Of a stretch of DNA of 32,000 bases, positions 1-32,000 are shown piece by piece; position 1 is the stretch's first letter; every line of letters starts with the position of its first letter. The notes beneath the pieces are model-generated. The model saw only the letters and a list, made by a program, of their open reading frames with translations. It searched no databases and was not told where the DNA came from. A program made the position numbers and the translations under genes. Source of the DNA: Synechocystis sp. PCC 6803 substr. PCC-P (GTDB lineage Bacteria; Cyanobacteriota; Cyanobacteriia; Cyanobacteriales; Microcystaceae); the NCBI RefSeq assembly GCF_000284455.1, contig NC_017039.1:1020001-1052000 (forward strand), read 5' to 3'.

Positions 1-45
1 AACCTCAATCCTCCCAACCTCAGTTTTAACTCCCCTCTGACCACG

Positions 46-53
46 GCGATCGC
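46..53. repeat. HIP1 octamer GCGATCGC. This is one representative of about 30 dispersed copies in the window.
   Basis: Exact GCGATCGC at 46-53. By hand scan it recurs near 3940, 5924, 6088, 6987, 7339, 8930, 9509, 10004, 11033, 11770, 15944, 18062, 18327, 18838, 19848, 21437, 22030, 24791-24798, 25957, 27575, 28006, 28528, 30416 and 30945. This density is a known hallmark of many cyanobacterial genomes. Confidence 0.9.
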
Positions 54-62
54 CAAACCACA

Positions 63-1016
63 ATGACCATTGATAACATCCGTCTTAGAAACGAATTTAT
101 TAACACCGAAGTTATTACCCGCAGCAGCGGCAAAAAACTGGGGGTAGTCAAAGAAGTGCTAGTCGATGTCGATCAGCGAGAAATTGTCGCCCTGGGACTG
201 CGGGACAACTTTTTGTCTTTAACCGGGATGCCCCAATATCTTTACCTGAACAGTATTGTCCAAACCGGGGACGTGGTCTTAGTAGAAAACGATGATGTTT
301 TTGAATTGGTGGAAGTGGACCTCTATTCCCCTCTGGTCAATAGCGAAGTGGTTACTGAAACGGGAGAACCCCTGGGTAGGGTAAGGGATTTTCAGTTTGA
401 CCTCGCCACTGGCAAAGTTTCCTCCATTATCATCGCTTCCTTGGGATTACCCCAAATTCCTGACCAACTTATCAGCACCTACGAGCTTTCCATTGACGAG
501 GTGGTGAGCAGTGGTCCCAACCGTTTGATCGTTTTTGAAGGAGCAGAGGAAAGATTAAATCAACTCAGTGTGGGATTACTGGAACGCCTTGGCATTGGCC
601 GTCCTTCTTGGGAACGGATGGAAGAGGATTTGTATTATCCCCCCACTACCCGCCCTGAAAATCAATTGGGCAGTGGCATCCCCGTGCGGCCACCGGTACA
701 AGTCCGTCAACCGGAGCCCGTGTTGGAAGAGCGTTGGAACGAGGACGATTGGCAAGATACCCGCCCTGCGCCGCCCCCTCGTCGGGAAGTGGCCCCTCTG
801 CGTTATCCAGAGCCGGAATATGAAGATGATTATGAAGTGGATAATTGGGGGGAAGCGTCTTCCCGTTCTTCTGCTCCAGAACCGGATTATGATTATGAAG
901 ATGGAGTGGCTGGCGATGTCTGGGACGACGATGAGGCCCCTGCTCCCTACAGCCCTCCCCGGGTGAATATTCCGGAAACCCGCCGGGAAAAAATGCCTGA
1001 ATATTATGAAGAATAG
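63..1016 (+). CDS. PRC-barrel domain protein with a long acidic, Pro/Tyr-rich C-terminal tail
   Basis: 317-aa ATG ORF. It has two N-terminal PRC-barrel-like segments (GKKLGVVKEVLVDVDQREIVAL and GEPLGRVRDFQFDLATGKVSSIII). From about residue 185 it becomes low-complexity P/E/D/Y sequence (PEPEYEDDYE, PEPDYDYEDG). The nested ORF 568..966 is a frame shadow. Confidence 0.75.
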   Translation: MTIDNIRLRNEFINTEVITRSSGKKLGVVKEVLVDVDQREIVALGLRDNFLSLTGMPQYLYLNSIVQTGDVVLVENDDVFELVEVDLYSPLVNSEVVTETGEPLGRVRDFQFDLATGKVSSIIIASLGLPQIPDQLISTYELSIDEVVSSGPNRLIVFEGAEERLNQLSVGLLERLGIGRPSWERMEEDLYYPPTTRPENQLGSGIPVRPPVQVRQPEPVLEERWNEDDWQDTRPAPPPRREVAPLRYPEPEYEDDYEVDNWGEASSRSSAPEPDYDYEDGVAGDVWDDDEAPAPYSPPRVNIPETRREKMPEYYEE

Positions 1017-1066
1017 TCTCTGATTTAACTAGTCTTGCGCCTTTGTTCGGTTATTCGTATTGTAAG

Positions 1067-1289
1067 TAACGTGAGTTCGGGATAAGAAAGATGACTGACA
1101 ATAGGCTACAAGCTTTACAGGTCAATACATTCGGGAATGACATCAGACTCGTGATTTGTGTTTTTGCATCCTCACAAGTGATTTTTTTGAAGTCCTGAAG
1201 CCCCAAATCCCCCAGTGTACTTGGCGAAAAAACCTCCATTGCAGTCAGAGCAATACTTCTAAGGATCGGCTTAACCCGAACTCACGTTA
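1067..1289 (-). mobile_element. MITE-like non-autonomous element, copy A (inverted relative to copy B)
   Basis: 223 nt bounded by TAACGTGAGTTCGGGATAAG at the left end and CTTAACCCGAACTCACGTTA at the right end. That is a 15-nt perfect terminal inverted repeat, or 20 nt with one mismatch. TA is present at both junctions. Its reverse complement aligns end to end with 2308-2531. It has no transposase-sized ORF. Confidence 0.7.
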
Positions 1290-1327
1290 AATATTAACCC
1301 CAGCGTCTTTGCACTCGAACGACTACA

Positions 1328-2263
1328 TTGACTCTCACCCTCTGGAAGCGTTTTCAATCCTCCGCCTCTAACCCTTTAATTTCACCCTGTGACCCTACCG
1401 AGCTCGATATCCTTGCACGCACAACCCTTCTTTCTCCCTGGCAGTTCTACCGCTACGTCTGCAACATTTGCCAGCAAAATGGGCATGAGCGTTTGTATTT
1501 CGGTCATTTGCCTTGTATTTTCTGTGATTATTTGCCAGAACCACTACTTCTTGCCTTTTTTGATCGCTTAGCAGAGAGTGTAGGAAGATCACCGCAGCCC
1601 TTCCCAAAAACAACTCTCCACCTTCAGAGTCTGCAAGGTACTCTGGAACTTCGCATCAGCCATGCTGGAAGTGGAATGATTGGACAGGTAGTTAGGCTTG
1701 ACATAACATACCGGGAGAAGACGCACTCCTGGGCATTTAAAGCCTTTTTCGAACCGGATTTCGTCTGGCAACATGGCGTTTGGTCCGAGATACCAGTAGG
1801 AATATATTTGCGATCCCAGCATGTCACCCGTGACGTAGCGCAGTTCCATGCCGCTGGACTCACCTGGATGCTGTGTGAATGGATCGAACCGGATGATTGT
1901 CCTAAAACTCGCCCTGGACGCTCCTATGATAGTCTAGCTCAACAGCAGCAACTCACACCCCTTAATCCTCTCAACTATGCCAACTACAGTCGCCATGGCA
2001 TTCGCCTTGATCTCGGTGGCATTCAAAAAATCTACTGGGGACGAAGAATTCGCGATTTTGCTTACACGCTGGTTTTCTATCACAGGCGAGTCCATCGGGA
2101 AGGATGGCGCTTTCTCAGTCCCTATCTTAATTGCTGGACTCTCCGCTACCTTCTGGCAAGGGTGAAATGGTTGCTGTTTCTAAGAAGACCAACGTGCGCA
2201 TTTGAACAAAAAGTTACAGTTTCGGACGAAAAGCCTTCAAGGCAAGGGCCTCAAGATTCTTGA
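1328..2263 (+). CDS. Orphan hypothetical protein, possibly a Cys4 zinc ribbon plus a minimal protein-kinase-like core
   Basis: 311-aa ORF, open from 1298. The only plausible start is TTG at 1328, and the first in-frame ATG is at codon 116. It is the sole ORF between the two MITE copies. The motifs CNIC-x14-CIFC, GSGMIGQV, AFK, LDLGGIQ and RDFA were seen by eye. I recognised no family. Confidence 0.5.
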   Translation: MTLTLWKRFQSSASNPLISPCDPTELDILARTTLLSPWQFYRYVCNICQQNGHERLYFGHLPCIFCDYLPEPLLLAFFDRLAESVGRSPQPFPKTTLHLQSLQGTLELRISHAGSGMIGQVVRLDITYREKTHSWAFKAFFEPDFVWQHGVWSEIPVGIYLRSQHVTRDVAQFHAAGLTWMLCEWIEPDDCPKTRPGRSYDSLAQQQQLTPLNPLNYANYSRHGIRLDLGGIQKIYWGRRIRDFAYTLVFYHRRVHREGWRFLSPYLNCWTLRYLLARVKWLLFLRRPTCAFEQKVTVSDEKPSRQGPQDS

Positions 2264-2307
2264 AGTGGAGCATGGCTTAGTATTCGCAACGGAAAAATTT
2301 TGGTAGT

Positions 2308-2531
2308 TAACGCGAGTTCGGGTTAAGCCGATCCTTAGAAGTATTGCTCTGACTGCAATGGAGGCTTTTTCGCCAGCTACACTGGGGGATTTGGGGCTTC
2401 AGGACTTCAAAAAAATCACTTGTGAGGATGAAAAAACAGAAATCATGAGTCTGATGTCATTGCCGAATGTATTGATCTATAAAGCTTTTAGCCCATTGTT
2501 CAGTCCTCTTTCTTATCTCGAACTCACGTTA
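2308..2531 (+). mobile_element. MITE-like non-autonomous element, copy B
   Basis: 224 nt bounded by TAACGCGAGTTCGGGTTAAG and CTTATCTCGAACTCACGTTA. By hand alignment it differs from the reverse complement of 1067-1289 by about 14 substitutions and one 1-nt indel. It ends 1 nt before the pcrA stop codon, which occupies 2533-2535 on the minus strand. Confidence 0.7.
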
Positions 2532-2532
2532 G

Positions 2533-4908
2533 TCAAAGGCGGCGTAGAGGGGCGAAACTGGGGTCAATAATTTTCACACCAATGCCGGGAAATTTGATGG
2601 CCAAATTAGCTTTATGGCCTTTGCCTAAAATGTGGGTCACAGTGCCTTCTCCAAAATTGTTGTGCATTACCCGATCGCCAACATTCCAGATTAGGTCTTT
2701 AGCCGGTTGAGTGGACTGGGAACCAGTTTTTTTTCGGGCTTGTTTTTGGGCAATGGAAGGTCCCTTGGGATCGGCGGCAGGAGCATTGCGACCAGTTCTA
2801 CGACCAGTTGAGCCATCGGCCAATAAATCCGGTGGTAATTCCTGGAGAAATTGGGACGGTATTTTGGTTTCTAAAGAACCCCAGATGTAACGCATGCGAG
2901 CATGGGTCAAAAAGAGATTTTCCTGGGCTCTGGTAATGCCCACGTAACATAAACGGCGTTCCTCTTCTAGATCCAAAGGATCATTTAAACTGCGGGCGTG
3001 GGGGCAAGTGCCCTGCTCCAACCCCACTAAGAAGACCACTGGAAATTCCAGGCCCTTAGCAGAGTGGAGAGTCATGAGGGACACTTCGTCTCCGGATTCC
3101 TCCAGGTCATCAAGGTCGGAAGTGAGGGATGCTGAAGCCAAAAAATCCACTAGGCTAGGGTCTTCACTTTCTGCTTCAAACTGTCGCACTGCATTGTCCA
3201 ATTCCCCCAGGTTGGCCAGGCGATTATCCGCTTCTTCGGTGCCTTTTTGCTTTAAGTCGTCCACATAATTGGATTTTTCCAACACTAAGCTGAGGGCTTC
3301 CGACGCAGAAAGCTCACCAATTTGGCTTTGGATTTCCTGGAGCATGCGGGCAAATTGCAGGGTTTTTTTACCTGATCGCCCGGCCAGAGTATTCACCGAA
3401 GTTTCGTCGGTAATAATTTCCCACAGGGGAATGTCCAATTCCTTAGAGGCATTAACAAAACCTTCAATGGTGGATTTACCGATGCCCCGCCGGGGAGTAT
3501 TGATGATACGCAACAAGCTGACCGTATCCGCCGGATTAACTAACACCCGGAGATAGGCAATGGCATCTTTAATTTCCTGGCGATCGTAGAAGCGAAAACC
3601 ACCGACAATATTGTAGCGAATATTATTATTTAATAGCTGTTCTTCAAAGGCCCGGGATTGGGCATTGGTGCGATATAAAATAGCAAAATCACCAAAATTT
3701 AATTCTGGGTTATTTTTCCTTAAGCTCAGAATTTTATTAATCACAAAACGGGACTCATCCCTTTCATCATCCGCCTGGTAAAGGATAATATCATCTCCGC
3801 CACTCCGGGTAGCCTTGAGGATCTTGTCAATCCGTTGGCTATTATGTTCAATTAAATGGTTAGCCGCTTGGAGGATATTTTCCCGAGAACGGTAATTTTC
3901 CTCTAGTTTGACCATGGTGGTCGTTTCCCCATCCAACAGGCGATCGCCAAAATCCTCTTGGAAATTGAGCAGGATGGTAAAGTCTGCCATGCGGAAACTG
4001 TAAATAGATTGGTCTGCATCCCCCACCACAAAAGTGGAACGCCCCCGCCAATCCCACTCCGACTGCCGTTCTTCCCCATTGGTGCTCAGCAGACGAATTA
4101 AATCATATTGGATGCGATTAGTGTCTTGGTATTCATCCACCAAAATATGGTTAAATTTTCGGTGCCAGTAGCCTAAAACTGATTCATTTTGTTGAAATAA
4201 ACGGGTAGGGATGAGAATTAAATCATCAAAATCTAGAGCGTTATTAGCGGCCAATTGATTTTGGTAAGCTTGGTAAACTTCCGCAATGACCCTACCTTTA
4301 TAACTGGGATTTTCCCTTAGATAGGTCTCCGGTGATTGCCCGAGGTTTTTGGCATTACTGACCTGGTAGCGAATACTCTTAGGATTGAACTGTTTTTCGT
4401 CCAAATCCATATCCTTAGTGACAATGGTCTTAAACAAACTTTGCACGTCACTTTCATCAAAAATGGAAAACTGTTTTGTCCAACGGCGGCCACTGCTGTC
4501 CTGATATTTATCAATGTCGTAGCGGAGAATACGAGAACATAGACTGTGGAAAGTGCCAATCCAGAGGGGTTTCGTAACTGTTTTGTACACCCTGGAAAGC
4601 AACTGTTTTTGTTCATATTTCCCCAACAATTCCCACCGTTGGCTAAATTCCTGTTGGGCCCAGGCTTGGGCAAAAATCTTTTCCAAACGTTCCTTCATTT
4701 CCTTGGCGGCTTTATTGGTAAAGGTTACCGCCAGGATATTTTCCGGATTGATGCGATGCTGACGAATTAGATGGGCAATGCGGTAGGTTAGTGCCCTAGT
4801 TTTCCCTGAGCCGGCCCCGGCCACCACCAAAAGAGGGCCACAAAAATGCTCCACCGCCCGCCGTTGGGAAGGATTGAGGTGGGCAAGGTAGTCGGGGACA
4901 ACAGTCAT
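2533..4908 (-). CDS. pcrA: UvrD/PcrA-type ATP-dependent DNA helicase (superfamily 1A)
   Basis: Walker A AGAGSGKT. Helicase motifs VTFTNKAA, ILVDEYQDTN, VGDADQSIYSFR, LEENYRS, YRTN, LMTLHSAKGLEFPVVF and YVGITRA. The C-terminal Tudor-like tail is GDRVMHNNFGEGTV. The track ORF begins at TTG 4938. I prefer ATG 4908 (MTVVPDYL), but the start is uncertain. Confidence 0.9.
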   Translation of the reverse strand: MTVVPDYLAHLNPSQRRAVEHFCGPLLVVAGAGSGKTRALTYRIAHLIRQHRINPENILAVTFTNKAAKEMKERLEKIFAQAWAQQEFSQRWELLGKYEQKQLLSRVYKTVTKPLWIGTFHSLCSRILRYDIDKYQDSSGRRWTKQFSIFDESDVQSLFKTIVTKDMDLDEKQFNPKSIRYQVSNAKNLGQSPETYLRENPSYKGRVIAEVYQAYQNQLAANNALDFDDLILIPTRLFQQNESVLGYWHRKFNHILVDEYQDTNRIQYDLIRLLSTNGEERQSEWDWRGRSTFVVGDADQSIYSFRMADFTILLNFQEDFGDRLLDGETTTMVKLEENYRSRENILQAANHLIEHNSQRIDKILKATRSGGDDIILYQADDERDESRFVINKILSLRKNNPELNFGDFAILYRTNAQSRAFEEQLLNNNIRYNIVGGFRFYDRQEIKDAIAYLRVLVNPADTVSLLRIINTPRRGIGKSTIEGFVNASKELDIPLWEIITDETSVNTLAGRSGKKTLQFARMLQEIQSQIGELSASEALSLVLEKSNYVDDLKQKGTEEADNRLANLGELDNAVRQFEAESEDPSLVDFLASASLTSDLDDLEESGDEVSLMTLHSAKGLEFPVVFLVGLEQGTCPHARSLNDPLDLEEERRLCYVGITRAQENLFLTHARMRYIWGSLETKIPSQFLQELPPDLLADGSTGRRTGRNAPAADPKGPSIAQKQARKKTGSQSTQPAKDLIWNVGDRVMHNNFGEGTVTHILGKGHKANLAIKFPGIGVKIIDPSFAPLRRL

Positions 4909-5079
4909 GGGCACAGTAACAGTAGGCTTAAGGTTCAATCAACAATTAAGTTTAGCAATCAACCAAGGGAAATTATTTTTTCGCTCTTTTCCGTTTCCAT
5001 GGCAATCGCCCTTCGTTGAGAGATCTACAACCACCATTTATTAACCTGAACTAAATATTGCTTAATGATTTTGAGGGGG

Positions 5080-5601
5080 CTAACTATCGGATTCCGCCTC
5101 AAAGCTATCGGAACTTAGGCGAGCCTGTTTGATCAGGGTTTCCGGGCTAACATTGTCGAGAAAATCCCGAAAAGCTTGTCTTTCTTCTTCGTCCGCATCT
5201 CGATCCACGGGAATGGAAGCATCGGCCAACACTTCTTCCATCACCCAAATGGGACTGTCCATCCGCAACGCGAGGGAAATGGCATCACTGGGGCGGCAGT
5301 CAATTTCCCTAATTTGATCCCCCTGGGCACAACAGAGCACAGCGTAAAAGGTATTATCCTGCAGGGAATGAATAATAATTTTTTTGAGGTCCACATCCCA
5401 GGTGGTGAGGAGATTGACCATCAGGTCATGGGTGAGGGGACGGGTGGGCTTTTGATTTTCCAGGGCTCCGATAATCGACCGAGCTTGGTCTTGGCTGATA
5501 TAAATGGGTAATGCCCGCCGTTCAGATCCATCCTTGAGCAATACGATGGGACTGCGACTTACCGCATCGAGGGCAATGCCAGCTACTCTCATCTCAATCA
5601 T
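5080..5601 (-). CDS. Bifunctional nuclease family protein (DUF151/BFN)
   Basis: 173-aa ORF with typical BFN signatures (PIVLLKD, LPIYI, RPLTHDL, DCRPSDAI.LA). It lies 141 nt upstream of pcrA on the same strand. Confidence 0.8.
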   Translation of the reverse strand: MIEMRVAGIALDAVSRSPIVLLKDGSERRALPIYISQDQARSIIGALENQKPTRPLTHDLMVNLLTTWDVDLKKIIIHSLQDNTFYAVLCCAQGDQIREIDCRPSDAISLALRMDSPIWVMEEVLADASIPVDRDADEEERQAFRDFLDNVSPETLIKQARLSSDSFEAESDS

Positions 5602-5773
5602 TGGGTAGATCCTCTGGGGAACATTGACAGCACAATGCAGGTTTTCATTTTAACTTACTCCTACTCCCCCCAGGGTCATGGCCAGTTGGTCACTAAGGAC
5701 CGTTCCCCCTAAGATGGGGAGGGTTGTCAATTGTCAAAATCACATTACTGCTGGTGGTGGGAGACGTACATTA

Positions 5774-6697
5774 ATGAAAATTATTTTGACTGGGGCGACG
5801 GGTTTTGTGGGGTGCTCTTTGGTGCCTCTACTACATCAACAGGGCCATGAGCTAACTTTGCTGGTGCGTAGTGTGTCTAAGGCCCAACGGTTATTTGCCC
5901 CCGGTAGTTTCCCCCAGTTAAAGGCGATCGCCTATGAAGCCACTAAAAGCGGGGACTGGCAAAAGGTCGTTGATGGCCAGGATGCGGTGATTAATTTGGC
6001 GGGGGAACCCATTTCGGAAAGATGGACAGAAGCTTACAAAGCCGAGATTTTTGATAGCAGAAAGCTGGGCACAGAAAAGTTGGTGGAGGCGATCGCCAAA
6101 GCGGATAGAAAACCCCAAGTAATGATTTCTGGGTCAGCCATAGGTTACTACGGCACCAGCGAGACGGCGACTTTTACGGAAAGTAGTAAGCCTGGAGATG
6201 ATTTTCTGGCGGAAGTTTGTCAGGCGTGGGAAAATGCCGCCCACCAGGTAGAACAGTTGGGAGTTCGGTTAGTAGTTTTTCGCATTGGCATTGTGCTGGG
6301 GGCCGATGGGGGAGCGTTGGCCAAAATGTTGCCACCGTTCAAACTCTTTGCTGGGGGGCCATTGGGCAGTGGAGAACAATGGTTTTCTTGGATTGATCGC
6401 CGGGATTTAATTGCTTTAATTGATAAAGCTTTAACGGACTCAACTTTACGGGGAACGTACAATGCCACAGCGCCCAACCCAGTCAAGATGAAGGAATTTT
6501 GCCACACCCTGGGCAAAGTTTTGGCCCGTCCTTCCTGGTTGCCCGTACCGGATATTGCGTTGGAATTATTGCTGGGGGAAGGGGCCAAGTTAGTGCTGGA
6601 GGGGCAGGAAGTTTTGCCGGGGGCCATTAGCAAAACAGATTTTCAGTTCCAGGCTCCAGATTTAGAAACCAGTTTGCGGCAAATTTTAGGGAGTTAA
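5774..6697 (+). CDS. TIGR01777/YfcH-type NAD-dependent epimerase-like SDR with a DUF1731 C-terminus
   Basis: Rossmann motif [13 protein letters not shown] starts at ATG 5774. The track ORF begins at 5678, but the 32 extra residues look non-native. The C-terminal part is typical of this family ([14 protein letters not shown]). Confidence 0.8.
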
Positions 6698-6747
6698 CCA
6701 ATCCCCAAAATAGCCCCAATGAAGATGCTAGGATGCCTTGATGTAAA

Positions 6748-7992
6748 TTGATTTCGGTTTCCGCTGTGGCCCAGGTAATTGTCGAAAATCTCTACAAAAG
6801 TTTCCCCGCCCAAGGCAAAAACAAAGCTAAAGACGGAGGAACAGTGAATGTGCTTAAGGCCATTAACCTGGAAATTGCCGACGGGGAATTTATGGTGCTG
6901 GTGGGGCCGTCCGGTTGTGGTAAAAGTACTCTACTGCGGCTCATTGCTGGTTTGGAAACCGTTACAGGGGGTAATATTCTCATTGGCGATCGCCGGGTAA
7001 ATGATTTACCGCCCAAAGCCAGGGACATTGCCATGGTGTTCCAAAGCTATGCCCTCTATCCCCACCTGAGTGTTTACGACAACATTGCCTTTGGTTTGCG
7101 GCGCATGCTGGATCGGGAAAATAATCAGACTGAAGATAAATTCCCCCGCTGGGTAGGGGACAGTTTACGGGGCATTACCAAACCTTTGCCAAAATCTTTA
7201 CACTACCTTTCTGCCCAGGAAAAAGTACTGGCTCAACGGGTCAACCAAGTGGCCCAACAATTGCAAATTGACCATTTACTAGACCGGCTGCCCAAACAAT
7301 TATCCGGCGGCCAAAAGCAACGGGTGGCCCTCGGTCGGGCGATCGCCAGAAATCCCCAAGTCTTTTTGATGGATGAACCCCTGTCCAACCTGGATGCCAA
7401 ACTAAGGGCAGAAACCCGCAGTCAGATTGTGCAAATTCAGCGGCAACTGGGCACCACCACCATTTACGTTACCCACGACCAAACCGAAGCCATGACCATG
7501 GGCGATCGTATTGCGGTGCTTAACCAAGGGGTAATTCAACAAATTGCGCCCCCCTTAACTTTGTACAATCAACCCGCCAACCGTTTTGTGGGGGAATTTA
7601 TCGGCTCTCCTCCCATGAATTTTTTTACCCTCAAAGTGGCATCGGCTTCAGTGTTGCAACATCCTGCCTTTGCCCTCAATCTGCCGGAAAAGTGGCATGG
7701 ACTGGTGGCCCCCTACGTAGGTCGTTCCTTGATCCTAGGGGTACGGCCAGAAAGTTTTATCCCTAGTACCGAAGGGTCCAACGCTTTTCCTGTCACAGTA
7801 AATTTGGTTGAAGCCCTCGGTAACGATACTTTTATCTATGCCCATTTAGTGACAGAGCCGGATCTCACCATCCAAGCCCGCATTGCCCCCGATCATCCCC
7901 TCCAGGTGGGGGAACAACTCTGGCTGACAATCAACCCCGAAAAAATTCATCTGTTCGACGCCAAAACTGAACAGGCGATCGACCAACGTTAA
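6748..7992 (+). CDS. MalK/UgpC-like ABC transporter ATP-binding protein (carbohydrate-type), not next to a permease
   Basis: Walker A GPSGCGKST, signature LSGGQKQR, Walker B FLMDEPLSNLD, H-loop YVTHD, and a C-terminal TOBE-like regulatory domain. TTG start. About 33 extra residues sit between FGLR and RVNQVA compared with E. coli MalK. Confidence 0.85.
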   Translation: MISVSAVAQVIVENLYKSFPAQGKNKAKDGGTVNVLKAINLEIADGEFMVLVGPSGCGKSTLLRLIAGLETVTGGNILIGDRRVNDLPPKARDIAMVFQSYALYPHLSVYDNIAFGLRRMLDRENNQTEDKFPRWVGDSLRGITKPLPKSLHYLSAQEKVLAQRVNQVAQQLQIDHLLDRLPKQLSGGQKQRVALGRAIARNPQVFLMDEPLSNLDAKLRAETRSQIVQIQRQLGTTTIYVTHDQTEAMTMGDRIAVLNQGVIQQIAPPLTLYNQPANRFVGEFIGSPPMNFFTLKVASASVLQHPAFALNLPEKWHGLVAPYVGRSLILGVRPESFIPSTEGSNAFPVTVNLVEALGNDTFIYAHLVTEPDLTIQARIAPDHPLQVGEQLWLTINPEKIHLFDAKTEQAIDQR

Positions 7993-8098
7993 AGAAATCA
8001 ACCCAAGCCCATTTTACCCACCATCCAGCCGAGGTTAATAGAAAAACAAGATAAACTGGGGCTGAGTCCGCCCAAACCTATCAGACCCTTACCAGCCA

Positions 8099-9586
8099 AT
8101 GGATCTGCTCTGCACCCGCCCCGGTTGTGCCCGTTTAAATTCTTTTCCTGACCTGGATAATCGCAATACTCTGCAAACAGTACAACAAAGGTTTTGCACC
8201 AGTTGTCGGATGCCACTAATTTTGGCGGGCAGATATTTGCCAGTGAAACTCCTGGGACAGGGGGGCTTTGGGGCGGCCTATCTGGCCCTAGATCGATTTA
8301 CCCCCACCATGCGTTTTTGTGTGGTGAAGCAATTTCAACCGTCAGGGAATTTAAATCAAGAGCAATTAGATTTGGCTTTGTCCCTATTTGAACGGGAAGC
8401 GGTGGTGTTGGAAAAGTTGGGCAATCGCCATGACCAGATTCCCGATTTATTTGCTTATTTTCCCCTGTTGGTGGACGATCCCCGCACTGGTAAACAGGAT
8501 CAGTTTTTTTATTTGGTGCAGGAATTTATTAACGGTCAGGATTTGGAAAAAACCGTTGAAAAACATGGCCCCCTGTCGGAAGCGGAAGTGCGTTGGGTGC
8601 TGACGGAAATGCTAAAAATTCTTAGTTTCGTCCACGGCACCGGAGCCATTCATCGGGATATTAAACCGTCTAATTTAATGCGGGACCAAGAGGGCAAATT
8701 GTATCTGTTGGATTTTGGCGCAGTAAAGCAAGCAACCGCCGGGGTGGGGGCCAGTAACGAAGGTTCCACGGGCATTTACTCCATGGGTTTTGCGCCACCG
8801 GAACAGATGGCTGGTAACCAGGTTTATCCCGCCACGGATTTATATGCTTTGGCTGTGACCTGTCTTTACCTGTTAACGGGCAAAACAGCCCAGGATTTGT
8901 ACGACGCTTACCATAACCAATGGAATTGGCGATCGCCTGGTTTGAAGGTGAGCCAGCCCTTGGCCGATGTGATTGACCGTTTGCTTTTACCCACTCCCAA
9001 GGACCGTTACGCCAGTGCGGAAGAGGTTTTGGCGGTGCTGAACGGCGGTAAAGGCAATCAGGGTAAAGCTCCGCCAGGGGCCACAGTTTCCACTCCCCAA
9101 GGTACCAATACCCAAATTCAACCAACCCCAGCAAGTTCTGCTTCTCCCCTAACAGCGCCAAAGACACCGGGTAAAATTAGCCAGGCGGTACAAAATTTGC
9201 CGGTTCTCAAAGTTCTGTTCCAAGGGGCTTTAACTGGTTCCGCTTTGGTTTTCTGGGGCATTATTGCTGTGAGCCTTTTTCCCCAGACCAATATTAGTTT
9301 GGGTATTTTGGGCATGGTGGTGGCGGGGATAATCTTGGCCCAATTCAAGCGTTGGTTAGAAGTAACGGAAATGTTGAGCCTCAATACCCTAACCATTCTG
9401 GCCCTATTAGCTGTGCCGGGTTTGAGCCGTTGGCCAAAGATTGTCGAACTAGCGACCCAACTTGATTTCCCGGTTCTAGTTACGGTCATTATTGCCGCTA
9501 TTGCCGGGGCGATCGCCGTAGTAGCAACCATTGCCCTATTTTTACTAATTCTCAAGCTACTTTTTGCAGTTTTAACCAGGGTTTGA
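8099..9586 (+). CDS. spkF: Hanks-type Ser/Thr protein kinase with an N-terminal 4-Cys module and a C-terminal multi-TM region
   Basis: Motifs LGQGGFGAAY, VVKQF, HRDIKPSNL, DFGAVK and PPE. The N-terminus carries C5-x4-C10 ... C33-x2-C36. The last ~130 residues are hydrophobic helices. From memory, the position between the ABC ATPase and purC matches slr1225 (spkF). Confidence 0.85.
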   Translation: MDLLCTRPGCARLNSFPDLDNRNTLQTVQQRFCTSCRMPLILAGRYLPVKLLGQGGFGAAYLALDRFTPTMRFCVVKQFQPSGNLNQEQLDLALSLFEREAVVLEKLGNRHDQIPDLFAYFPLLVDDPRTGKQDQFFYLVQEFINGQDLEKTVEKHGPLSEAEVRWVLTEMLKILSFVHGTGAIHRDIKPSNLMRDQEGKLYLLDFGAVKQATAGVGASNEGSTGIYSMGFAPPEQMAGNQVYPATDLYALAVTCLYLLTGKTAQDLYDAYHNQWNWRSPGLKVSQPLADVIDRLLLPTPKDRYASAEEVLAVLNGGKGNQGKAPPGATVSTPQGTNTQIQPTPASSASPLTAPKTPGKISQAVQNLPVLKVLFQGALTGSALVFWGIIAVSLFPQTNISLGILGMVVAGIILAQFKRWLEVTEMLSLNTLTILALLAVPGLSRWPKIVELATQLDFPVLVTVIIAAIAGAIAVVATIALFLLILKLLFAVLTRV

Positions 9587-9591
9587 AGGAT

Positions 9592-10338
9592 TCACACTGC
9601 CAGTTTGGGCCGGGAAAAAATCACCTGTAAACGGTCTAGATCCAACTCATCAAAACGGTCCACTGCCCAGTTAGCTTGCCTTTGCATAAAGTGATAGGGA
9701 TAGGTATGGGCAATGCCAACCACGGCCATACCGGCTTTTTTCGCCGCTTCAATGCCGGCAAAGGTATCTTCGATCGCCAGACAATTTTCCGGTAACAGGG
9801 GAGCGATGTCATCGAGCAAGCTATCGGTCACCGCTTGGCTCTGCCGCCATTGATTGAGTTTGTGAATAGCCAGTTGATAGCCATCCGGCTGGGGTTTACT
9901 GCTGGCAATATCATCCCCCGCCACAATGACTGGAAAGTACCTTGCTAGCCCAGCCCGGTCTAATCCGTATTCCACCTCTGACCTAACGGCCCCCGTCACC
10001 AAGGCGATCGCCAATCGTCGTAACTGCAACTTTTCGAGAAACTCCTTCAGTCCGCCATAGATGGGCAGGGTTTCCAGGGCCACCAGTTTTTGATGGTAGC
10101 TCTCCGCTTTGCGGTCAATTAGCTTTTGCAAATAGGCTTCCGTTAACCCCCGGCCCCGATGCTCAAACAAATCCACCAAACAAGCCCGGTCACTGCGGCC
10201 CAAACAAAACTGTTGGTACTCCGCTGGAGTGAGGGGACGCAAATTCTCAGTCAACAATAGCTCGTCAATCAGACTGCGATGGATCGCTTCATCGTTGATT
10301 ACCACGCCATTGAAGTCTAACAATACTGCCTTTAACAT
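9592..10338 (-). CDS. HAD-superfamily hydrolase (beta-phosphoglucomutase/CbbY-like subfamily IA)
   Basis: Motif I region LLDFNGVV, motif II LVTGA, and motif IV EDTFAGIEAAKKAGM. It converges on spkF with a 5-nt gap. Confidence 0.8.
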   Translation of the reverse strand: MLKAVLLDFNGVVINDEAIHRSLIDELLLTENLRPLTPAEYQQFCLGRSDRACLVDLFEHRGRGLTEAYLQKLIDRKAESYHQKLVALETLPIYGGLKEFLEKLQLRRLAIALVTGAVRSEVEYGLDRAGLARYFPVIVAGDDIASSKPQPDGYQLAIHKLNQWRQSQAVTDSLLDDIAPLLPENCLAIEDTFAGIEAAKKAGMAVVGIAHTYPYHFMQRQANWAVDRFDELDLDRLQVIFSRPKLAV

Positions 10339-10497
10339 CTGATTGGCTCCTCTTTCTCCCTAGGCCAATGGGGTCATCAAACCCCACATCACCATGGTAA
10401 TCTTTCCTTTCCTCCTACCAGGGATTAATGCCCATCTCCGCTAAAATCAGTGCAGATGTGGCCCCCAGAGCCCTCCATCCATTTTGGTAACTTTTCC

Positions 10498-11244
10498 ATG
10501 GAAAAACTGTACGAAGGCAAAGCAAAAATCCTCTACCCCACCGAGGACCCAGATGTACTGCTAACTATTTTTAAGGACGATGCCACCGCCTTTAATGCCC
10601 AAAAAAAAGGCCAGATCCAGGGCAAAGGAGCCATTAACTGCGCCATTTCAGCGGCCCTATTCCGGTGGTTAGAAACCCTAGGGATTCCCACTCATTACAT
10701 TGACTGCCCCCAAAATGACCAAATGTTGGTCAAAGCGGTGAACATCATTCCCCTGGAGGTTGTGGTGCGTAATATTGCCGCCGGCAGTCTTTGTAAGCAA
10801 ACCGGTTTGAAGGAAGGCTTAGTACTGCCCAATCCGTTGGTGGAGTTTTATTTCAAAGATGATGCCTTAGGGGATCCCCTCCTGACCTGGGAACGGGCCT
10901 TGCTGTTGGGGGTTACCGATGAAGCGAGATTACAGACCCTAAAGGACTTGGCTTTGAATATCAATCAGCATCTGCAGAGGTTTTTTGCCCAGTGCGATAT
11001 CACCTTAGTGGACTTTAAGTTAGAATTTGGCGGCGATCGCCAAGGGAAAATCATCTTAGCCGATGAAATTAGCCCGGATACCTGTCGTTTGTGGGATAAC
11101 GCCCAGGCGGATCCCCAGGCCAGAGTACTAGACAAAGATCGTTTCCGGCGGGATTTGGGCTCAATTGAAGCCGCTTATCAAACAGTGGAAAAACGGGTTT
11201 TAAGCCAAATTGAACGCCTGCAGTCCCAAATGGGTGCCTTCTGA
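10498..11244 (+). CDS. purC: Phosphoribosylaminoimidazole-succinocarboxamide synthase (SAICAR synthetase)
   Basis: MEKLYEGKAKILY..., FKDDATAFN, PLEVVVRN, GS and ILADEISPDTCRLWD are classic PurC blocks. I prefer ATG 10498 over the upstream track start at 10450. Confidence 0.9.
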   Translation: MEKLYEGKAKILYPTEDPDVLLTIFKDDATAFNAQKKGQIQGKGAINCAISAALFRWLETLGIPTHYIDCPQNDQMLVKAVNIIPLEVVVRNIAAGSLCKQTGLKEGLVLPNPLVEFYFKDDALGDPLLTWERALLLGVTDEARLQTLKDLALNINQHLQRFFAQCDITLVDFKLEFGGDRQGKIILADEISPDTCRLWDNAQADPQARVLDKDRFRRDLGSIEAAYQTVEKRVLSQIERLQSQMGAF

Positions 11245-11456
11245 TCATCGTTGCTTGGTGTGGAACCTTTCCAACGGGTCTGGGTCAACCTACCAGTTTA
11301 AAACCTTGCACAAACGGCTTGTCAGGAAACCGACAGGACTCGATAATGGGCAAGCAATCGCGGCGAATCTCTAGCCATCGCGGCGTTGTTTTTGGGTATT
11401 TTTCCATACCCCCCGTGTCCGTATTAATATTAATGGCTTGAATTGGGTGTCAGGAC

Positions 11457-14042
11457 GTGTCAAACCAGAACAAAAGCGTGATTCTTTCTCCTTACTATCG
11501 ACTTCTTTTGTTAACCAGTGGTCTTGTTCTGGGGGCATCTCCAGCCCAGGCAACTCAGGCATTTTCCCCCCTAAATATGTTGGCCGATGGGGACAACACG
11601 GAGCTATTAGTTTCGCCATCTTCAGAACTTAATTTCCCCGGCCCCACTTCCGAGTCAGAAGCTTCTAATTATTCAACTCTCCAGGAAGCTGCCCCCTCCG
11701 TCATAAACGCCCTCAATGGCGAGAATGGCGAGATCAGTGTTATCCCTCCTGAAATTGAGCAAATTGACGGCGATCGCCTGGGCCAGACAATGGAGATTAG
11801 TGCGGGTAATTTAGATGTCGGGGTTGATGATTTGCCCCCCATGGCCCCCGTTGATTCCGCGGAATTAGCTCAAGCTAACGAATTACCCCATGGCAATGCC
11901 GTTGCACAGGTTGCTCCAAGGGTAGCCCAGGTAGAACAGGAAAATTTAATCGCCGAAACAAAGACCGATAACCAGACCGATCACGTTGAGCCGCAATCAC
12001 CACTGATGGCCCAGGCCGCAGTGGAAGAAGAAGTTGAAGCGGTAGAAATGGAGGCAACGGAGGAAACCACCGGAGTAACGGAAGAAACGCCGGAGGAAAC
12101 TCCCTCTTTTACCCCCGATGCCCCTCCCACTAACACCGAGGGAACCCCGGGACCCACCCAGACACTGCCTAGTTTTACCCCTCCAGCCAGTCCTAGTACT
12201 ACTACCCCAGCCCCAGCCGAGGAAGAACCAAGGGTATTGGTCAGTGAAGTATTGGTTACCGGCACCACCCCGGAACTGGAGTTGCTGGTTTATAACGCCA
12301 TTCGCACCCAACCAGGCCGGACCACTACCCGTACTCAGTTGCAGGAGGACGTCAACGCCATCTATGCCACCGGCTATTTTAGTAATGTGCGGGTAGCCCC
12401 CAGTGATACCCCTCTAGGGGTGAGGGTGACCTTTGAAGTCCAGGCTAACCCCGTTTTCACCGGCTTGAACATACGCACAGTACCGGAAACGGCCGAAGGC
12501 AAGGAACGAATTCTGCCCCAGGAAGTGGTGGACGAAACCTTTGGGGAACAGTACGGCAAAATTCTCAACCTACGAGAATTACAAGAGGGCATTAAAACCA
12601 TCAATGAATGGTATTCCAACCAGGGTTATGACCTGGCCCAGGTGGTGGGGTCTCCCCAGGTGGGGGCTGATGGCCAGGTAACCTTGGTCATTGCCGAGGG
12701 CATTGTGGAGAATATCCAAGTGCGCTTTTTTGACTCGGAAGACGAGCCGGTGCAGGGCAGAACCAGGGATTTCATCATCACCAGGGAAATGCGCTTGAAG
12801 CCGGGGGACGTTTTTAACCGCAATCGAGCCCAAACGGACTTACAGCGGGTGTATAGCCTGGGACTGTTTGAAGATGTCAGGTTATCATTTAATCCCGGCA
12901 GTGATCCCACTGAAGTAATTGTCAACGTTGATGTAGTAGAAGGCAATACGGGATCGATCGCCGCCGGGGGGGGGATCAGTAGCAGCAGTGGGCTATTTGG
13001 TACCATCAGTTACCAGGAAAGAAATCTGGGGGGCAACAACCAAACCATTGGGGTGGAAGCCCAAGTAGGTCAAAGGGAGTTGTTGTTTGATGTTAGCTTT
13101 ACCGACCCGTGGATTGGTGGCGATCCATTCCGCACTTCCTACACTGCTAACCTTTTCCGCCGCCGGACCATTTCCCTCGTTTTTGACGGGGCTGATTCTT
13201 CCATTCGTACCTTTAACGGCTTTGACAGTCCTAGGGTTGTACGTACTGGTTTAGGGCTGACCTTTTTTAGACCGATCGCCGATGATGTGTTTGCCCCACC
13301 GGATTGGCGTTTGTCAGCGGGTTTTGGCTATCAAAATGTCCGCATTGAAAATGCCGCCGGGGCCCTGTCTCCCTTTTCTGCCCCTTTAAATGGTTTTAAT
13401 TCCCAGCCCCTGTCCTTCAGTGATTATGGGGTGGATGAGCTGTTTACCCTCTCCTTTGGTGCTTCCCAGGATAATCGCAACAATGCTTTGCAACCCACCA
13501 GTGGTTCCCTAGTGCGCTTTGGGGCAGAACAAACTATTCCCGTTGGCACCGGCAACATTATGATGACCCGGTTGCGGGGTAGTTATAGCTACTACATTCC
13601 AGTTAACTGGCTGGATTTGACCGGCTTTGGCCTTGTGGAATCCACCCAGCCCCAAACGGTGGCTTTCAACGTGCAAGCGGGAACTGTGCTGGGGGATTTA
13701 CCACCCTATGAAGCTTTCATTTTGGGGGGTAGTAACTCCGTGCGGGGTTATCAAGAAGGGGAACTGGGCAATGGTCGTAGTTTCTTCCAAGCTACGGCAG
13801 AATATCGTTTTCCCATTATCGCAGCGGTGGGAGGAGCTTTGTTTGTGGACTACGGCTCTAACCTTGGTTCCCAGGGCGCTGTACCAGGTTTTCCGGCGAT
13901 CGTTAGAGGTTTGCCCGGTTCCGGTGTGGGCTACGGTTTAGGGGTAAGAATCCAGTCCCCCGTAGGGCCCATCCGCATTGACCTAGGCTTTACTGGAGAG
14001 GGAGAATCCCGCATTAACTTCGGTATTGGCGAGAAGTTCTAG
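11457..14042 (+). CDS. Omp85/BamA-family outer-membrane protein (cyanobacterial Toc75 homologue type)
   Basis: 861-aa ORF with a GTG start. It has a signal-like N-terminus, a long Pro/Thr/Glu-rich linker, POTRA-like repeats (VLVSEVLVTG, GIVENIQVRF) and a C-terminal beta-barrel ending in ...RINFGIGEKF (terminal Phe). Confidence 0.9.
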   Translation: MSNQNKSVILSPYYRLLLLTSGLVLGASPAQATQAFSPLNMLADGDNTELLVSPSSELNFPGPTSESEASNYSTLQEAAPSVINALNGENGEISVIPPEIEQIDGDRLGQTMEISAGNLDVGVDDLPPMAPVDSAELAQANELPHGNAVAQVAPRVAQVEQENLIAETKTDNQTDHVEPQSPLMAQAAVEEEVEAVEMEATEETTGVTEETPEETPSFTPDAPPTNTEGTPGPTQTLPSFTPPASPSTTTPAPAEEEPRVLVSEVLVTGTTPELELLVYNAIRTQPGRTTTRTQLQEDVNAIYATGYFSNVRVAPSDTPLGVRVTFEVQANPVFTGLNIRTVPETAEGKERILPQEVVDETFGEQYGKILNLRELQEGIKTINEWYSNQGYDLAQVVGSPQVGADGQVTLVIAEGIVENIQVRFFDSEDEPVQGRTRDFIITREMRLKPGDVFNRNRAQTDLQRVYSLGLFEDVRLSFNPGSDPTEVIVNVDVVEGNTGSIAAGGGISSSSGLFGTISYQERNLGGNNQTIGVEAQVGQRELLFDVSFTDPWIGGDPFRTSYTANLFRRRTISLVFDGADSSIRTFNGFDSPRVVRTGLGLTFFRPIADDVFAPPDWRLSAGFGYQNVRIENAAGALSPFSAPLNGFNSQPLSFSDYGVDELFTLSFGASQDNRNNALQPTSGSLVRFGAEQTIPVGTGNIMMTRLRGSYSYYIPVNWLDLTGFGLVESTQPQTVAFNVQAGTVLGDLPPYEAFILGGSNSVRGYQEGELGNGRSFFQATAEYRFPIIAAVGGALFVDYGSNLGSQGAVPGFPAIVRGLPGSGVGYGLGVRIQSPVGPIRIDLGFTGEGESRINFGIGEKF

Positions 14043-14156
14043 GGCAAAACCCAACCCACCATTGGACAGATCCGCTGTTAACTTGAGACAATGTTTGCAG
14101 CTAGAGCCTAGAAAGAGTGGGCCCATTGCTAATGCCCGCTTATTTTTTCCCATCGC

Positions 14157-15800
14157 ATGCAAACTTCCCCATCTTCCACTGCGCCGTGTGCGGACAAAGC
14201 CCTGGACGATCTTTTGAAAGAGGTCGATCGCCGTCGTAATTTTGCCATCATTTCCCACCCCGATGCGGGGAAAACTACCCTAACGGAAAAATTGTTGTTG
14301 TATGGGGGCGCAATTCAGGAGGCGGGGGCCGTGAAAGCTCGCCGTAGTCAGCGCAGTGCCACGTCCGACTGGATGGCCATGGAGCAACAGCGGGGTATTT
14401 CCATCACTTCCACCGTGCTGCAGTTCGACTACCGGGGCAAAATTCTTAACTTGTTGGATACCCCAGGGCACCAAGATTTTAGTGAAGATACCTACCGTAC
14501 CTTGGCCGCAGCAGACAACGCGGTGATGTTAATTGATGCCGCTAAGGGGTTAGAAACCCAAACCCGCAAACTGTTTGAAGTGTGTCGTCTGCGCCATCTG
14601 CCCATTTTCACTTTTATTAACAAGCTCGATCGCCCCAGCTTGACCCCCCTGGAATTGATGGACGAAATTGAACAGGAATTGGGCATGAACACCTATGCGG
14701 TCAACTATCCCATCGGCACCGGCGATCGGTTTCGGGGCGTTTACAACCGTTTAACCAAAACTATCCATTTGTTTGAGCGAACGGGCACCCACGGCAGCAA
14801 AAAAGCTGCGGATCAGACCATGGCCCTAGATGATCCGGCCCTGGAATCATTGCTAGGTAGTGATGTGTACGCCGAATTTCAAGATGAGTTGGAATTAATC
14901 GAAGAAGCGGGGGCCGAATTTGATTTAGCCGCCGTCCATGGCGGAGAAATGACCCCGGTATTTTTTGGCAGTGCCATGAATAACTTTGGCGTAGAACTAT
15001 TTTTGCAAGCGTTTTTGCAGTATGCCGCTAAGCCCGAAGCCCATGACAGTAACCGAGGAACTATTGAACCCACCTATGAAGAATTTTCCGGTTTTGTCTT
15101 TAAACTCCAGGCCAATATGGACCCTAAACACCGGGACCGCATTGCCTTTTTGCGGGTTTGTTCTGGTAAATTTGAAAAGGATATGGTGGTAAAACATCCC
15201 CGAACGGGCAAAACAGTGCGTTTATCCCGACCCCAAAAACTTTTTGCCCAGGAACGGGAATCGGTGGACATTGCCTATGCGGGGGACGTGATTGGTTTAA
15301 ATAATCCGGGGGCATTCACCATCGGCGATACGGTTCATACTGGCGAAAAAATAATTTATCCCCCCATTCCATCCTTTTCTCCTGAGCTATTTGCCTATCT
15401 CAGATCCACCGATCCTAGTCAGTATAAAAACTTTAAGAAAGGGGTATCAGAGTTACAGGAAGAAGGGGCGGTGCAAATTCTCCAATCCCTGGATGAAAGT
15501 AAACGAGATCCTATTTTGGCCGCGGTGGGACAATTGCAATTTGAAGTGGTACAGTATCGCCTCCAGGAAGAGTACGGAGTAGAAACCAGATTAGAGCCCC
15601 TTGGTTTTTCCCTGGCCCGCTGGGTGGTGGAAGGTTGGGATGCCCTGGAAAAAGCGGGACGGTTATTCAATACGGTGGTGGTCAAAGATCGCTGGGATGC
15701 GCCAGTTTTACTGTTTAAAAATCAGTGGAATTTGGAACAAGTGGCAGGGGATTGTCTTGATTTAAAACTAAGTGCGATTGCCATTCCCCCTTCCTTATAA
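14157..15800 (+). CDS. prfC: Peptide chain release factor 3 (translational GTPase)
   Basis: G1 [10 protein letters not shown]3 DTPGH, G4 NKLD, plus the RF3-typical blocks [23 protein letters not shown] and [16 protein letters not shown]. Confidence 0.9.
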
Positions 15801-15847
15801 AAATTCTCGCGAAAAATCTTGTAAAAGACTAAGTTTTAGACCGAATA

Positions 15848-17344
15848 ATGATCAATTGGACGATATTAAAGCGGGAGTGGTTTCGCAATACCAAGGAAGA
15901 TTTGTTGGCCGGGGCTGTGGTGGGTTTGGCCCTTATCCCCGAGGCGATCGCCTTTTCCATCATTGCTGGGGTTGACCCCAAGGTGGGACTTTATGCTTCC
16001 TTCACCATTGCTGTGTTGACGGCCTTTTTTGGTGGGCGATCGGGGTCTATTTCTGCCGCTACAGGGGCCATGGCCCTATTAATGGTGGATTTAGTCAAAG
16101 ACCACGGTTTGCAGTACCTGCTGGCCGCCACCGTACTGACGGGAATTTTTCAGGTTTTGTTGGGGGTTTTTAAAGTTGCTAAGCAAATGCGCTACGTCCC
16201 CAGGGCGGTGGTGTTGGGTTACATCAATGCTTTAGCCGTGTTGATTTTTTTGGCCCAGCTACCCCAGCTAGACCCGACTAAAGTTAGTCAATATTGGTTA
16301 GTTTATTTAATCTTGGCCTGTTCCCTAGCAATTATTTATATTCTGCCCACGTTTACCAAGGTTTTTCCCTCTCCTTTGGTGGCTTTATTTGTGATGACCA
16401 ATGCCACTATTTTCTTGCAACTAGATGTGCCCACTGTGGGAGATATGGGGGAGTTACCTGGGAGTCTACCAATTTTTTTACTACCCCAAATTCCCTTTAA
16501 TTGGCAAACTTTACAAATTATTTTGCCCTATTCCCTTACCCTGGCGATCGTTGGGTTGCTGGCTTCCTTTTTAACCGCATCTTTAGTGGATGAATTGACC
16601 GATACCCCCAGCGACAAAAACCGCGAAGCCAAAGGCCAGGGTATTGCCAATATTGTCACTGGTTTTTTTGGTGGCATGGCGGGCTGTGGCATGATTGGCC
16701 AATCAGTCATCAATGTGCAATCCGGCGGTCGGGGCCGGTTATCCACCTTTGCGGCGGGAATTTTTCTCTTAATTGCTATTTTGGGGTTAAAGGACTGGGT
16801 GCAACAAATGCCCATGGCAACCTTAGTAGCTGTGATGATTATGGTTTCCATTGGCACTTTTCGTTGGTCTTCCCTGCGGGACTTCCGTAAAATTCCCCAG
16901 AGCGAAAACATTGTTATGTTCACCACCATGGGGCTAATTATTATCACTCGTAACTTTGCCCTGGGGGTGGCGGCAGGCATTATTATGAGTACGATCTTTT
17001 TTACCCGCAAAATTGCCCAACTTGTTTTTGTGGATAGGGTTTTAACAGAGGATGAAAACCACCGTATTTATAATGTCTCTGGTCAAATTTTCTTCGTTTC
17101 CAAAGAAGAATTCCTTGAAGCCTTTGATTTTGACGAATTGGTAGACCGGGTTACCATCGATTTAACCCATGCCCATCTCTGGGACCAGGGGGCAGTGGGC
17201 ACAGTGGAGCAAATCATGACCAAGTTCCGGCGCAATGGCATTGATGTGGAATTGGTGGGTTTAAACGGAGCGAGTGCGACCCTTTGGCAAAAATTGATCA
17301 AGGAACCGGAACTAAAACTGATTAATTCTTCTGCTGAAAATTAA
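15848..17344 (+). CDS. SulP-family anion (sulfate/bicarbonate-type) transporter with a C-terminal STAS domain
   Basis: 498 aa. The core is polytopic ([23 protein letters not shown]) and the C-terminus is STAS-like ([11 protein letters not shown] ... [10 protein letters not shown]). It lies 47 nt downstream of prfC. Confidence 0.85.
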
Positions 17345-17443
17345 GGTTTGATATCAGTACTGAACTAGAGCGAAATTGGGGGAACTGGCCACGCTTTTTT
17401 AAAACTTACACATCACTAATTATTTTTTGGGAATGTTACCATT

Positions 17444-18307
17444 GTGAAAAATATTTTGCTTTGCACTGATGGATCGGATTTCGCTCAGCAAAGTTATCCC
17501 TACGCCGCCTGGTTAGCCAGTAAATTAGGCGGCAATATCAAGGTTTTATACGTTACTGATATCCGGGCCCAAAAGGCAGTGGAATCGGTCAATTTGAGTG
17601 GCAGTATTGGCTTAGGAACTTCTGAAGAATTATTAAAACAATTGGTGGATTTAGAACATACTAAAGCCAAACTTAATCATCAAAAGGCGAAACTGGTCCT
17701 GGCAACGGCTAAAAACACTCTCCAGCAAGCTGGCATAGAATCGGTGCAGGTTATGCACAAAACAGGTTTTTTATTGGATTGTCTAGAAGATTTGAAGGGC
17801 GATTTTGATGTAATTATCCTGGGGAAAAGAGGGGAAACAGCTAAATTTGCCCAGGGCCATTTGGGAGCCAATATGGAGAGAATTATTCGCAGTATTCCCA
17901 AGCCCTGTTTGGTTACTCCAAAGCAGTTTCAAACCATTACCAAAGTTCTTTTTGCCTATGACGGTAGTGCCAGTTGCCAAAAAATTCTGCAGTTTTTGGC
18001 CGGTTCCTCCCTGTTGGCTGATTTGCCCCTACACATTGTCACGGTGGGGAAAACCAACCAAGACCCCCAGGCGATCGCCAATTTGGGTACAGCCGAAAAA
18101 GTCTTGGAAAAAGCTGGTTTTAAGCTCGAGGTGGAATTGTTGGTGGGCCATGCGGAAGAAGCCATTGTTCGTTACCAGGAAGATAACGCCATTGATTTAT
18201 TGTTAATGGGGGCCCATGGCCATAGCCGTATTCGCCATTTGGTTATCGGTAGTACCACCGCCCAAGTTCTACGAAAAACTTCCATTCCGGTTCTAACCTT
18301 TCGCTAG
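17444..18307 (+). CDS. Tandem universal stress protein (two UspA domains)
   Basis: GTG start. Each half ends in a Usp ATP-binding type motif (ILGKRGE..., LLMGAHGHSRIRHLVIGSTTAQVL). Confidence 0.8.
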   Translation: MKNILLCTDGSDFAQQSYPYAAWLASKLGGNIKVLYVTDIRAQKAVESVNLSGSIGLGTSEELLKQLVDLEHTKAKLNHQKAKLVLATAKNTLQQAGIESVQVMHKTGFLLDCLEDLKGDFDVIILGKRGETAKFAQGHLGANMERIIRSIPKPCLVTPKQFQTITKVLFAYDGSASCQKILQFLAGSSLLADLPLHIVTVGKTNQDPQAIANLGTAEKVLEKAGFKLEVELLVGHAEEAIVRYQEDNAIDLLLMGAHGHSRIRHLVIGSTTAQVLRKTSIPVLTFR

Positions 18308-19297
18308 GGAATTCAATAAATGCTCGGCGATCGCCAATCCCGATAGGGCTGCTCCTTCCACTTTGCCGCCATGGAAAGCATCTCCCCCAAAGTAAACTGG
18401 GCCAGGAAAATCGCCAAAGAGAAAGGGTTGATCGAGGGGATTTTGGGGATGGCTATAGCGCCAGAGATGCAAGTGGGAAGCCAACACCGCTGAACCTGAC
18501 CAGGGTTGGGCCGCGGCGGTCATTAATGCGATTACCTGTTCCGTATCGGTGGCTAAATAATGACGACTAAACTCTGGGCCTGCTTGCACTGTCACTCCGT
18601 AGCCATGGGGAGAAATTCCTTTTTTCGTACTGCAAGCCATCCAAGCCAAGGGTTCCCCCGATAACCAAAGACCACCGGGGTCAGGCACTAAACTGGGTTG
18701 TTCCAACAGTAAAGATAAACTGAAACAAGGGTCATATACCACCCCAGTCAAAGTCTGTTGAATATCGGCGGGCAAATTGATGTTAGATACTGTCAATAAT
18801 TCTAGGGTTTGGGGTAACGGGGCCGTCACCACTAGGCGATCGCCTTGGTAAATCCCCCCGGAATCACAGTGAATTTGCCAAATATTATCCTGCCAGTGAA
18901 AAGCATTAACCTTTTCCTGATTAACTACTTTCAAATCCTGGGCGAGGTATTGGGCCAAACTGCGATTGCTCGGTTCCCCTCGATATAGCTTTACCCCCTG
19001 ACTGCGGATTGTGCCTGTTTCCGTACCCATCCCTTCTGCCCAAACCTTGACCACCCCTGCCTTAATCCAATCCTCCACCCAAGCAAGAAAAAGGGGATGC
19101 TGGGCTTTGAAATATTGGGCCCCAAAATCGAAACATCCCACTGCGTCCCCATGGCGTAATCTCCGGGAAGCCAGTCTGCCCCCTATGCCCTTGCCTTTAT
19201 CCAACACGGTGACCTCCAAGCCCTGGAGTTGCAACACCACCGCCGCCATTAAACCGCAGAGACCACCACCCACAATAACCACGGATATTTGCTTCAT
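18293..19297 (-). CDS. NAD(P)/FAD-dependent oxidoreductase (renalase/amine-oxidase-like)
   Basis: N-terminal dinucleotide fold [14 protein letters not shown]...VLDKGKGIGGR. The 3' end overlaps the convergent usp gene by 15 nt. Confidence 0.8.
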   Translation of the reverse strand: MKQISVVIVGGGLCGLMAAVVLQLQGLEVTVLDKGKGIGGRLASRRLRHGDAVGCFDFGAQYFKAQHPLFLAWVEDWIKAGVVKVWAEGMGTETGTIRSQGVKLYRGEPSNRSLAQYLAQDLKVVNQEKVNAFHWQDNIWQIHCDSGGIYQGDRLVVTAPLPQTLELLTVSNINLPADIQQTLTGVVYDPCFSLSLLLEQPSLVPDPGGLWLSGEPLAWMACSTKKGISPHGYGVTVQAGPEFSRHYLATDTEQVIALMTAAAQPWSGSAVLASHLHLWRYSHPQNPLDQPFLFGDFPGPVYFGGDAFHGGKVEGAALSGLAIAEHLLNSLAKG

Positions 19298-19450
19298 TTC
19301 TGTTAAATTTTTGTTAATTTTAATTACCTAATCGTTTCATTGATCGAGCTAGTTAACCCTTTGAAGAGGAGGTAACAACTAGTCAACTATAATGTTAGAT
19401 GGAAATCAAAATCTTTTCAGAATTTGCGTCGAATTCAATGGTGATTCACC

Positions 19451-19987
19451 ATGAAAGGTCACATCAATGCTCCGGAAAAAGTTTCTCCCCACCGTATCTT
19501 GAAACTCTTTAACTTGATGGCCGTGTTTGGTCTGTTGGGGCAAGGTTTTTGGTTGCAAGCCCCTGCCTTGGGCCAAAATGCTCTCACCGTCTGTGGGGCA
19601 GAAACCGGCAGGGTCTATTTACGGGATCGTCCTAGCAATGCTAGTCAAAATGCTAACCGCACCCTAGCCAACGGCACCCCTGTGCGAGGATACGAATATC
19701 GCAACGGCTTTGTTTTTGTGGAAACCGTCAATGGTTTTTCGGGGTGGGTCACAGAACGCTATCTTTGTGGCAGTTCCCCCGTTGGAAGTTCCCCTTCCTA
19801 TATCTGTGGTGCCGAAACGGGACGGGTATATTTGCGCGATCGCCCCAGCAATAGCAGCCAAAATGCCAACCGCACCCTGAGCAATGGCACTGCAGTTAGT
19901 ACCGAGGGTTATAGCAACGGTTTCTTCCTGGTGGAAACCATGGACGGCATGAGAGGCTGGGTGACAGAGCGTTATGTTTGTCCTTGA
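19451..19987 (+). CDS. Secreted protein with two tandem SH3b-like modules
   Basis: A signal-like segment (MAVFGLLGQGFWLQAPALG) is followed by two 59-aa repeats. The start could instead be the internal Met23. Confidence 0.7.
   Translation: MKGHINAPEKVSPHRILKLFNLMAVFGLLGQGFWLQAPALGQNALTVCGAETGRVYLRDRPSNASQNANRTLANGTPVRGYEYRNGFVFVETVNGFSGWVTERYLCGSSPVGSSPSYICGAETGRVYLRDRPSNSSQNANRTLSNGTAVSTEGYSNGFFLVETMDGMRGWVTERYVCP
19592..19981 (+). repeat. Intragenic tandem duplication (two 177-nt modules, 19592-19768 and 19805-19981)
   Basis: Both modules read CGAETGRVYLRDRPSN.SQNANRTL.NGT.V...Y.NGF..VET..G..GWVTERY.C. Long stretches are identical at the nucleotide level (for example gaaaccggcagggtctatttacgggatcgtcctagcaat versus gaaacgggacgggtatatttgcgcgatcgccccagcaat). 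Confidence 0.85.
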
Positions 19988-20346
19988 TGGAAAAATGGGA
20001 AATGATATTGTAAAGTCTTTTCCTCAATAATCCTAAAACAACACTAAAACTGAAAGAATCAAATTACTTCCAACCAGCCTTGGCCATGAAGGTTAACTTT
20101 AACTAGCGGACAGCGCCCGGTTGAGGGTATTTCGCGGGTAGCCAGGGATAGATGTCCGATGAATTAATTGAAAATCTTTAGAGATAAATCTGGAGCACTG
20201 TGCCGCAAAGATACTTAGCCAGATGGGCAAGGTGAAAGTCAATGGTGATCATTGGTTAACCTATGGGGCTCAATAAAACTTTCCAAAGGTATTCCCGTCT
20301 CGTTAGAATCAGAGGTAATTCCCGAAATAGTCAGTGAATCATAACC

Positions 20347-20610
20347 ATGTCCATAATGTTGCAAGACCCCCAAATCATTCGTTTCTATCAAAAGTTAACT
20401 GATGCGATGGTGGATTTATGGAACCGTAGTCGTTCGATGGATGAAATCCGCCTCTATGTGGATGGGTTTATTGCCTGTCTGCGTTTCAGCAACCAAATTG
20501 AACCCTACTTGATCCACCGTCTGGAGGAAGAAGTCTTTGCTTTTTTAAGAGACCCTTCCAACTTCAGTTACCCTGCTTTTGAAACTGAGAAAGACTACGA
20601 CTACTTTTAG
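20347..20610 (+). CDS. Small conserved-looking hypothetical protein
   Basis: 87-aa ATG ORF with balanced composition and an acidic C-terminus. I recognised no family. Coding status rests only on ORF length and codon look. Confidence 0.5.
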   Translation: MSIMLQDPQIIRFYQKLTDAMVDLWNRSRSMDEIRLYVDGFIACLRFSNQIEPYLIHRLEEEVFAFLRDPSNFSYPAFETEKDYDYF

Positions 20611-20785
20611 CAAAATTCAGTTAATTCGTTGATCAATTAATCACCTAGCTAATCCATAGTTGAAAATAGTTAGAAAAATATACACAGGTGGGGCAAAAAA
20701 AATTGATCAATCACCAAAAATGATTCAGCATTAGGGAAGGCAGGCCCCTAGGGATTGTCATTGTTGCTTCTTTGAAGGTTTTTCC

Positions 20786-22513
20786 ATGCTCGAACAGGAC
20801 GTTGTCATTGTCGGTGGGGGTTTAGCCGGTTGTCGGGCCGCCCTAGAAATTAAGCGTCTGGCCCCTGATACCAAAGTGGCGATCGTGGCCAAAACCCATC
20901 CCATCCGTTCCCATTCTGTGGCCGCCCAGGGGGGCATTGCAGCCAGTCTGAAAAACGTTGACGCTGAAGATTCCTGGGAAGCCCATGCCTTTGATACGGT
21001 GAAGGGATCGGATTATCTAGCGGATCAGGATGCGGTGGAAATTCTCACCAAAGAAGCCCCGGAAGTAATTATTGAGCTAGAACATTTGGGAGTACTTTTT
21101 TCCCGTTTACCAGACGGTAAAATTGCCCAGCGGGCCTTTGGCGGCCACTCCCACAATCGCACTTGCTACGCCGCCGATAAAACAGGCCATGCCATTTTGC
21201 ACGAACTCGTGAATAACCTGCGCCGCAATAAGGTGGAAATTTACGATGAGTGGTATGTGATGAAACTCATCTACGAAGAAGGTGAGGCAAAGGGCTTGGT
21301 GATGTATGAAATTGCCACCGGTCGCATTGAAATTGTCCGAGCTAAGGCGGTGATGGTCGCCACGGGGGGCTACGGCCGGGTTTATAACACTACTTCCAAT
21401 GACTACGCTTCCACTGGGGACGGTTTGGCCATGGCGGCGATCGCCGGAATTCCCTTGGAAGATATGGAGTTTGTCCAGTTTCATCCCACGGGGCTATATC
21501 CGGTGGGGGTGCTAATTTCCGAAGCAGTGCGGGGGGAAGGAGCTTACTTAATTAATAGTGAAGGGCGCAGGTTTATGGAAGACTATGCCCCCAGTCGTAT
21601 GGAGTTGGCCCCCAGGGACATCACCTCCCGGGCCATTACCCTGGAAATCCGGGCGGGGCGGGGGGTTAACGCCGATGGCAGTGCTGGCGGCCCCTATGTT
21701 TACCTAGATTTGCGCCATATGGGTCGGGAAAAAATTATGAGTCGTATTCCCTTCTGTTGGGAAGAAGCTCACCGTTTAGTGGGCATTGATGCAGTGGAAC
21801 AACCGATGCCAGTGCGGCCCACAGTGCATTACTGCATGGGGGGCATTCCGGTAAATACCGATGGTCGGGTACGAAAAAATGCCAACGAGTTAACAGAAGG
21901 ATTTTTTGCTGCGGGGGAATGTGCCTGTGTTTCCGTCCATGGGGGCAATCGTTTAGGCAGTAACTCCCTGTTGGAATGTGTGGTTTATGGTCGTCGCACG
22001 GGCCGGAGCATTGCCGAATATGTCCAAGGGCGATCGCTCCCGGAAATTGACGAAGCAGTTTATAAAACTGAGGCCCAAACCCGCATTGATCAGCTTCTTA
22101 ACCAACAGGGTACAGTGCGTATTAACACCCTGCGCCAAGCTTTTCAGGATTGCATGACCAGCCATTGTGGGGTGTTCCGCTCCGAATCCTTTATGGCAGA
22201 AGGTTTGGAACAGGTACAAAATCTTAAAGCCCAGTACGGGCAAATCTTTTTGGACGATAAACAACCGCAATGGAATACGGAAGTTATTGAAGCCCTAGAA
22301 CTGCAAAGCATTATGGCAGTGGGGGAATTGATTTTAACTTCTGCGATCCAACGCCAGGAAAGTCGGGGTTCCCATGCTCGGGAAGATTTTCCCAGTCGGG
22401 ATGATGAACAATTCTTGCGCCACACCTTAGCCAGTTTTGACGGCGAACAAATAAAAGTGGAATATATGCCGGTGGTCATTAATCGCTTTGAACCGAAGGA
22501 GCGTAAATATTAA
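20786..22513 (+). CDS. sdhA: Succinate dehydrogenase/fumarate reductase flavoprotein subunit
   Basis: FAD fold [14 protein letters not shown], the covalent-FAD region [10 protein letters not shown], and [22 protein letters not shown] and [10 protein letters not shown]. No iron-sulfur subunit gene is adjacent. Confidence 0.9.
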
Positions 22514-22644
22514 CTTCCCTTAGCTTCAAACAAAAATACAAGGAGATTCTTTCATAGCCTATGCTTTGGCACGTATTTTACGGTCGCGGTAGAATGCTTT
22601 TGTCAAATCATGCCCAAGGGCGAAATTTCAGACCCATTTTTGTA

Positions 22645-22812
22645 ATGAGTGATCCTATTAGTTGGACTGCCGAAGCAACGGAGCGTTTAAAGGAAATTCC
22701 TTTTTTCGTTCGTCCTGCCGCCCGTAAAAAAATCGAAAATTTTGCCAGGGAAGCAGGAATCACAGAGATAACGGAAACGGTCTACGAGCAAGCTAAACAA
22801 AAGTTCAATTAG
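22645..22812 (+). CDS. Stand-alone PCP_red domain protein, resembling the C-terminal domain of protochlorophyllide reductase subunit B
   Basis: WTAEATERLKEIPFFVRPAARKKIENFAREAGITEITETVYEQAK matches the ChlB/BchB C-terminal motif (IPFFVR...). I prefer ATG 22645 (55 aa) over the track start at 22561. Confidence 0.6.
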   Translation: MSDPISWTAEATERLKEIPFFVRPAARKKIENFAREAGITEITETVYEQAKQKFN

Positions 22813-22863
22813 CTTAGCCCCGTTGGTAAGTTAATCTGAATAGCGTCAGTTTAGGTTTAAACC

Positions 22864-23208
22864 ATGGCAGAAGATACCATTTTCAGTAAAATTATCCGTC
22901 GGGAAATTCCAGCGGCGATCGTCTATGAAGATGATCTTTGCCTAGCTTTCAAGGATGTTAATCCCCAAGCGCCAGTCCATGTGCTTTTAATCCCCAAAAA
23001 GCCTTTACCCCAATTGTCAGCGGCCACCCCGGAAGACCATGCCCTACTGGGTCATCTTTTGCTCAAAGCCAAGGAAGTAGCGGCGGATCTAGGCATTGGC
23101 GATCAATTTCGCTTAGTCATTAATAACGGGGCGGAAGTGGGGCAAACTGTGTTCCATCTCCACCTCCATATCCTTGGCGGTCGCCCTTTTAGCTGGCCTC
23201 CGGGTTAA
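22864..23208 (+). CDS. HIT-family (HinT-like) nucleotide hydrolase
   Basis: IFSKIIRREIPA at the N-terminus and the histidine triad VFHLHLHILGG. Confidence 0.9.
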   Translation: MAEDTIFSKIIRREIPAAIVYEDDLCLAFKDVNPQAPVHVLLIPKKPLPQLSAATPEDHALLGHLLLKAKEVAADLGIGDQFRLVINNGAEVGQTVFHLHLHILGGRPFSWPPG

Positions 23209-23253
23209 GGGGTTATGATGGGAAAATAAATTCACTTAACAATTCTTAACGAA

Positions 23254-24135
23254 ATGCAGTCCTTTTCGCCCCAGATCACCGCACCCACAGGTAATTATTG
23301 GCACTGGCAAGGGCATGAGATCTACTATGTCCGGGCCGGACAACCCCAGCCGGATCGACCTTCTTTACTTTTAGTGCACGGCTTTGGTGCTTCCACTGAC
23401 CATTGGCGTAAAAACATTGAAGGACTCCAAGACCAGTTTCAGGTGTGGGCGATTGATCTGTTGGGCTTCGGGCGATCGGCTAAACCGGCTCTGGAATATA
23501 GCGGCCAACTGTGGGAACAGCAGTTACTGGATTTTATTGACCAGGTGATTGGGGAAAAAACCGTGGTGGCGGGCAATTCCCTAGGGGGTTACGCTTCCCT
23601 CTGTGCGGCGGCCAACGGTGGCGACAAAATTGCCGGGGTGGTGTTGCTCAATAGTGCCGGGCCATTTGGTGATCAAATTAGTGAGCGCGGTATTAATTTT
23701 GTGCAAAAAGCAATTCAAAGCTTGATGCTCCAGCCCCTACCCAGTTACTTACTGTTTCAATATTTGCGGCGCAAACCCACCATTCGGAAGACCTTACAAA
23801 AAGTTTACGTAGATCAAACAGCAGTGACCGATCGCCTGGTGGAAGAAATTTATCGTCCTTCCTGTGATGGGGGGGCGGCCCAGGTGTTTGCCTCGGTGTT
23901 TAAATCTCCCCAGGGGGAAATGGTGGATAAACTCCTGGCTAAATTACAAGCGCCCCTGTTGGCTATTTGGGGACAGGGGGATCCTTGGATGCGGGTCAAG
24001 GAAAGGAGTGTTAAGTTTCGACAACATTACCCCCAACTAACGGAGCATTTTTTGCCGGCGGGCCACTGTCCCCACGACGAAGATCCGTCCACTGTCAATC
24101 AGTTAATGCGGGATTGGTTAGCTACCATTGGTTAG
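23254..24135 (+). CDS. Alpha/beta-fold hydrolase
   Basis: HGFG oxyanion motif, nucleophile elbow GNSLGG, and C-terminal GHCPHDE (catalytic His). Confidence 0.85.
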   Translation: MQSFSPQITAPTGNYWHWQGHEIYYVRAGQPQPDRPSLLLVHGFGASTDHWRKNIEGLQDQFQVWAIDLLGFGRSAKPALEYSGQLWEQQLLDFIDQVIGEKTVVAGNSLGGYASLCAAANGGDKIAGVVLLNSAGPFGDQISERGINFVQKAIQSLMLQPLPSYLLFQYLRRKPTIRKTLQKVYVDQTAVTDRLVEEIYRPSCDGGAAQVFASVFKSPQGEMVDKLLAKLQAPLLAIWGQGDPWMRVKERSVKFRQHYPQLTEHFLPAGHCPHDEDPSTVNQLMRDWLATIG

Positions 24136-24171
24136 TCCCCTATGGTTTGGGGTTGATCCCCACCGTTTGCC

Positions 24172-24705
24172 ATGACCCCATTGACTTTTCGTAACTTAGG
24201 TCAATCTAAAGCCCCATCTATTGCGCGGACTTTGGTAACCATTGGCTTGGGTATTGGATTGGCAATGGGGACGGTGGGGTGTAGCCCTAGTTATTCCCGA
24301 TCGCCGCTGGTGGAATCTTTACCTCTGACGGCCAAGGTAACCATTGGTTCGGAAACAATTCTGTTGGAAGTCGCCACAACTCCTGCCCAGCAGGCCCAGG
24401 GCTTGATGTTTCGCACCGAACTAGCTGGTGATCGGGGGATGTTATTCACTTTTCCAGAACCCAGAATTGCCCGCTTTTGGATGAAAAATACCCTGATTCC
24501 CCTGGATATGATCTTTTTGCGGGATGGGCAAATTAAACAAATTATTACGAACGTTCCCCCCTGTAAAGCCGATCCTTGTCCCAACTACGGCCCCCTCAAC
24601 CAAGAGGTTAACCAGGTGTTGGAGCTGGGGGCAGGACGGGCGCAGCAATTAGGTTTGGAAGTTGACCAAGTGCTGGAATTTTTGCCCCTGTCGGGTAGTT
24701 TATAG
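24172..24705 (+). CDS. DUF192-family protein, probable lipoprotein
   Basis: Lipobox-like AMGTVGC after a hydrophobic N-terminus. DUF192 blocks QGLMFR, GMLFTF, FWMKNTLIPLDMIF. Confidence 0.75.
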   Translation: MTPLTFRNLGQSKAPSIARTLVTIGLGIGLAMGTVGCSPSYSRSPLVESLPLTAKVTIGSETILLEVATTPAQQAQGLMFRTELAGDRGMLFTFPEPRIARFWMKNTLIPLDMIFLRDGQIKQIITNVPPCKADPCPNYGPLNQEVNQVLELGAGRAQQLGLEVDQVLEFLPLSGSL

Positions 24706-24771
24706 TTTGAAGATTATTATCGTTAGTGCTTATATCTTTTCAGCCTAATACTCAATTTTTCTAACTCCCAT

Positions 24772-24948
24772 CTAGGTTAATTTCCTTCTGGCGATCGCCT
24801 CTAGCACCTGGCAAGCATGGCCTTGGCAGACACCGCAGTCAGCCCCTACTCCCATGGACTCGGACAACTCTTCTAGGGAGGTTATGCCCTGCTGGGCAGC
24901 CGCTTCAATTTGCTTATCGCTAATACCCCGGCAAACGCAGATATACAT
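24772..24948 (-). CDS. bfd: Bacterioferritin-associated ferredoxin-like (BFD-like [2Fe-2S]-binding domain) protein. It is not in the ORF track because it is under 60 aa.
   Basis: My hand translation of the minus strand gives MYICVCRGISDKQIEAAAQQGITSLEELSESMGVGADCGVCQGHACQVLEAIARRKLT* (58 aa). The Cys pattern C-x-C ... C-x2-C and the opening MYICxC are characteristic of Bfd. Confidence 0.75.
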   Translation of the reverse strand: MYICVCRGISDKQIEAAAQQGITSLEELSESMGVGADCGVCQGHACQVLEAIARRKLT

Positions 24949-24995
24949 AAGGACTTTTCCGTAAATTTTGAGAGAAGATTTTATAGAAAGCTATT

Positions 24996-25014
24996 GCAAA
25001 TTATTTTCATTATG
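24996..25014 (-). promoter_or_regulatory. Fur-box-like operator upstream of bfd
   Basis: The minus strand reads CATAATGAAAATAATTTGC. That is 14 of 19 matches to the E. coli Fur consensus GATAATGATAATCATTATC. It lies 48-66 nt upstream of the bfd ATG. Confidence 0.3.
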
Positions 25015-25169
25015 CATCAACAGGGCAGAAAAAACAATTTTTTGGGGCCGGTTTGCCGTAGGTGCAAAGGCTAGACAGAATTACAAGTTACTTTTGCCGG
25101 GGTCTACCCCCTATAGCCCTTAAATAATAGACTCTATGCACTATCTTGCTGAATGGTTCTCAATGTCCA

Positions 25170-26621
25170 TCAAAATTTTTCCAGAAGATGACTAACAAAA
25201 AAGGGAATGACTTCAAATTGATTTTGATATAGTTCCACCAACGTCACTGGAGCTTCCGGTGGAATCATGCCCGATTGATACTGCAAAACAATTAGCATAT
25301 TCCAAAAAGCAAAAAACGCTGTGACAAAAGCAGCCCATTTTTGCCAGCGACGACCAGAAATTTTTTGCCAAAAATTAGCTATGCCAAATACAAATAAAAA
25401 AGTGCAATTACTAAACATTCTCCCCCCCACACTAGCGCCCTGCCACCAAGACCACCAAGCGGCAATAAAGTAAACTTGAGCCAAGAAAGTTACCAACAAA
25501 ATGGTGTTTAAACGGGGCAACAGTCTCCAACCTAGCACTAAACCAACCACCGCTAGTAAGGTTATGGGGTGCCAAATAAATAAGCCCCGATGACCGGAGA
25601 ATAACACTTGCCAAAGGGATGGTTGCAACCAATTGAAACTGCCCCCGTGACCCGTAGCTTGTCCTTCTTCTAAATAGGGAATGCGCTCAATGCCACCATA
25701 CTGCCAAAGATAAATTAATAGCTGGGGAATTTGCATTAGCATCGCCACTGTCAACATCACTAGCAGTGGTTGCCAAAATTTTCTCTTAGTAATATTGGTA
25801 AAAATAGTTTGACTAGCTTTTCCCCAATGAATTGCTGAAATGGTTGTTAAACTCGGTTGTTGATTACCCAATGGTTGCGTTTCAAACCCGATCGCCGCCA
25901 CCAATATTGGTGCGAGGAAAAACAGCACATCCTGGGGCCGCACCCAAGCGGCAAAGGCGATCGCCAAAGCGAGCATAATCTGCCAACGGCCATCGGTTAA
26001 CCAAGGTTTAGTGAATATGCCGTACAAAAATAAGGCGATTAAAAAAGCGGAAACTGCATGGGACATGGACACTTCTAGGAATAGGTAATAGCTCAATGGT
26101 GAAGCAAACCAAATTCCACCTACGGCCAGTAAACAACTTATGTGGGAAAAATAACGCCGAGCAAAACGATAACTCAGGGCTAAACCAGTGATGCCCAAAC
26201 CAACGCTTCCCAAGCAATAAAATAGTTCGTAGGGCCAAGACATACCATTGATGGGAATGGCATTATTAAACTGATGTAAAATCAAGGCAACTACATGACC
26301 TAGAGCAAAGAATGGTAACAGAACTATGCCTAGCCCCACCGTGTATTTGCTGTATTCTGGAATGGGCCCAAATACCCGGGGACTGCTGTTGAATTGTCCT
26401 GCGGTTTCAGCATAATAGCTATATTCGTTATCTACCCTGAGATTACCATCAAATAATAGAGATCTCAGGGGAGTGTAATAGCCCAATCCATCACCGTACA
26501 CCCCAAAGCCAGTGACAAAAAACTTAAGTAGAAAAATCCCCAGGGTAACAGCTATGGCAATTAAAAAGCAGTATTTAAGATTTTTTTCGTCGTTAATGAA
26601 GTGAAAAAATTTACCCATCAT
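25170..26621 (-). CDS. Large polytopic membrane protein, probable GT-C-fold (PMT/ArnT-like) glycosyltransferase
   Basis: 483 aa with at least 10 hydrophobic helices. The first loop is acidic and aromatic (YGDGLGYYTPLRSLLFDGNLRVDNEYSYY), as in lipid-linked-sugar transferases. It lies 35 nt downstream of a GtrA-like gene. Confidence 0.6.
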   Translation of the reverse strand: MMGKFFHFINDEKNLKYCFLIAIAVTLGIFLLKFFVTGFGVYGDGLGYYTPLRSLLFDGNLRVDNEYSYYAETAGQFNSSPRVFGPIPEYSKYTVGLGIVLLPFFALGHVVALILHQFNNAIPINGMSWPYELFYCLGSVGLGITGLALSYRFARRYFSHISCLLAVGGIWFASPLSYYLFLEVSMSHAVSAFLIALFLYGIFTKPWLTDGRWQIMLALAIAFAAWVRPQDVLFFLAPILVAAIGFETQPLGNQQPSLTTISAIHWGKASQTIFTNITKRKFWQPLLVMLTVAMLMQIPQLLIYLWQYGGIERIPYLEEGQATGHGGSFNWLQPSLWQVLFSGHRGLFIWHPITLLAVVGLVLGWRLLPRLNTILLVTFLAQVYFIAAWWSWWQGASVGGRMFSNCTFLFVFGIANFWQKISGRRWQKWAAFVTAFFAFWNMLIVLQYQSGMIPPEAPVTLVELYQNQFEVIPFFVSHLLEKF

Positions 26622-26656
26622 TATCCATTCCTTCCATCACACCAATGGGCTACAAA

Positions 26657-27085
26657 TTAAGCTTTCTTTTTCGGTTTACGCCAGACCCAAAGAAAGTTAG
26701 TGGCCATGCTCCAAAATACGGTAATCATGGTGGCAACGATAGCCGCTATTTTATGGTCCCAGCCCAATTTATTGCCCAAAATTACAATAATTAAACTCCA
26801 GAGAAAAAAGCCACTGAAATTGGCCACATGGTATTCCCAACAGCGTTGCCAAGAAAGGTTAGGATTACGAAATACCCAGAGGTCAATCGCCCCGTAACGA
26901 ATGATGGTAATGACTTCGGCGGAGAGGACGGAAGCCCAGGTGAGGCCCATGCCGAGGGACACTTTGAACCAATCCAAGAGGACAACGTTCAAAACCATGG
27001 CAATAATGCCAATGATCCACCAGCGCACCATGGCGTTTTGCCAAAGGCGTTGTAAATAAACGGGCAAGGTTTCCCTGGTAATCAT
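26657..27085 (-). CDS. GtrA-family membrane protein (polyprenol-linked sugar translocation family)
   Basis: 142 aa with four predicted helices. It has the GtrA-like R/W-rich start (VRWWIIG), a WVF motif (IDLWVFRN) and a basic C-terminus (WVWRKPKKKA). Confidence 0.7.
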   Translation of the reverse strand: MITRETLPVYLQRLWQNAMVRWWIIGIIAMVLNVVLLDWFKVSLGMGLTWASVLSAEVITIIRYGAIDLWVFRNPNLSWQRCWEYHVANFSGFFLWSLIIVILGNKLGWDHKIAAIVATMITVFWSMATNFLWVWRKPKKKA

Positions 27086-27259
27086 GGCGAAGTCAGTAAA
27101 GGGCAGATAATCCGGCTATTATACTGGTCAATGTTCTAGGAAAATTGGCATCTAATTGCAAATAGGGGCTAAATTTTTCCCCTGCAGGGTAACGCAAAGT
27201 TTTGGAGCTTGGCCCTGAATTGATGCAACGGCAAACTGGCAAACTAAATCATCTTTTTT

Positions 27260-28612
27260 ATGTCTTCCCCTCTGGTTCTTCCCAGTGATGGCCACTATTG
27301 GCTTAAAAATGCCCATATTCCCCCCAATTTGGTCAAAACCAAGGTAAATTTTCCCGAAAATTTTCAGTTTCCCAGGCCTTGGGAGGATTTAGGACTTTAC
27401 CATCTAGAAATTGCCGACGGCAAAATCAAAAATATCGTTGCTGTTGGGCAGGGGGAAGAGTCCGATTTAGTTACCGACGATGGTGTCCCCAGGGTGGATT
27501 TGAGTAAAAGAATGATCTTGCCCTGTTTTGTGGATATGCATACCCACTTAGATAAGGGCCATATCTGGGGGCGATCGCCAAATGTTGATGGAACCTTTTC
27601 TGGAGCCATTGCTAGCACGGAAAGGGATGCTGAATTGCACCATAGCCCAGAAGATATTTACCGCAGAATGGAATTTGCCCTCCAATGTAGCTATGCCCAT
27701 GGCACGGCAGCGGTGCGTACCCACATAGAAATGGCTGGTCAGAAAAGTCAGATTGCTTGGCAAACTTTTCAACAACTGCGCCAAGCCTGGGCCGATCGCC
27801 TAACTTTACAAGGGGTGGCGATGGTTACCACGGATTATTATCTAGGCTCTGCAGGGGAAAAGTTAGCCGACCAGATGGCCCATGGGGGAGGAATTCTGGG
27901 GGGAGTGGCCTACGCTGGGCCCCAGGTGGAAGCCCAGTTAACCCGTTTGATGACCCTAGCCCAAGCCAGAAATTTGGCCATTGACCTGCACGTAGACGAA
28001 AATGGCGATCGCCGCTCCCGAGTATTGCATCAAGTAGCCGCCATCGCCTTAAAAGTCGGTTTCACCGGTCAAATTGTCTGTGGGCACTGTTGCAGTTTAG
28101 ATGTGCAATCCCCCCAGCAAGTCCAGCAAACATTGGCTTTAGTCAAACAGGCTAATATCGCTATCATTAGTTTGCCCCTTTGTAACCTGTACCTCCAGGG
28201 CCGCCATCAACCCCAGAAACCGGCCTGGAGAGGAATTACCAAAGTTCATGCCATTCACGCGGAGGGCATTCCCCTCGTCTTTGCCAGTGATAACTGTCGG
28301 GATCCGTTTTTTCCCTTTGGTGACCATGATGGCCTGGAAATTTTGAACCAATCCGTACGCATTGGCCAATTGGATCCTCCCTACGGTCACTGGTGTGCCA
28401 CCGTTAATCAAACCCCTGCCCAATTAATGGGACTTGCCGACTACGGCCGCCTTGCTGTGAATGGTCCAGCGGATCTAGTTATCTTTCCAGCCCGTTATTT
28501 CAGTGAGATCTTTTCCCGCCCCCAAGGCGATCGCCTAGTGATACGCAAAGGAAAACCCACCCACAAAAAAACACCGCACTACCAAGAGTTAGATGATTTG
28601 ATGGGAGCTTGA
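27260..28612 (+). CDS. codA: Cytosine deaminase-like amidohydrolase
   Basis: Metal-binding motif FVDMHTHLDKGH, and later HVDE, CGHCCSL and ASDN, matching the CodA/amidohydrolase pattern. Confidence 0.75.
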   Translation: MSSPLVLPSDGHYWLKNAHIPPNLVKTKVNFPENFQFPRPWEDLGLYHLEIADGKIKNIVAVGQGEESDLVTDDGVPRVDLSKRMILPCFVDMHTHLDKGHIWGRSPNVDGTFSGAIASTERDAELHHSPEDIYRRMEFALQCSYAHGTAAVRTHIEMAGQKSQIAWQTFQQLRQAWADRLTLQGVAMVTTDYYLGSAGEKLADQMAHGGGILGGVAYAGPQVEAQLTRLMTLAQARNLAIDLHVDENGDRRSRVLHQVAAIALKVGFTGQIVCGHCCSLDVQSPQQVQQTLALVKQANIAIISLPLCNLYLQGRHQPQKPAWRGITKVHAIHAEGIPLVFASDNCRDPFFPFGDHDGLEILNQSVRIGQLDPPYGHWCATVNQTPAQLMGLADYGRLAVNGPADLVIFPARYFSEIFSRPQGDRLVIRKGKPTHKKTPHYQELDDLMGA

Positions 28613-28660
28613 GGCAGTCAGTCCGGCCAAAGCTAATCATATTTGCGGCCAGCCAGTGGA

Positions 28661-29008
28661 CTAACCGAGTTTAAAAACATGGGGAAAAGCACTCTTCACC
28701 ATCAATCGGTCTTGCTTTGACAGAGAGCCAACACAGTCGAGGATATACTTGTGTTCTAGGGTGAACAGTTTCATCCTCACCACCGAAGGCGTAAACAATC
28801 CCGCTGAACGGGTGTCTTCAATGGGGGTATCGAGGGGCCAGGGGGCATTTTTTGCCGAAGTGATCATAGCCATAACACTGTGACCAATGCGGTTATTAAA
28901 AGCGGGGGCGTCGGACAAAATTAAAGCGGGGCGACGAATATCAGATTGCCTATCCGTGAAGGGAACTGGGACAATGACGACGTCAAATTGTTCGTAAATT
29001 GTATTCAT
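28661..29008 (-). CDS. MazF/PemK-family type II toxin (endoribonuclease)
   Basis: 115 aa. The opening FDVVIVPVPFTDRQSDIRRPALIL and the block ITS...PWPLD are typical of PemK/MazF. The start overlaps the upstream gene's stop as ATGA (29005-29008). Confidence 0.85.
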   Translation of the reverse strand: MNTIYEQFDVVIVPVPFTDRQSDIRRPALILSDAPAFNNRIGHSVMAMITSAKNAPWPLDTPIEDTRSAGLFTPSVVRMKLFTLEHKYILDCVGSLSKQDRLMVKSAFPHVFKLG

Positions 29009-29271
29009 AGGTGTCGGTATGCAGAATTATCAGCTTCAGAATTCCATTCGGTCATAGTGTCGGCGGTGGCAGCCATATAGTCGGCCCCAGCTTCCCCAAC
29101 TTTGCCGGGGGCAGGACCTTGGGCCCTCTCAGCTTGGGGAAGGACCATTCCCTGGGGGGCAACTAACACAATAACTTCTACGGAAGTACCAGCTGGACAC
29201 GGTAAATCCTGGAGCAGGAGCGTGCCATCTTCTGTCAATGTCGTAGCTAGTTTGTAAGCATTGATAGACAT
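29005..29271 (-). CDS. Cognate antitoxin (small acidic protein, with a possible swapped-hairpin/AbrB-like N-terminus)
   Basis: 88-aa ORF that is translationally coupled to the toxin through the 4-nt ATGA overlap. The disordered acidic C-terminal half is typical of antitoxins. Confidence 0.7.
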   Translation of the reverse strand: MSINAYKLATTLTEDGTLLLQDLPCPAGTSVEVIVLVAPQGMVLPQAERAQGPAPGKVGEAGADYMAATADTMTEWNSEADNSAYRHL

Positions 29272-29771
29272 TATGTAGCAGTGTGAAATGTGGACCCTTT
29301 ACAACCAAAAGAGTTTTAAATTTTCAACATTATCTTAGGCAATGATGAACCAGTGCAAAATAGATACTGAGGAGAAAATAGTCTTTGGTCGGATAGAAGA
29401 CATATTAGCAGAAAAGTAAACAATTCGTGGGAATAGTCACCTTTATAATTGTTTTTAACTCCGACAACCATAATCAGTCAGACCATGTATTGTCAATATT
29501 TACAGAACCTTTATTAGATAAGCCCTTTGCCCGGGACGACAAGCTAAAGTATGTACTAGTAAAATTCATTACTTTAAGATGAGAACTGTTCTCCAACTTC
29601 ACTTCTGAATGGTTTTTGTCCCAAATTTTGAACCAGCATGGGGCAGGGACCAAAGTAAACGATAATACTTTTTTCCCATTATTTTCCCAAGGAAATCTCC
29701 CTGGGTGGATGCAGTTATTACTTATCAATCTCAAGTTTAAAAGCTAGCTAGAAGATTTTAGGTCTTGGTGG

Positions 29772-30668
29772 TCATAGGCAAAATTGTCTGAGGGCGGCGG
29801 CGGTAGCTTCGGGTTGTTCCAGATGGGGCACATGGCCACAGGCATCAAGCCAGATTAATTGACTCTGGGGCAAAAGATTTTGGAATCGTTCAGCCGCTCT
29901 AACACCCAAAATTTTGTCCTGTTTACCCCAAATAATTAGGCTAGGCAAAGTAATTTGCCCCAATTGCTCGGCAAAGGAGCCATAACCACCACTTTTGCTG
30001 AAGGCAATCAATCCTTCGCTCCAACCCGGGCAGGTTAAATGGGCAGCGGCACAGAGGCGGGCATCTTCACTGGCTAGACTCCGGTTGTAATAGGCGGTCT
30101 GGCCAATACTTTGTCTGACCTGTGGGCTGGCTAAAAAATTGGTTAGCCAACGGTCCAACGGTGGAAACATGAGCCGACTGGCAAAGGGTTGTTTCGCGAG
30201 GCCAGCACTATCTATTAGCACTAGTTTTTTGACCCGTTCGGGAAAGCTGAGGCAAAAATCTAGGGCCACTGCTCCCCCCATGGATACCCCCACTAAGGTA
30301 ATGGGTTCTTGAATAATTGTTTGCCAAAAGTGGTCTAGGTGAATTTTGATGTTGGCTGGGGTGGGTAGTAATATCTTGGATCTAGTTGTGAAACCAAATC
30401 CCAGCAAATCAATGGCGATCGCCCGAAAATTTTTTTTGATTAGGGGCAGTAGGCGACGAAACTCCAACACCGAACTGTCAAAGCCATGTATAAAAAGCAT
30501 GGGTTCCCCCTGGCCTTCATCCATATAGTTGGTGTCCACGGTGATGGCACTGGGGTGGTCTGGGCCATGGATGGTTAGGGAAACTTGTTGCATTTGTCGC
30601 CAACATTCCCAGGAGGTTGCTTCAGTAAATGCCGGTGCGGGAAGGGTTAGGGAAGGAGTCATACTCAA
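29772..30668 (-). CDS. Alpha/beta-fold hydrolase
   Basis: HGFDSS oxyanion region, nucleophile elbow GVSMGG, and C-terminal CGHVPHLE. Confidence 0.85.
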   Translation of the reverse strand: MSMTPSLTLPAPAFTEATSWECWRQMQQVSLTIHGPDHPSAITVDTNYMDEGQGEPMLFIHGFDSSVLEFRRLLPLIKKNFRAIAIDLLGFGFTTRSKILLPTPANIKIHLDHFWQTIIQEPITLVGVSMGGAVALDFCLSFPERVKKLVLIDSAGLAKQPFASRLMFPPLDRWLTNFLASPQVRQSIGQTAYYNRSLASEDARLCAAAHLTCPGWSEGLIAFSKSGGYGSFAEQLGQITLPSLIIWGKQDKILGVRAAERFQNLLPQSQLIWLDACGHVPHLEQPEATAAALRQFCL

Positions 30669-30798
30669 ATGGTGCTGGCTAAAAATGGCGATCGATAATT
30701 GGGGTTAGGAGAAATTGGCCTACCCAAAAACCCCTGGGGAAGCCGTGGTAGGATTAGGCGAAAATAATCTCCCGACGAAAATTGGGGCGAAACTCACT

Positions 30799-30984
30799 AT
30801 GGATTCAGGCAAAATCGTGGCCATTGTCACCGGTGCCATCTCAATTATTTTAGCTGTAGCGTATCTAGTTTTAGTACAAATTCTCGACTTTCGTGGCGAA
30901 ATGGTGCCAGCGCCGATGGAAACCATGGGTCTGCTTACCCACATTACGGCGATCGCCAACGGCTCATTGTTGCCCTTTAGTTGA
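30799..30984 (+). CDS. Small single-pass membrane protein (hypothetical)
   Basis: ATG 30799 gives 61 aa with one clear TM helix (IVAIVTGAISIILAVAYLVLVQIL). The track ORF starts at TTG 30715. Coding status is uncertain. Confidence 0.4.
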   Translation: MDSGKIVAIVTGAISIILAVAYLVLVQILDFRGEMVPAPMETMGLLTHITAIANGSLLPFS

Positions 30985-31066
30985 GCATTGCCCGTTAGTT
31001 ATCCCCTAACCACGAACAGGGTCAGCTATAATCAGAACCGTACAAATCTTTACATTAAGCGTTGCC

Positions 31067-31333
31067 ATGGCTGTCTCGGCAAAAATTGAAATTTATACAT
31101 GGAGCACTTGCCCTTTTTGCATGAGAGCCCTGGCTTTATTGAAACGTAAAGGAGTAGAGTTCCAAGAATATTGCATTGACGGCGACAACGAAGCAAGGGA
31201 AGCCATGGCGGCAAGGGCCAACGGCAAAAGGAGCTTGCCCCAAATTTTTATTGACGACCAACACATTGGTGGCTGTGATGACATCTATGCCCTAGATGGT
31301 GCAGGCAAGTTGGACCCCCTGCTCCATAGTTAG
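31067..31333 (+). CDS. grxC: Glutaredoxin (dithiol CPFC class)
   Basis: IEIYTWSTCPFCMRALALLKRKG, SLPQIFIDDQHIGGCDD. Confidence 0.9.
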   Translation: MAVSAKIEIYTWSTCPFCMRALALLKRKGVEFQEYCIDGDNEAREAMAARANGKRSLPQIFIDDQHIGGCDDIYALDGAGKLDPLLHS

Positions 31334-31413
31334 GCTGGCTAATCTTATTCGTATATATATTATTTGTCTTCAACCATTACGGCTTCTGCCCCCATCCCAA
31401 GGATATTGACCCT

Positions 31414-32000
31414 GTGAAACTGGCTTTTATTATCGATCCCCTAGAAAAACTCGATCCGGGCCATGATTCCACCGTTGCCATCATGGAAGCGGCCCAAAAG
31501 TTGGGACACGAAGTTTTTGTCACATCAGTGGGGGATTTGGCCGTTATCAATGGCCAGGCCTGGGCTAAATTAGCGGCGGTACGCCTTCAGCCTGTGATTT
31601 TGGTCGATGGGCACTGGCAAGTTTCCCAACCTTGGTCCGAACTGTCCAAATCCCAGTGGATGGCCCTGACGGAATGCCAAGCAGTCTTTATGCGTAAGGA
31701 TCCGCCGGTGACCGTGCAATATCTCTACGCCACCTTCATTTTGGAGTTACTAGCCCCCACCAAGACCATGGTGATCAATTCCCCCCAGGGGCTACGGGAA
31801 GCCAATGAAAAAATGTACACCCTGCAGTTTGCTGCGGTGATGCCTCCCACGGTGGTTAGTTTGGACAAGGGCCTGATCCGCCAGTTTTTGGAAGAGCACG
31901 GGGCGGCAGTGTTAAAACCCTTGGGAGGTAAGGCCGGGGAGGGAATTTTGTTTCTCGATCCTGGCGATCGAAACTTCAACTCCCTGGTGGAGATTAGTAC
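31414..32000 (+). CDS. gshB: Glutathione synthetase, 5' portion (truncated by the window edge)
   Basis: A GTG start at 31414 gives MKLAFIIDPLEKLDPGHDSTVAIMEAAQKLGHEVFVTSVGDL..., colinear with the N-terminus of prokaryotic GshB. It stays open to position 32000 and is absent from the ORF track. Confidence 0.85.
   Translation, partial: MKLAFIIDPLEKLDPGHDSTVAIMEAAQKLGHEVFVTSVGDLAVINGQAWAKLAAVRLQPVILVDGHWQVSQPWSELSKSQWMALTECQAVFMRKDPPVTVQYLYATFILELLAPTKTMVINSPQGLREANEKMYTLQFAAVMPPTVVSLDKGLIRQFLEEHGAAVLKPLGGKAGEGILFLDPGDRNFNSLVEIS

Follow-up and report, generated by a model that had tools for sequence, protein, structure and literature searches.

An inverted pair of IS982-type MITEs around slr1222 in Synechocystis: probable separate insertions and later use by host recombination

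In Synechocystis sp. PCC 6803 the gap between the convergent genes slr1220 and pcrA is filled by a block consisting of one gene, slr1222, bracketed by two short repeats in inverted orientation, and this arrangement raises the question of whether the repeats brought the gene to its locus as a unit or arrived separately and were acted on afterwards. Coordinates refer to the window, the whole stretch of 32,000 nucleotides that was analysed. A preliminary description had compared the block (1067-2531) to a composite transposon built from MITE-like units of IS630/Tc1-mariner type. We consider it likely, on the evidence taken together, that the units were independent MITE insertions and that the resulting pair was then used by host recombination. 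The principal features are the following:

63-1016, plus strand: slr1220, PRC-barrel protein (Pfam PF05239, E = 2.5e-20), the left flank, transcribed toward the block
1067-1289, plus strand: left MITE unit, 223 nt, with its A end toward slr1220 and its B end toward slr1222; the element proper by the ISfinder convention (ACG...CGT) is 1069-1287
1067-1086, plus strand: outer terminal inverted repeat (TIR) of the left unit, TAACGTGAGTTCGGGATAAG, the same as the consensus IS982-type end across phyla
1270-1289, minus strand: inner TIR of the left unit, CTTAACCCGAACTCACGTTA, 95% complementary to 1067-1086
1328-2263, plus strand: slr1222, 311 aa, TTG start, from a small family of cyanobacterial proteins; the fold is weakly similar to that of protein kinases (RIO-like)
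2308-2531, minus strand: right MITE unit, 224 nt, with its B end toward slr1222 and its A end adjoining pcrA; the element proper is 2310-2529
2533-4938, minus strand: pcrA/uvrD helicase (Pfam UvrD-helicase, E = 2.6e-95), the right flank, transcribed toward the block

The geometry of the block proved to be essentially as first described. A MAFFT alignment of the two inverted copies yielded 14 substitutions and one indel, 15 differences in all, in agreement with the earlier estimate by hand of about 14 substitutions and a single 1-nt indel. A repeat search of the window returned them as two pairs of inverted arms, 1098-1293/2304-2499 (196 nt, 93%) and 1067-1098/2500-2531 (32 nt, 94%), which constitute one inverted repeat since only a single 1-nt indel separates them, and no further repeat of at least 30 nt was found in the 32-kb window. 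Each unit carries 20-nt TIRs of its own, as had been proposed, and the 15-mer TAACGTGAGTTCGGG, with up to three mismatches allowed, occurs four times in the window (0.46 expected), always at one of the four unit ends. The statements that the flanking PRC-barrel and helicase genes converge on the block, and that exactly one long ORF lies between the units, were likewise accurate. The same applies to the claim that neither unit can encode a transposase; their ORFs extend over just 35-70 aa, those of 62 and 70 aa have no family match, and tblastn with IS982 transposases gave no match in the units. For a 58-aa MITE-encoded peptide, homologues were found only in MITE copies, at this locus and on a metagenome contig (L142). 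The left unit is present in all six of the Synechocystis genomes that carry slr1222.

On comparison of their termini with the elements sampled, both units are genuine MITEs of the IS982 family and not of IS630/Tc1-mariner, the family to which they had been assigned. The unit end TAACGTGAGTTCGGGATAAG also bounds full-length elements with IS982 transposases in many phyla, and in a scan of a genome collection the 20-nt end was common to more than 100 loci from many phyla among the matches listed. The pattern employed, TAACGNGAGTTCGNGNTA, was too permissive, and the matches listed derived from other phyla with no Synechocystis among them. The three positions that the pattern left unspecified were strongly biased (T 85%, G 78% and A 78%) and the next two bases were conserved, which shows that the matches did not arise by chance. 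Elements of about 1 kb with these ends encode transposases of the IS982 type, an atypical DDE family (NCBIfam NF033520, E = 1.8e-72 for L026 and 1.1e-78 for L079), and IS982 elements delimited by the 20-nt ends occur in L026, L079, L112, L122 and others. According to Fayad et al. (2020, PMC7335449), inverted repeats of the family begin with 5'-AC and follow the consensus AC(N)6T(N)5TT; correspondingly, ACGTGAGTTCGGGATA has the initial AC and conforms to AC(N)6T(N)5T, the last position being A rather than T.

Since the units encode no transposase, and the NF033520 feature occurs only in full-length relatives, we file them as IS982-derived rather than as IS982 elements. A parent was sought in several ways. 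No IS982 transposase was found by tblastn in the window or in any of the approximately 90 kb of Synechocystis DNA searched, and Synechocystis was absent from the organisms listed for the plasmid matches and from the best 120 named protein matches. A search for subterminal similarity to a parental IS produced no convincing candidate, the best local scores being 13-15 and the median 7, and the unit interior was unrelated to that of any full-length element sampled.

The nature of the target duplication emerged from related strains in which one insertion site is uninterrupted. The relevant short repeats are:

1063-1068: putative target duplication of the left unit, left copy, TAAGTA, from the sequence and from flanks compared across strains
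1288-1293: putative target duplication of the left unit, right copy, TAAATA, matching 1063-1068 at five of six positions
2304-2309: target duplication of the right unit, left copy, TAGTTA, from empty and filled sites
2530-2535: target duplication of the right unit, right copy, TAGTCA in PCC 6803 and TAGTTA in B12 and CP054306.1; the stop codon of pcrA (2533-2535, minus strand) falls within it

In S. salina LEGE 00031 and LEGE 06083 (L144 and L145) the right unit is absent and the site is cleanly empty, reading ttttgg(A/G)AGTTAaggg, also given as GG(A/G)AGTTAAGGG. The filled site reads ttttggTAGTTA[ACG..CGT]TAGTTAaggg in CP054306.1 (L140) and L146, and comparison of the filled form GGTAGTTA[..]TAGTTAAGGG with the empty one gives a duplication of 5-6 bp, with TAGTTA perfectly repeated in B12 and CP054306.1. 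Moreover, duplication of TA only would predict an empty site 4 nt longer than the one observed and, therefore, the duplicated sequence is (T)AGTTA and not TA. Direct repeats of IS982 elements are variable, ranging over 0-10 bp in ISfinder entries, with 6 bp for ISNsp1 and 7 bp for IS1187 (PMC7335449). Among 50 complete elements of the family that we inspected, 24 showed perfect direct repeats of 6-7 bp against 2.4 expected (a 6-bp repeat in 17 and a 7-bp repeat in seven), and the target duplication is 6-7 bp of the pattern TA-N2-3-TA family-wide.

These results bear directly on the earlier view that the units are MITEs of the ISY100 type, inserted with duplication of TA. IS630-family elements occur in Synechocystis, TA does stand at all four unit junctions as had been stated, and CACIAM 05 carries a different insert of about 100 nt beside the right unit with TA on both sides (this insert has no match in PLSDB plasmids). 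TA is, however, part of a longer conserved end and target duplication, so that this part of the claim stands while the inference of a TA-only target does not. With termini matching those of elements that encode NF033520 transposases, an empty site 4 nt short of the TA-only expectation and direct repeats of 6-7 bp throughout the family, membership of IS630/Tc1-mariner can be given hardly any credence.

The strains that lack the right unit are also informative about how the block was assembled. It had been suggested that relatives might show an empty site or an intermediate with a single MITE, and such intermediates do exist, in that two strains carry the left unit and slr1222 without the right unit. 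Together with the right unit's own duplication, and with the mismatch between the outer-flank hexamers TAAGTA and TAGT(C/T)A at their informative centres (AG and GT), they tell against arrival of the block as a composite transposon; the two units probably landed separately and not as one composite insertion. We propose that both are copies of a 223-nt non-autonomous IS982 derivative and that each would have entered a TA-N2-TA target of its own, one to the left and one to the right of slr1222, independently and at a time when the gene already lay in the gap where slr1220 and pcrA converge. The later arrival would be the right unit, whose target, TAGTTA, overlaps the stop codon of pcrA and is still uninterrupted in some strains. 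We infer this order of events from the distribution of the units. For the left unit, independent insertion is less secure, since its flanking hexamers agree at only five of six positions and every slr1222-bearing genome found also had this unit. Precise excision, as opposed to ancestral absence, could in principle have produced the "empty" right site.

Composites bounded by insertion sequences or MITEs are well known and include Tn5/Tn10-type transposons as well as, from Enterobacter and Acinetobacter, integron mobilisation units and integrons flanked by MITEs (of class 1 in Acinetobacter). The slr1222 block resembles them in having two inverted copies of an element, intact TIRs facing outward in the correct orientation and a passenger gene between, and an IS982 transposase supplied in trans could act on the outermost TIRs, move left unit, slr1222 and right unit together and thereby have brought and spread the block. 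It differs from them in showing neither a duplication of the whole block nor a second locus, as well as in the single-unit intermediate and the perfect duplication, with matching empty site, that belong to the right unit by itself. A search for the whole block elsewhere, including plasmids, had been proposed as a check; wherever it was seen in the eight genomes compared, the block lay at one locus, between slr1220 and pcrA, and there was no copy in PLSDB plasmids or in the metagenome and viral scans. Together with evidence from divergence and from slr1222 homologues, considered below, this leaves the composite transposon an improbable explanation.

In other respects the units behave as real non-autonomous transposable elements, as had been supposed. 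Apart from the insertion polymorphism of the right unit, a third copy, 94% identical, lies in an unrelated context on the metagenome contig L142, with the direct repeat TACTTTA on both sides. The known copies thus number three, two at the slr1222 locus and one in L142. The unit had no match in PLSDB plasmids, and further copies were found neither in a metagenome scan with an internal 21-mer nor in a viral scan. The single match of the 21-mer scan (L143) was rejected as a copy, being a chance match of 23 nt within a coding gene.

The gene between the units had been termed an orphan, a description that has to be withdrawn. Slr1222 has about 36 cyanobacterial homologues with 34-73% identity and the gene is under purifying selection (dN/dS 0.17-0.35). 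The five homologue contexts that were inspected are housekeeping neighbourhoods without TIRs or units. Occurrence of the cargo gene apart from the units had been named as a finding that would count against the composite-like block, and it does weigh against transposition of the block as a whole. Translation of slr1222 from its TTG start is supported by TIS-Ribo-seq. The protein yielded no Pfam or NCBIfam match and, by sequence profile, no PDB match; a fold search returned weak kinase matches alone (Rio1, E = 0.012, TM 0.26-0.32). Slr1222 has invariant residues of the pattern GxGxxG...AxK. A decayed IS982 transposase, which would be of similar length, was considered for slr1222 and dismissed, there being no similarity and the gene belonging to a distinct conserved family.

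Comparison of the strains also revealed changes that the pair has undergone since its formation, one of which involves the following segment:

1290-2307: central segment, reversed in CP054306.1, where it likewise lies between the two units and the outer flanks seen in PCC 6803

The BLAST match of CP054306.1 lies on the reverse strand and covers 1473 nt at 96.3% identity. This inversion rests on one assembly, and short-read assembly can mis-orient 1 kb between 223-bp inverted repeats. The units have, moreover, been homogenised in some strains, with differences between them at three positions in CP054306.1 and five in B12, as against 15-16 in PCC 6803 and CACIAM 05, and the homogenised units of CP054306.1 and B12 carry shared derived SNPs. 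In a further genome (GCA_015207645.1, L141) the block is deleted, leaving 24-32 nt of the right unit's outer TIR. This genome was assessed as a possible ancestral empty site and discarded as such; the TIR stub and a GTCAT microhomology at the junction identify it as a deletion.

In these strains the pair serves as 223-bp inverted homologies for the host recombination machinery, presumably of the RecA type. Crossing-over between the units would flip the 1-kb middle segment, as in CP054306.1, gene conversion would homogenise the units, as in CP054306.1 and B12, and slippage would remove the whole block, leaving the 24-32-nt stub of GCA_015207645.1. The existence of both orientations among strains might also suggest a programmed switch, with regulated inversion turning slr1222 on or off by phase variation. 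We regard this as highly improbable given that no recombinase gene occurs among the genes neighbouring the block, that the repeats are 223-nt transposon copies and not short recombinase sites, and that only one of the six block-carrying genomes is flipped. Furthermore, as the units are inverted copies, slr1222 should have an unchanged unit and spacer upstream of it whichever way the segment lies, and in each case should be co-directional with one of its flanking genes.

The block is young relative to its surroundings. Between species, dS for slr1222 is 0.07-0.10 against 0.49-0.66 for the flanks, which makes the block 5-9 times less diverged at synonymous sites, and identity between the species compared is 96% over the block and 87-90% over the flanks. 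Two old insertions under simple vertical inheritance do not explain this contrast, and an added hypothesis of exchange is needed; dS far lower in the block than in the flanks indicates a recent exchange of the block between species. The boundary of low divergence is not fixed, lying at about 962-1007 of the window in S. salina and about 1084-1118 in CP054306.1; in the latter, divergence changes at a distance of no more than about 20-50 nt from the outer end of the left unit. In B12, a 2.3-kb tract imported by recombination takes in flanking DNA, and the flanks are mosaic. The variable end points and the B12 tract point to homologous recombination and not to transposition.

We infer, therefore, that the block spread between species by natural transformation and homologous recombination. 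The earlier suggestion that the block could be mobilised as a unit receives some support here, since the transfer of the block between species is more recent than the divergence of its flanks, although the process indicated is homologous recombination. For the composite transposon, the high identity and low dS of the block and the sharp change near the left unit in CP054306.1 would be expected, whereas the varying boundary and the flanking DNA within the B12 tract would not.

Another explanation assigns the units a part in this exchange, as near-identical homology arms by which DNA that these naturally transformable cells take up could replace or flip slr1222 across species where the flanks are too diverged to recombine efficiently. 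The lower divergence of the block would fit, and so would a boundary in CP054306.1 located at the left unit or just within it, as would the 96-97% identity of the units across species compared with 78-94% for the adjacent 50-nt gap; the mosaic flanks of B12 show that homologous recombination is frequent in the region, and recombination of the units themselves is evident from the inversion and gene conversion. However, S. salina and LEGE 06083 carry the young block without a right arm, the S. salina boundary lies about 100 nt outside the unit, and ordinary introgression, with later erosion of the flanks that had hitch-hiked, would produce the same pattern with no role for the MITEs. On balance we judge such assistance unlikely in this case. 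The wider notion, that the MITE pair makes slr1222 a recombination-mobilised cassette with the units as portable homology arms across species diverged by 10-13%, is speculative and has, in our estimate, a small chance of being correct. If it were, transformed DNA could swap, flip or restore the slr1222 cassette across species, and the youth of the block would be explained. Independent MITE insertion, followed by use of the pair in host recombination, remains the reading that we favour.

Several known systems are comparable. Full-length IS982 insertion sequences such as ISNsp1 of Nostoc and IS1187 of Bacteroides have the same AC-start TIRs and direct repeats of 6-7 bp (PMC7335449), whereas the Synechocystis units extend over just 223 nt, lack a transposase and have an interior unrelated to those of the full-length elements sampled. 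Another parallel is MITECca01, a MITE derived from IS982 and carried by the Cardinium endosymbiont of Oedothorax gibbosus. At about 240 bp it is likewise a small non-autonomous element with IS982-type inverted repeats and no transposase (PMC9769881). MITECca01 is abundant and occurs alongside its intact parent, ISCca4, whereas for the Synechocystis element, in a different host phylum, three copies and no parent were found. With respect to later events, the locus resembles RecA-dependent recombination between IS copies in that a segment is flipped, the repeats change in concert and a deletion removes the block. It is unlike typical IS-mediated cases in that the repeats flanking slr1222, at 223 bp, are very short and just one gene lies in the inverted segment; the deletion of the block, furthermore, used 5-nt microhomology and not the repeats.

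Nothing in this is mechanistically new, since MITEs in general, those derived from IS982 and inversion mediated by repeats are established phenomena, and the locus, though instructive, is an ordinary instance of genome change driven by repeats. It corrects the class of a repeat in the most-used model cyanobacterium, which is IS982-derived and not ISY100/Tc1-like, and the seven related genomes provide a series at one locus, with one unit, two units, the middle flipped, the units homogenised, and the block deleted with a footprint, that shows the effect of a 223-bp inverted MITE pair on a gene over evolutionary time. The contrast in dS between block and flanks offers a concrete and testable case of accessory-gene introgression in a naturally competent cyanobacterium. 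In practical terms, those working with Synechocystis should be aware that the 1-kb segment can be mis-oriented by short-read assembly, that the slr1222 locus has been exchanged between species, and that the slr1222 leader is MITE sequence with translated upstream ORFs. Our literature searches found no description of this repeat; text matches to the terminal sequence were unrelated primers, and searches combining Synechocystis with MITEs or with IS982 found nothing on it. Genes of the slr1222 locus are not mentioned in the supplements of a PCC 6714/6803 comparison.

The left unit would form part of the slr1222 leader and house two ribosome-occupied upstream ORFs:

1091-1198, plus strand: upstream ORF of 35 aa, wholly in the left unit, fitting slr1222-uORF1
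1156-1290, plus strand: upstream ORF of 44 aa with a TTG start, in the left unit, fitting slr1222-uORF2

Both slr1222-uORF1 and slr1222-uORF2 were detected by ribosome profiling, according to Fig. S13A of a recent preprint (bioRxiv 10.64898/2025.12.20.695498), and the assignments given here are by length and location and not by the coordinates of the preprint. A scan with consensus promoter and terminator patterns gave nothing above the expectation from shuffled sequence and no terminator between slr1222 and the right unit, and Rfam at a permissive threshold gave no match in 900-2700. As a further and equally speculative possibility beside that of the recombination-mobilised cassette, a duplex between the left and right units in a read-through transcript could place slr1222 under dsRNA/RNase III control, in two-unit strains only. 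The left unit folds as RNA with a z-score of -3.9, driven by TIR pairing, and the stem of about 220 bp that had been envisaged for a transcript spanning the block is borne out thermodynamically in the predicted minimum-free-energy fold of 1067-2531, where 213 of the 223 bases of the left unit are paired with the right unit.

The best-supported account of the locus is that two MITEs of the IS982 type inserted independently around a resident gene, slr1222, after which the host recombination system would have used the pair of units, leading to inversion, conversion and loss. A repeat search revealed that window positions 1067–1289 and 2308–2531 are reverse complements, with inverted arms of 196 nt (93%) and 32 nt (94%) joined over a 1-nt indel, and alignment of the left (L) and right (R) units yielded 14 substitutions and one indel. 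Each unit carries its own 20-nt terminal inverted repeat (TIR), and the terminal 15-mer produced four matches in a scan of the window, against 0.46 expected, all confined to the four unit ends; the repeat search found no further long repeat in the 32-kb window. The features, with gene names from exact-protein matches, are as follows (window positions):

63–1016, + strand: slr1220, PRC-barrel gene, converging on the block
1067–1289: left unit
1091–1198, + strand: 35-aa ORF in the left unit, matching slr1222-uORF1 in length and location
1156–1290, + strand: 44-aa ORF in the left unit, matching slr1222-uORF2 in length and location
1328–2263, + strand: slr1222, sole ORF between the units, TTG start, 311 aa
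1389–1571: 60-aa ORF, matching the internal out-of-frame sORF IOF(L) in length and location
2308–2531: right unit
2533–4938, − strand: pcrA, helicase gene, converging on the block

The preliminary description was borne out on the inverted pair, the separate inverted ends of each unit, the MITE-like character of the units and the single ORF within the convergent gap between slr1220 and pcrA. The stem of about 220 bp that it proposed is strengthened on energetic grounds, with 213 of 223 bases predicted to pair and a duplex energy of −376 kcal/mol, and a long L:R RNA duplex would be energetically sound for a transcript that is itself hypothetical. The 3' part of slr1220 contains a 37-nt imperfect direct repeat (70%, positions 801–837 and 864–900) which encodes a repeated acidic, proline-rich PEPEYEDDYE/PEPDYDYE motif in the C-terminal tail, where the gene changes fastest between strains.

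The units had been ascribed to the IS630/Tc1-mariner type, and this proved wrong. A scan with TAACGNGAGTTCGNGNTA, using one genome per species, gave at least 120 loci, those listed deriving from Bacteroidota, Acidobacteriota, Chloroflexota, Cyanobacteria and other phyla. Since about 1,100 matches are expected by chance (15 specified bases in 596 Gb), the reality of the matches was checked. For 115 ends among the matches listed, T (85%), G (78%) and A (78%) predominate at the three free positions, followed by A (90%) and G (66%) at the two subsequent bases; many end matches reached 20–23 identical bases by BLAST. Judged from these sequences, TAACGTGAGTTCGGGATAAG is the consensus of a conserved element end, and among the matches listed (L011–L130) the 20-nt IS982-type end is conserved nearly base for base over distant phyla. 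Both ends bound a 1,050-bp contig (L026), with a 303-aa protein matching NCBIfam NF033520 (IS982 family transposase) at E = 1.8e-72, and a cyanobacterial element of 987 bp (L079), with a protein matching NF033520 at E = 1.1e-78. As the same ends bound elements encoding IS982 transposases, they indicate that the Synechocystis units belong to the IS982 family and not to IS630/Tc1-mariner. IS982 inverted repeats start with AC and carry a conserved AC(N)6T(N)5TT (PMC7335449), which ACGTGAGTTCGGGATA matches save at the last position.

Among 50 complete elements sampled from the matches listed, 10 measure about 1 kb and the other 40 fall in the MITE range (65–642 bp), a ratio of 4:1 of MITE-sized to full-length elements. 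Examples of small elements from the genome scan are L031 7237–7304, L082 1552–1618, L084 6438–6504 and L063 2294–2358; minimal elements of about 65–68 bp, extending hardly beyond their two TIRs, occur in Pseudanabaena and a Chloroflexi MAG. MITEs go unmentioned in the 2020 review on IS982 elements (PMC7335449). Since an IS982-derived MITE of about 240 bp was reported in Cardinium (PMC9769881), elements of this kind were already known, and the Synechocystis units, which are alike in kind, add a case. No IS982 transposase was found in the Synechocystis DNA examined, Synechocystis is absent from the organisms listed for plasmid IS982 matches and from the named top protein matches, and the parental IS of the units was not found.

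The earlier argument from TA junctions did not hold. With element limits taken as ACG...CGT, 24 of the 50 complete elements lie between perfect direct repeats of 6 or 7 bp (TA-N2-3-TA), against 2.4 expected for randomly paired flanks. TAGTTA lies on either side of the right unit in B12 and CP054306.1, the flanks in PCC 6803 are TAGTTA and TAGTCA, and the uninterrupted right site reads ttttgg(A/G)AGTTAaggg in two strains, S. salina LEGE 00031 and LEGE 06083. If TA alone were duplicated, the empty site would be 4 nt longer than that seen, and the target duplication of this element family is, on these comparisons, 6–7 bp and not TA. For comparison, ISNsp1 of Nostoc is listed with 6-bp direct repeats and IS1187 with 7-bp ones (PMC7335449). 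The duplicated right-site hexamer includes the pcrA stop codon, and the stop is kept; the hexamers on either side of the left unit, TAAGTA and TAAATA, agree at five of six positions.

The strains form a series at this locus:

PCC 6803 (window), a FACHB strain (L001), CACIAM 05 (L008) and B12 (L146): L, slr1222 on the + strand, R
S. salina LEGE 00031 (L144) and LEGE 06083 (L145): L, slr1222 on the + strand, without R
CP054306.1 (L140), presumably PCC 7338: both units and outer flanks in place, the 1-kb middle inverted, slr1222 on the − strand
GCA_015207645.1 (L141): block lost, 24–32 nt of the pcrA-side TIR left
PCC 6714-type contigs (L136–L139): slr1220 then radC, synteny broken, without unit or slr1222

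The search for an empty or single-unit site, suggested in the preliminary description, succeeded in the two strains without R, in which 43 nt separate the slr1222 stop from pcrA. The composite transposon envisaged there is rejected on this single-unit intermediate, the private duplication of the right unit, the mismatched outer flanks and the wide occurrence of the cargo elsewhere without the units. L141, the slr1220 protein of which is identical to that of CP054306.1, was rejected as an ancestral empty site; GTCAT at its junction is common to the left flank and the right unit, and the loss is therefore attributed to slippage deletion. In L136–L139, radC (5955–6713) directly follows slr1220 on the opposite strand, replacing slr1222 and pcrA, and the synteny breakpoint of these genomes falls at the convergent gap where other strains carry the block.

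The cargo had been called an orphan; it is instead a real gene with homologues elsewhere. Slr1222 has 36 homologues (34–73% identity) in Phormidium, Geitlerinema, Coleofasciculus, Moorena, Symploca and others, and a profile search of 1.84 billion representatives gave 16 clusters below 1e-30; none of five homologue contexts inspected, beside tamB, gdh and ilvC, showed a TIR or flanking inverted repeat. Among Synechocystis strains dN/dS is 0.17–0.35. TIS-Ribo-seq supports the TTG start, adding 116 aa to the old 195-aa model, and sORFs of 35 and 44 aa are reported upstream, between slr1220 and slr1222 (10.64898/2025.12.20.695498). The same 2026 preprint reports the internal sORF IOF(L), like the two uORFs, from ribosome profiling, and gives the extended protein as 321 aa; 195 + 116, and the ORF, give 311. 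Because sORFs of 35 and 44 aa fall inside the left unit, transcription of the slr1222 upstream region includes this unit, as judged by their match in length and location, and both uORFs are MITE sequence. A consensus promoter scan did not locate the slr1222 promoter.

In alignment A1 of the Slr1222 family the motif GxGxxGxV...AxK is invariant, as are additional H, N, D and GG positions. AlphaFold gave a confident model (pLDDT 84, pTM 0.81) whose best PDB matches, all protein kinases with Rio1 first, are weak (E = 0.012, TM ~0.3); a distant relative, protein P0202, carries a fused dual-specificity phosphatase domain. Slr1222 may represent an uncharacterised atypical kinase-like family mostly limited to cyanobacteria, the kinase-like label serving as a lead only.

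The units differ from one another at 15 positions in PCC 6803, 16 in CACIAM 05, five in B12 and three in CP054306.1. The R units of PCC 6803 and CACIAM 05 have seven derived states in common, and B12 and CP054306.1 carry strain-specific derived states in both L and R. Repeated independent insertions could also produce such likeness, if each fell in exactly the same hexamer; the simplest reading of the alignments is gene conversion between the inverted copies. The inversion in CP054306.1 is the expected product of reciprocal exchange between inverted repeats, with a crossover point that cannot be located because the units are homogenised, although the flipped orientation, seen in one assembly, may be an assembly artefact.

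The main value of the locus lies in this clean comparative series and in the unexplained youth of the block, which, by sequence divergence, is unexpectedly younger than its surroundings. PCC 6803 and CP054306.1 share 87–90% identity over about 10 kb, against 96.3% for the 1,473-nt block; comparison of window 963–2300 with L140, L144, L145 and L146 gave 94–99% identity between species for the block and 83–91% for the flanking genes. Values of dS for slr1220, pcrA and slr1222 are 0.54, 0.55 and 0.10 between PCC 6803 and S. salina, and 0.66, 0.49 and 0.07 between PCC 6803 and CP054306.1, and the non-coding left unit is 96–97% identical, next to 78–94% for the adjoining 50-nt gap. Because the block is far less diverged than its flanks, its exchange between these species must long postdate their split. 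The low-divergence region ends at about 962–1007 in S. salina and at about 1084–1118, within the left unit, in CP054306.1. B12 is near-identical to PCC 6803 except over about 2.3 kb, where the block and parts of slr1220 and pcrA lie in a divergent stretch that looks like an imported recombination tract; aligned to window 63–4400, its flanks form a mosaic in which identity of 99–100% (363–562 and from 2863 onward) alternates with 84–93% (563–962 and 2563–2862). No intact pcrA was called in the B12 look-up. The variable ends and the B12 tract fit homologous recombination rather than transposition to a fixed end: DNA uptake would be followed by recombination and later erosion of hitch-hiking flanks, and the near-identical units may help exchange as homology arms.

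A protein search with the 58-aa ORF of the unit matched this locus and one further protein, on metagenome contig L142 (JGI metagenome 3300048597), on which a third, complete copy shares 94% identity with the left unit and is flanked by TACTTTA; the rest of the contig has no match to the window. The units are mobile and their family is rare among the collections searched, with no copies in PLSDB plasmids or the viral collection, and none in the metagenome scan, where the one match was due to chance. By eye, the L142 flanks (1–161 and 385–1060) resemble a decayed IS630-type transposase gene, with motifs resembling IDEA.F, DNAPIH and YSPDLN, and the third copy appears to be nested within it; an NCBIfam scan of short called ORFs in these flanks gave no match. 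An extra insert of about 100 nt in CACIAM 05 (L008 8243–8343) borders the right unit on its inner side, near window 2305/2306; no copy of it was found in the window or PLSDB plasmids. With TA on either side (ggTA-tagcgaag...tttgcta-TAgttgacg, hyphens marking the junctions) and ends that are weakly inverted, the insert resembles a small IS630/Tc1-type MITE, of the type that the preliminary description had proposed for the units, and is an element distinct from them.
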